Assembly (NCBI GenBank): GCA_048939995.1
Contig: JBHLOY010000014.1
Location: 1-57,479 of the forward strand
Direction: 5' to 3'
Length of the DNA stretch: 57,479 nucleotides
Origin: Promethearchaeota archaeon
Lineage (GTDB): Archaea; Asgardarchaeota; Lokiarchaeia; Sigyniarchaeales; SOKP01
In this document: positions 1 through 57,479 of the stretch, piece after piece
Position numbering within the stretch: the first letter of the stretch is position 1
Layout of the letters: each line of letters starts with the position of its first letter
Program-made: the position numbers and the translations under genes
Notes under the pieces: model-generated
Told to the model about the DNA's origin: nothing
Database searches by the model: none
Seen by the model: only the letters and a program-made list of their open reading frames with translations

Positions 1-1
1 A

Positions 2-2299
2 AATTATAAAATATCCAAAGATGATAAGGAACGATTCTTAGAAAAATGTAGGGAATGGGTAGAAAATAATATTAAAAAAATGACAACACAATTAGATGAT
101 TTAGGTTATTCCACTGATTGGGATTATACTTATAGAACAATGAATAAAGATTATTTAAAGAAAGTTCAGATATCTCTTTTAGATTTCTATAATAAAGGTT
201 TACTTTACAGAGAAAAATTTCCAACTCATTTTTGCGTAAATTGTGAGACTTCAGTAGCAAAAGCAGAAGTAGGGTATGAAGAAGAAAGCGGGAAACTATG
301 GTATATAAAGCTACCCTTAGTTGGGAGAAAAGATGAATATATCACCATAGCGACTACAAGACCAGAGTATATGGAAGCTTGTGTAGCGGTTCTCATTAAT
401 CCTAGGGACGATCGATATTATAATCTCTCCGCAGCAAAAGTTAAAATTCCTTTCACCTCTCGTACAGTGAATATTTTTATGGATGAAAATGTTGATATGA
501 GTTTTGGAACGGGAATTGTCTATGTATGCACCTATGGAGATGAGATGGATATTAAATGGAAGATTAACTACAATCTAGATGAGATCCAAATTTTTACTGA
601 AGATGGGCACATGAATGAAAATTCTAAATATAAGGGGCTAACTATTACGGAAGCACGAGAGAAAATAGCAGAGGATCTTGAAAAGGCGGGTTTAATCGAA
701 AAAATAGAGGATTATGAACATAGTATAATAATTCATTCTGAAAGATCCTCTTGTCGAAAACCAATAGAATATTTACCCGTATTTCAATGGTTTATCAATG
801 TAAAAGATTTCACAAATGAGATTATTGAATCGGCGGAAAGGATGAATTGGTATCCAGAGAAGCAAAAACAAAGACTTATAGACTGGGCTACAGGACTAGA
901 CTGGAATTGGGTAATCTCTCGACAGCGATTGTTTGGAACGCCAATTCCCTTTTGGTATTGCCAAGAGTGTAATGCTGTTATTCCACCAAAAAGAGAGGAT
1001 TTACCGTTAGATCCTACGAAATCCTCACCTCCAGTAAAGAAATGTCCAAAATGTAATAGTAGTATAATAATTGGTGAAAAAGATGTCTGTGATTGTTGGA
1101 TTGATTCGAGTATTTCACCGTTGGAAATATCTAAATGGTTAGAAGATAAAGATTTTTATGAAAAATCCTATATTAATGCAAAAGTTCACCGCTCTCAAGG
1201 TTATGAAATTATTCGAACCTGGTTATTTTATACATTATTTAGATGTAGAGTTTTAACTGGAAAATCACCTTTTTACGAGGCTATGATCAATGGAATGGTT
1301 GCTGGACCAGATGGAAGACATATGTCAAAGAGTCTGGGGAATTACATTTCACCCGAAGATGTAATGCCGGAATTTGGAACTGATGCAATTAGATATTGGG
1401 CAGCAATGGGTTCCTTAGGTGAAGATTATCCTTTTGAGTTTACTTGGTTAGAGCTCCAAACGAAACAACCAATCTCAAATGATATTATATTAAAAGATAT
1501 TAAAAAGCTTCCTACAGATAAATTTCAAAAAAAATATCGGAGAAAGTATGAACAATTAATTGGAGCTTCAAGGTTTATTACCAAAATCTGGAATGCATAT
1601 AGATTTTTATATTTAAACTTGGATCAAATTGAAATTAATGATCTAGAGTTTAAAATTGAAGAATTAAAAGCAATTGATTGTTATTATTTTTCTGAATTCA
1701 ATAAATATTCAAAAGCCATTGATAAGTACTTAGAGGGATACAATTGGCATGAAGCAATGATGGTTTTCCGAACATTCTTCTGGAATGATATTTGCGATAA
1801 CTATATAGAAGCTATAAAACACAGATTTTATTCAAAAGCCAAAAAGGAGAAAAAACGCGCTCTTAAAATCGCCTTAAACTTGTTTTACAAACTTTTACTT
1901 ATAAATTCTATTATTATGCCTTTTATTACCGAAGAAATTTACTCAATACTTTATAAGCCGTTTATAAATTTGCAATCTATCCATTTAGATAAATGGCCAG
2001 CCTGTTATGAAAATATTTCAAAAGAGTTGGTAACTCAAGGTAAAAACACAGTGGATATTATAAAAACTATCAGAAATATGAAATCAAATCTTCAAATTCC
2101 ATTAAGTCAAGAGGTCAAAGAAGTGATTATTATTACAAATGAAAAGATTTTAAAAAATACAGAAGAAGATGTTAAAAGTACACTAAGGATTAAAAATATT
2201 CAAATAGTTGAAAGTGATAAAGAAATTAACATTAAAGATACACCAGATCTAAAGGAAATGATTGAAGATTTAAATATGAAAATTTACTTTTTCAAATAA
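2..2299 (+). CDS. valS: Valyl-tRNA synthetase (5'-truncated by window edge)
   Basis: Frame is open from base 2. Motifs ATTRPE (editing domain), DWNWVISRQRLFGTPIP and GRHMSKSLGN (KMSKS variant), plus anticodon-binding helix bundle (KIWNAYRF, FWNDICDNYIE). Confidence 0.95.
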   Translation, partial: NYKISKDDKERFLEKCREWVENNIKKMTTQLDDLGYSTDWDYTYRTMNKDYLKKVQISLLDFYNKGLLYREKFPTHFCVNCETSVAKAEVGYEEESGKLWYIKLPLVGRKDEYITIATTRPEYMEACVAVLINPRDDRYYNLSAAKVKIPFTSRTVNIFMDENVDMSFGTGIVYVCTYGDEMDIKWKINYNLDEIQIFTEDGHMNENSKYKGLTITEAREKIAEDLEKAGLIEKIEDYEHSIIIHSERSSCRKPIEYLPVFQWFINVKDFTNEIIESAERMNWYPEKQKQRLIDWATGLDWNWVISRQRLFGTPIPFWYCQECNAVIPPKREDLPLDPTKSSPPVKKCPKCNSSIIIGEKDVCDCWIDSSISPLEISKWLEDKDFYEKSYINAKVHRSQGYEIIRTWLFYTLFRCRVLTGKSPFYEAMINGMVAGPDGRHMSKSLGNYISPEDVMPEFGTDAIRYWAAMGSLGEDYPFEFTWLELQTKQPISNDIILKDIKKLPTDKFQKKYRRKYEQLIGASRFITKIWNAYRFLYLNLDQIEINDLEFKIEELKAIDCYYFSEFNKYSKAIDKYLEGYNWHEAMMVFRTFFWNDICDNYIEAIKHRFYSKAKKEKKRALKIALNLFYKLLLINSIIMPFITEEIYSILYKPFINLQSIHLDKWPACYENISKELVTQGKNTVDIIKTIRNMKSNLQIPLSQEVKEVIIITNEKILKNTEEDVKSTLRIKNIQIVESDKEINIKDTPDLKEMIEDLNMKIYFFK

Positions 2300-2303
2300 A
2301 TCT

Positions 2304-3036
2304 ATGGGGAAAAAAAACACTTGTTGTAATTATTCCAGCATATAATGAAGAACTAACTATTTCTAAAGTCATTAAAAATGTACCATTATTTTCAGACCTT
2401 GATGAAGAAATAATAGTTACTGATGATGGAAATCAAGATTTTACTGCTGATATGGCTAAAAAAGCAGGAGCGATCATTATTCCCAATAAGATAAATTTGG
2501 GTTTGGGAAAATCATTTAGGGTTGGTTTAGAATATTGGCTAAAAAATAAAGCAGATATTATCGTTATTCTGGATGCTGATGGACAATACAATTCTAAAGA
2601 AATAAAACGATTAATTTGCCCTATATTAAGTAATAAAGCAGATTTAATGATGGGAAATCGTTTTATAAGCAGCAATACAACATATCAAGGGAATTCCATA
2701 AGAAAAATAGGGAATATAGTTTTGTCAATTTTTGTATCAAAAATGCTCTTAAAGTTAAACAATATATACGATGTACAGTGTTCTTTTAGAGCATTTAACA
2801 GAAAATTGGGGGAAATTTTAAAAAGGCAATTATTAGCTAAATACAATTATGCTCAAGAAATGTTTAGTATATCATGTTCATCTGGATTCACAGTCAAACA
2901 GACCCCAATTGATTGTTATGATAGAATTTCAGGTAAATCAAAATTAATTAAAGTTTCAGTAATCCATGTATTAAGAATTATTTGGATAAGCTTGAGAACC
3001 CTTCTAAAAATGAAAATACTTTCTATTAGAAGATAA
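2304..3036 (+). CDS. Glycosyltransferase family 2 (DPM1/polyprenol-phosphate mannose synthase-like); apparent +1 frameshift in A8 run at 2310-2317
   Basis: The frame of ORF 2452 extends upstream to LVVIIPAYNEE...IIVTDDG (from 2320), and DADGQY is the DxD motif. ATG 2304 is out of frame by one A. Confidence 0.85.
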
Positions 3037-3045
3037 GCTTGAATT

Positions 3046-4080
3046 TTATTCTTGCATATCTTCAAGTCCTAATTGAGAGATCATCGCCCTTTTTAGTTCT
3101 TCTTTATTTTTGGGTAATCCAAACATGTCCGCATATTTGTCAGTGGTTGTTAATTCATGGGTTCTTCCTTTTTTTGTAGCTGAAATAAGCTCATTGTCTA
3201 AAAGATATTTTACATGTTCATATGCTCCACTACCTCGTATTTTTACTACTGTCGACTTTAATATTGGTTGCTTTAATGCAATTATTGTTAAAGTCCTTAA
3301 GTTTGCTTCTGATATAGCGCCTCCTTTCGCAAATTTTGAAACCCTCTCTGTATATTCAGGTCTTAGTTGCATCTGATATTTCTCACCAACTTGTGCTATG
3401 ATAAGAGCACTTGAACGTTCAAGGTATTCAAACGCAAGTTTATTAACTAAATCTTCAGTATCTTGTTTCGAAATTTCTAGTTTAGTAGATAATTCTTCAA
3501 TATCTAATGGCCTTCCTGCAGCATATAGTGCACCTTCAATCAAATTCTGTTGAAAGTTTCTTAATTCAATCTCTAAATCTTTCTGTTCTAATACTTGGGA
3601 TTTGGCTTCATTCTCTAATTGAGATGAAGATGAAAATTTATTTTCATTTAACTGCTCCTTTACTATATTATTTATTAGATTAATTTCTTCTTCATGTAAC
3701 TCCAATTCTTCTTCAATCTCTAAATCTTCCTGTTCTAATACTTGGGATTTAGCTTCTTTCTCCAATTGAGATGAAGATGAAAATTCATTTTCGTTTAACT
3801 GCTCCTTTACTATATTATTTATTAGATTAATTTCTTCTTCATGTAACTCCAATTCTTCTTCAATCTCTAAATCTTCCTGTTCTAATACTTGGGATTTAGC
3901 TTCTTTCTCCAATTGAGATGAAGATGAAAATTCATTTTCCTTTAACTGCTCCTTTACTATATTATTTATTAGATTAATTTCTTCTTCACGTAACTCCTTT
4001 TCTTCTTCATTTTCTTGTATTTCATCATCAATTAATAATTCTTCATCCTCAATCTCGTCCTTTTGGTCAGGCTCTTTTAT
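3046..4080 (-). CDS. scpB: SMC-Scp complex subunit ScpB with acidic, tandemly repeated N-terminal extension; probable ATA start at 4080
   Basis: IEGALYAAGRPL, LRTLTIIALKQPI, KIRG and TTDKYADMFGL are ScpB motifs. Frame is open from TAA at 4101-4099, with SD-like AAGGTG upstream of ATA 4080. Confidence 0.9.
   Translation of the reverse strand: MKEPDQKDEIEDEELLIDDEIQENEEEKELREEEINLINNIVKEQLKENEFSSSSQLEKEAKSQVLEQEDLEIEEELELHEEEINLINNIVKEQLNENEFSSSSQLEKEAKSQVLEQEDLEIEEELELHEEEINLINNIVKEQLNENKFSSSSQLENEAKSQVLEQKDLEIELRNFQQNLIEGALYAAGRPLDIEELSTKLEISKQDTEDLVNKLAFEYLERSSALIIAQVGEKYQMQLRPEYTERVSKFAKGGAISEANLRTLTIIALKQPILKSTVVKIRGSGAYEHVKYLLDNELISATKKGRTHELTTTDKYADMFGLPKNKEELKRAMISQLGLEDMQE
3565..3997. 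repeat. About 2.9 copies of a near-identical 147-bp (49-codon) tandem repeat inside scpB
   Basis: TC(C/T)AATTGAGATGAAGATGAAAA recurs at 3614, 3761 and 3908 (spacing 147). Confidence 0.97.
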
Positions 4081-4107
4081 AAAATAACACCTTTTATTTT
4101 AGTATTT

Positions 4108-5121
4108 TTACTGTTTTAAATTAATTTTGAAATCCTTAAAATCTTCATCTTGAGATAAAATTAGCTTATTACCAGTAGATAAGAACATTAATGCTAAGAA
4201 CATTCTTACAAAGTCAAACATTTTACCAATATCACTTTCTTCTTCATTTTTAACAATTTCAGATATTTCGAAGAAGGTTATCTCTTTATTATCTAATTCG
4301 ACCTTGGCTTTTATTCTATTATACCATGAATCATGCAGTTCTTCGATAGTTTTTTCCTTACCACTAATGTGTTTCAACAATTCTTTTGGTAATTTAGCCT
4401 TTGATTTCATTTGAAGCCTTTGCTGTTTTAATTCTTCTCTTCTCAACCTTTGTCTTCTTAACTTTTCTTTATTTTGCATAGTTTCAATGATGGCTGATCT
4501 CATTGCCTCAAATAGTTCTTCTTTTGTAGAAACAAGTAACTTTGGTTGAATTGGCTGAGGTAACGTTTTTGGAATTGTTCTTGCGTGTTTTTCTCGTAGT
4601 TTTTCAAGTTCTTCTCTTTTTTGTATTTCTTCTTCTTCCTTAATTATACTAGAAATCTTGTAATGATGTAAATATGCTGAATTTTTTAAAGCAATTCCAG
4701 AAATCTTATAATTAATTAATTCCTCATGGAGCATATTGCTAAAAAATTTATCAACGAGAGAAGCTAAATCATAAAAAGCGACATTTGAATCTTTTGCTAA
4801 TTCAAAATCCAGCAGACTTGAAAATGGAGGTTTCTGCCAAAACTTAAGTTCTAATCTTTCTTTCTGTAATAAAGCCGGATCTTCTTCAACACCTGCTATT
4901 AGTTCTTCTTCTAAAACTTCCTTTATCTCAGATTCCTTAGTTCTATCGACAAAATCAGGATGGGAGATGATTTGATTTAACAATTTTATAATATCTATTT
5001 TCTTAGATTTGGAAGGAATCGTGATATTGTTTTGAGAGGCAAACTCTCTTAATTCTTTTACAGTCCAATTCTTGAAATTATTCGTTTCCTTTGATTTATT
5101 ATTCTCTGTAATTAATAGCAC
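4108..5121 (-). CDS. scpA: ScpA-like kleisin with N-terminal HeH/Rho-N-like domain
   Basis: Lies between smc and scpB. SGIALKNSAYLHHYKI resembles the kleisin N-helix and FVRMFLALMFL...LSQDEDFKDF the C-terminal winged helix. N-terminal WTVKELREFA...KSKKIDIIKLL. Confidence 0.8.
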   Translation of the reverse strand: MLLITENNKSKETNNFKNWTVKELREFASQNNITIPSKSKKIDIIKLLNQIISHPDFVDRTKESEIKEVLEEELIAGVEEDPALLQKERLELKFWQKPPFSSLLDFELAKDSNVAFYDLASLVDKFFSNMLHEELINYKISGIALKNSAYLHHYKISSIIKEEEEIQKREELEKLREKHARTIPKTLPQPIQPKLLVSTKEELFEAMRSAIIETMQNKEKLRRQRLRREELKQQRLQMKSKAKLPKELLKHISGKEKTIEELHDSWYNRIKAKVELDNKEITFFEISEIVKNEEESDIGKMFDFVRMFLALMFLSTGNKLILSQDEDFKDFKINLKQ

Positions 5122-5137
5122 CTCATATATTATAAAC

Positions 5138-8100
5138 CTAATTTTCTTCTACATTCGTAGGAATTTCTGAAATATCTAAAAGCCGTTTTGCTTCCTCCTC
5201 CAAGTCAACACTAAATACGTCTGTAATCCCCGATTGTTGCATTGATACCCCATATATTCTGTCCGCATTTACAATATTTTCCTCCCTATGACTTATAACC
5301 AAAAATTGGGCTTGACCCGAAATCTCTTTCAGCAACAGGGAAACCCTGTGAACATTTGGACCATCCAGCTGAGCATCGATCTCATCGAGAACGTAAAAGG
5401 GGCTGGGCATGAACTCTTGTATTGCAAAGATGAACGAGAGCGCGACGAGTGTTTTTTCGCCGCCGCTGAGAATCTCGAGGCTTGAAATTTTTTTGCCCCG
5501 GGGTCGAGCTTCGATGCTGATACCTCCTTCAAAGGGTTTATCAGGTCGGTCGAGGATCATTTTAGCTGAGCCGCCTGGGCTTAATTTTTGGAATAAACGG
5601 CTGAATTCTCTATTAATTTCATGGTAGGCTTTCATGAAGGTTCGAGTTTTTTCGAGTTCAATTTTTTCGATGGCGTCGAGTATAGATTTTCGTTCTCTTT
5701 GGATGGTTTGTCTTCGCATATCGATTTCGTCGAAGCGTTCTTTAACATTATCATATTGTTCTATGGCTTTTAAATTGACGGGTTCAAGGGCCTTTTGTTT
5801 TTTAGAGGCTTCCGAGATATCTGTTTGTAAGCCACTCTCAGAAAGGTCAGGAGTTACTTGGGGTAATGAGCCGTAATCTTTAGATCGTTGATACAAGGTT
5901 TCAATTTGATCTGATGTCATGATTTTTTTTGATTCATAGTTATTTAGTTTAGAATTTTCCATGGAGATGTCGGCTTTTAGGTCATTTAGAATCTTTTGAT
6001 AAGATTTTTGTTTTTTCCATGATTCATCTTTTTGTTGGATGAACGTATCAATTTCTTCTTGTTTTAGTCGCTTTTTCTCATCTTCGGCAGTTAAGCTTTC
6101 TTTTATTTTTTCGATATTTTGTAAAGTTGTATTTATTTGTTCTTCAGTGGTTTTAATATCTTCATTTAAAGAGATGATTTTTTGTTCACGTTCTTTATTT
6201 TTATTTAATTCATTTAATCTTTTTTGAGATTTTTGTAGGTCCTTGTTGAATCTATTTAATTCATTTTGGGTTTTTTTTTGAGCTTCAAGCGCCTCATTTT
6301 TTTCCTTACGTAGAGCATCGATTTGATTCTGAATTCCAGTGACTGTTGTTTCAATTTCTTTTACGTGAGAGTTGAATTCTTCGATGTTGTTTTGGCAGAT
6401 ATTAATATTTTTATCTGCCTCGATATTTTCTTTTGCCAGTTCTTCAATATTATTGATTACCATCATAATGTTTTCTAGTGCTCTAAGTTGATCCAACTTT
6501 TCTTGTAGTTTTTGATTAAGTTCGTCAATCTCTTGTCTAATTGCTTCGATATTTCCCCAATAATTTTCCTTTTCAATTACTAAATTATCAATCTTCTCAT
6601 CTAGATCATCTTGTTCCAAATTTAATTTATTGATTTCTTCTTTTGTCTGATTTATAATTTCTTCCTTCTTTTCGATAGAAATATCCAATTCTTTTACATT
6701 ATTTTCTATCTCCAATATATTTTCAAATAGATTCTGAATACCTTTTAGATCTTGTAACTTTATTTGTAAATCTTCTAGATCTTTTTGTTTAATATCGATT
6801 TCTGATTGAATAGTTGAAATTTTTTCCCAGTACTCATTTCTAAGATTTTTTAATTGCTCAATCTCACTCTTGAAATCGTCTTGTTGTAATTGATTAATTG
6901 AGGCATTTCTCTTCTGAATTTCCTCCTCTGATGTGGTGACAAACTGGTTAATTTCAACTATTCTTTTATTAACTTCTTCAAGTCTTTGGCTAAAATTAGA
7001 TAAATTTTCTGAATCATTCTTCTTTTGAGTATTTAATTCAGTTAATTTCATATCAACTTCATTTAGGTCTTCATTTTGGGAAGTTATATTTTCTGAAATT
7101 TCCTCTAATTGCTTGTATAATTCTTGGCTCTTAGACATAGTTAACTTTCTTAAAGATAAATACACATTCTCTAAGATTTCCATTAAGTCTTGCACAAAAC
7201 TATCGAAAGTAGATGTTGATTGTTGTATTTCTACGTCTGCGGATTCTTTGACCCTATTAATCAATTGATCAAGAGTCGTATCAACATTTTCAGTAAATAG
7301 TGTTAATGTTTGTAGAATTGAATTAAGCATTTGGGACATTTCAGATTTTTCTTCCTCATCTTCGCTTACAGTTTTAATAGATTTCATTATATCAACGATA
7401 TCCAAAACGAATTTCTTGAAATTATCGGCAGAAGATTCTATGGCTTCTGCATTTGATTGTTGAATATTGCTTTTTATTGATTCAACTGAAATATTAATGT
7501 TTTGAGTAAGCATATTTAGAATTTGAAGAATGCCTGTTACATCTTCAGTATTTCTTTCATATTCCTTTTCAGAATTTTCAATTTTTAATAATAAATTATC
7601 TTTTTCAGTAGTTAAGCCATTTATACGACTATTTATATTTTCCTTTTTAGTTTCTAGATTTTTTTGATCGTTTGTTGTCTCATTAAGGTTTTTCTTTAAA
7701 CTGCTTACCTTTAGATCTAAGTCTTTCTTTTCACGTTCTAAGCTTGTTAGTTCTTTTTTAGTTATTTTTAGTTTAGTATTTATATTCTCAATCTTTGCTT
7801 TATTATCAAATATTTCAGTTTCAATGGAACTCTGCTTCATAATCAGAAGCTCTAATTTTTGTTCATTCTTTCTATATGTTGAATCTTCCTGTTTCGCTTT
7901 TTCTTTGAGGTTATTTAGTTCTTTGGTTAGATTTTCTCGATTAGCTATAAGTTCCTTCAAAATTGCCTCAGTTTCTTTTCCTTTGCTTAATTCTTTAATC
8001 CTATTTTCAATGGACTCCTTTCTATTATTTAATTTTTGAATTCTGTCTCTATTCATTTTAATTTCTGTTTTAGTTGAAGATAGTTCAGATTGCAATTCTG

Positions 8101-9586
8101 TTAATTTTGAATTGAGTTGGTATTTTGATTCTTGCAATTCCTTAATTTTTAGTTCTAAATCTTTTTGTTTCTGATTTTCTTTTGTAATATCACTATTTAA
8201 TCCATCTAGTTTATTCCTAAGTTCCATCTCTTCGCTTTTTACTGTCTTTATAGCATCTTCTATGCTTTCAGCTTCACCCTTTAACTTTTCTAGATCTAAT
8301 TCCAATTTCTGTTTCTTTTCCTCATTCTTTTTAATATTTTCTTTAAGCATCTTGATTTGAGCTTTGCTAGAAGATACATTTTGCTTTAAATTCGAGATCT
8401 CAGTATTATGAGAAGCTTTGAGATCTTCTTTTTCATTTATCTTTAAATCAAGTTCTGCTTGTGTTTGCTGTTTTAACTCTATAGATTTTTTGGCTTCTTC
8501 AATTTGGTTTTCAAATTCTAAAATTTGATTATTCTCATTCTCGATAAGTAAATCAAAAGTTTCTGTTTCTTCAAGTTTCATTTGTAGTTTTTCAAGACTT
8601 TTTATTTCTTGAGTTATCTTATCAATGGATTTATGGGCTAAATCTAATGTTGTTTGACTGGCAGACAACTGAGTTTTTAATTGAGTTATATTTTCATTTA
8701 TGATTTCTCGATCTTTTTCTTTTTCAGATATAGTGTTTTGAATATTTTCCATTACTAAGGATTCTTGCTTTAAAACTTCTTCCTGTCTGGTTATTTTCTC
8801 CTCAAGTTCTTCTATAAGCTTATTCGATTCTTCAATTTTTTTTTCTAATTCAGCTTCTTCTTCCTTTAATTTTGATATCTTTAATGCTAATAACTGAGAA
8901 TTATAAAAATTTATTCTCTCATCCAATTCCTTCCAAGCTAATGCATCATTTTTTTCTTTTTCAACTTTTTTAAGTTGTACAGAGACTTCTTTAAAAATTG
9001 CTTCAAATTGGCCTAGATCTCGTTCTGCTTTTTCTAACTCCTTCATGGTAGCATCCTTCATTTCATCATATTTTTGTAATCCAATTAATTCTTCAATGAA
9101 AATTCTACGCTCTTCAGTATTCATATGAGTTAACTCTACGATTTTTCCTTGTAATACAAACTGATTTGATCCATCCGGATCTACATTAGCTGTTGCTAGA
9201 GCGTTGAGAATTTGTTGGCGAGTAGCTCTTTTTCCATTCATTCTATATCCGCCTCCACCACCGCGCTTTATACTTCGAGAAATTTGAAATTCATCTCCAT
9301 CTCCTGGAAAAACCTTCTCGCTATTATCAAAGAATAGAGTTACTTTTGTTCTTTGTGATGGATTTTTACCTCTAGAGCCTGCAAAAATAAGATCCTCTAA
9401 ACTTTTCGCTCTCATTGTTTTTTTACTCAACCTACCTAAAGCAAAACATAAGGCATCAATGATATTAGATTTTCCTGCTCCATTTGGTCCAACAATACAG
9501 GTAAAGCCGCTTGATAGGCGAATAGTGACAGTTCTATCTCCAAAAGACTTAAATCCAGTCATAGAAATTTTTTTAATATAAGTCAA
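5138..9586 (-). CDS. smc: SMC-family ATPase, 1482 aa, with non-canonical hinge region
   Basis: GFKSF, Walker A GPNGAGKSN, Q-loop VLQG, PVNLKA, signature LSGGE, Walker B/D-loop VLDEIDAQLD, H-switch ISH. TTG start after SD AAGGAG. Confidence 0.95.
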   Translation of the reverse strand: MTYIKKISMTGFKSFGDRTVTIRLSSGFTCIVGPNGAGKSNIIDALCFALGRLSKKTMRAKSLEDLIFAGSRGKNPSQRTKVTLFFDNSEKVFPGDGDEFQISRSIKRGGGGGYRMNGKRATRQQILNALATANVDPDGSNQFVLQGKIVELTHMNTEERRIFIEELIGLQKYDEMKDATMKELEKAERDLGQFEAIFKEVSVQLKKVEKEKNDALAWKELDERINFYNSQLLALKISKLKEEEAELEKKIEESNKLIEELEEKITRQEEVLKQESLVMENIQNTISEKEKDREIINENITQLKTQLSASQTTLDLAHKSIDKITQEIKSLEKLQMKLEETETFDLLIENENNQILEFENQIEEAKKSIELKQQTQAELDLKINEKEDLKASHNTEISNLKQNVSSSKAQIKMLKENIKKNEEKKQKLELDLEKLKGEAESIEDAIKTVKSEEMELRNKLDGLNSDITKENQKQKDLELKIKELQESKYQLNSKLTELQSELSSTKTEIKMNRDRIQKLNNRKESIENRIKELSKGKETEAILKELIANRENLTKELNNLKEKAKQEDSTYRKNEQKLELLIMKQSSIETEIFDNKAKIENINTKLKITKKELTSLEREKKDLDLKVSSLKKNLNETTNDQKNLETKKENINSRINGLTTEKDNLLLKIENSEKEYERNTEDVTGILQILNMLTQNINISVESIKSNIQQSNAEAIESSADNFKKFVLDIVDIMKSIKTVSEDEEEKSEMSQMLNSILQTLTLFTENVDTTLDQLINRVKESADVEIQQSTSTFDSFVQDLMEILENVYLSLRKLTMSKSQELYKQLEEISENITSQNEDLNEVDMKLTELNTQKKNDSENLSNFSQRLEEVNKRIVEINQFVTTSEEEIQKRNASINQLQQDDFKSEIEQLKNLRNEYWEKISTIQSEIDIKQKDLEDLQIKLQDLKGIQNLFENILEIENNVKELDISIEKKEEIINQTKEEINKLNLEQDDLDEKIDNLVIEKENYWGNIEAIRQEIDELNQKLQEKLDQLRALENIMMVINNIEELAKENIEADKNINICQNNIEEFNSHVKEIETTVTGIQNQIDALRKEKNEALEAQKKTQNELNRFNKDLQKSQKRLNELNKNKEREQKIISLNEDIKTTEEQINTTLQNIEKIKESLTAEDEKKRLKQEEIDTFIQQKDESWKKQKSYQKILNDLKADISMENSKLNNYESKKIMTSDQIETLYQRSKDYGSLPQVTPDLSESGLQTDISEASKKQKALEPVNLKAIEQYDNVKERFDEIDMRRQTIQRERKSILDAIEKIELEKTRTFMKAYHEINREFSRLFQKLSPGGSAKMILDRPDKPFEGGISIEARPRGKKISSLEILSGGEKTLVALSFIFAIQEFMPSPFYVLDEIDAQLDGPNVHRVSLLLKEISGQAQFLVISHREENIVNADRIYGVSMQQSGITDVFSVDLEEEAKRLLDISEIPTNVEEN

Positions 9587-9694
9587 AGCATAAACTCCTT
9601 TTTACCTTAATTATTAAGATTAATGAATAAACATATCTATATATATATCGTTATTCAAATAGAAAAGATTTTGTTTTATTCAAAGAAAAAGGAA

Positions 9695-10891
9695 TTAAAA
9701 CTTGTTAAAGATTGCATCAACAATGTTCTTTAGGTGTTTTGGATTTAATGCTATAAAATATAAATTGTAATTAAGAAAGCAATCTGGCATAGAGTGCTCG
9801 AATGCTTGATCATTCTTTTTAGAGTAATTCAAAATGCCCATACTGTGTAGAGCTTTCATAAGTTCAAAAAAATCATTTGAACTCTTATTATATCCTATAG
9901 ATTCACATGATATAAAGTATAGCTCTCTTAATTCACTAAAAGTAATATAGTAGTTAGAATTCTTTAGAAAATGATTCGATAAGTTATCGATAAAGAGTAA
10001 AGTAATTATATCCTCTTCAGAAACATAATTCAACAATGCAAAATCATCTGATATATGAATAGAATCGAATTGATTATGAAGTATCTCAATTATCTCGGAA
10101 TTATTAACAGCGTAGCGATTTGATAAAATAGGATAGAGTTCTCTCAATATATCAATTCCCTTTCCCGGTACAGGAACATAATGTTCAAAAATTAAATCTG
10201 TTATGAATTCTATCAATTCTTTATCAATTTCACTTATAAACGTTAAATTGACTCTTTGTTGAATGATATCAAAAAGTTCCTTAAAATTGTAGTAACTTAA
10301 CTTTTTTTTGAGATCAAATTGTTCAAGTAAATCTAAAGTACTGGGGGTGAGCACTTTATTTACTGTTGAGATTAGATTTATCTTTGATTCCTTACTATAT
10401 TGTAGAATTTTTTTGTAATATTTTGGCTTTAAATTTTCAATATTACTGAAAAGAAGGATTAAATTACTATTAGCTTTATTATTAATAAATTTAAAAGAAT
10501 TCCATAGTCCAGCTAGATTGCAGGTTAAAAGATTCGTAAAATTAAATTTGATATTACTTAATTTACTAATTTCAGTGATTAATGAAAAAAGTATCTCTTT
10601 AATACTCTTCTCTTTACAATCTATAGAAATTTTATGGATTTTTATAAGGCCAACTTCTAGTTCAACTAGATCTTGTACTACCTTGTTGACAATAACTTTT
10701 TTACCAATCCCTTGGACTCCTTGATATAATACATTTAAACAAAAATTATCAGAAAATGAATCTTTTAAAATAGAATAAAGGTTAGACTCCTCCTTTTTTC
10801 TATGCAGTATCTTAGGAGGAACATAATTCTGATCGTATATCGCACGTGGTCCTACGAAGTTGTTTACCAATTTTGATTTTGTGATCATCAT
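9695..10891 (-). CDS. Divergent Orc1/Cdc6-like AAA+ protein (degenerate Walker B)
   Basis: YVPPKILHRKKE, GVQGIGKK (Walker A variant), IDCKE, YNFKELFDIIQQRV and a C-terminal wHTH-like region. The Walker B position reads LFSNIENL. Confidence 0.75.
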   Translation of the reverse strand: MMITKSKLVNNFVGPRAIYDQNYVPPKILHRKKEESNLYSILKDSFSDNFCLNVLYQGVQGIGKKVIVNKVVQDLVELEVGLIKIHKISIDCKEKSIKEILFSLITEISKLSNIKFNFTNLLTCNLAGLWNSFKFINNKANSNLILLFSNIENLKPKYYKKILQYSKESKINLISTVNKVLTPSTLDLLEQFDLKKKLSYYNFKELFDIIQQRVNLTFISEIDKELIEFITDLIFEHYVPVPGKGIDILRELYPILSNRYAVNNSEIIEILHNQFDSIHISDDFALLNYVSEEDIITLLFIDNLSNHFLKNSNYYITFSELRELYFISCESIGYNKSSNDFFELMKALHSMGILNYSKKNDQAFEHSMPDCFLNYNLYFIALNPKHLKNIVDAIFNKF

Positions 10892-10995
10892 TTCTTATTT
10901 TTTAATTTTTGATATATAGTTTAAAAATTTATATTTAAACCCCCCCCAGACTGAGGTCATTAAAAGTAAAAATAGAAATTCTTTTTGGAACAGTA

Positions 10996-11814
10996 TTATT
11001 TTAAATACTTTACTTTAATTTTACTTTTTTCTTTTAGATCTTGAAATCTTAGAGCTCTAATTTTTTTTGGAAAGTTTATATCAATTGAATCATAAATAAA
11101 ACCATCTCCATTAAATGGTGCTTCTACAACTTTTAATTTTGAAGGTGAAATAAAACCTTGAACAAAGGAGATAATCTTACTATTTCCTGGAAATAATCTA
11201 TCAAAAAGTTTTCCAAATGTATTGCATGCAACTATAGGAACTCTATTTTCAAGGGCGCGGGCCTTAAGATAAATATTCCAATTTTCCATCCCTTCTTCTC
11301 TAATTTGAGTTGGGGAAAATAAAATATCTGCACTATTTTCGGTTGCTAATCTTGGAGTTTCAAAAAAAGCCATATCAAAACATATTAAAATCGCAAAATT
11401 AACATTCTTGAGATTAAAAATTATAAGACTTTTTCCTGCTTCAAATTGCTTTTTTTCATATGTATAGAGATGAATTTTATCTTGACGCCCTATTTCTTCA
11501 CCAGAATTATTGAAATAATAGCTTGTTATTACAGGCTTACCGCTTTCCTTTCGCCTTTCCCAAATCGCACCAGAAATGATGTTTATACTAAATTCTTTTG
11601 CTAGCTTTTTAATGAACAAATAATCAGCACCCCTTTCAACTTGAAAATTATCTGGAAAGTTTTTATTAAAAGGTACCCATCTTTCTGGTAGGCATATTAT
11701 ATCAAGATTCTGATAGGTTTCAATTAGTATCTTTAACAAACGTTCCACTTCAAAATAGCAACTTCTCCTACTATGAAAGACTTCAGGTTGAATACACCCA
11801 ACATTAATCGACAT
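10996..11814 (-). CDS. Carbon-nitrogen hydrolase (nitrilase superfamily)
   Basis: E-K-C triad in LPE, KIHL and ICFD; ARALEN motif. Confidence 0.9.
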   Translation of the reverse strand: MSINVGCIQPEVFHSRRSCYFEVERLLKILIETYQNLDIICLPERWVPFNKNFPDNFQVERGADYLFIKKLAKEFSINIISGAIWERRKESGKPVITSYYFNNSGEEIGRQDKIHLYTYEKKQFEAGKSLIIFNLKNVNFAILICFDMAFFETPRLATENSADILFSPTQIREEGMENWNIYLKARALENRVPIVACNTFGKLFDRLFPGNSKIISFVQGFISPSKLKVVEAPFNGDGFIYDSIDINFPKKIRALRFQDLKEKSKIKVKYLK

Positions 11815-12544
11815 TATTAATTTTTTCGATAATTGAAAATATTTGATTTAAATTTGATATTTCATAATCTTGTTTGAATTGAGGAGGAATTTTTTCACCA
11901 GTTTTATTTATATCATGTTTACCTCCACGATGTATATAAACACAGTGAATATTATTAAATTTGGCGGGTACAATATCCTTGTAAATGTTATCACCAATAT
12001 ACATAGTCTCTTCTCCTTTAACACCAAATTTTTCTAAAAAGAAAGAAAATAATCTCGGATTTGGTTTCCTTATACCTATTTCATCTGAAATTACTACTAA
12101 ATCAATCATATTTTCAAGATTTAATCTTAAGATTTTTTCATATTGCTTTATAGGTATTCCATCTGTAATAATAACTGTTTTTATTAATAATTTCTTCAAT
12201 TTTTCTAAACAGGGCATTACATCATCATATAGTTTTATATATTCAATCTTCTGAGCGTGATACGCCATAACTGCTGCAGCGATATATTTGTATTGCTCAT
12301 TGAAGGAGATTTCTTTCTTTTCTATTTCATTTAATCTTCTGATAAAATAGTCATAATGTTGGGATGAATTAGAACCATATTCTTCTACAATTTCTTGTAT
12401 CATTATAATTGCTTTTTGACGGTCAATATCTAAGCCTAAATTTATCATTGCATCTATGCCTTTAATTCTAGCTTTCTCTGAAAGACCGGTTGAATCAAAA
12501 AGACAATCATCCAAATCAAATCCTACCACTTTTACTGGGCACAT
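11804..12544 (-). CDS. HAD-superfamily hydrolase (subfamily IA)
   Basis: FDLDDCL, ITDG, RKPNP and IGDNIYKD motifs. Confidence 0.9.
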   Translation of the reverse strand: MCPVKVVGFDLDDCLFDSTGLSEKARIKGIDAMINLGLDIDRQKAIIMIQEIVEEYGSNSSQHYDYFIRRLNEIEKKEISFNEQYKYIAAAVMAYHAQKIEYIKLYDDVMPCLEKLKKLLIKTVIITDGIPIKQYEKILRLNLENMIDLVVISDEIGIRKPNPRLFSFFLEKFGVKGEETMYIGDNIYKDIVPAKFNNIHCVYIHRGGKHDINKTGEKIPPQFKQDYEISNLNQIFSIIEKINNVD

Positions 12545-12668
12545 TTTTTTTGAACAAGAAATTGTATATATTAGATAAATATAATTAGCTAATGGTTATA
12601 TAAAAAAATATTATTTATACTTGTTAAATTAGAGATAAAATTTGGGAAAAAAAAGACTAAAAGCGATA

Positions 12669-13499
12669 TTAGAGTTTAGCATAATTAGCTCTTGTAATAA
12701 AACCAAGAAATATTATGAAATTTACAATAATATCAAGCAATTCAGCTATAACAAATATAGATGGAATCTCCAAAGCTATTACCGTAATAACAGATCTTAT
12801 TAAACTAGAAGCAATTAAGCAAAGAAAAGCAATACCAATTAATAAAGCGTTTGCTTGAGATAATCTCTTATTTTTGTACATAAAGAAAAACATAATTGCT
12901 ATAACTAGATATATTCCTAAAGTGAAGTAAGGAAGTGCGATAATTAAGGAATTTAGGTTGGGAGCGAATATAATGATAAAAAGTACTATCATTAGATAAA
13001 ATCCAATTATTCCTAGTCTAATTTTATTAAATTGTGATTTAGTAACATTTTTAACATAGGCACTTATGAGAGCTAATGTTGTTTCTAATCCAATATAGAG
13101 GATTGGCATTAAATTTAGAGTAATGATAAAATATCTGATTTTAGTTATAAGCAATACAAAATCTGCGGTAACTCCCTCACTAAAAGTTATTAAATTAATA
13201 TATAAATCATACATCTTCCCTACTATAAGAATTGAGAAAAATAAAGCAAATAAAAAGTAAGCATCTGAAACATAGATTCTTTCTTGCTTAAACCATTTAG
13301 AATAAAGGATGGAACTCATTATTACCAAAATTATGATTCTGATTACACCAGAAATAACTGCAAACCATGCTCCTTCAACTTGGTTTAGAACAATAGCTAA
13401 TTCATTCCAAAAGAGAATAAATAATAAACTAAATCCTATTAGCACCAATATACCAATTATTATTAAATAAATTTTAAATTTCTTCTTTTTATTTTCCAT
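12669..13499 (-). CDS. Hypothetical multi-pass membrane protein
   Basis: 276-aa ORF with about 8 hydrophobic segments; no family recognised. Confidence 0.7.
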   Translation of the reverse strand: MENKKKKFKIYLIIIGILVLIGFSLLFILFWNELAIVLNQVEGAWFAVISGVIRIIILVIMSSILYSKWFKQERIYVSDAYFLFALFFSILIVGKMYDLYINLITFSEGVTADFVLLITKIRYFIITLNLMPILYIGLETTLALISAYVKNVTKSQFNKIRLGIIGFYLMIVLFIIIFAPNLNSLIIALPYFTLGIYLVIAIMFFFMYKNKRLSQANALLIGIAFLCLIASSLIRSVITVIALEIPSIFVIAELLDIIVNFIIFLGFITRANYAKL

Positions 13500-13698
13500 T
13501 TTTATTCATATGAAGTATATTTACATAACTATAAAAACCCAAAAAAAATCCTATATTTCAAATTACAAATATCCAGAAATATTAATATATCAAATAAATT
13601 ATATAGCTTCTTGAGAATTAATTTAAAATAAATTTAAAGAAAAATTTTTTTACTTAATATTCGATATAAAGCTTTCAAAAAGCGAGATTATAATCTTA

Positions 13699-14874
13699 AT
13701 GGAGCAGTTGCAGTTGACTACTATTGTTGCTTTATCATATTTTCACCGAAAAATTGGTCCTATAGTATTTTATTCTTATCCAAATGATATTTTAGATGAG
13801 CAATTGTCTGCTAGAATTGCTAATATTATGGATCAGACTGTAAGTGAAGGCTTCTTTACTCATTCGTTTGAAAATAGAAATTCAATGAATTTTTATTTCG
13901 AGATTTACTCAGACTGGGCACGTGGGAACCAAGAAATGTTGATGGTATCACTAATATTTAATCGTCAAACTAATTCTGAAATTGAGCAAAATGTTTTACT
14001 CTTATGTAATGAATTTATAGAAAGACTCCAATCAAATGATGAGATTTTTACTGCTTTTTATATCAATGATATTAATAATTTTGATGATTATGATAAAGAG
14101 TTAATTTTAAGGAATAATTCTTTAATAAAAACATGGGTTAAAGAGTTATACTGGGCTACTCTTGAAGAAACCCGAGAAAAAAGCGAAGAGGAAAAAATTG
14201 CTATTTTATTGAATAAACAGCATATCTTTTCAACTTTAAAAAAACTGTCTAAAGGACCTATAACTTTAGAGGGTTTAAACGAATGGTATAATAAAAATTT
14301 CCCTGACTTAAATTTTAAGGAGCTTATTAATATTTTAGAAGATAGACAATTCATTTTCATAAATCAAATTGGTTTTGTTGAAAAATATGTATTATTATTA
14401 AAGGAAGTTAATGCTGAAAGAATACCACCAGATAGTGTTATTGAATATATTGATGAAACCCCAGAACAAATAGAGAGAGAATTGATTGATTTACTGATTC
14501 CAAAAGTTCAAGAGTATTTCAGTATCTATGAAAATAAAAATAAAAATGAATTAGAAGAGGATACTCTAACGTTATTTCAAATAATCTCTGATCCAAGAAA
14601 GTATAACGTTCTTTCAGAGTTAAGAAATGGTTTAATCTCAAAGGATAAACTTCCAAAGCTTGTTTCTAAACGAACACTCGATCATTTAAATTTTTCATTA
14701 GATTTTCTAAAAAAATATGACGTAATTGAGGAATTGAAGTTTAAAAATGAAACGTATATAGTTTTGAAAACAAATATTCAAATAACAACAGCTTTTCCCG
14801 AATATTTAAGGAAATTATTACCAAAAGAAAGTAAACCTGTTGTTGCAAAGAAGTATGTTCCAAAAAACCGGTAA
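13699..14874 (+). CDS. Longin/uDENN-like protein (NPR2-like N-terminus) with probable C-terminal winged helices
   Basis: N-terminal LSYFHRKIGPIVFYSYP matches the FHxxxGPxxxxxxP start of uDENN/longin domains; SDWARG loop. Confidence 0.6.
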   Translation: MEQLQLTTIVALSYFHRKIGPIVFYSYPNDILDEQLSARIANIMDQTVSEGFFTHSFENRNSMNFYFEIYSDWARGNQEMLMVSLIFNRQTNSEIEQNVLLLCNEFIERLQSNDEIFTAFYINDINNFDDYDKELILRNNSLIKTWVKELYWATLEETREKSEEEKIAILLNKQHIFSTLKKLSKGPITLEGLNEWYNKNFPDLNFKELINILEDRQFIFINQIGFVEKYVLLLKEVNAERIPPDSVIEYIDETPEQIERELIDLLIPKVQEYFSIYENKNKNELEEDTLTLFQIISDPRKYNVLSELRNGLISKDKLPKLVSKRTLDHLNFSLDFLKKYDVIEELKFKNETYIVLKTNIQITTAFPEYLRKLLPKESKPVVAKKYVPKNR

Positions 14875-14937
14875 GTTTGCATTTGATATGAAATTTCTAA
14901 ATTGAATTTCTTAAAATGTTTATAAGGAAGAAATAAA

Positions 14938-15192
14938 ATGAAAAAAGGGGAAGAAACTACTGACAACATAAAATATCTTTTAGGAGATATGGGAATGGAA
15001 ATTTTTTATGCTATAGAAAGTGGAGCCAAAGATATTGAAACAATTAAGATTTTTTCTGGAATATCAATTGAATGTATAAGAGGAAGACTTCCTGTGTTAA
15101 TAGATCTAGAATTAGTTATGAAAAATGAAAAAGGATTGTTTGTAACTAATAAAGGTATCAATTTTAAAAAAAAAATAGGATTATCTCATTAA
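14938..15192 (+). CDS. Small winged-helix protein
   Basis: HTH pattern followed by LIDLELV...LFVTNKG wing. Confidence 0.6.
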   Translation: MKKGEETTDNIKYLLGDMGMEIFYAIESGAKDIETIKIFSGISIECIRGRLPVLIDLELVMKNEKGLFVTNKGINFKKKIGLSH

Positions 15193-15198
15193 TTTAAA

Positions 15199-15270
15199 TT
15201 TCAGATTGGGGCGACAACGTCATTGCTACGAGCAATAGCTCAAATCTCTTGTCATAAGGTCATCATCAAT
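15199..15270 (-). ncRNA. C/D box guide sRNA; D guide predicted to direct Gm2251 (E. coli numbering) in the 23S P-loop
   Basis: Box C ATGATGA at 15266-15260 and box D CTGA at 15204-15201. D guide TTGTCGCCCCAAT is complementary to the conserved UGGGGCGGCA. Confidence 0.8.
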
Positions 15271-15304
15271 CTAAATCATTGAATGATATTAATCAATAAA
15301 ATTA

Positions 15305-15763
15305 TTAAATCTTTTTGTCATAAAAATTTTTTTCATAATAACCTGGTGTTTTAAATCCCCCACATTCTTCAATTAGTTTCTTCAAGCCATCCTTCTTTTG
15401 TATTTGATTTCTGAGCTTTTTGTATGTTTGATGGGTGATCTCCTTTCTTTTGTGTAAATAATCCAATATTTCAATTGCTTCATTCTTGGTACTACATCTT
15501 CTTATGAAGTCTATTACTCCTGGATTTTTTAAATCTTCATGATAATCTTGAGTTTCATTGAGTTTATTATCTCCACTATTAGGCTCAATACTTAGATTTA
15601 CGGAATTTATCTTTAATATATTTTTTTTATTAGAAATTTCTGACATCAAATTAGGAAATTGTTTTTCCAATTCGTTTTTTTCATAACTAATATGAAGACC
15701 TTCAGAATCAATTATTTTTGGTTTTTTTAAAGGCTTTTCCTTATCTTTCTGATCTTTATCCAT
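15305..15763 (-). CDS. DUF2095 family protein
   Basis: PGVIDFIRRC...EAIEILDYL...EI and terminal K.PGYY, typical of this archaeal family. Confidence 0.75.
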   Translation of the reverse strand: MDKDQKDKEKPLKKPKIIDSEGLHISYEKNELEKQFPNLMSEISNKKNILKINSVNLSIEPNSGDNKLNETQDYHEDLKNPGVIDFIRRCSTKNEAIEILDYLHKRKEITHQTYKKLRNQIQKKDGLKKLIEECGGFKTPGYYEKNFYDKKI

Positions 15764-15953
15764 TTACAACTGGTTATATTTTAACAGATTCCTCGAAGAA
15801 TCGTTAAACAAAATAATTCAATTAAAAATATATAATTTATTAATTAGAGGTTAAAGTGAAATTTTGTTATTAAGAGTTCTTTTAATTAAAATGAAAAAAT
15901 TAATTAATTTATATTTATTTTAATAACTACTCTCAATTAAAAAATGAGAAGTC

Positions 15954-16538
15954 ATGAAGTCTGGATATAATTTTGTAAAAGAAACTTTCGAAAAAGAGGA
16001 AACAGGATATAAAACTCCCCATTGGTATAGAGGAATTGCCTATCGGAAAGGAAAATCTATTCAGCGGATTGAAAAACCAACTAAATTACATAGAGCAAGG
16101 TCATTAGGGTATAAGGCAAAACAGGGTTATGTTATTGTTAGAGTACGAATCAGAAAAGGAGGAATGCGCAAAGTTCGACCAAAAAGAGGTAGGAAGCCTC
16201 GAGCATTGGGGGTTACAAAATATACACCCGGGAAAAATTTACAATGGATCGCTGAAGAACGAGTTCAAAGAAAATATCCAAATATGGAAGTATTAAATAG
16301 TTACAAGATTTACTCAGATGGGAAAAATTGGTATTATGAGGTTATTCTAGTTGACCCACACCATCCTGTAATAAAATCAGATCCTAAAATTAATTGGATA
16401 TCTCAACCACCCCAAAATAGAAGAGTTAATCGTGGATTAACATCTGCTGGAAAAAGATCAAGAGGACTACATAGAAAAGGTTGGGGATCTGAGAAAACAA
16501 GACCGAGCTTATCAGCAAACAAAGGGCTTGGTAAATAG
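15954..16538 (+). CDS. rpl15e: 50S ribosomal protein L15e
   Basis: ARSLGYKAKQG, WIAEERV, EVILVDP and RGLTSAG. Confidence 0.98.
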   Translation: MKSGYNFVKETFEKEETGYKTPHWYRGIAYRKGKSIQRIEKPTKLHRARSLGYKAKQGYVIVRVRIRKGGMRKVRPKRGRKPRALGVTKYTPGKNLQWIAEERVQRKYPNMEVLNSYKIYSDGKNWYYEVILVDPHHPVIKSDPKINWISQPPQNRRVNRGLTSAGKRSRGLHRKGWGSEKTRPSLSANKGLGK

Positions 16539-16572
16539 ATTTAGTTTAAATTTTTTTCTTAAAAAAAATTAA

Positions 16573-17379
16573 TTATAGTTTGTTGATACTTACTGTCATA
16601 CCTCCATCTAAGACGATATTTTGCCCAGTTATGTAATCAGCTGCGGGAGATGCTAGAAATAGAGCTACATCAGCAACATCTTTTGCTTCTCCAATTCTAT
16701 CTATAGGAAGCTTCACACCTCTAGTTTGTAGAAGCATTCTAATCAGCTTCGGATCATTATTATATATAGGAGTTAATAATACTCCTGGTGAAATCGCATT
16801 TACAGTAATATTATTAGGGCCTAATTCAAGAGCCCATAATTTAGTAAACGCGAGAAGTGCTGCTTTACTAACACTATAAATACCAAAAAAAGGATTGTAA
16901 CCCCCTTCAATCCCTGCACAAGATATGATATTGATAATTTTACCTACTATTGGTTTAAATTGCTTTTGTCTCTTCATTCTTCTAAAAAAAGTTCTTGATA
17001 CATTCCATGCTCCCTTAGCATTAACTGCCATAACTTTATCATAGACTTGTTCTTTAGTTTTTAATGATGTATATAAACCACTATCAATACCTGCATTATT
17101 TACTAATAAAAATACATTATCAAACTTCTCAAAGACTTGATCTGCCATTGCTTTTACTTCATTTGAATTTGAAATGTCTGCTTTTACAATAAGTACCTCT
17201 ACATTAAAATTATTTAAGATAATATCTTGAGTTTCTTTCAGACCTTCCATATTAATGTCATTTATTACGATATCCGCACCTTTACTTGCGAAGGATTTTG
17301 CCATTTCTCTTCCAAAACCACTACTTCCCGCTCCTGTTATAAGCGTAACTTTTCCTTCTAAAAATTTTTCATGAATAAT
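16573..17379 (-). CDS. Short-chain dehydrogenase/reductase; start must be ATT (17379/17376) unless TGA 17382-17380 is read through
   Basis: Rossmann motif LITGAGSSGFG lies upstream of the ORF-track ATG; NNAG, YSVSK (YxxxK) and ITGQ...DGG. Confidence 0.9.
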   Translation of the reverse strand: MIHEKFLEGKVTLITGAGSSGFGREMAKSFASKGADIVINDINMEGLKETQDIILNNFNVEVLIVKADISNSNEVKAMADQVFEKFDNVFLLVNNAGIDSGLYTSLKTKEQVYDKVMAVNAKGAWNVSRTFFRRMKRQKQFKPIVGKIINIISCAGIEGGYNPFFGIYSVSKAALLAFTKLWALELGPNNITVNAISPGVLLTPIYNNDPKLIRMLLQTRGVKLPIDRIGEAKDVADVALFLASPAADYITGQNIVLDGGMTVSINKL

Positions 17380-17409
17380 TCAATCACCTTTCATAAGAAA
17401 TGATTTTAA

Positions 17410-19140
17410 TTAACCATATAAACCTTTACTCTTCTTATAAAGACCAAGTAATTTCATTGCTGATGGTGTTTCAAAAGCAATATCAACATCAATTACTGCG
17501 GGTTTTTTAGAATTGATGGCTCGTTGTATTGCCAATTTTATATCTTCTGGGTTATCAATCTTCTCAACATAACATCCAAAACCACGAGCAATTTCAGCGT
17601 AATTTATTGGTGGAAATTCAACATCACAATATCTTTTATCAAAATTTAGTTTTTGATTTGATTTTATCATTCCCCAAGAACAATTATTTCCAATAATAGT
17701 AATTATGGGCAAATTCAACCTCACTGCAGTTTCCAATTCTTGCACATTAAACATAAAACTCCCATCTCCTGTGATACATACAACTAATTTATCTGGTTTG
17801 GCCATTTGTACTGCAATAGCATAGGGGATTCCAATTCCTAAGTGACCCATTGAGACTGAACGGAAAAAGCTTCTTGGCGGATGTGGTTTTAGACTGATTA
17901 AGTCTAATGAAAATAGAAAAATATCACCACCATCAATAACTAATTGAGAATCCTCTCGAATGGATTCCAAGACCTCATATATAAGTCTGTGAGGTTTCAT
18001 CGGTAATTTATTAGATTTTAGCATTTTCTCGAATTGTTGTTTATCAGCTTTCCTTACATCCTGCAAATAGTCATTCCATTGAGACCATTCAGATACTTTT
18101 CCTTTTGGAAGTTTCTTTTCCATTTCTTCTAATAATTGATTAATAACAGCTTTAGCATCTCCAATAATAGCGACACTAACAGGTCTATTTTTACCTATTT
18201 CAGTTGGATCTATATCAATTTGAATAATTTTTTGATCTTGATTCCAAATTGGGGGTGCTCCGTAAATAATTGTATGATCCCATTTACATCCAAGAGAAAT
18301 TATCACATCTGCTTCACTAGCAGCTTTTCTATATGCCATTGCTGTCAATTTCCCTCCTACAAATGTTTTATTTGTTATGACGGCTCCGATCCCACTTAAA
18401 GTCGTTCCGCTAGGAATATTATATGTTTCTGATAACTTTTTTAATTCGTTAAAGGCTTCTGAAGCAATAACACCACCTCCAGCAACAATTAAAGGTTTGT
18501 TGGCAGTCTGGATAAGTTCTATTGCCTTTACTATGCTTTCAATGTTTCCCGCAGGTCTATGTAATGGACGATATTTCGAGGGTTCGAGAATATTTTTAAA
18601 ATCATCTTCTGAAGCTTTCCTAACTAATGCTGTCTCTCTTAATTCAAGAAAGACTGGCCCCCTTCTTCCTGACATAGCGCTTTTTATACACCTTTGAACA
18701 GCACGCGGTATTTCATACGGATCCTCAACAGATACCTGTAATTTTGTGATCGGCTTCATTAAACTCATTTGGTCTAAGTCACCTTGTAATATTCCAATGT
18801 TATCAAACATCCTTGCAATTTGAGCACCAATTACTAACATAGGGATTGAGTCAGCATATGCAGCAGCTACAGCAGGAACTAAATGAGTAACTCCTGGTCC
18901 TGCAGTTCCTAAACAAACCCCTATTTCTCCCGTCGCCCTTGCCCATGCATCTGCCATATGCCCTCCTGCTTGTTCGTGTCGAACCATTATAGTGTCAATA
19001 CCCTCCTCGCGACCCCAACGTTCAATCGCATCATAAATTGGGAGTAATTCTCCACCTATAATTCCAAAAATTTTAGTAACACCCTCTTTCAGAAGACATT
19101 TAACAAGCAAATCCCCGCCATTATATACTTGTTTTGACAT
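17410..19140 (-). CDS. Thiamine-diphosphate-dependent enzyme (acetolactate synthase / 2-hydroxyacyl-CoA lyase-like)
   Basis: VRHEQ, GTAGPG, GPVFLE and ThDP motif GDGSF...NN. Confidence 0.9.
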   Translation of the reverse strand: MSKQVYNGGDLLVKCLLKEGVTKIFGIIGGELLPIYDAIERWGREEGIDTIMVRHEQAGGHMADAWARATGEIGVCLGTAGPGVTHLVPAVAAAYADSIPMLVIGAQIARMFDNIGILQGDLDQMSLMKPITKLQVSVEDPYEIPRAVQRCIKSAMSGRRGPVFLELRETALVRKASEDDFKNILEPSKYRPLHRPAGNIESIVKAIELIQTANKPLIVAGGGVIASEAFNELKKLSETYNIPSGTTLSGIGAVITNKTFVGGKLTAMAYRKAASEADVIISLGCKWDHTIIYGAPPIWNQDQKIIQIDIDPTEIGKNRPVSVAIIGDAKAVINQLLEEMEKKLPKGKVSEWSQWNDYLQDVRKADKQQFEKMLKSNKLPMKPHRLIYEVLESIREDSQLVIDGGDIFLFSLDLISLKPHPPRSFFRSVSMGHLGIGIPYAIAVQMAKPDKLVVCITGDGSFMFNVQELETAVRLNLPIITIIGNNCSWGMIKSNQKLNFDKRYCDVEFPPINYAEIARGFGCYVEKIDNPEDIKLAIQRAINSKKPAVIDVDIAFETPSAMKLLGLYKKSKGLYG

Positions 19141-19238
19141 ATTATTGAGTATTAAATATGAAAATTAAACTTTTTTAAAGGCCAAGCTATTACTAAATTT
19201 ATAAAAAGTTAAAATAACTCAACTAGCTTTATAATAAC

Positions 19239-28900: not shown

Positions 28901-29311
28901 ATGCCAAAGTTTAAAAAAGAAAAAGGAAGCAATAAATTAAATAAAAAAGCTCTTGATGAGGATTTTGCTTATAAGACAGTTGTAAAGTCAATAGTTCTAG
29001 CAGGGATATTTTTTATAATTTCTATTCTTTTCAATATGGAAATTGTTACTTTTCTAATGGATAGAGGGGGTTTCTGGGTTATTATTGACGTTGTTATAAA
29101 AATTATAGCAATATTGCTATTTTTCTTTTTTGTTATTATTAGTATTGGTAATTATCAGGAACTAGTGGGACGTCCATTAAAATTAAAATTGATAATTTTA
29201 ATCTTTGCTTTATCACTTTTACAAGCTTTTAGAAATCCTTTAGTATTTGTATTTACTTTTTTTGGGCTTGTTGCAATAACGATATATGTATTTTTTGTCC
29301 AAGAAAGTTAA
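28901..29311 (+). CDS. Hypothetical membrane protein (about 4 TM)
   Basis: Hydrophobic segments; 1-nt gap after the previous gene. Confidence 0.7.
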   Translation: MPKFKKEKGSNKLNKKALDEDFAYKTVVKSIVLAGIFFIISILFNMEIVTFLMDRGGFWVIIDVVIKIIAILLFFFFVIISIGNYQELVGRPLKLKLIILIFALSLLQAFRNPLVFVFTFFGLVAITIYVFFVQES

Positions 29312-29328
29312 AATTTTATTTAAATAAA

Positions 29329-30075
29329 TTGATGACTTCAGATTTTTTATTTATTGGGCATAGGGGAACAAGACATAATTTTGATGAGAATACGATAGAA
29401 GCATTTCAAATTGCGCTCGAAAGTGGTGCAAACTATATCGAATTTGATATTCGGCAATTAAAAGATGGTAATATTGTTGTTTTTCACGATTCTTCGTTAG
29501 AACGGACCACCAATGATTCAGGTTTAATTAAAGATTATGATTCTTCGAAGTTAAGGAATTTGCTAACCAAAAAAAGAGGTTGTAAAATTCCATTTTTAAC
29601 ACAAGTCTTAGAAAGATTCAAAAGTAAAATAGGTTTCATGATTGAATTAAAGGAGGCAGAGTTATGGGAAAATGTTGTGAATATGATAGCTAAAGAGGAT
29701 TTGCTGCATCAAATAATCTTTAGTGGAAAAGACTTAAGTTTACTCAAGATAATAAAAAATAAAGTTCCTCAAGCTAAATTTTGTTATAATATAACTAAAG
29801 GAATAAGTATAAGTATTCTAGATTTTATTGACAGTAAAAAGTTGGATGAGTTTGACTTAATTCCGGAGATGATTAGTCTCAGATCTGATTTAATCAGTAA
29901 AAGTTTTATTGAAAAATGCCATAAGTATAAAATTTTAGCTTTAAGTTGGGATTTTATTAACTATAAAGACCCAGTTGAAAAAATTAAGTACCTGATTAAC
30001 TTAGGAATTGATGGAATTCTATTCGATGATTATCATAATATTGACGTTATAAAGAAATACTTATACAATCTTTGA
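29329..30075 (+). CDS. Glycerophosphodiester phosphodiesterase
   Basis: GHRG, ENT, IEFD, VFHD, IELK and GIDGILFD. Confidence 0.93.
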   Translation: MMTSDFLFIGHRGTRHNFDENTIEAFQIALESGANYIEFDIRQLKDGNIVVFHDSSLERTTNDSGLIKDYDSSKLRNLLTKKRGCKIPFLTQVLERFKSKIGFMIELKEAELWENVVNMIAKEDLLHQIIFSGKDLSLLKIIKNKVPQAKFCYNITKGISISILDFIDSKKLDEFDLIPEMISLRSDLISKSFIEKCHKYKILALSWDFINYKDPVEKIKYLINLGIDGILFDDYHNIDVIKKYLYNL

Positions 30076-30076
30076 C

Positions 30077-32131
30077 TCAATTTTTAATTATACTTTTACC
30101 AGACGGAAGAGCTAGTACAATCTCGTCTAACGTTAATAATTTTATCCACTTTTTTAAATCTTTATCAGATATCTTAATAAAATAAGATTTTATCTCCTTA
30201 GCTAAAGGTCCTTTTTGTAATCCGTTATTAGAGGGTTTAATTAGTAAGAAAGGTATACCTTTGGCTTTGATTGCATTCAAAGGACCGACAATAATTTTGG
30301 GAAAAAATTGATATTCATCATTATTTGAAGTATTTTGAATTTTTAGCAATTTTAATCCTACCGCTAATTCCGTTTTAGCATCTTTAATAAAATTCTTTTT
30401 CCCTGATATCATAAAAGAGCCTTTTGGTAGAAATTCACCTGAAGGAGGTGTTTTCGAAATTTGATCCCGAAAGATGTAAAATACGTCAACAACCCCCCAA
30501 TTCTCTTTCCATGCTCTGGAATAACTCGCAACAAAATCAGCAGCTTCTCTAATTGATTGTTCTGTTATTTTTCTATTTTCTGGATTTTTGATAATAGCTA
30601 ATGGTGAACCTGGAAAGCTGGTGTGTAGTACAAGGTCGTTATCACTAATATGCTTTTTAAAAATTAATTCATTAGAATTTGCATCTCTTCCTCCAATTAC
30701 TAAAAGGTCCTCTGATGTAAAAAACCATCTAAATTTTTCATACCATTTTTTTTTTGGTTTTTTAATTAAGAAATCTATTTCCTCAACAACTAATTGCTTT
30801 TTATTCTTTAATCTTTGTATTTTTTTTTTAGTTTTTTCGATTGCAGGGATAGTTCCCTGTAATTTTTTTTCATACTTCTTTCCCTTATTGTAAAGTCTAT
30901 TAGCATTTTCTCCTAAACTCTGATTTAAACTTAAAAATACTTGATTTTTGTCTATTTCCACAACCAGCTGTTTTGTTGAAGGTTCTATTTTGATGAAGAA
31001 CTCTAGATTCTCAATATTTTCATTCTTTGCGGTTAATAACTTATGATTAATCTCTTCTATTGAATAACCCTTATTTCTAGCATCTGAGATTGTGTCAAAT
31101 AGTTTTTGAAGTGATACAAAATGAGCATAAATAAAGTCTCCGAAATTATAAAATTTTTTTTTAAGAGCTTTTAATTCTTCAAGATATTCCATTTGCTTTT
31201 TTAGGATTTGCTCCTGAGATTTAATCTGGTTATCAAGGCCATCATGGGGAGATTTAACTATATGCGCATCAAGCTTGGAATAATATTCATCAACAGCTTC
31301 GTTAAAAGAATTGAAATAGTTCTTTTGATATTTTTCGAATAAAGTGAGATCAAAGGGTTGTATTGAAATTGGATTGCCATTTTTATCTACAACAATGTTT
31401 GCTTTAATTTCACCAAAAAGTAAGTTATTTCTTAAAGTTTTAAAAGCAGAAAATAAATTTTGTATTGCAACTTCATTTAAACGTTTTCCCTTTTCAGTTT
31501 TTTCTACTCCCGCCCTAAAGCAAATCTCTTCGCTATATAAACCAGAAATACTTATATTCCTAGCTAGGATTCTAACAACTTCCTCTTCTGAATCAATAAT
31601 TATAGCTTTAAATTCTTCTAGATTTAAAGTTAAAAAATCTTTTCCTCTTCTCTTTGGGAATTGATATTCTCTGTTCGCTAAAATATCTCTATCTCTAAAT
31701 TTTTTGTAGCTATTGGCAATTTTTATTATATTATTCTCATCAAGTAAGACATAATTACCTTTATTGAAAAGTTCTATAATGAATTTCCAGGGTTCTTCAC
31801 TATAATTACTTAATTCAATAATGATAATACGATCGAAATTGTGTTGAGATATGGATATAATTTTCCTATTTTTCATGAATTTTCTAAACGAGATTATATA
31901 TTGAGTAGGAAATTTTGGAATTGGGTAGCTATAATTAGTTATGTTGATGCGAGCATCATTTTGTATTATCAAGTTCCTTTTCTCATTAGTTTTTGTTTTT
32001 ATTTTTAAAATTAGAAGATCATCGATTTCATATAAATTCAAGATGCTCCCTTGAGAAAGTATTGTATCCAGTTCCCTAACTATTGTATAAACATCAAAAT
32101 TTGAAAATTTTAAACCAATCATAAAAATCAA
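30077..32131 (-). CDS. rqcH: NFACT / Rqc2 (RqcH) ribosome quality-control protein
   Basis: FDRII, IELF..GN, WYEKFRWF, GGRDA..NE and SKTPPSGEFLPKGSFMISG. Confidence 0.93.
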   Translation of the reverse strand: MIFMIGLKFSNFDVYTIVRELDTILSQGSILNLYEIDDLLILKIKTKTNEKRNLIIQNDARINITNYSYPIPKFPTQYIISFRKFMKNRKIISISQHNFDRIIIIELSNYSEEPWKFIIELFNKGNYVLLDENNIIKIANSYKKFRDRDILANREYQFPKRRGKDFLTLNLEEFKAIIIDSEEEVVRILARNISISGLYSEEICFRAGVEKTEKGKRLNEVAIQNLFSAFKTLRNNLLFGEIKANIVVDKNGNPISIQPFDLTLFEKYQKNYFNSFNEAVDEYYSKLDAHIVKSPHDGLDNQIKSQEQILKKQMEYLEELKALKKKFYNFGDFIYAHFVSLQKLFDTISDARNKGYSIEEINHKLLTAKNENIENLEFFIKIEPSTKQLVVEIDKNQVFLSLNQSLGENANRLYNKGKKYEKKLQGTIPAIEKTKKKIQRLKNKKQLVVEEIDFLIKKPKKKWYEKFRWFFTSEDLLVIGGRDANSNELIFKKHISDNDLVLHTSFPGSPLAIIKNPENRKITEQSIREAADFVASYSRAWKENWGVVDVFYIFRDQISKTPPSGEFLPKGSFMISGKKNFIKDAKTELAVGLKLLKIQNTSNNDEYQFFPKIIVGPLNAIKAKGIPFLLIKPSNNGLQKGPLAKEIKSYFIKISDKDLKKWIKLLTLDEIVLALPSGKSIIKN

Positions 32132-32217
32132 AATTCTTTAAATAGAATAAATAAAGTTGGAACTAAAATCCAATATATATAATGATTTTTATAATAATTA
32201 ATATTTATAATACTATT

Positions 32218-32637
32218 ATGGTTAAAAAAGATAAACGTCATAGACGGACTAATATAAAAAAAGAACGTAAAAGGCTAATAAAGGAAAAAAAGAAACAATT
32301 ACAAAAACAAGATTTATTAACAGATAAGAAATCTACTAAAGAAATAGATATACGTTTAGAAAAAGAGACAAAACTTTACTGGGTTAGAGCACTTTCAGGA
32401 TTAGTTTCTGGCTTGCTTGGTGTTTTAATAGGGTTAAAAGGATGGGTTTTGTTAATCTGGATGATATGTTTTTGGTTTATTACTCCATTTTTTGTAAGTT
32501 TTATTGTGTTTAGATACGAATATAATAAAGAAAATTGGAGTTGGAAAAATATAATAAAACCAGGTATAGGAATTTTTTTTTTACTGTTCATGATAGTATC
32601 AATTATAACCTTTACGTTGATTAAATTCTTTCTGTGA
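32218..32637 (+). CDS. EMC6/Rab5ip-like 3-TM membrane protein
   Basis: YWVRALSGLVSGLLGVLIGLKG...GIGIFFLLF matches the EMC6 pattern (R...S..SG..AGILGLTG...G...Y.LF). Start at 32218 or 32182. Confidence 0.6.
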   Translation: MVKKDKRHRRTNIKKERKRLIKEKKKQLQKQDLLTDKKSTKEIDIRLEKETKLYWVRALSGLVSGLLGVLIGLKGWVLLIWMICFWFITPFFVSFIVFRYEYNKENWSWKNIIKPGIGIFFLLFMIVSIITFTLIKFFL

Positions 32638-32643
32638 ATTTAA

Positions 32644-33147
32644 CTATAATTGAATTAATTGCTTTACTGTTTTTTCAATTTTTTCCCGTGATGTAAATTT
32701 TATCTCATCTAATTTATAAATTCTATTACAATATATACACTGAATTTTTAATGGTTTTTCTTCTAAAACTAAGAATTCTGTACTAATTGGCTCTTCAGAA
32801 TTTGAAATACATGTTATATTTTGACAAAGAATTAATCTCTCGATGATTGAGGGTAATTTTACCTTCTTCTTTTCAATTAATTTGTAATTATCAATTAAGG
32901 AAATTGTTGCATTGGGAGAAAGAATAGAAATTTGCTGCATTTGAATTTCATCAAGAAAAACCCCTTCTATTTTAATTATATCCTTTTTATTTAATTTTTT
33001 AGAAGAGACATTCACACCTATAGTCATAAGATTTGGAGATTCATCTAGACCTGTAAGATTTAAAATTGTAAGTGCATACCCTGCATCTATATGGTCAATA
33101 ACGGTCCCTTTCTTTATTTTATCAATTTTTAATTTTTCTTCAGACAT
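32644..33147 (-). CDS. pyrI: Aspartate carbamoyltransferase regulatory subunit
   Basis: GTVIDHI, KKDIIKIE, PNATI and Zn ligands CQNITCIS...CIYC. Confidence 0.95.
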   Translation of the reverse strand: MSEEKLKIDKIKKGTVIDHIDAGYALTILNLTGLDESPNLMTIGVNVSSKKLNKKDIIKIEGVFLDEIQMQQISILSPNATISLIDNYKLIEKKKVKLPSIIERLILCQNITCISNSEEPISTEFLVLEEKPLKIQCIYCNRIYKLDEIKFTSREKIEKTVKQLIQL

Positions 33148-33214
33148 TTTCTGGTTACTATAGTCAATTTAATTGAAAAAACTTTTGGTAAAAAATAATG
33201 AATTGGAGTATTAT

Positions 33215-34288
33215 TTAAATTATGATAAATGCAAAGAAAAATAAAATACTTGAAATAACAAAATTATATGTAAGATTATCATCAACTTCTAAATCAAAAT
33301 AATCTAGCACACCCACAATTAAAGCCCCAATTAAGGGTAGAAGGAGGATTCCTTGTAAATTCACAAAGTACAATCCATTTAATAAGATTAAAACTATAAT
33401 CCCCGAAATAAAAGCTGTTATAATTCCGGCAATTAATCCTTCATAAGTTTTGTTTGTATTTCGAATTTTATTCCGTCCGAGTATTCTACCAAATAGATTG
33501 GAAGTCATATCTCCAAAAATAGCCATCGTCATAGACGTACAAATTATTAAAGGGCCAATGGGTTGGATTAATCCATAAACTATTATGATTGAAAAGCATC
33601 CAATCCCCATAGAAATATGAGGGCCAAATCTCATATGACGTTCCTTCTCTCTTAGAATTTTATTAACTGATTTCAATGGATAATAATCTGGTTTTAAAAT
33701 CCTTATAATTTCTGCTGTAAAAAATCCAATTAAACAGATCCCAACCAAACATACAACTAAATATTGTGTAAATATCATCTGGTCTGCGATATTATAATAA
33801 ACAGAAAAAAACAAATCTGATAGAAATGATGGCAATAGCTCAAATAGATAAACGAATAAATGCTGGACTAGAAATCCCAGTGTAAAATAGAAAAAGATTA
33901 TCCCTAATACAACTAAGTGAGTCAATTTTCGATATATTTCATATTTTAATGGTAGTTTTTCAAATGAGTTATCATAATCAATTTTAATTGTCATCTTACT
34001 TTTGTTCTTTTCCCTTCGAATTAATAAATAAAAAAATGGTAAAAATATGACAGTAAAACTTAATAAAATAACATCAAAAGGGAAAATTAAAAAATCGAGG
34101 GTGGTAACGTGAAGAAAATTAATTATAACCAAATTAATTGAGACTCCTATTAATAGGACTAATGAATTAACTAAATTATTATAATAAGCTCCTCTTTCAC
34201 CTCTTTTTTTAGTTAGATAGGTAATATAGAGCAGAATGGTGCTATAAAAATAAAGGATCCCCACAATAAGATAAGATAATAAGTCCAA
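33215..34288 (-). CDS. CTP-dependent polyprenol kinase family (dolichol/phytol/DGK1-like)
   Basis: RKLTH, LREKE, FGD..S..FG, KTYEG and DDNL. Confidence 0.85.
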   Translation of the reverse strand: MDLLSYLIVGILYFYSTILLYITYLTKKRGERGAYYNNLVNSLVLLIGVSINLVIINFLHVTTLDFLIFPFDVILLSFTVIFLPFFYLLIRREKNKSKMTIKIDYDNSFEKLPLKYEIYRKLTHLVVLGIIFFYFTLGFLVQHLFVYLFELLPSFLSDLFFSVYYNIADQMIFTQYLVVCLVGICLIGFFTAEIIRILKPDYYPLKSVNKILREKERHMRFGPHISMGIGCFSIIIVYGLIQPIGPLIICTSMTMAIFGDMTSNLFGRILGRNKIRNTNKTYEGLIAGIITAFISGIIVLILLNGLYFVNLQGILLLPLIGALIVGVLDYFDLEVDDNLTYNFVISSILFFFAFIII

Positions 34289-34367
34289 AGATTACCACAT
34301 TAACTTTTCATGAAAATGAATTTTATTAATCTAAAATTTTAAACCTATTAACCAAAAATATTGAAAA

Positions 34368-34781
34368 TTATCTTCCTTCGAAGATTTTTGCTAGATTTTT
34401 TGCTGCAACTCTCATAACTTTAACTGTCTTCATTAAAGTATCTATTAATGTTCCAGCGCAAACTATCACTAGAGGTCCCGCATTACTTACCACAATATAT
34501 CCATTTTGAGCTCTTACAATAATTTCACTTAATTCTTCTTGAAATAAAGTTTGTATTGTTGAGCTACCTGTCATAAGCAGGGCACTTGCAAGACCACAAA
34601 ATTGGTCACCATCAACACGGTATTGAGGCAAAGCTGAAAATGCGATTTGGTACCCCTCTTGGGAAACAAGCGCAATTGCCTCAATATCTGCGTTAGAGGT
34701 TATAAATGTGATTTGAGGGCTTATCTTTTCAATATCTTCATCAGTAATTCCAAGATCACTTCCAAATTGAACCTTAATCAC
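34368..34781 (-). CDS. Roadblock/LC7 domain protein
   Basis: IEAIALVSQEG, LSEIIVRAQNGYIVV; start uncertain because the GTG lies in an SD-like AGGTGA. Confidence 0.88.
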   Translation of the reverse strand: MIKVQFGSDLGITDEDIEKISPQITFITSNADIEAIALVSQEGYQIAFSALPQYRVDGDQFCGLASALLMTGSSTIQTLFQEELSEIIVRAQNGYIVVSNAGPLVIVCAGTLIDTLMKTVKVMRVAAKNLAKIFEGR

Positions 34782-34970
34782 CTTCTATAGTTAAGTTAAT
34801 AATAGAACCTTAATGTCAGTAATTTTATTAAAATTCTTTTTATTTATATTTTTTCACTTAAAATAAATCAATTTTTATAAGCATTAGCAAAATAAAAACT
34901 ACAACTTAAATTTTAATATTAAATCAACTATAAATTATTCAAATTTTACTTGAATTTATAATAAATATTT

Positions 34971-37262
34971 ATGATAACCACTCGAGAATCTATTCATTAC
35001 CAATTTTCATTGATTTTTGGGTACTCAAGTCCAAAAAATATTATTGTAGGAAATGTTTTAGGTCCAGGTAAGTTAAGGAGAACTAAAATAAATGAATTAT
35101 CACATGATGTTATAAGATTCTTACGAATGTATAATGCGATATTAAGAGATTACACAGGATCTGAACTCTACTCAATTGAGTTTGAATTATATAATTTTGA
35201 TGAAAAAAATGCTAAAATTAAGATTTATCCAAAATCAATGTTGTTAACCCCAGGAAAGTATAAGGATTGTGAAAGTTTACTTTTAGCTTTAAAACCAGAT
35301 ACGGGTTATCTAGATGTTCATAAATCTAGAGCGTCTCTAGACGGCATAAGCAAACTTTTTTTTGAAGTAGAAGAATTTTCTAGCCATCCTGACTTAAATG
35401 GCGATGAAAGGAGTCTTATTTTGGAAATTTTTGCTGAACGTTTTAGTAAAAAGTTATATGGGGAATTAGTTGAAGATAAATGGAATAAAAAGTTAATTGG
35501 AATAACCTCTTCGCTTCCAACAGATAAGGAAATGTTAAAGACATACGGTTCTATTAAAAATGATGTGATTATCTTTTGGAATAAAAACCCACCTGAGTTT
35601 AGTTTTCAAAATTATGAATATGGGAAATTTAATACGCCATTTATGGATAAAATGGGAATAGAGCATTTAAAGTATTTAATATCTGAGCCTAGTGCTAAAT
35701 TTATTGTGGAGTATACCCTCAAATTAGGCTCAAATCTCATGAAGCTTGCGAATTCTGGAACTGTTGATCAAACTCAAGAGAGAATTTTAGCTTTGTTAAT
35801 TAATAAGATTAAAGCAGATCTCAAATTAAGAGAAATTTCCAGTAAAGAACTAATTTCTTATTCTGAAGATTATTTGATTTCAATGGAGCAAGATCTTAAT
35901 CATTTTCGAGAGATTTCTGATTCTTTTATAACTTCTGGAAAAAAAGGTGAATTAGAGCAGCTTCTAAAAGAATTTAGAATCCTAATAGAGAAAGAAAAGA
36001 ACACTCATCCTATTTCGGATAACATTAAAGATATATTTGAGATCTGTGTATTGTCAATATCTCAGTCAGTTAGTGAAAAAGATATTCTAATTGCTATAGA
36101 ACTAAGTTCTGCTTTAAATTATTTTTTTGAAATTTTTAAAAATAGTTTTAATATATTCAGACGATCTCTTCCACGTTACCTTTATCGTAGAGATTTGAAT
36201 TTATTAGCAAACTTGCTTATTAACAATCTAAAGGTTAATCTCGAAAGAGAACAAAAACCCGCAAAGGTATTAGGTATAAATATAATTTCAAGATTCAATA
36301 ATTCTCTCCAAAGTAAAATTGAATCTAACTCAAGAATAATATCAAAACAACTTTCTGTGCTAAAAAGTTTTAAAGATAGTGTAACTGAAACGCTTTCAGA
36401 ATTTTTTAAGAAGATAGAATTAAACATTAGTGATCTTATTTCTTTTGCGGAGGTTCAAATGGAAAGTAATCCTGAGTTAATAAAAATGCACCTAGATAAA
36501 TTTGAGAGATTTACAAGTGATTTAAGGTTTTTAGCTAATTATATTTTAAGGTATTCTACAATTAATCGCTTTTTAAAAGAGGAGAATGACTTGGAAATAG
36601 CGAATCCTGTTACTTTTTCTAATAAATTCTATCGATTTCTTGAAAAAAGAGTATCAGGTATAGATTTAGAATGGAAATCATATGTATTAGAATGGATAAA
36701 AGATTATGCTAAAAAATATTTTAATTTAACAGAGAAGAGAGATTGGCATTTGAATGAGACTTTTCAAGACTTTGTTGAATATTTTGAGCAACGTGAGAAG
36801 CTTGAGCAAGATGTTGGGAATTTTTTAAAATTTTTAGATTTTTATATTGCTCAAGTAACAGACGAGATGGAAAAAATACTTTTATTAGAGTTCTATAAAC
36901 ATTTTGAGCATTCTATTGAAATTAAATTTGAATTTCCAAAGTATATTCAGAGAATGATTGAAACAGAACTCAGTTTAATTAGTTTTGAGGAAAAAAAAGC
37001 GAATGCCATAAATTTATTTAGTATTTCTGAAGAAGACATGTTTTATAAATATGTTATAGAAACTGAGGCGAAATATTTTTCAAAACTTATTCCTCGCCCT
37101 AAAAGCATAATCTTAAAGCACAATTTCACAAAGGAAGAAAAAGAATTGTTTGTAGGTGATTTATTCCATATTATATTTTTTAAATATTGGCATAGTAACA
37201 CAAATTATGAGATTTCTGATAACTTTAAAGAAGTATTTAGGGAGTGGATAAAGGAACTATGA
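34971..37262 (+). CDS. Large hypothetical protein (763 aa)
   Basis: Long ORF with a helical middle region; no family recognised. Confidence 0.8.
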   Translation: MITTRESIHYQFSLIFGYSSPKNIIVGNVLGPGKLRRTKINELSHDVIRFLRMYNAILRDYTGSELYSIEFELYNFDEKNAKIKIYPKSMLLTPGKYKDCESLLLALKPDTGYLDVHKSRASLDGISKLFFEVEEFSSHPDLNGDERSLILEIFAERFSKKLYGELVEDKWNKKLIGITSSLPTDKEMLKTYGSIKNDVIIFWNKNPPEFSFQNYEYGKFNTPFMDKMGIEHLKYLISEPSAKFIVEYTLKLGSNLMKLANSGTVDQTQERILALLINKIKADLKLREISSKELISYSEDYLISMEQDLNHFREISDSFITSGKKGELEQLLKEFRILIEKEKNTHPISDNIKDIFEICVLSISQSVSEKDILIAIELSSALNYFFEIFKNSFNIFRRSLPRYLYRRDLNLLANLLINNLKVNLEREQKPAKVLGINIISRFNNSLQSKIESNSRIISKQLSVLKSFKDSVTETLSEFFKKIELNISDLISFAEVQMESNPELIKMHLDKFERFTSDLRFLANYILRYSTINRFLKEENDLEIANPVTFSNKFYRFLEKRVSGIDLEWKSYVLEWIKDYAKKYFNLTEKRDWHLNETFQDFVEYFEQREKLEQDVGNFLKFLDFYIAQVTDEMEKILLLEFYKHFEHSIEIKFEFPKYIQRMIETELSLISFEEKKANAINLFSISEEDMFYKYVIETEAKYFSKLIPRPKSIILKHNFTKEEKELFVGDLFHIIFFKYWHSNTNYEISDNFKEVFREWIKEL

Positions 37263-39655
37263 TAAGTGGGATTAAAAGACGAACTACCGCTATAGAGAGC
37301 ACTTATCGATATTTTCAAACAGTCGATTTAATTGTTTCACATTTTAAGAGGGCTAAAGATAGGGAAAAGATTTTTGAGTTGGCTGGCTTTAGTTCTCATC
37401 TTGATGAAATTCTGATTGCTGCAGCCTCAGTTCACCTTTATCATAATTATGGAATCAGATTCCCAAAAAAAGTTAAAGTAGAACATTTTTCTGATAAAAT
37501 GGCAAAAGATATTGAAATTAAGGAAAAAAAAATTTTATTGGAAGAAATTAAATTTTTGTTAAAAAATTCTTTTAATTTGGAGATCGATTTAATTAATAAA
37601 GTTATTGAGATAGAAGATATGTTTATATCTTTACTAATTGAACAAGGAGAATCTAATTTTAGTGAATATCAAAAAAATGAATGTTTAAATCAAATAGATC
37701 AAAAAATTGAATATGAACTGCTAGAGATAATAAAAAATTATCCTGCCCTTTACTTTTACGATTTTTTAGGTGATTTAATCGGCCTCATTAATCAAACAAA
37801 AAGAGAAATATTAGAGGAGAGCTCAGCGTTTAAAGATCTCTCTGTTGATTTTGAAAAAAAACTTGACTCACAAGAGAAAGAAGATAAATTTATTGAATTA
37901 TCTTCTTTGAATCGATTGATTAATAGGGTACATACTACATTTGAAATTAAGTCTTATAAGGAGTTACAAATACATACAATGCCAATTAGAATGATTAAGA
38001 AAAAAATTTTAGAGTTTGAATTCAACAAATATCCAATTTCTATTCCAGGATTAAAAGTATTTCAAAAAGGCAATTCAATAAAAAGAAAGTTGGTTAATAT
38101 CATAAAGGAGGGTCTGGCTAAACCAATAAATTATGAGACTTTTGAAGAGGAGGCATTAGATTTCTTAAAAAAAGAAATATTGAACCAGCTTAAAACTAAT
38201 CCAAATGATTTTATTTACTTAATTCAAAATCTTTATGATTTTTCTTTTGAGGAAATCATATATCAGCTAAATAAACATGGTATTTATGAAATAATGCATT
38301 TAATTAATGTTGATAATAACCTGCTTACAAAAATTAAGAAGAATATGATTAAATATAATATTAGAAAACAAGATTTTTTAGCCTTAAACGATAAGAGTAG
38401 AAATTTATTTAATCTTGCAAAAAATGTAATCATTAAACTTGATTTTTCTTTTTTAAAGAAGATTTTAGATCATAATGAAACTATAAGTGAATTTGATCTC
38501 TCCAAGATATTATATCGAGAGAATTTAGAATTAAATGAGTTATGGAAAGTTTTAGAAAAGAGAATTGGAACTCCAATTAATGAGTTAAAAGAGTTTGTAA
38601 GGAAGAAACTAATAATTGAAAAAGTGTTCATTCAAGAATTAGGATTAAATAATTATGACCAAATAATTACTATTCTAAATTTTGAAGAGATTATTCAAAA
38701 AATAATAAAGGATATATTTTATTACATTGTATCAAAAATTCTCAGACAATTAAGTAGAATAATCGAATCATATAACAAAATTAGCGATGATAAGGGGTTG
38801 ATTTTGCAAGCTCTTAAAAAAATGGAAGGTACTTTAGAAGATGAAGATTGGATAAATATCAAACTAGAAGAGTTAGTTATTAAGCGAATTATGAGAAGGC
38901 AAGAAGAATTTGTGATCACTTTTGATGCACTAAATCAAGTATTCATAGTAAATGGTTTTATTTTTTCACGATTGACTGATAAATCCTTAGAAGAGGGAAT
39001 AAATGAGCTAAGAGATACTCCCAGTTTGATATATGCGCCTATTAAATCATTAAAGTTTCAAGTAAATCTGATATCTCCTGTTTCTTATTGCATCGCTTAT
39101 GATATTATCAAAAGATTAGAATCTATCAATAAACTTCATAAATTAGAAGTTAAGGATGTAATTGAGATTGAGAAAAGAGAAGAAGAGAGAAAATTACATC
39201 AAATAATTGAAAAACAAAAAGAAAGCACATTAAATTGGATTGAGAGGCGAATAACTTCATCCTTAATGGGGATTACTCGTCCTGGTATAAATCCAAATCA
39301 ATTTTATTGGCAAGAAAAGGATACAAAGATTACGACAGATAACATTAAATTACATAGTGAATTAAATGATGATCCATATGCGAAATTTTGTGAGTACTAT
39401 AATTTTGCTGTTGATAAAATAAGATCATTCAAGCTTGTTTTATTATTGCCTAGCAATGATGAGATTGAAAAGGAAGTGAAAGATATAATTGAGAATACGT
39501 TATTTCAAAGATTAAATAAAAACCCTCTTCTTAGTGATATTAAAGTAATGCTTGAAGGTGAGAGATATTTGATTGCTAAGAAAATAGCGATAAAGATTGG
39601 AAAAATTTTAGATAGCGCATTATATACTAAATTTAAAAATAAGAGAAAAAGCTAA
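37259..39655 (+). CDS. Large hypothetical protein (about 798 aa), translationally coupled to the upstream gene
   Basis: ATGA overlap at 37259-37262 with SD AAGGA; long helical ORF. Confidence 0.8.
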   Translation: MISGIKRRTTAIESTYRYFQTVDLIVSHFKRAKDREKIFELAGFSSHLDEILIAAASVHLYHNYGIRFPKKVKVEHFSDKMAKDIEIKEKKILLEEIKFLLKNSFNLEIDLINKVIEIEDMFISLLIEQGESNFSEYQKNECLNQIDQKIEYELLEIIKNYPALYFYDFLGDLIGLINQTKREILEESSAFKDLSVDFEKKLDSQEKEDKFIELSSLNRLINRVHTTFEIKSYKELQIHTMPIRMIKKKILEFEFNKYPISIPGLKVFQKGNSIKRKLVNIIKEGLAKPINYETFEEEALDFLKKEILNQLKTNPNDFIYLIQNLYDFSFEEIIYQLNKHGIYEIMHLINVDNNLLTKIKKNMIKYNIRKQDFLALNDKSRNLFNLAKNVIIKLDFSFLKKILDHNETISEFDLSKILYRENLELNELWKVLEKRIGTPINELKEFVRKKLIIEKVFIQELGLNNYDQIITILNFEEIIQKIIKDIFYYIVSKILRQLSRIIESYNKISDDKGLILQALKKMEGTLEDEDWINIKLEELVIKRIMRRQEEFVITFDALNQVFIVNGFIFSRLTDKSLEEGINELRDTPSLIYAPIKSLKFQVNLISPVSYCIAYDIIKRLESINKLHKLEVKDVIEIEKREEERKLHQIIEKQKESTLNWIERRITSSLMGITRPGINPNQFYWQEKDTKITTDNIKLHSELNDDPYAKFCEYYNFAVDKIRSFKLVLLLPSNDEIEKEVKDIIENTLFQRLNKNPLLSDIKVMLEGERYLIAKKIAIKIGKILDSALYTKFKNKRKS

Positions 39656-39705
39656 TTAAATATAAAATTAACCATATTTAAAATCTATAAAATATTAATA
39701 AATCT

Positions 39706-39975
39706 ATGTCTTTACTTAAAAAACAATTAAACCAAATAAGGATATCTTTTTCTCAGCTCATTAAAGGTTTTCTCTTATTTTTATTGAGTTCTTCTGGTTT
39801 GGCTTTTGCTATTTTCTTAAGATTTCTTGGATCTAATGGGACAATAATCGCATTTGGTGGTATTTTAGTTGAAATTGTAGCTTTAGCAATAAATTACTTT
39901 TTATTTAGAAGTTTTTTAAAAGAGAAGAAAGAAATTTCTGAAGAAAAAGAGAAAAAGAGCCAGTTTTATGAATAA
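39706..39975 (+). CDS. Small 2-TM membrane protein
   Basis: Two hydrophobic helices and a charged tail. Confidence 0.6.
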   Translation: MSLLKKQLNQIRISFSQLIKGFLLFLLSSSGLAFAIFLRFLGSNGTIIAFGGILVEIVALAINYFLFRSFLKEKKEISEEKEKKSQFYE

Positions 39976-39984
39976 GATTAAAAT

Positions 39985-40725
39985 CTAGATATAATTCTCC
40001 CATACCCTTTCATTTATATTGTGCATTTTTAGATAATCTTTAACGTCTGTTAATAAAATATTTGGATCAAATTCCCAAGCATTATTTTTATTGAATGACA
40101 CACATTTTACATTTTCAATTTTTAAAACTGATTTTAAAAGGAGCCCATAAGTTGCAACCTGGGGTAATGAAAACATAAAATTTCCTTCTGGTTTATAATC
40201 AATAATCTTTATCACATTATCTTGAATTTGAATGAGATCAATATGACCAGTAAGAGCTTTTCCTTCGGCTTTTTTCCATATTGGGACTTCAATTGCTAAA
40301 GAGTCTCTATCTTTTATTAAAATATATTTTAAAACAGGTCCATGACCGGGATTAGTAATAATGCCATCATTCTTGAAGTTTGTATGGACTATCTGAGCAT
40401 ATTGAGGCAGTTTCGAATTTGAATCACAATATTCAATTTTCCCTTCCTTGATTAAATTTTTGCCAAAATTTCTGAGAAACATACTTTTTAAACCAATAAT
40501 TTTAAATCTAGACACACGAGGAAGTGCCCTTGTATTAAATAAATTATGAGGGATTTTGCCCTGGTAAATTCGATTAAAATATTTTCCAAGTCTGATAAAT
40601 TCAGTTCGATAAGGATTTAAAGGTGAAATTTTTTGGCGATGGTTCTCAATATTCCAATTAAAAGCATATGGAATTTTCTGATGAATAAAGACTTTATTTC
40701 TAATTGATTCCCGATATATTGTCAT
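39985..40725 (-). CDS. PD-(D/E)XK nuclease family protein
   Basis: IEVP, TGHIDL, IIDYKP and QVATY motifs. Confidence 0.85.
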   Translation of the reverse strand: MTIYRESIRNKVFIHQKIPYAFNWNIENHRQKISPLNPYRTEFIRLGKYFNRIYQGKIPHNLFNTRALPRVSRFKIIGLKSMFLRNFGKNLIKEGKIEYCDSNSKLPQYAQIVHTNFKNDGIITNPGHGPVLKYILIKDRDSLAIEVPIWKKAEGKALTGHIDLIQIQDNVIKIIDYKPEGNFMFSLPQVATYGLLLKSVLKIENVKCVSFNKNNAWEFDPNILLTDVKDYLKMHNINERVWENYI

Positions 40726-40827
40726 TTAATCATTAAGTATGTTTTGAATTTAAAAAAATATGTGTATTAATGATTTATTAATTTGTAGAATTACAATTAC
40801 TTATGAATATTTCTTTAAAACACCAAA

Positions 40828-40902
40828 CGGACCTGGCAGGATTCGAACCTGCGACTTTCGGATTAGAAGTCCGACGCCCTATCCATGCTAGGCTACAGGT
40901 CC
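40828..40902 (-). tRNA. tRNA-Arg(TCT)
   Basis: GGACCTG acceptor stem, anticodon arm TCGGA-CT-TCT-AA-TCCGA, T-loop TTCGAAT; no encoded CCA. Confidence 0.97.
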
Positions 40903-40998
40903 TTTTTCTATCTCAATATAATTTTTGAAAAGAAAAATATTGAAAGTTAAAATTTATTACGTATTAAGAAATTAAAATTTTACCTTTAAAACAATAGC

Positions 40999-42150
40999 TT
41001 AATAAAACGGTCTAATTATAGAATCTACCACCACCAAATCCATTTTAGGAGAAATAGGTTTTACTATTCTACATTCAGTAATTTTATCAATATTCCATTG
41101 TGATTTTTCTAAGGAAATTTTTAAATTTTCTATTGCTTTTTCTATTGATCTTGGTTTATTAACAAATTGATAACAATGGATCATTCCCCCCGTTAATTTC
41201 ATTAAAAAACATGCAACTCTAATGAATTTGAGAGATTTTTCAGGTAAATTCATAATAATCCTGCTTGCTTTATGTTTTAGTTCATTTCCTAAATCATTCT
41301 TTGGATTTAAGAGATTTGTGACATTTATGTTAAACGGAAATATCTGACCCATCATATTGTTCAAACAAATATTTTGTTTAAGGTACTTATAAGCAATTGG
41401 ATTAATATCAAATGCATAAATTTGTACATTATGATTTTTTACTAATTGAATTGAAATTGGGCCAACTCCAGCAAACATATCAATTATTACCTCATGAGCT
41501 TTAATATTACAATTGGCTAGTCTTTTTCGTTCATAAACCAATCTAGGAGAGAAATAAGTCTTCTTAATATCTAGGTTAAAAATGCAATTATTTTCCCTAT
41601 AGATTGCTTCTGTTTTATCTTCTCCTTTCAATAATTTTAAATCTCTTAACCTAAATTTACCTTTTATTTTACTCTTCTTTTCATAAATAGATTTTATAGC
41701 ATTATTTGTTAGTAATAATGCTTTCGCGAATTTTTTTTTATACTGCAAAGCTTTCCTATAACTTAAATCTCTAAAACGATTGAATTCAACAACTGCAATA
41801 TGGCCAATTATATCATATGATTTTGGAATTAGATTAATAATATTTGAAGGGATTTGCTTTTTCAAGATGTCCTCAATTGATTGTGAGCTATCTAATGAGA
41901 TTTGTGATTCTAGTTTAATTATTTCAAAAAAGAATTTATTATCGATATATTCCGTTAAAGATTTAATCTTTTTTAAGTCTTGAATTAATGGAAAAAGTAC
42001 AAATTCTCCTTCTGATAAGACTCTTTTGCTTTTATCAACGAACTTTTCATTCTTTAAATTTTTCTTAAGAAGGTCAAGAAAAGTTTGAGCATCTTTTTTT
42101 TTCAACTTCAGAAATTTTGATTGGCTAAAGTTCTTCACCTTATAAAACAT
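40999..42150 (-). CDS. trm5: Trm5/Tyw2-family tRNA methyltransferase
   Basis: YDIIGHIA, YFSPRL..ER, DMFAGVGP, DINP and IMNLP. Confidence 0.88.
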   Translation of the reverse strand: MFYKVKNFSQSKFLKLKKKDAQTFLDLLKKNLKNEKFVDKSKRVLSEGEFVLFPLIQDLKKIKSLTEYIDNKFFFEIIKLESQISLDSSQSIEDILKKQIPSNIINLIPKSYDIIGHIAVVEFNRFRDLSYRKALQYKKKFAKALLLTNNAIKSIYEKKSKIKGKFRLRDLKLLKGEDKTEAIYRENNCIFNLDIKKTYFSPRLVYERKRLANCNIKAHEVIIDMFAGVGPISIQLVKNHNVQIYAFDINPIAYKYLKQNICLNNMMGQIFPFNINVTNLLNPKNDLGNELKHKASRIIMNLPEKSLKFIRVACFLMKLTGGMIHCYQFVNKPRSIEKAIENLKISLEKSQWNIDKITECRIVKPISPKMDLVVVDSIIRPFY

Positions 42151-42566
42151 TATAATTCGAAAAGAATTAAGATCTTTTTTTGAGGGTTTTTGATTTTCTC
42201 AATAATATTATTGTCTAAATCATTTGATGATTTTGAACATTTTATTAGTACAGTTCTATCACAAATATAATCACTTTTACGAAAAACTAAATCTTTATGA
42301 CTTAATAATTTTAAATTCTTGTGACCGAAGCCAAAAAAGGTATCTGAAATGTTGTCTACCTGAATTTTGACTTTAATTTTTCTTTCGTAAAATATCATCC
42401 TTTTTAGCTCATCATTCAGATCAAAACAAGCTTTAGATGCATTAGTTGCTAGGATACAAGTACCACTTCTAGTAATATATTTATCTTTTGTCACTTCTAT
42501 TGTTGTTTTATGTGTACAACTTATATTTTGATGGCCATAAGCATATATTTTTTCTATAATAGTCAT
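42150..42566 (-). CDS. DUF371 family protein
   Basis: GHQNI..THKTTIE.TKD and VFRKSDY..DRT. Confidence 0.9.
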   Translation of the reverse strand: MTIIEKIYAYGHQNISCTHKTTIEVTKDKYITRSGTCILATNASKACFDLNDELKRMIFYERKIKVKIQVDNISDTFFGFGHKNLKLLSHKDLVFRKSDYICDRTVLIKCSKSSNDLDNNIIEKIKNPQKKILILFEL

Positions 42567-42568
42567 TT

Positions 42569-44218
42569 TTAGTAATTTTCTTCAAAAAACTGAACAATAT
42601 CTTCAATATTATTAGATATTAAAAAATTCGAATTAAATATTTTTTTTAGGTATTGATCTAATCCATTAAGAGGATGATAAGTTGAAAATTTCTTGATTTC
42701 ATTAAATTGGTTGATATATCTTTTAGGGATAAGAATAGCACACTTCTTATAATTTTTATAATGTTTTTGAAAAAATTTTAAACAATAATTTAATGAATTT
42801 TGATATATTATGTCATTTTCATTTACAGCTTTAATTGATTCATATTGTCCCATTGGAAACGTATCTAATAATTCAAAAGGAATAATTCCATAAATCTGGG
42901 AGCAAAAAACGATATGAATATATTTTCTTTGGATTTTAAGATTACCATTTATATTTTTTATCCAATTTTGTATGGAAGGTGAATTGAAACTTTTGATATC
43001 CAACTCAGGTAAAATTAATAAGTATCTCGCGTCTTCGGGGACGCGATAATAACTAGATAATTTAGATATATATCTATAAATTATAGGTCTGTTTAAGCTT
43101 TCATAAGAGCTATATAATCTTCCATGCCTTTTAATTACTTTTTCATAAATTTCAAAAAAGTTTTTATTTTTACTTAATAATCTAGCAGCCATTACTAAAT
43201 TTGGATGATTTCTAATTCTTAATTCTACTAATTCCCATAGATTTCCATCTCTAATAGCTTGACGGATGGTTCTTAATTCTGAAATTGAAAGATAGAGATT
43301 ATGTTCAGCTATCAGTTTAACTCTTAATTTCTCTTCAAAAGACATTAACTCTTTGGGGGAATAAGTTAAACAAACTGGACAATGGCATGGAAATTCCTCA
43401 AGTTCTTGAAGCTTTCTAGTCCCAGTAGATAAGGTAAAATAACGATTCTCCCTTGCATATAAAATGTAGGCTGCGGAATCCATAAGATCACATCCAAATG
43501 CTACAGCTAGCGAAAAAAATTGAGGTAGACCTAACCCAAACATATGTAAAGGTTTATTTGGAGTGAGGTTCTTCCTTGCTGTTAACAAAATTTTTAATAC
43601 TAAATTAAATCTATAATTCAGAAAAGCTTTAACTAACCCTCCAATAGCATAGATTTCGAAATCTAATCTATCCATAATACTAGTACACTTTTTCACTAAA
43701 TTAAGGTACTTTCCTCCATGTATTGGGCCCAACCAAGCACAATTCTCATTTTTTCTTCTCTTTATATTTTCTCTTGCCCTTGAAAGCGTCAATTTAACTT
43801 TCTCTTTGGCGCTTTCATAATCATCATCTAGCTGAACAGGTAGATCCAGAATAACAGGAAAATCTGAGCCAATTTTTTCTTGGAAATTTTCAATTTCTGT
43901 TGCCTCTATCTCAATTTCACCATCTCTATACATATACTGCTGAAAAGCACCACTATCTGTAGCAACTAAACCTTGAAAGTTTAAATAATCATGAATTCCT
44001 TTTATTAATACTGCATTCCTCTGATCATAATTTTGATAGAGTGTATATGCATTTGTAAACAACGCTTTAACTCCCATTTTTGATAAATCTTTAGTAGAGA
44101 TTAAGTTTCTGAGAGGATGAATGACTGGTAAGAGGTTGGGAGTAATTAATTCTTTATGATTCAAGCTAATACGTCCAATTCTTGCTAATGCATCACTATT
44201 AACAAGTTCAAATTCCAT
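42569..44218 (-). CDS. tgtA: Archaeosine tRNA-guanine(15) transglycosylase, without C-terminal PUA domain
   Basis: TDSGAFQ, LDLP, HMFGLG, GCDLMDSAAY and CHCPVC. Confidence 0.93.
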   Translation of the reverse strand: MEFELVNSDALARIGRISLNHKELITPNLLPVIHPLRNLISTKDLSKMGVKALFTNAYTLYQNYDQRNAVLIKGIHDYLNFQGLVATDSGAFQQYMYRDGEIEIEATEIENFQEKIGSDFPVILDLPVQLDDDYESAKEKVKLTLSRARENIKRRKNENCAWLGPIHGGKYLNLVKKCTSIMDRLDFEIYAIGGLVKAFLNYRFNLVLKILLTARKNLTPNKPLHMFGLGLPQFFSLAVAFGCDLMDSAAYILYARENRYFTLSTGTRKLQELEEFPCHCPVCLTYSPKELMSFEEKLRVKLIAEHNLYLSISELRTIRQAIRDGNLWELVELRIRNHPNLVMAARLLSKNKNFFEIYEKVIKRHGRLYSSYESLNRPIIYRYISKLSSYYRVPEDARYLLILPELDIKSFNSPSIQNWIKNINGNLKIQRKYIHIVFCSQIYGIIPFELLDTFPMGQYESIKAVNENDIIYQNSLNYCLKFFQKHYKNYKKCAILIPKRYINQFNEIKKFSTYHPLNGLDQYLKKIFNSNFLISNNIEDIVQFFEENY

Positions 44219-44244
44219 CTAATATCAACTCTTTTATATGTATT

Positions 44245-44838
44245 TCAATCAAAAAAATCACCTAAACGATCTTGTTGAAAAAGATCCTCTAACCAATCAA
44301 TTTTTCCAACAATATATTGGTCTATATTTTTTTCTTCTGTGATTATTTCAATAATTATCCTCATAAGAGTCTCAATATCTAGTTTTGTCGTATCAATTTC
44401 CAAAATGGGTATTTTAACATCTTTTTTAATGAAAAAGTTTATACAATTCCCCAAGATTTCTGATTGTACATTTTCAATCACTTTTTCCTCATTATACCCT
44501 TTTTTTCTTAACCTTACTGATAATTCATCAGGATGGCATCTCAGGATTATTAGAAAGTCAATAAATTTTTCTGGGATTATATCAGAAAAATGACTTTCAA
44601 TTAATAGATAATTAACCTTTTCAGGCTCATAACTCTCAATTAGATTAATAAGATATTTTTTTACTGCTTTCTCATTAAAAATAAATGTATCTCTTTTTGA
44701 GTCATAGTTGGTAGTAAAATTCTTTTGAATGACTAAATCATTTAATGAGATTAATTTTGCATTTAATTTTTCCGCTATTGCTTTAGAGACCGAAGTTTTT
44801 CCAGTACCTGGTGTTCCTGAAATTGTAACAATTTTCAT
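44245..44838 (-). CDS. Adenylate kinase AK6/Fap7 family
   Basis: SGTPGTGKT, IESH, LRC.P..L..RL and KV.EN..SE. Confidence 0.9.
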   Translation of the reverse strand: MKIVTISGTPGTGKTSVSKAIAEKLNAKLISLNDLVIQKNFTTNYDSKRDTFIFNEKAVKKYLINLIESYEPEKVNYLLIESHFSDIIPEKFIDFLIILRCHPDELSVRLRKKGYNEEKVIENVQSEILGNCINFFIKKDVKIPILEIDTTKLDIETLMRIIIEIITEEKNIDQYIVGKIDWLEDLFQQDRLGDFFD

Positions 44839-44902
44839 AATTTAAACCATAAAAAAATTTTTGAATGGTTTACCTAAATTTGAAAAAAATTGAAAAGTTT
44901 AA

Positions 44903-45006
44903 TGGGAAAGGGGGGCTTCGAACCCCCGACCTCACGGTTATCAGCCGTGCGCTATACCAGGCTAAGCCACTTGAGAGTCTTCTCACCCAGAAAAGACTTC
45001 TCTCCC
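44903..45006 (-). tRNA. tRNA-Ile(GAT) with a 30-nt insertion (non-canonical intron) in the 5' acceptor strand
   Basis: Anticodon arm CACGG-CT-GAT-AA-CCGTG, T arm GGGGG-TTCGAAG-CCCCC and 3' strand CTTTCCC-A. The 5' strand is restored only after removing 44973-45002. Confidence 0.85.
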
Positions 45007-45214
45007 AGTGTACCTTCCCATTCTTGATTTACTGGGACTTTTTGTAAAGCCTCTAATTCATTAATTAAATTAAAAACAATAATTTTTAATTTTGATTGAA
45101 TGATTCAAATTATGGATAGCTAAAAAATTTTATTATATTATATTCTCTCCAATAAGCCTTAAACTTTAATAAATAAACATCTATTTTTTATTTACAATTA
45201 AAAAGTTTAATCAA

Positions 45215-45646
45215 ATGACAAGAGTATTAAACTATTCGATTATTGGATTAGAAGATTATATCATTAGTTTCGATTCGTATTGTTCTCCATGTGAAATACA
45301 AAAATATTGTCAATATGGAAAAGAAAAACCTTTTACTATATCAATTAAATGTAGCGATTTAAATCGTGCAAAAGAAAAAGTGAAGTTTGAGCAGCTTCAA
45401 AAGTTGCAGAAGAAAGAAGATATATCTATAACTTATGAGGAATTAATTAAAAAAGTTAAAATAAATATGCAAAATATTTTTAGTCAAATTTGGAACGATA
45501 AAATAAGGGCTCAAAAAGAAGAGATTCGTTGTTTAGATTCTCGAAAAGTTGATGCAATGTTGGTCGCTCAACAAGGTCAAAATTGGTGGCAAGATTTCAA
45601 TACAACTATGAAGGAATTGAATCAAGAATGTGAGAAAATCCTATAA
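45215..45646 (+). CDS. Hypothetical protein with Cys cluster
   Basis: CSPCEIQKYC plus additional Cys residues; possibly metal-binding. Confidence 0.7.
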   Translation: MTRVLNYSIIGLEDYIISFDSYCSPCEIQKYCQYGKEKPFTISIKCSDLNRAKEKVKFEQLQKLQKKEDISITYEELIKKVKINMQNIFSQIWNDKIRAQKEEIRCLDSRKVDAMLVAQQGQNWWQDFNTTMKELNQECEKIL

Positions 45647-45712
45647 GGTTGCTTTTCTGATTTAAGTGTTTGCTTTATTTTTTTGTAAATTGCGAAAAAA
45701 GCTTCTTAGAAT

Positions 45713-45727
45713 CGAAAGATTTATATA
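45713..45727 (+). promoter_or_regulatory. BRE-TATA promoter of tfb
   Basis: CGAAAGA followed by TTTATATA about 105 nt upstream of the ATG. Confidence 0.55.
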
Positions 45728-45831
45728 GTCAAATTATATTTAGATAATTTGCACTCGATTTAATTAATTGAGTTTCAGTCACAAGGATATATTTTTTGAA
45801 ATTATTTTAAGATTAAAAAGGGGTTTTTAAA

Positions 45832-46719
45832 ATGGAAGTTAAGTTAGAATCTTCAATATTATCAAACCTATGCCCCGAATGTGGGGGAAAGGCTATTCCA
45901 ATTCATGAAAAAGGAGAGATTGTTTGTAGTCAATGTGGCTTAGTCATAAGTGAAAAGCTTGTTGATATTTCTCATACAGATAAAAGAGCGTTTACTAAAT
46001 TAGAAAAGGAGAAAAGAGAACGCACTGGTTCTCCCATTTCAATTTTGTTACCTGATATGGGCTTAAGTACAATTATAGATCGGTCGAGTATTAAAAGTCC
46101 CGATTTAAAACGGGCAGCTAAATGGAACTCGAGGATGACTTGGGATAAAAGAAATATGTTAATTGCTACCACAGAATTAAAGCGGATAGCAAGTAACCTA
46201 AATCTACCCAACCATGTTAAAAAAGCCGCAATAAGGCTTTATATCGATGCTTTTAAGAAGAAATTATTACGCGGTAGATCTATCAATGGCATGGTTGCAG
46301 CATGCCTATATTTTGCATGTAGGGAAAGAAAAATTCCAAGGACTTTACGGGAAATATTAGACGAAACTGCCGTTAATGCCAAAAATGTTAGAAGATGTTA
46401 CCGAACTATTATCAGGGAATTAAATTTAAAGGCTCCCTCAACGGATCCAATTTCTTTAGTGCCTAGATTTATTGCTGAACTAGGCTTGGATGTTGAGACT
46501 GAAAAAGAAACTATAATTATTTTACAAAAATTTACTTCTAAATTCTCAACCAGTGGAAAGGACCCTAAAGGTCTATGTGCAGGAGCTCTATATTTGGTTT
46601 CGAAAAAGAAGCATAGAAAAGTCTCCCAAAAAGAGATTGCCAATATAGTTGGAGTCACAGAGGTGACTCTTCGTTCTAGGTTTAAAGAATTGGTTAATAA
46701 ACTAAAAATTGTAATATAA
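45832..46719 (+). CDS. tfb: Transcription initiation factor IIB
   Basis: Zn ribbon CPECG...CSQCG, RGRS, GKDP.G and VTEVTLR. Confidence 0.97.
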   Translation: MEVKLESSILSNLCPECGGKAIPIHEKGEIVCSQCGLVISEKLVDISHTDKRAFTKLEKEKRERTGSPISILLPDMGLSTIIDRSSIKSPDLKRAAKWNSRMTWDKRNMLIATTELKRIASNLNLPNHVKKAAIRLYIDAFKKKLLRGRSINGMVAACLYFACRERKIPRTLREILDETAVNAKNVRRCYRTIIRELNLKAPSTDPISLVPRFIAELGLDVETEKETIIILQKFTSKFSTSGKDPKGLCAGALYLVSKKKHRKVSQKEIANIVGVTEVTLRSRFKELVNKLKIVI

Positions 46720-46728
46720 ATTTTTTTA

Positions 46729-47310
46729 TTAAATTTCTTTTTTTAATAGGATTTTCATAAAATCTGGAAGAGTCAACATATAGCTTTGAGCATTAGGTAA
46801 AAGATTTTTTATTTTTATAAACATTTGAGAATAATGTTCTGCTCTTTCTTTTTGTTTTAGCACATCATTACGACTTTGCTCCCTAATAGGTTCAACAGGG
46901 ATCCCTCTTACCACTGATCGAGCTGCTATTGTTAATCCTGGAGGTACTTGGCTTTTCATCAAAATTATCGCACCCTCACCTAAAGAACTTTCTTCATAAA
47001 TCATACTTCCCTCCATAACTTGAACGTAATCTTCCATAAAGCACCCCATAATAGTTACTCCTGACTCAATAATACAATAACGGCCAATATGAATTGCACT
47101 TTTTTGCGAACGTGTGAAAAGCATCACACCGTCAAAGATTGTAGTATATTCTGCTATATCAATAGGAGAATTTTCTGCTCGAATAATGGATCCTGGCCAA
47201 ATTACTACGTTGTCATTAATCCTAACATCTCCAATCAATGTTGACAGTGGTGAAACATATGAATTATCACTAATTTTTGGTTCCTTACCATTATATTCAA
47301 AAATCACCAT
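46729..47310 (-). CDS. Gamma-carbonic-anhydrase-like hexapeptide-repeat protein lacking Zn-binding His residues
   Basis: LIGDVRI, IWPGSIIRAE and VPPG...GIP. The positions of the His ligands carry other residues. Confidence 0.8.
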   Translation of the reverse strand: MVIFEYNGKEPKISDNSYVSPLSTLIGDVRINDNVVIWPGSIIRAENSPIDIAEYTTIFDGVMLFTRSQKSAIHIGRYCIIESGVTIMGCFMEDYVQVMEGSMIYEESSLGEGAIILMKSQVPPGLTIAARSVVRGIPVEPIREQSRNDVLKQKERAEHYSQMFIKIKNLLPNAQSYMLTLPDFMKILLKKEI

Positions 47311-47407
47311 TTCTAGAACCCTTAATTATTTTTTAATAGAATATTTTATCTAAATTTATAATATAGTTAATGAACTTTTAGTTTTAATAAATTTAAATTT
47401 TTATTAA

Positions 47408-48232
47408 TTAAGAAATATAGTTATATGGTTTTAAAGGATTTTCAGCTTCAAAAAAGAAAAAATCATCATTGGGATATTTTAAGCTGAGGAAATTGCATAA
47501 TTTTCTTAAGGCAAGCGTTTTAATTTTAAATAAAGGTATATTTATTAAGCAAATATCCATATCTTTAGCAATCTTGGCAATACTAGTACTCATTTCTCCA
47601 CTAATGAGACAATCACAACTTAAATTTTTTAATTCTTTTAAATATTCAGTTAATAATAGCTCTCCCCCTATAATACATATCTTCTCAATATGTCTTTTTA
47701 GATCGCCTACATAATAAATATCATTTATTTTCAGATTAGTTCTTATTCTAATAATAAGATCTTCCAATGCTAATTTTTTTTCATGATTTTGATAAATAAG
47801 AGGCATACAAAGCCTTCCAACAGGAATAAGATTGCTATTACGATTTTTTATAAAAAATGGTTGATCCAATTTCAAAGATAAGGCACTCATAATTGTATCT
47901 GAAATGCCTCCTTCAGCCGCGATAAAAGAGCGATTTAATACAAAAATATCGATTGGATATCTCGAGAGTAATGTTAATTTATTTATTAGTTCTGAATTAA
48001 AATTAGTTATTGACTTATTAATTAATCCGTTAAGAGATATAATAAGATTGACTTTTTTTTTTAATGCAAAGTGTATTGATTCTAGACTTAAGTCAATAGT
48101 AACCATAATTTTTCTAATTACTTTATTTTTTGATTCCTCACCATAGTGAATCCCATATATTCTTGATTTAAAATTATACCTTTTAGGAGATATCTTACTC
48201 TCTAATAAACCCTTAATTTCATTTAGTAACAT
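47408..48232 (-). CDS. Degenerate Nif3/YbgI-like protein
   Basis: IRKIMVTIDL, EGGISD, KICIIGG and LISGEM. The HH and GH..TE metal ligands are absent. Confidence 0.75.
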   Translation of the reverse strand: MLLNEIKGLLESKISPKRYNFKSRIYGIHYGEESKNKVIRKIMVTIDLSLESIHFALKKKVNLIISLNGLINKSITNFNSELINKLTLLSRYPIDIFVLNRSFIAAEGGISDTIMSALSLKLDQPFFIKNRNSNLIPVGRLCMPLIYQNHEKKLALEDLIIRIRTNLKINDIYYVGDLKRHIEKICIIGGELLLTEYLKELKNLSCDCLISGEMSTSIAKIAKDMDICLINIPLFKIKTLALRKLCNFLSLKYPNDDFFFFEAENPLKPYNYIS

Positions 48233-48360
48233 TTCAGTTTTAGTAGGTTTTAATTACTAAAAAAAAATTTTTTCAAAAAAAAAAGTAGGGGGTGTAACTT
48301 TTTTATTTTTTAAAAAATTCCTTTAGAAGTAAAAGGAAATTTATTTTATAGGGTGAGCTT

Positions 48361-48774
48361 ATTAGAAGAGAAGATTGTACATTCTGTCAAATAATAGAAG
48401 GAAGGATCAATTCCAAAATGATTTATGATGATAAAAATGTTATCGCTTTTTTGGATATCTATCCTATTTCAAAAGGGCATTTGATTGTTGCTACTAAAAA
48501 TCACTATAAAAATATGGAAGATATACCTGATGAGGATCTTCTGAAAGTTTATAAAGTAGTTAAGAATTTAGCAAAATTAATCCATGAAAAATTGAATGTT
48601 GATGGCTATAATGTTTTACAAAACAACTTTAGAGCTGCCGGTCAAGTTATCGATCATTTTCACGTTCATATTATCCCTAGAAGCATTAATGATGATAGAT
48701 TCAAATTAAAAATTCCTAGAAACCAACCAAAAGAAAAAGAGCTTGATGAGATTTTAAAACTTTTAATTAATTGA
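48361..48774 (+). CDS. HIT family nucleotide hydrolase; probable ATT start at 48361
   Basis: HFHVH triad, AFLDIYP..GH and AGQ. The conserved CTFC lies upstream of ATG 48418, and there is an in-frame TAG at 48349. Confidence 0.92.
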   Translation: MRREDCTFCQIIEGRINSKMIYDDKNVIAFLDIYPISKGHLIVATKNHYKNMEDIPDEDLLKVYKVVKNLAKLIHEKLNVDGYNVLQNNFRAAGQVIDHFHVHIIPRSINDDRFKLKIPRNQPKEKELDEILKLLIN

Positions 48775-48865
48775 ATCCGAAAAAGTTTATCTGTCAAAAA
48801 ATGGTAGTTTAAAAACATAAAATCATAATAAAAATTAAAAATATTGTGAGTTTTAAGGCTGCCTC

Positions 48866-49060
48866 ATGAAAAAAGTTTTTAAAAGGTTGACAAATTTCTT
48901 TAAGAAGTTTTTTTTGGATGAAAATGGCGGAAACTTAATAGAATACGCATTACTCATAGGTTTTGCTTTGTTTATCTTTTTCATTCTTGTTGGGGTTATA
49001 ACATCCTTACTAGATTGGACATTAGGTTTATCAGAGAATTTTTTCCAAATAATAGGTTGA
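48866..49060 (+). CDS. Flp/Fap-type (type IVb-like) pilin
   Basis: FFLDENG|GNLIEYALL: class III signal peptide with E+5 and Y+6, then a hydrophobic helix. Confidence 0.75.
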   Translation: MKKVFKRLTNFFKKFFLDENGGNLIEYALLIGFALFIFFILVGVITSLLDWTLGLSENFFQIIG

Positions 49061-49084
49061 TCAATAATTCTTTATCAAGAAAAA

Positions 49085-49456
49085 CTAATTATCTTGAACA
49101 ACTAAGTTCTCAATAATTTTAATATTATATTTCTCTTTCCATTTATGGATGTTATTAAATACAAACTTCTTGCTTATTTCTAAATAATCAATAAACTCTT
49201 CTAAAGGTATTTTATTTGCACCTTTAAACAAGTTATTAATTCTTTTTTCAATAGTTTTTTCATCTGGAGGGTATAGATCTCTCTTCTTTGCTATTAATCG
49301 ATTTAATACATCATCAAATTTTCCATAATCAAAAAAATGTTCAACTATTCTGCTAATGACAGCTGCAGGAGTGCTACCAAAAACCCCTATTAGTTCCCTG
49401 ACTTGATCCATACTCACTTTGCTAAGTGTTACCGTTGTTCTTGAGGTTTCAGTCAT
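49085..49456 (-). CDS. Ribbon-helix-helix (CopG-like) regulator with C-terminal HTH-like domain
   Basis: RTTVTLS...FGSTPAAVISRIV. Confidence 0.7.
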   Translation of the reverse strand: MTETSRTTVTLSKVSMDQVRELIGVFGSTPAAVISRIVEHFFDYGKFDDVLNRLIAKKRDLYPPDEKTIEKRINNLFKGANKIPLEEFIDYLEISKKFVFNNIHKWKEKYNIKIIENLVVQDN

Positions 49457-49610
49457 ATGATTTTAATCATCTATTTTAAATATCAAATATTACATAATTT
49501 TTGTCGTTAATAAAATTATGCTTTTTGGTGATAATAAGTCATCAATAAGCATCTTTATATATAATTTGTATTTATATTATATTAGAAAGTATTCTTTCGG
49601 TCTTGAGTTA

Positions 49611-49646
49611 AAAATGTCGAAAAATTGTCGAAAAATATACGAAAAT
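49611..49646. repeat. Three imperfect 10-11-bp direct repeats between divergent regulators
   Basis: AAAATGTCGA / AAAATTGTCGA / AAAATATACGA. Confidence 0.6.
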
Positions 49647-49683
49647 AAAGTAAAAAATAAAGTTTTTAGTGGAGGAATAAAAT

Positions 49684-49938
49684 ATGGCTAATAAATTATC
49701 AATAAATAAAGAATTAGATTCAAAAGTTTATTTAACTCCAATACAACATAATTTAGTTAAAACTCTCCAAAAAAATGGCCCATCAACTAGAAGAGAACTG
49801 GTCAGGGAACTTGAAACTCCTCGAACTACAATATATGATAATCTATTAAAACTCCAGAAAAATAAACTAATCGAAAAATTTTCGAGAAATAATGGTAAAC
49901 GTGGAAGACCTTTAGTACTTTGGAAACTAAAAGAATAA
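49684..49938 (+). CDS. Small winged-helix transcription regulator (TrmB-like HTH)
   Basis: GPSTRRELVRELETPRTTIYDNL..L...GRP...W. Confidence 0.85.
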   Translation: MANKLSINKELDSKVYLTPIQHNLVKTLQKNGPSTRRELVRELETPRTTIYDNLLKLQKNKLIEKFSRNNGKRGRPLVLWKLKE

Positions 49939-49978
49939 AAAATTTTATTAAATAGACAATACAATATAAAAGACTGTT

Positions 49979-50153
49979 TGATTTCCAATGGAGATTTTAT
50001 ATTAAAATATGATATTAGGAAAAAAGATTAAGTATAATATTAAAAAAGCCCCAGTAAATTATTTTTTAATTTAATATATATATTTTTATTAATACTTTAA
50101 CTTATTAATTTTAAGCTAAAATAAGAAACTGATTTCCATTCGAAAATAAGGAG
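49979..50153. other. Candidate replication origin: two ORB-like boxes flanking an AT-rich stretch
   Basis: CTCCATTGGAAAT (minus strand, 49993-49981) and TTCCATTCGAAAATAAGGAG (plus strand, 50134-50153) in a 247-bp spacer between convergent genes. Confidence 0.4.
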
Positions 50154-50185
50154 TTTGTCTTAAAAAAGGTAATTAAAAAATTCAA

Positions 50186-51991
50186 TTAATTTGGGATAAA
50201 ATAATATTCATCTATTCGCTTTTGATATTGGTCTTTTGCGCTACCCAATTTATTGACACGGGGTCTTTTTGTAGAAGAATCTCTACGAAAAGTAATTCCC
50301 ATTATTTTTAAAAATTTATTAAATCCGTCTCTCAGATTAAGTGGAACAAAAGCTTTTCCATTAATACCAGGAGTCCCTTCAAAAACTAAAATCGAATCAG
50401 CTATAAAATCTTGTGTTATTATATCGTGCTCTACCACAAAAGCAGCCTTCTTAATTTCTTCAATTGACTTTCTCAAAAGCTGAGCTACTTGTAATCTCAT
50501 TTCTACATCTAAAAATGCAGATGGTTCGTCAAAAAGATATAAATCAGCCTCATTAGTTAAACAATCAGCAATAGCCACTCTTTGTAGTTCTCCTCCACTT
50601 AGTTCTACTATTTTACGTTCGATTATATTTTCAAGATCTAAGGCATTTAAAATTCTTTTCTTATAGGATTGGCTAAAATAAGGGGATAATTTTATTTTTT
50701 TTACTAATTCAGAGACTAAATTGAGGCGATCAATCTTTATATATTGAGGTTTGACAGAGACATTAAATTTGAGATTACCATCTAAATTGTTTGGCTCAGA
50801 ATCAATCATTTCTATTATAGAATTTATAAATGTAGTTTTACCGATCCCGTTGGGTCCTAAGATCCCAATTATCTCTCCAGCATGTATTTCTGTTCCCATT
50901 ACTTTTAAGTGAAAATTCCCCAATTTTTTTTCGAAATCTTCATAATTAAAAATTACTTTACCTGTATCAAATGATGAATCTATTGGAGGTCTTTCGTGAA
51001 ATACAATTGGCTCTTCCCTGATTCTCAAGTTTTCATCTTTAATATATCCATTTAAATAGATGTTTATTCCTACTCTTACGCCTTGAGGGTGAGAAATAAT
51101 ACCATATACGCTAGGTTCACCATAGAACAATGAAATATAATCACTTAAATAATCCAAAATTGCCAGATCATGTTCAACTACTATTATGATTTTGTTTTCC
51201 TTTGCCAGAGATCTAATTATTTTAGCCATATTTATTCTCTCACTAACATCTAAATATGAACTTGGTTCGTCAATTAGATAAACATCCCCATTTTTTAGAT
51301 ATGCTGCAGCAATAGCGACTCTTTGTAGTTCACCTCCAGATAACACCTTAATCTCCCGATCCAATATTTCAGTAAGATTTAGGGCATCTGAAATCGAATC
51401 TAACTTATTATCTTCATCATTTTTACTTAAAAGATCAAAAACCCTGCCTGAAACAAATTTTGGAATAGCTGTTATATTTTGTGGCTTATGAACAATAGTT
51501 ATTTTTCCCTTTTTTAAATCAAGGAAGTATTGTTGCAGTTCTGATCCTTTAAAAAAATCAATAATTTCATCGTCGTTAGGCACTGATTCATCAAATCTTC
51601 CGAGATTAATAATTAAATCTCCTGACAGAATTTTTAACATAGTAGTTTTTCCTATACCATTTTGCCCAATTAACCCTAAAACTTTTCCCTTTTTAGGAAT
51701 AGCCATTCTAAAAAGAGAAAACTGGTCTGGCCCATATCGAAAAATTATTTGATTTTTTAAAGGGTCTGGTAAATTAACTATGCTAATTGCTTTAAAGGGG
51801 CACTTTTTAATACAGATTCCACAACCAGTGCATAAATTTTCTGTAATTTCAACAAATTTACCACTTGGATTTAATACAATTGTTTTATCACCTGTTCTTA
51901 CTCTCGGACAATATTTAATACATGGCTTTTCACCAAATGGACTACATTTATCAGGTTTACAACGATCTTTATTGAGAACCGCAATCCTAAT
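50186..51991 (-). CDS. rli: ABCE1/RLI ribosome-recycling ATPase; start ATT 51991 (or ATA 51994)
   Basis: Two ABC domains (GQNGIGKT, GPNGIGKT, LSGGELQR twice). The N-terminal FeS domain RIAVLNKDRC...CTGCGICIKKCPF lies upstream of ATG 51706. Confidence 0.96.
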   Translation of the reverse strand: MRIAVLNKDRCKPDKCSPFGEKPCIKYCPRVRTGDKTIVLNPSGKFVEITENLCTGCGICIKKCPFKAISIVNLPDPLKNQIIFRYGPDQFSLFRMAIPKKGKVLGLIGQNGIGKTTMLKILSGDLIINLGRFDESVPNDDEIIDFFKGSELQQYFLDLKKGKITIVHKPQNITAIPKFVSGRVFDLLSKNDEDNKLDSISDALNLTEILDREIKVLSGGELQRVAIAAAYLKNGDVYLIDEPSSYLDVSERINMAKIIRSLAKENKIIIVVEHDLAILDYLSDYISLFYGEPSVYGIISHPQGVRVGINIYLNGYIKDENLRIREEPIVFHERPPIDSSFDTGKVIFNYEDFEKKLGNFHLKVMGTEIHAGEIIGILGPNGIGKTTFINSIIEMIDSEPNNLDGNLKFNVSVKPQYIKIDRLNLVSELVKKIKLSPYFSQSYKKRILNALDLENIIERKIVELSGGELQRVAIADCLTNEADLYLFDEPSAFLDVEMRLQVAQLLRKSIEEIKKAAFVVEHDIITQDFIADSILVFEGTPGINGKAFVPLNLRDGFNKFLKIMGITFRRDSSTKRPRVNKLGSAKDQYQKRIDEYYFIPN

Positions 51992-52017
51992 TATGCTTCA
52001 CCACATCTTTAAATGAA

Positions 52018-52042
52018 AAATGATAAATAATTTTTATCATTT
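52018..52042. promoter_or_regulatory. Perfect 10-bp inverted repeat between divergent rli and lysS
   Basis: AAATGATAAA-N5-TTTATCATTT. Confidence 0.4.
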
Positions 52043-52078
52043 AATCAATCAAGAAAAGAGCTAAAAAAGGTAAGATTT

Positions 52079-53788
52079 ATGAGTGAAGATTTTTCTATTC
52101 ATTGGTTGGAAGAAACAATAGAGAAAATTTTAAAGAAAAATCCCGTTCTGATAACGTTATCCACTGGGAAAACGCCTTCTGGGCATATCCATATAGGCAT
52201 ATTAAGAGAAATAATAATTTGTGATGCTTTAAGGAGAATATTTCAAGAAAAGGGAAGAAACGTAAAGTTTTATCTATTTCTAGACGATTTTGATGCTGCT
52301 AAGCGTTTTCCTGATTACATTGACAAAGATTTCAGTGAAAAGCATTTGGGAAAACCATTTTTTTTAATACCATGTCCTTTTAAAGATTGTCATTGTGAAA
52401 GTTATGCATATCATTTTGGAAATGAATTAATTTCTACTTTTCCAGATTTTGGGGTTAATAATGAGATAATTTGGTCATTTAATTTGTATCAAAAAAAAGA
52501 AATGCAAGATAAAATAAAACTAGCTCTTATTCATGTAAACACTGTAAAAAAAATACTGAAAAAATATATTTTGCCGACCCTAAACGCAGAAAGAAGACAA
52601 GAGTTTTTAGAAATGCAGAAAAACTGGATGCCTGTGATGGTCTTATGCGAGACTTGTAATAAACTCCAAACTAGGAATATTGAAGGCTCAATAATCCCCA
52701 ATAGAGTATTAACCTATATTAAGGAGACGGATGAAGTCACATACGAATGCCCTGCATGTGGGCATAAAGGAAAAATATCTATTTATAGTGGCAAACTGAA
52801 ATTGAATTGGCGTGTTGATTGGCCAGCAAAGTGGGCAATTTTTAATACGACTTGTGAACCTGCAGGGAAGGATCATAGTGTGAAAGGAGGAGCTTATGAT
52901 ACGGGCTTAGAAATATGTAAAAAAGTATTTAATTATGATGGTCCTGTAAAACTCCCATATGAATGGCTTAGGTTAGGAGATCAAGACATGAAAACATCGA
53001 AGGGAATAGTACTTACACCAAATACATATTTAGAATTAGCAGATCCCGAAATCTACCGAATGTTGATATTGAGAACAAATCCAATGAAACATATATCACT
53101 AAGATTAGAAGAATTACCTCAATACCATGATTATTATGAACGAATGGAAGATGTATTTTATAATCATGATACAACAGAATCAGAGCAAGAATTAGAATTT
53201 TGTAAATATATTTATCCCTTAATCAAAATCGGAGAAGTCCCTGAAATTAAACCCGCAAGAGTTCCATTTAAATTCTTAACATACTTTACTCAACTCCAAA
53301 ATATTATAACAACTGAAAAAATTTATGAAAAAACACTCCAAGTTATAGGAGTTGAGGAAAAAGATTTGCCTTTTGAAGAATTTGAATTTCTATTGAAAAG
53401 GACTGAAAACTGGTTAAATGAAGTTAAGGAAATCCTAGATAAAATAGAAGACATAAAAAAGAGAAATTATCTATTAAACAAAATAGAAATTTTTTCTATA
53501 CCAGAGAAATTGGATAATAATATCATTAATAAATTAGATGATAATAAAGTAATGGGAATTAAAATTTTTAGAGATTTCATATCATCAAACCAAACTTTGG
53601 ACTCCAATAGTATTCAAAATAAAATATTTTCTATTGCTAAAGAAGAAATAAAAATCGCACCCAAAAAGATGTTTGAGGCAATTTACCTCACTATTCTTGG
53701 AAAAACTTCAGGGCCTCGTTTAGGCCCTTTTATTGCTATGTTAGATAGAGAATGGTTATTAAAAAGATTTAATCAAATTTTAAAATAA
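52079..53788 (+). CDS. lysS: Lysyl-tRNA synthetase, class I
   Basis: TPSGHIHIG, WRVDWPAKW, EPAGKDH, MKTSKG and GPRLG. Confidence 0.97.
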   Translation: MSEDFSIHWLEETIEKILKKNPVLITLSTGKTPSGHIHIGILREIIICDALRRIFQEKGRNVKFYLFLDDFDAAKRFPDYIDKDFSEKHLGKPFFLIPCPFKDCHCESYAYHFGNELISTFPDFGVNNEIIWSFNLYQKKEMQDKIKLALIHVNTVKKILKKYILPTLNAERRQEFLEMQKNWMPVMVLCETCNKLQTRNIEGSIIPNRVLTYIKETDEVTYECPACGHKGKISIYSGKLKLNWRVDWPAKWAIFNTTCEPAGKDHSVKGGAYDTGLEICKKVFNYDGPVKLPYEWLRLGDQDMKTSKGIVLTPNTYLELADPEIYRMLILRTNPMKHISLRLEELPQYHDYYERMEDVFYNHDTTESEQELEFCKYIYPLIKIGEVPEIKPARVPFKFLTYFTQLQNIITTEKIYEKTLQVIGVEEKDLPFEEFEFLLKRTENWLNEVKEILDKIEDIKKRNYLLNKIEIFSIPEKLDNNIINKLDDNKVMGIKIFRDFISSNQTLDSNSIQNKIFSIAKEEIKIAPKKMFEAIYLTILGKTSGPRLGPFIAMLDREWLLKRFNQILK

Positions 53789-53989
53789 CTATTGAGGTTG
53801 TTTTTCCTCTTTTTTTCTCTTTTTTTTCAAAAAGCTAAATAATTTTCTTTTTTTCTTTTCTTTCAATTTACTATAGCAATCTGAACAATAACTATAAGCT
53901 TCTTCAATTAATTGCCCACACTTCTTGCAATGTTTATGGGGATAGATATATTCCTCAGCTTGCTTCTTGTATCTTTCGAACTTGCTCAA
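53789..53989 (-). CDS. DUF2116-like Zn-ribbon protein
   Basis: PHKHCKKCG...YCSDC; SD AAGGAG followed by TTG. Confidence 0.75.
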   Translation of the reverse strand: MSKFERYKKQAEEYIYPHKHCKKCGQLIEEAYSYCSDCYSKLKEKKKRKLFSFLKKKRKKEEKQPQ

Positions 53990-54026
53990 ATTATATCTCC
54001 TTTACTTATTAATTTTACCAAATAAA

Positions 54027-55331
54027 TTATATTTTTTTCACTCCACAATTGGAGATTTTAATTTTAAAAAATTCAGCATTTCTTAAATCTTCTACTAATT
54101 TAGAATCAAATTTAGGAACTATAATTTTAAGTTGATTATCATCCGTGATTAATCTTTTCACCCTTTTTTCCCATTCTGATAACACTTCATCAATTCTATC
54201 TGGATTAGTTAGAGCAAATACTGAACCACCTCCTCCGGCACCTGTTAATTTTACAGCATAAACTGCTGGGTGGTCCTCAATAAGCTTTATCATAAGATTA
54301 TTAGTATATCCTATTCCATGCTCAAATCCAGCATATTTCATTAATTTGTTCATAATCTGATTATTTTGTTTAAAAAAATCTCCTAGTAATTTCCAATCAT
54401 GTCTCATTAAAGCAAATCTGGACTTCCAAGCGGTTTCTGCTAGCAATTTATATTTCTCAATAATCTCTCTATCATTCTCTAAATATAATTTTCTCAATTT
54501 CTTATGTACGTTTCCACTATCATGTAAAACTCCCGAATAAGCTACAATTAAAGGTAAATTATTAATACCATAAAGCTCATCAATCCTGTCATAAATTGCA
54601 AGAGGTTCAAATGAAATCTTTTTATGATATAATTTTCCTATATAACAACAAAAACCTAAGCCTCCCCTACAAATAGTATATCGATCTGAATACCCTGCTA
54701 CTATTTTTAAGTCTCTATCTTCTACTTTTGTTGCCATCTCGGCGATTATATCTTTATTAATTGGATATTCATGGTTCTTTATTGAAGCAAGATTACCATA
54801 TAATTTGAAATATTTAGCAAAAGCATAAAGGACTGCAATAATTATAGAAGCGCTCCCTCCTAAGCCGCTTTGGCGAGGTATTGTAGGAAGAATCCCGAGT
54901 TCAATATTTTCTTCTTTGAATTTCTTCCAGAAAGTGGCACTTGTCTTTGAAAATCTATAAATACTTCCGTAAATCAATTTTATATCATCTACCAAACTAT
55001 TCTTAAGTTTCATTCTATTTTTATTCAAAATATATTCAGAAACCTTAAAGTTGAACCTATCTCCTTCTTTTCTAATATCGTAAAACTTTACTCTGCTTTC
55101 ATTGCTTATTTCCTTTATATATACAAATGTTGATAATGGATTTTTGAAACCATATACTGCAACAGAAGGCATCCAAAAGTCACCCTCAACAGCATCTAAT
55201 GGATTTATTAGATTTATTCTTGATGGAGCTTGAACTGTGATAGCTGGATTTAATCTATTAATATACTTAATAACTTGATTTAGCAATTTACCCACTATGG
55301 AATAATTGATATTTAAGAGAAAATCTTCCAA
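54027..55331 (-). CDS. GHMP-family kinase (sugar kinase-like)
   Basis: APSRINL, PRQSGLGGSA and KLTGAGGGG. Confidence 0.88.
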   Translation of the reverse strand: MEDFLLNINYSIVGKLLNQVIKYINRLNPAITVQAPSRINLINPLDAVEGDFWMPSVAVYGFKNPLSTFVYIKEISNESRVKFYDIRKEGDRFNFKVSEYILNKNRMKLKNSLVDDIKLIYGSIYRFSKTSATFWKKFKEENIELGILPTIPRQSGLGGSASIIIAVLYAFAKYFKLYGNLASIKNHEYPINKDIIAEMATKVEDRDLKIVAGYSDRYTICRGGLGFCCYIGKLYHKKISFEPLAIYDRIDELYGINNLPLIVAYSGVLHDSGNVHKKLRKLYLENDREIIEKYKLLAETAWKSRFALMRHDWKLLGDFFKQNNQIMNKLMKYAGFEHGIGYTNNLMIKLIEDHPAVYAVKLTGAGGGGSVFALTNPDRIDEVLSEWEKRVKRLITDDNQLKIIVPKFDSKLVEDLRNAEFFKIKISNCGVKKI

Positions 55332-55398
55332 GTTAAAAATTTTATTCCCGTACTACAAAGATTTAAATTTCTTTGAAAATGTTTAAGTTTTTATAATT

Positions 55399-56535
55399 TT
55401 GCTAAAAAATGATTATGAAATGACCAAGAAAGGAAAATTCAAATTATTCTCATACTTAATTGAGGATAATTTGATATTCTATAAGAGTTTAAATCGAACT
55501 AAGAAATTATATGCTTTTTCTATTTTTAAGGTATCCAATTTTTATCAAGTAATACCTAAATTAAATGAATTTATGAAAAGAGGATATTTTTATTATTATG
55601 CTATACAAATTGATACTTCTAATCAAGAAACTTTTGCCCTTTTTTGTTTTGCCTCTAATGAGAAAACTAAACTCATAGAATTATTCAACTTAATCTATAA
55701 TAAATTGATTGATTCTGATAAATCAATTAAATTCTATAAAGAAAAGAAATTAGAAGAATTGTTTATAAAGCCAATTATAAAAAATTTAGACTTTAATATT
55801 AGGCTTTATAAGAAAGAAAAAGGAATCTTGATTAAAAACAATTTGAACCATAGGTTTTTAGAAGTCTATGAAATAATCTATAATTACGATATTACACCCC
55901 AAATTATTATTCAATTAGCAAATTTGATAAAAAATCTTAACCAAAAAGCCTATTTAATTTTAAATTTTAAAAACTTCAACCATGATATAATTTTAGATCC
56001 ATACCTTATCCGTAATATAGAAGGAGATATATTAGATCCAATAAACCTTGAAAAAGAAATAAATAATATCTTCGAGGTTAATTTAGTAAAGAAGTCAGAT
56101 GTAGCGCTATCTAATATTTATCGAATTCTGTGGAGATTAAATTTAACGGATAATCATACTCCATATAAATCTAATACGCAAGAAAAAACGCCTTTACTAA
56201 ACCTAAAAGCCTTAAATCTCCAAGAATTTAATTTTAATTTTGAAAAACTCCTAAAATCAAATCAAATTGAATTTCAACGTCTAAATCAATACTTAACTTT
56301 TATAAACCAAAAAATAATTTTAATTACCTTAGAAAAATTAAATTTTAAATTTATATTAAAGATATTTAAACGTTTTTTTTCCAAATACTTAATATATTTA
56401 TTGATTCTTGACGAAACCGAATATAAGAAGCTATTAAAGATTGATAAGATCAGTTTATTAAAAAACATAAAAATATGGAATTATAGGAATTTTGTTAATA
56501 TTAATATAAATGATTTCAGAGATGGTAAGATTTAA
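55399..56535 (+). CDS. Hypothetical protein
   Basis: 378-aa ORF; no family recognised. Confidence 0.65.
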   Translation: MLKNDYEMTKKGKFKLFSYLIEDNLIFYKSLNRTKKLYAFSIFKVSNFYQVIPKLNEFMKRGYFYYYAIQIDTSNQETFALFCFASNEKTKLIELFNLIYNKLIDSDKSIKFYKEKKLEELFIKPIIKNLDFNIRLYKKEKGILIKNNLNHRFLEVYEIIYNYDITPQIIIQLANLIKNLNQKAYLILNFKNFNHDIILDPYLIRNIEGDILDPINLEKEINNIFEVNLVKKSDVALSNIYRILWRLNLTDNHTPYKSNTQEKTPLLNLKALNLQEFNFNFEKLLKSNQIEFQRLNQYLTFINQKIILITLEKLNFKFILKIFKRFFSKYLIYLLILDETEYKKLLKIDKISLLKNIKIWNYRNFVNININDFRDGKI

Positions 56536-56795
56536 AAAATTCCTAATTCTATGGCTATATCTTGAGCAGAATAATTAGGGTGCAATTTGATAAAAGCTTT
56601 TTTTTCTCCTTTCGATGTTATTAAAGTATTTACACTTATGACCTTAACATTATGTATTTTCTCAAAAGCACTTTTTATTTGATTTTTATTAGAGGAATTG
56701 TCTACTATAAACACAAGCTTATTCTCTTGTTCAATTAAATCAAAAGTTTTTTCTGTAATTAATGGTTTTTTAATTATTTTATAAAAACTTTCCAT
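56532..56795 (-). CDS. rpl23: 50S ribosomal protein uL23
   Basis: PLITEK, NKLVFIV, VNTL and KKAFIKL. Confidence 0.97.
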   Translation of the reverse strand: MESFYKIIKKPLITEKTFDLIEQENKLVFIVDNSSNKNQIKSAFEKIHNVKVISVNTLITSKGEKKAFIKLHPNYSAQDIAIELGIF

Positions 56796-56796
56796 T

Positions 56797-57477
56797 TTAT
56801 ATTAACCTCTCAAATTTATTTAAATCATTAAAGGCAGATTGTGCCCATATGATTAATCTACCCGGTAAGCCTCCTGGAGCAAGGTGATCTATTGAAAGAT
56901 CTTCAATCTTCACAATATCAACGCCAGGAATATTTCTAGCAGCTTTTATAATCCCAAAATCCTCCTTAATCACTAATAAAATTCCTTTCTTCATTTTATA
57001 TTTTCTTGCTCTTCTTTTACCTTTACCTGCTCTAACCTTTTTAGATTTCTTTATTTTAATTAATTCTTCTCTTAAACCCAAATCAAATAGAGTAGAATAG
57101 ATATTAGAGGTTTTTTTGATTGTTTGAATTTTATCATCGACTACTAATGGTACTTCGGGAACATTCTCAATGATATATCCCCTTCTTTTAATCCAAATCG
57201 TATCAGCACTTGCGGAAATTGCCGAAATTATCGATAACTTTTTCGTTTTCTTATTTATCCTCTTTATTATTGTTTTCTCAGCTTTGATAGGGTGAGTTCT
57301 TCTCCCTCCTTTGGCAAAAGGAACTCTTCCAACATTACGCGCTGTGGGAAAACCTGATCCCTTAATTCTTGGAGCTCTAGAAAGAGCGTGGCCGGTACCC
57401 CAACTTTCAGAACTATTTCTTAATCCTGCTCTTTTATCTCTTCCTTGAACTTGTTTATTTTTGCTAGAGGAAACTTC
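56797..57477 (-). CDS. rpl4: 50S ribosomal protein uL4 (5'-truncated by window edge)
   Basis: Frame is open to the edge: SESWGTGH..SRAPRI, RAGKGKRR, ARNIPGVD and LAPGG.PGRL. Confidence 0.97.
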   Translation of the reverse strand, partial: EVSSSKNKQVQGRDKRAGLRNSSESWGTGHALSRAPRIKGSGFPTARNVGRVPFAKGGRRTHPIKAEKTIIKRINKKTKKLSIISAISASADTIWIKRRGYIIENVPEVPLVVDDKIQTIKKTSNIYSTLFDLGLREELIKIKKSKKVRAGKGKRRARKYKMKKGILLVIKEDFGIIKAARNIPGVDIVKIEDLSIDHLAPGGLPGRLIIWAQSAFNDLNKFERLI

Positions 57478-57479
57478 AC

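Follow-up and report, generated by a model that had tools for sequence, protein, structure and literature searches.

A 1482-amino acid (aa) Smc protein encoded in a Lokiarchaeia genome raises the question of what joins two Smc chains when no hinge is found between their arms. The gene lies on contig JBHLOY010000014.1 (assembly GCA_048939995.1); the window, here meaning the whole stretch of DNA that was analyzed, spans 57,479 nucleotides. The best explanation of this locus is that it encodes the hinge-less, long-armed Smc of a Smc-ScpAB complex, fixed in one order of Lokiarchaeia. The gene and its two head halves are as follows.

5138..9586, minus strand: hinge-less smc gene, a 1482-aa open reading frame above the TIGR02168 cut-off and below that of TIGR02169
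9080..9586, minus strand: N-terminal half of the ATPase head (aa 1-169), containing Walker A (9467-9490) and the Q-loop (9146-9160)
5141..5626, minus strand: C-terminal half of the ATPase head, with the signature at 5453-5470, Walker B at 5381-5395, the D-loop at 5363-5380, and the H-loop at 5288-5299

The original prediction, made from the sequence alone, described a protein of this length with canonical heads, and all six ATPase motifs (Walker A, Q-loop, signature, Walker B, D-loop, and H-loop) are present. The D-loop reads DAQLD here and DAALD in 91 of 105 full-length relatives, with Gln in 14 of the 105. The whole protein scores 605.5 against TIGR02168 (cut-off 567, exceeded) and 620.9 against the archaeal TIGR02169 (below its cut-off of 729), while Rad50 and RecN models score far under their cut-offs.

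The same prediction held that the protein has neither a hinge nor a CxxC hook, and both absences are confirmed. SMC_N is the sole Pfam match; SMC_hinge has no match in the full protein, nor when aa 600-860 are searched by themselves at E up to 1. Hinged paralogues put through the same test return E values of about 1e-30. A six-frame search of the genome with PF06470 matches another gene only (on contig C11) and nothing in smc. Gly and Pro, predicted to be nearly absent from the center, number three and zero, respectively, across aa 501-900, which also lack Cys. CxxC is found nowhere in any of the 105 full-length relatives, and none has G-x6-G-x3-G in mid-protein. These relatives are 1469-1487 aa long and have a common layout, which rules out an assembly artifact or frameshift. 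The Rad50 zinc hook (PF04423) is likewise absent from the genome search, and SMC head queries across the whole genome detect no Rad50-type head. No Mre11/SbcD partner gene adjoins smc; its neighbors are a kleisin, ScpB, and an Orc1/Cdc6-like gene.

The predicted placement of smc beside scpA and scpB was upheld.

4108..5121, minus strand: divergent ScpA kleisin, 337 aa, 16 nt 3' of smc
3046..3912, minus strand: ScpB kite with an acidic N-terminal extension (PF04079, TIGR00281); the frame is open to 4098, and the true start may be further upstream

Neither Pfam nor NCBIfam recognizes the kleisin; it matches Asgard ScpA in a profile-to-profile comparison (hhalign, 99.8% over 219 columns). The order smc-scpA-scpB is retained among the relatives fetched, with no additional conserved gene in the operon. 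In this genome, which is 98% complete, ScpA-like and ScpB genes occur once each, and no Smc-type head is found besides this one; this is its sole Smc-ScpA-ScpB set. The N-terminal extension of the kleisin (window 4950-5075, minus strand) weakly resembles HeH/LEM or Rho_N domains (E about 2e-4), at a place where its orthologs carry lysine-rich tails. Directly upstream of smc lies a divergent Orc1/Cdc6-like gene (window 9695-10891, minus strand; TIGR02928 E 5.5e-15, far under the cut-off), which occupies the same position in genome G053 but not in distant relatives.

A check for a second canonical smc, proposed with the original prediction, gave a divided answer: the genome has no further canonical Smc, but it does have a second, hinged SMC, which is Smc5/6-like.

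G000:C11:433002-437590 (L002:9003-13591): second SMC, 1132 aa, with a weak hinge, a degenerate Walker A, and a very long branch

Genes of 216 aa and 176 aa follow it downstream, and the three form a probable Smc5/6-like SMC-kleisin-kite operon, judging from the degenerate motifs, the long branch, and the operon, with the label drawn by comparison with the archaeal complex of van Hooff et al. (10.1101/2024.01.07.573240). The hinge-less Smc is not of the Smc5/6 type: its heads are only 29-30% identical to those of the C11 protein, and its partner is of the ScpB type.

What occupies the apex instead is a duplicated helical unit.

7121..7546, minus strand: apex module, a conserved acidic helical hairpin in place of the hinge (aa 681-822)
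7373..7540, minus strand: module repeat unit 1, outgoing helix, hydrophobic period 3.65 (aa 683-738)
7337..7372, minus strand: acidic turn of variable length, the predicted fold-back point (aa 739-750); the modeled helix is interrupted at aa 742-746, and relatives have indels
7160..7327, minus strand: module repeat unit 2, returning helix, hydrophobic period 3.66 (aa 754-809)

Two similar segments joined by an acidic linker at the gene midpoint had been claimed, and both are recovered. The linker (aa 741-749, nt 7340-7366) spans the midpoint at 7362. The segments, starting at aa 687 and 758 (an offset of about 71 aa), align without gaps over 55 aa with 14 identities, scoring 87 against a maximum of 54 in 2000 shuffles. 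Equally high scores occur in 2 of 276 arm-window pairs, so pairwise similarity alone is not unique within this protein. In each of the 13 SMCs tested, the repeat aligns best at an offset of 66-73 aa, and profiles of the two halves match each other at 98.6%. Within the family, conservation of the repeat cores is on a par with that of the heads (0.83-0.95, versus 0.6-0.8 for the arms). Across distant families, module identity is no higher than that of the arms (0.52-0.56 versus 0.43-0.64), and it is the hydrophobic pattern rather than identity that is kept.

That pattern differs from the pattern of the arms. Conserved hydrophobic columns are about twice as frequent in the module (0.31 versus 0.15-0.19 in most of the arm), and the hydrophobic period is 3.65 (11/3-like) versus 3.5. 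This density and period suggest that the module may have more buried surface than a two-helix coil needs. Basic residues are scarce in the module, whose net charge is between -11 and -22. A 3.65 period, dense hydrophobics, and acidity fit a straight bundle with three or more helices and are ill-suited to DNA binding. Thus, it is unlikely that this acidic module binds DNA in the way that a basic hinge does.

Longer arms were also predicted, and the arms are indeed long and visibly repetitive.

7547..9079, minus strand: N-terminal arm strand (about aa 170-680), heptad period 3.5, in units of ~97 aa
8258..8548, minus strand: N-arm repeat unit (aa 347-443), whose profile matches that of the following unit at 99% over 93 columns
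7967..8257, minus strand: N-arm repeat unit (aa 444-540), where the 97-aa gap of the G090 ortholog falls
5627..7120, minus strand: C-terminal arm strand (about aa 823-1320), in units of ~90 aa
6659..6928, minus strand: C-arm repeat unit (aa 887-976), where the 90-aa gap of the G090 ortholog falls
6389..6658, minus strand: C-arm repeat unit (aa 977-1066), whose profile matches that of the preceding unit at 99% over 84 columns

The span from Walker A to Walker B is 1370 aa here, within a range of 1370-1374 aa for the hinge-less proteins, versus 1081-1100 aa in nearly all hinged Asgard Smc. Self-similarity peaks at offsets of 97 and 195 in the N-arm and of 90 and 180 in the C-arm. Block profiles within each arm match at 86-99%, scores that coiled-coil composition inflates. 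With 160-190 aa allowed for a canonical hinge, we estimate about 500 aa per strand up to the module base, versus 341 in hinged Smc, and an arm of roughly 70 nm plus a 10-nm module, i.e., roughly 70-80 nm. The G090 ortholog (1299 aa) is missing one unit from each arm, 97 aa from the N-arm and 90 aa from the C-arm, a symmetric deletion that shows antiparallel arms in register. The size of this deletion fits the 91-aa functional arm period of Bacillus Smc (PMC5344682). Long antiparallel coiled-coil arms with a fold-back at the midpoint are thus supported by the heptad period, the symmetric deletion, and the modeled turn described below.

The module is widespread within one lineage. It occurs in 125 of 151 genomes of the class Lokiarchaeia, in all four families of the host order, and in none of seven genomes from other Lokiarchaeia orders. 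A sample of the phylum yielded one matching genome outside the order (G250), on an 8.6-kb contig with a head nearly identical to that of G039; this is probably bin contamination. The homologs are named Promethearchaeota or Lokiarchaeota. An exhaustive search of 1.84 billion representatives with the module profile returned 44 clusters, in which every strong match is to this Smc or to one paralogous family. The cultured Promethearchaeum syntrophicum carries a hinge-less Smc (WP_147661926.1). Thus, the suggestion of an unusual Asgard condensin type stands insofar as this is a distinct condensin-type SMC, but it is confined to one Lokiarchaeia order and is not general to Asgard archaea.

Of the 151 genomes, 28 have a strong canonical hinge (E below 1e-20); the two genera sampled most heavily, with 90 genomes searched, have none. 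Genomes with a hinged 1200-aa Smc carry a second ScpA and a second ScpB. Judged by sequence, SMCs of three types are present together in some genomes, and the lineage studied here lacks the hinged Smc set. At loci L053-L059, the hinged 1200-aa Smc adjoins a fast-evolving scpB with no kleisin between them, and a second ScpA-like gene lies elsewhere. Strong SMC hinges also occur in frames of only 238 and 247 aa (G116:C96:12793-13134 and G141:C72:87110-87448, respectively), which may be hinge proteins that stand alone or what is left of a disrupted smc. In a phylogeny of the heads, a check proposed with the original prediction, the hinge-less heads form a single clade (100/100) that groups with hinged Asgard Smc, far from the Smc5/6-like copy. 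Hinged Loki Smc joins this clade weakly in the head trees (86/75 and 82, unstarred), and either the hinge-less or the hinged Loki Smc may be the vertical ortholog of other Asgard Smc.

We find no canonical hinge fold in structural predictions of the module. The AlphaFold model is all-helical, with two long helices and a single turn at aa 742-746 (pLDDT 74, pTM 0.38). Covariation is weakly enriched along the antiparallel diagonal, with 13 of the top 30 pairs at i+j 130-149 (Neff 40). That the center is instead a degenerate hinge, or a compact four-helix bundle within a single chain, is a very improbable reading. The single-module pTM of only 0.38, the scores of 63-65 for three of the five models, and a polar middle stretch in each unit that could bend would allow it; yet both this model and that of the paralog described below put the main turn between the units, and the center is predicted to have no strands and has almost no Gly or Pro. 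The degenerate hinge is ruled out by an hhalign similarity to the canonical hinge of 0.1%. As alignments and models show, the chain is predicted to fold back at aa 742-746, the last 60-70 residues of each strand forming a conserved, pseudo-symmetric module.

Fold searches with this hairpin were uninformative. The single-hairpin model matches two-helix pieces only: Foldseek against the PDB gave no match at E below 0.001, the VIA fold search gave tied generic hairpins only, and an ESM Atlas feature search reached 0.87 at best, in clusters without names. A two-copy ESMFold2 prediction of aa 655-845 scored 0.01 ("no answer") and speaks neither for nor against binding.

A second protein family is more informative about how two modules might be arranged. 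In the Promethearchaeum family of genomes, the module occurs twice per chain in a non-SMC family of 900-1300 aa, which matches no Pfam family and has a probably beta-rich region and a lysine-rich tail.

L036:3984-6746: two-module gene of P. syntrophicum (DSAG12_01461)
L034:4000-7122: two-module gene
L038:3681-6755: two-module gene
L039:5103-8318: two-module gene
L047:2144-6001: two-module gene
L049:4204-6978: two-module gene

Most of these loci adjoin a conserved gene of 470 aa and a gene with a weak JAB/MPN domain. The paralog is 21-26% identical to the Smc module. AlphaFold predicts four long helical legs in the P. syntrophicum two-module region, with turns at ~97, 223, and 350 (pLDDT 88, pTM 0.61) and both module tips equidistant from the central turn. 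Its best matches are single-chain four-helix bundles that span both copies, led by 6egc (Z 16, rmsd 2.7, 146 of 147 residues); an Atlas shape search with the same model gave no informative match. The bundle is read from the ranges of these fold-search matches, and the model is of a single tethered chain with a diverged second copy and a 15-sequence alignment; tethered amphipathic helices pack readily in predictions, which limits its weight. Within this limit, the paralog indicates that a pair of modules can pack laterally, both tips at one end, the geometry that an SMC ring needs.

We propose a four-helix arrangement for Smc, supported indirectly by the two-copy paralog, which is modeled as a bundle across both copies. 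The hairpins of two Smc chains would lie side by side with both tips pointing the same way, forming a straight four-helix bundle some 10 nm in length, and this bundle would close the Smc-Smc-kleisin ring in the hinge's stead. The arms, at roughly 70-80 nm, would have been lengthened in steps of one coiled-coil super-period, and would link ATP turnover to loop extrusion and DNA capture in the manner of other Smc-ScpAB complexes. On models and analogy, the apex module is probably the dimerization site of Smc. The fuller statement, that a parallel four-helix bundle of two tips replaces the hinge in a loop-extruding Smc-ScpAB complex, is likewise the reading we favor, with moderate confidence; the presence of a Smc5/6-like complex in the same genome counts against it.

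The apex might alternatively dock another protein rather than homodimerize, with the chains held by ATP-engaged heads, arm contacts, and the kleisin, and with an open or transient ring. We consider this unlikely. Its net charge could oppose self-association of the module, which might be a general interaction unit given its presence in unrelated proteins: the two-module coiled-coil family and a GTPase fusion. The latter (G127, L048:1036-3669) is an 878-aa protein with a small-GTPase-like N-terminus and one and a half module copies resembling the Smc version of family f1, encoded on a contig of 5 kb from a bin that is 8% contaminated. However, the operon has no extra conserved gene as a docking partner, and two module copies in one chain are modeled as packing together. 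Moreover, the two-module family is seen in some families only and was not found in this genome, whereas the Smc module is kept throughout the order.

Pairing could also be antiparallel, tail to tail or between complexes, so that Smc tethers distant DNA or forms chains without a closed ring. Antiparallel apex pairing is known for RecN and has been proposed for Rad50 hooks. Inter-complex hook contacts in archaeal Rad50 (PMC7334584) provide a precedent for tail-to-tail pairing; the pseudo-two-fold symmetry of the hairpin permits either orientation, and very long arms suit bridging. Nevertheless, the heads and partners are of the Smc-ScpAB type and not that of RecN or Rad50, the chain geometry of the paralog sets both tips at the same end, and arm length shifts by a whole super-period, as expected if two aligned arms stay in phase. 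We therefore regard antiparallel pairing as quite improbable, and retain the parallel bundle.

If the parallel bundle is correct, this would be a natural loop-extruding motor without a hinge gate or a basic hinge DNA site, and with arms about half as long again. Models of SMC loading and loop extrusion assign the hinge different roles, as a DNA gate, a DNA-binding site, or a mere clasp, and differ over whether step size is set by arm length. An acidic apex and longer arms, in a cultured Asgard archaeon and beside a hinged Smc, would make these questions testable. There is also a warning for evolutionary reconstruction, in that the Loki condensin-related SMC used to trace the origins of eukaryotic condensin and cohesin is structurally derived. 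Van Hooff et al. (10.1101/2024.01.07.573240) described an adjacent SMC-kleisin-kite trio in P. syntrophicum, related to condensin and cohesin. We infer that this trio is the operon of the hinge-less family because it is the only such trio found in that genome. The word "hinge" is absent from the supplements of that study and appears in its text only in a general sense; hinge loss is not reported there. A literature search, weak in subscription journals, found no paper on a hinge-less Loki or Asgard SMC or on the apex module. Thus, the apex module is undescribed in the literature found, while hinge loss as such is already known from marine Actinobacteria. It is about an even call whether the wider picture holds, namely, that the main condensin of an Asgard order has a cysteine-free four-helix apex shared with non-SMC proteins, has arms built of whole super-periods, and has replaced hinged Smc in many genomes.

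Compared with prokaryotic Smc-ScpAB (B. subtilis and Pyrococcus; TIGR02168/TIGR02169; PF02463 and PF06470), the Loki Smc has similar head motifs, gene order, and antiparallel arms. It differs in having no hinge, an acidic helical apex, and arms visibly made of 97- and 90-aa repeats. Rad50/SbcC, with its zinc hook, similarly has SMC-like ATPase arms that fold back without an SMC hinge, and those of RecN do so at a helical apex. Unlike both, the Loki Smc has no CxxC and is partnered by ScpA and ScpB. The four-helix bundle of chemoreceptors (PDB 1qu7 and 3g67), in which long hairpins pair in parallel, is among the tied fold matches (Z about 10) and serves as an analogy for the proposed Smc dimer. 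This Z is typical of any long hairpin, and no homology is claimed; a chemoreceptor origin is without sequence support, with no match to the MCP signaling domain (PF00015) at E up to 1. A clade of hinge-less SMCs is known from marine Actinobacteria (PMC12153180), with SMC heads and neither a hinge nor a CxxC hook, as in the Loki Smc. Those proteins are bacterial and of near-canonical length as retrieved, and no duplicated apex or partner genes have been described for them. Hinge loss in the two groups looks independent because the module profile found no such sequences among the 1.84 billion representatives. The closest functional parallel is engineered: B. subtilis Smc carrying the zinc hook of Pyrococcus Rad50 demonstrates that an unrelated dimerization domain can replace the hinge, and this Smc works with arm lengths tolerated in steps of ~91 aa (PMC5344682). 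That construct is artificial and metal-dependent, whereas the Loki Smc is natural, cysteine-free, and fixed across an order.

Follow-up and report, generated by a model that had tools for sequence, protein, structure and literature searches.

Probable initiation at ATT, ATA, and ATC codons behind Shine-Dalgarno motifs in a Promethearchaeota genome, very probably including the gene for ABCE1

Where does translation of the ribosome recycling ATPase ABCE1 begin when the part of its reading frame that encodes the iron-sulfur cluster domain contains no ATG, GTG, or TTG? The question is raised by a contig of an archaeal MAG of 3.75 Mb and 30% GC in 38 contigs, with an assembly completeness of 98%; the stretch that we analyzed, referred to here as the window, is this one entire contig of 57,479 nucleotides. 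Related contigs carry the labels Promethearchaeota or Promethearchaeia (Loki-type Asgard archaea). NCBI taxon labels are inconsistent in this group: contigs with 73–90% identical ABCE1 are named Promethearchaeota, Odin-, Hod-, Hermod-, or Thorarchaeota, and apparently belong to one genus or family.

From stop to stop, the ABCE1 frame is open for 603 codons (50186..51997, minus strand), and its 5' end reads TGA-AGC-ATA-ATT-AGG-ATT-GCG, preceded by GTGG. A tiny ORF, ATG-TGG-TGA (window 52003–52008, minus strand), ends at the stop that bounds it; in relatives this ORF is absent or out of frame. The first ATG, GTG, or TTG in the ABCE1 frame is an ATG at codon 98 (51706). Pfam places Fer4_RLI at residues 4–38 and Fer4 (4Fe-4S) at residues 50–72, both wholly upstream of this first canonical start, followed by two ABC_tran domains. 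The identity of the gene is supported by this order of domains, an N-terminal Fer4_RLI plus 4Fe-4S and then two ABC ATPase domains, and by 75–90% identity to orthologues in Promethearchaeota MAGs. Across 77 related species, the codon aligned to our ATT is ATG in 63, TTG in 12, and ATA in 1, the last in a MAG 84% identical to ours. The 20 same-genus and same-order genomes have ATG or TTG at this position followed by R-I-A-V (M/L-RIAV), with a GGTGA, GGTTGA, or GGTGG motif kept at equal distance from the start, and within the genus the N-terminal 90 residues are 83–100% identical. A sequence-only reading of the window had proposed that the iron-sulfur domain precedes the first canonical codon of a TGA-bounded frame and that ATT stands where homologues have methionine; Pfam and the orthologues agree, and the essential ABCE1 gene very probably starts at ATT. 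Coordinates for this and the other genes discussed are collected in Table 1.

Table 1. Features of the window with putative or probable near-cognate starts
Feature	Coordinates	Strand	Details and basis
ABCE1 (Rli1-type ribosome recycling ATPase), redefined CDS	50186..51991	minus	601 codons from ATT; stop-to-stop ORF, Pfam, orthologues
ABCE1 putative ATT start codon	51989..51991	minus	6 nt after GGTGA; aligned with orthologue starts
ABCE1 Shine-Dalgarno GGTGA	51998..52002	minus	Sequence; its TGA is the in-frame stop bounding the ORF
ABCE1 Fe-S cluster domain codons ahead of first ATG/GTG/TTG (flagged interval)	51707..51988	minus	95 codons without a canonical start
SDR oxidoreductase	16573..17379	minus	Candidate start ATT 17377–17379 or second ATT 17374–17376; SD GGTGA 17384–17388
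HIT-family hydrolase	48361..48774	plus	Putative ATT start 48361–48363; SD GGTGA 48352–48356; ORF 48352..48774
GT2 glycosyltransferase (extra, fifth case)	2296..3036	plus	Probable ATA start 2296–2298; ORF 2266..3036
ScpB, acidic repeat-bearing N-terminal region	3046..4080	minus	ATA start 4078–4080 (probable); SD AGGTG 4088–4092; frame 3046..4098

Two further genes present the same situation in shorter form. The SDR oxidoreductase matches adh_short from residue 10 (model position 1), with its first ATG at residue 26, and the HIT-family hydrolase matches DcpS_C from residue 9 and HIT from residue 18, with its first ATG at residue 23 (both Pfam). The Rossmann motif of the former and the CxxC motif of the latter were said to lie ahead of the first ATG, and they do, as does the domain start of the latter. 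SDR relatives have ATG, TTG, or GTG a few codons ahead of F-L-x-G-K, or CTG in two species, and one relative has an ATT start after a 1-nt indel that put its ATG out of frame. The nearest HIT relatives have ATG at the ATT position, with ATG-AGA-AT.-...-TGT aligned to our ATT-AGA-AGA-GAA-GAT-TGT. In the NCBI record of this contig, both proteins already begin at ATT: SDR is 268 aa long and begins MIHEKF, and HIT is 137 aa long and begins MRREDC. The distance from GGTGA is 4 or 7 nt for the two candidate ATTs of SDR and 4 nt for HIT; a spacing as short as 4 nt counts against the HIT start and the first of the SDR candidates. A tiny ORF, ATG-AAA-GGT-GAT-TGA (window 17383–17394, minus strand), ends at the stop that bounds SDR and is not kept in relatives.

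A fifth case, additional to those first flagged, is the GT2 glycosyltransferase, in which Pfam matches Glycos_transf_2 from residue 21, ahead of a first ATG at residue 63. Its relatives have an ATG three codons ahead of K-x-L, and the ATA listed in Table 1 is the probable start. NCBI places the GT2 start at two different ATH codons (ATT, ATA, or ATC) on sister contigs, and one sister call begins MNLWGKK at our ATA. This ATA overlaps the TAA stop (2297–2299) of the upstream 739-aa gene, giving ATAA at window 2296–2299 (plus strand), a near-cognate counterpart of the classic ATGA start/stop overlap, an arrangement typical of translational coupling.

For ScpB, the evidence is of a different kind. 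The first TTG comes at residue 63, ahead of the Pfam domain, which does not begin until residue 186, and the original argument from domain position is thus left unproven. What does stand is the agreement of orthologous start sites: the nearest relative reads GGTGA-TATTTT-ATT-AAA-GAA where ours reads GGTGT-TATTTT-ATA-AAA-GAG, and other relatives have ATG, TTG, or CTG (GGTGA + 6 nt; CTG in 5 species) heading the same acidic N-terminus. Two relatives, G002 and G008, have no canonical codon until 167–174 codons downstream, within the conserved part of the protein. The ATA, 6 nt past AGGTG(T), is the probable ScpB start. In the acidic N-terminus (window 3046–4098, minus strand), about 49 residues are duplicated in tandem (EEEINLINNIVKEQL...ELELH, repeated), and the TTG picked by gene callers falls within a repeat unit. 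For ABCE1, SDR, HIT, and ScpB alike, the Shine-Dalgarno (SD) motifs and spacings given in the sequence-only reading are correct, at 4–7 nt. Elsewhere in the window (5110–5124, minus strand), the called GTG (5119–5121) of the gene at 4108..5148 sits inside GAGGTG; that GAGGTG could instead be the SD for an ATT at 5110–5112, 5–6 nt downstream, and the start of this gene is ambiguous.

We extended the analysis to the whole genome by anchoring on SD motifs (GGTGA, AGGTG, GAGGT, and GGAGG) at the 5' edge of open frames of at least 120 codons. This test covers a minority of genes because a 5-mer SD is present in front of only about 9% of canonical genes. A canonical start was counted wherever ATG, GTG, or TTG fell between codons −2 and +3 relative to the codon 5–7 nt past the SD. 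By this definition, 222 of the 329 SD sites at 5' edges of long open frames have a canonical start nearby and 107 do not. Canonical starts peak at a spacing of 5–7 nt (78 ATG and 55 TTG/GTG); after GGTGA in particular they peak at 5–8 nt, and ATH codons peak at 5–7 nt. At the 107 sites lacking a canonical start, the codon at 5–7 nt is ATT in 36 cases, ATA in 22, ATC in 9, GTA in 4, and CTG in 3. The three ATH codons together thus make up 67/107 (63%), versus 12% over the five in-frame codons that follow (Fisher p ~6e-27). After background subtraction, the test gives direct support to about 60 genes (2%), or about 1 in 5 SD-led genes. We also tabulated, for each codon type, how often an SD accompanies it across all pre-start codons; this measure was too diluted (1.24x for ATT, 1.13x for ATA) and was set aside in favor of the SD-anchored test. 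The four SD-led genes that have GTA at this distance, with neither a canonical nor an ATH codon in its place (C13:243019-244314, C19:130428-132764, C13:48036-49175, and C17:387910-389286), encode the large subunit of a NiFe-hydrogenase, a helicase-nuclease of the Hef type, a radical-SAM protein, and a protein with an amidotransferase domain. GTA may serve as a start in rare cases, though 4/107 is not above background.

A second estimate comes from the length of open frame ahead of any canonical start. Among 3240 open frames of at least 100 codons, 85 have at least 40 codons before any canonical start, and 71–74 of these 85 pre-start stretches, depending on the filter, show coding-like codon usage (74/3221 long ORFs). 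Counts at thresholds of 30 and 40 codons fit a geometric decay with an ATG/GTG/TTG codon frequency of 3.7%, which extrapolates to about 10% of genes, an upper-range estimate in which pseudogene or intron-split fragments may be included. An SD motif precedes 26/71 of the long-extension candidates (37%) versus 240/2679 canonical starts (9%), and is thus about four times commoner; this excess fits a strong SD compensating for a weak codon. We examined 20 further candidates with an SD and a near-cognate codon, translated from the proposed start. In 11–13 of these, a Pfam domain starts before any canonical codon is reached, with model positions 1–5 at residues 4–22; the families are flavodoxin, folE2, NifH-like, MoaE, PALP, DEAD/Hef, ABC, and two Ras-like GTPases, and none look truncated or fragmentary. 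In sum, ABCE1, at least four other genes of the window, and about 2–10% of all genes very probably start at ATT, ATA, or ATC, about 6 bases past a ribosome binding site.

We consider it highly probable that these genes use near-cognate initiation, at ATT most often, then at ATA and ATC, and tentatively at CTG and GTA, behind an SD motif and in a lineage with relaxed start-codon discrimination. Three features of the sequence point this way: no canonical codon precedes the conserved domain of ABCE1, SDR, HIT, or GT2, an SD motif stands at canonical spacing, and the corresponding codon in orthologues is a canonical start. ATG, TTG, CTG, ATT, and ATA also interchange at orthologous start sites. 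Mechanistically, the SD (core GGTGA, AGGTG, or GAGGT) would base-pair to the 16S rRNA 3' end, bringing the codon 5–7 nt downstream into the P site. The 16S rRNA 3' end was not found with a conserved pattern, and the anti-SD is assumed to be the standard archaeal consensus. An ordinary Met-tRNAi would presumably initiate there despite the mismatch at the third position, a near-cognate codon being tolerated if start-codon discrimination is relaxed in the Promethearchaeia (Loki-type) lineage. Weak starts may lower or tune expression, with a strong SD compensating.

A candidate for self-regulation of this system is the initiation factor aIF1 (Pfam SUI1). In ten genus relatives (loci L207-L216), the part of aIF1 that precedes the SUI1 domain lacks any canonical codon, and an ATT is conserved at codon 4, behind AGGTTGTGA and upstream of the zinc-knuckle. 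Such a start could set up a feedback like that of bacterial infC and IF3. A second SUI1 copy is present in each of two genomes, G005 and G007; of these copies, one starts with GTG and the other with ATG. A profile search and tblastn did not find aIF1 in the studied assembly. Its neighbors in relatives are likewise absent, and a gap in the assembly is therefore the likelier reason for its absence.

Several other readings of these loci deserve weight. Translation could start at an ATG just upstream of the bounding stop, with TGA read through or recoded: ABCE1 and SDR both have an in-frame ATG 2–4 codons before their bounding TGA, and TGA is over-represented among the bounding stops of the 67 SD+ATH sites (TGA 30, TAA 27, and TAG 10). 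This excess arises because a GGTGA at 6 nt is in frame. The upstream ATG, however, is not conserved, and relatives of ABCE1 and SDR have a canonical start at the ATT position; such an ATG is present at only 4/67 sites, probably by chance. HIT is bounded by TAG and ScpB by TAA, the long ORFs are open under translation table 11, with TGA terminating 507/3240 ORFs, and no UCA-anticodon tRNA was seen among the roughly 24 detectable tRNA genes. We rejected read-through on account of the unconserved and infrequent ATG, and regard it as extremely improbable. It is also very unlikely that the genes really have ATG, obscured by sequencing or consensus errors, or are broken as pseudogenes or frameshift fragments. 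The genome is a MAG of 38 contigs, and some of the long pre-start ORFs are indeed adjacent fragments (e.g. C17:201450-202099), but errors would not place ATT, ATA, or ATC exactly 5–7 nt past an SD 67 times. Independent assemblies repeat the non-canonical starts (ScpB CTG in 5 species, aIF1 ATT in 10 species, and ABCE1 ATA in another MAG), and Pfam models align from position 1–5 near the proposed starts, showing that these are not fragments. Position specificity, recurrence across assemblies, and intact Pfam N-termini led us to reject this reading as well.

If the real start were instead the downstream ATG or TTG, the proteins would be shorter and the extensions untranslated. Prodigal-type public calls do use downstream starts, and ScpB started at its TTG would have 288 aa, as long as its orthologues. 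Against this, the short forms would drop the Fe-S domain of ABCE1, the Rossmann TGAGSSGFG of SDR, and the CxxC and first strands of HIT, and the extensions are open, coding-like, and conserved as protein (83–100% in ABCE1); we think downstream initiation highly improbable. A last alternative concerns the decoder rather than the start site: a dedicated or modified initiator tRNA, with an altered anticodon or a C34 modification as in mitochondria, might read AUH as cognate. That AUH is so strongly favored among the near-cognate codons (67 ATH versus 3 CTG) is reminiscent of mitochondrial AUN initiation, but CTG, TTG, and GTG are used too, which argues for a general wobble tolerance. No tRNA-Met or initiator gene was available for inspection among the roughly 24 tRNA genes detectable genome-wide, many of which have introns: ARAGORN run both with and without introns, Rfam RF00005 applied to the genome, patterns for the anticodon loop and the acceptor, and scans of GC islands yielded no credible initiator tRNA or tRNA-Met. 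One intron-containing tRNA in the window (44902–45020, minus strand) is called Glu-TTC with a 29-nt intron by ARAGORN, has a partial Rfam match at 44908–44972, and was detected only with intron-aware settings. A special initiator tRNA seems to us unlikely.

How far does the pattern extend in the Asgard archaea? We sampled 400 kb each of a genome of the same genus (G008) and of a closed genome of the same order (G026), and 200–400 kb of each outgroup. The ATH share at SD sites is 5/8 in G008 and 3/5 in G026, and both show an excess of long pre-start frames as in the studied genome. Four other Asgard classes have ATH at 10/59 sites in total, including 2/14 in a genome of 30.8% GC, and in these small outgroup samples the pattern is provisionally weaker or absent. 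The suggestion, made from the window alone, that the lineage selects starts in a relaxed, SD-driven way fits both the genome-wide ATH peak and the pattern in G008 and G026. The wider proposition, that the Promethearchaeia (Lokiarchaeia) share a relaxed regime in which about a tenth of genes and about a fifth of SD-led genes start at AUU, AUA, or AUC, essential genes included, and in which aIF1 itself is made from a conserved AUU, is one that we hold to be evenly balanced.

NCBI translation table 11 permits ATT, ATC, ATA, and CTG as alternative initiators. Gene finders that accept only ATG, GTG, and TTG would cut short the proteins with near-cognate starts. The expectation that N-termini would be widely mis-annotated was borne out in part: Prodigal-type (Logan) calls are truncated, the NCBI record starts ScpB at the internal TTG, and the GT2 calls are inconsistent; for SDR and HIT, by contrast, NCBI already has the ATT start. 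If near-cognate starts, familiar so far as uncommon exceptions, do serve several percent of genes in a free-living archaeon, ABCE1 among them, then Asgard genomes need a different annotation, with truncated N-termini affecting fold predictions, domain inventories, and analyses of 'eukaryotic signature proteins'. The lineage would also offer a natural system with altered stringency of aIF1/eIF1-type start selection, and would bear on how start-codon selection evolved toward that of eukaryotes.

Initiation of this kind is already known; what is new is quantitative, the scale on which near-cognate codons are used. In bacteria, E. coli infC and pcnB have SD-led AUU or AUA starts, and such genes number a handful per genome. 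An ATT start is likewise described for Enterococcus ebpA (PMC4447247). The genes described here resemble these in their normal SD spacing, in the pairing of a weak start with a good SD, and probably in decoding by the initiator tRNA. In both settings a fidelity factor gene has AUU, infC in bacteria and, as a putative start, aIF1 in the ten genus relatives. They differ in number, with about 60 directly supported genes here, perhaps 10% of all, including the essential ABCE1, and in machinery, which is of the archaeal/eukaryotic type (aIF1, aIF1A, and aIF2) here versus IF3 in bacteria. Our literature search found no systematic account of near-cognate starts in Asgard archaea and one anecdotal ATT case, the Kariarchaeaceae tubulin AtubA, for which a 'rare ATT start codon' was described: the deposited protein is N-terminally short, and an upstream ATT with a plausible ribosome binding site restores the fold (PMC13394414). 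AtubA is a single rare case from another Asgard family, with no genome- or lineage-wide claim attached.

Two systems in which non-AUG initiation is common or regulatory differ from the present one in how the codon is positioned. In mitochondria (NCBI tables 2 and 5), AUU, AUA, and AUC are routine starts that have no SD, and AUA has been reassigned to methionine and is read by a modified tRNA-Met. Initiation in the Promethearchaeota genome appears to be positioned by the SD, and nothing here indicates that internal AUA means methionine. In eukaryotes, eIF1 is autoregulated via its own poor start context, near-cognate starts (CUG) are regulatory, and start selection depends on scanning and Kozak context. 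The conserved ATT of aIF1 in the genus relatives is like eukaryotic eIF1 in that the fidelity factor itself would be made from a weak start (start-codon stringency is reviewed in PMC4705826). Here, unlike in eukaryotes, positioning of the codon would fall to the SD, and the predominant near-cognate codons are AUH, not CUG.
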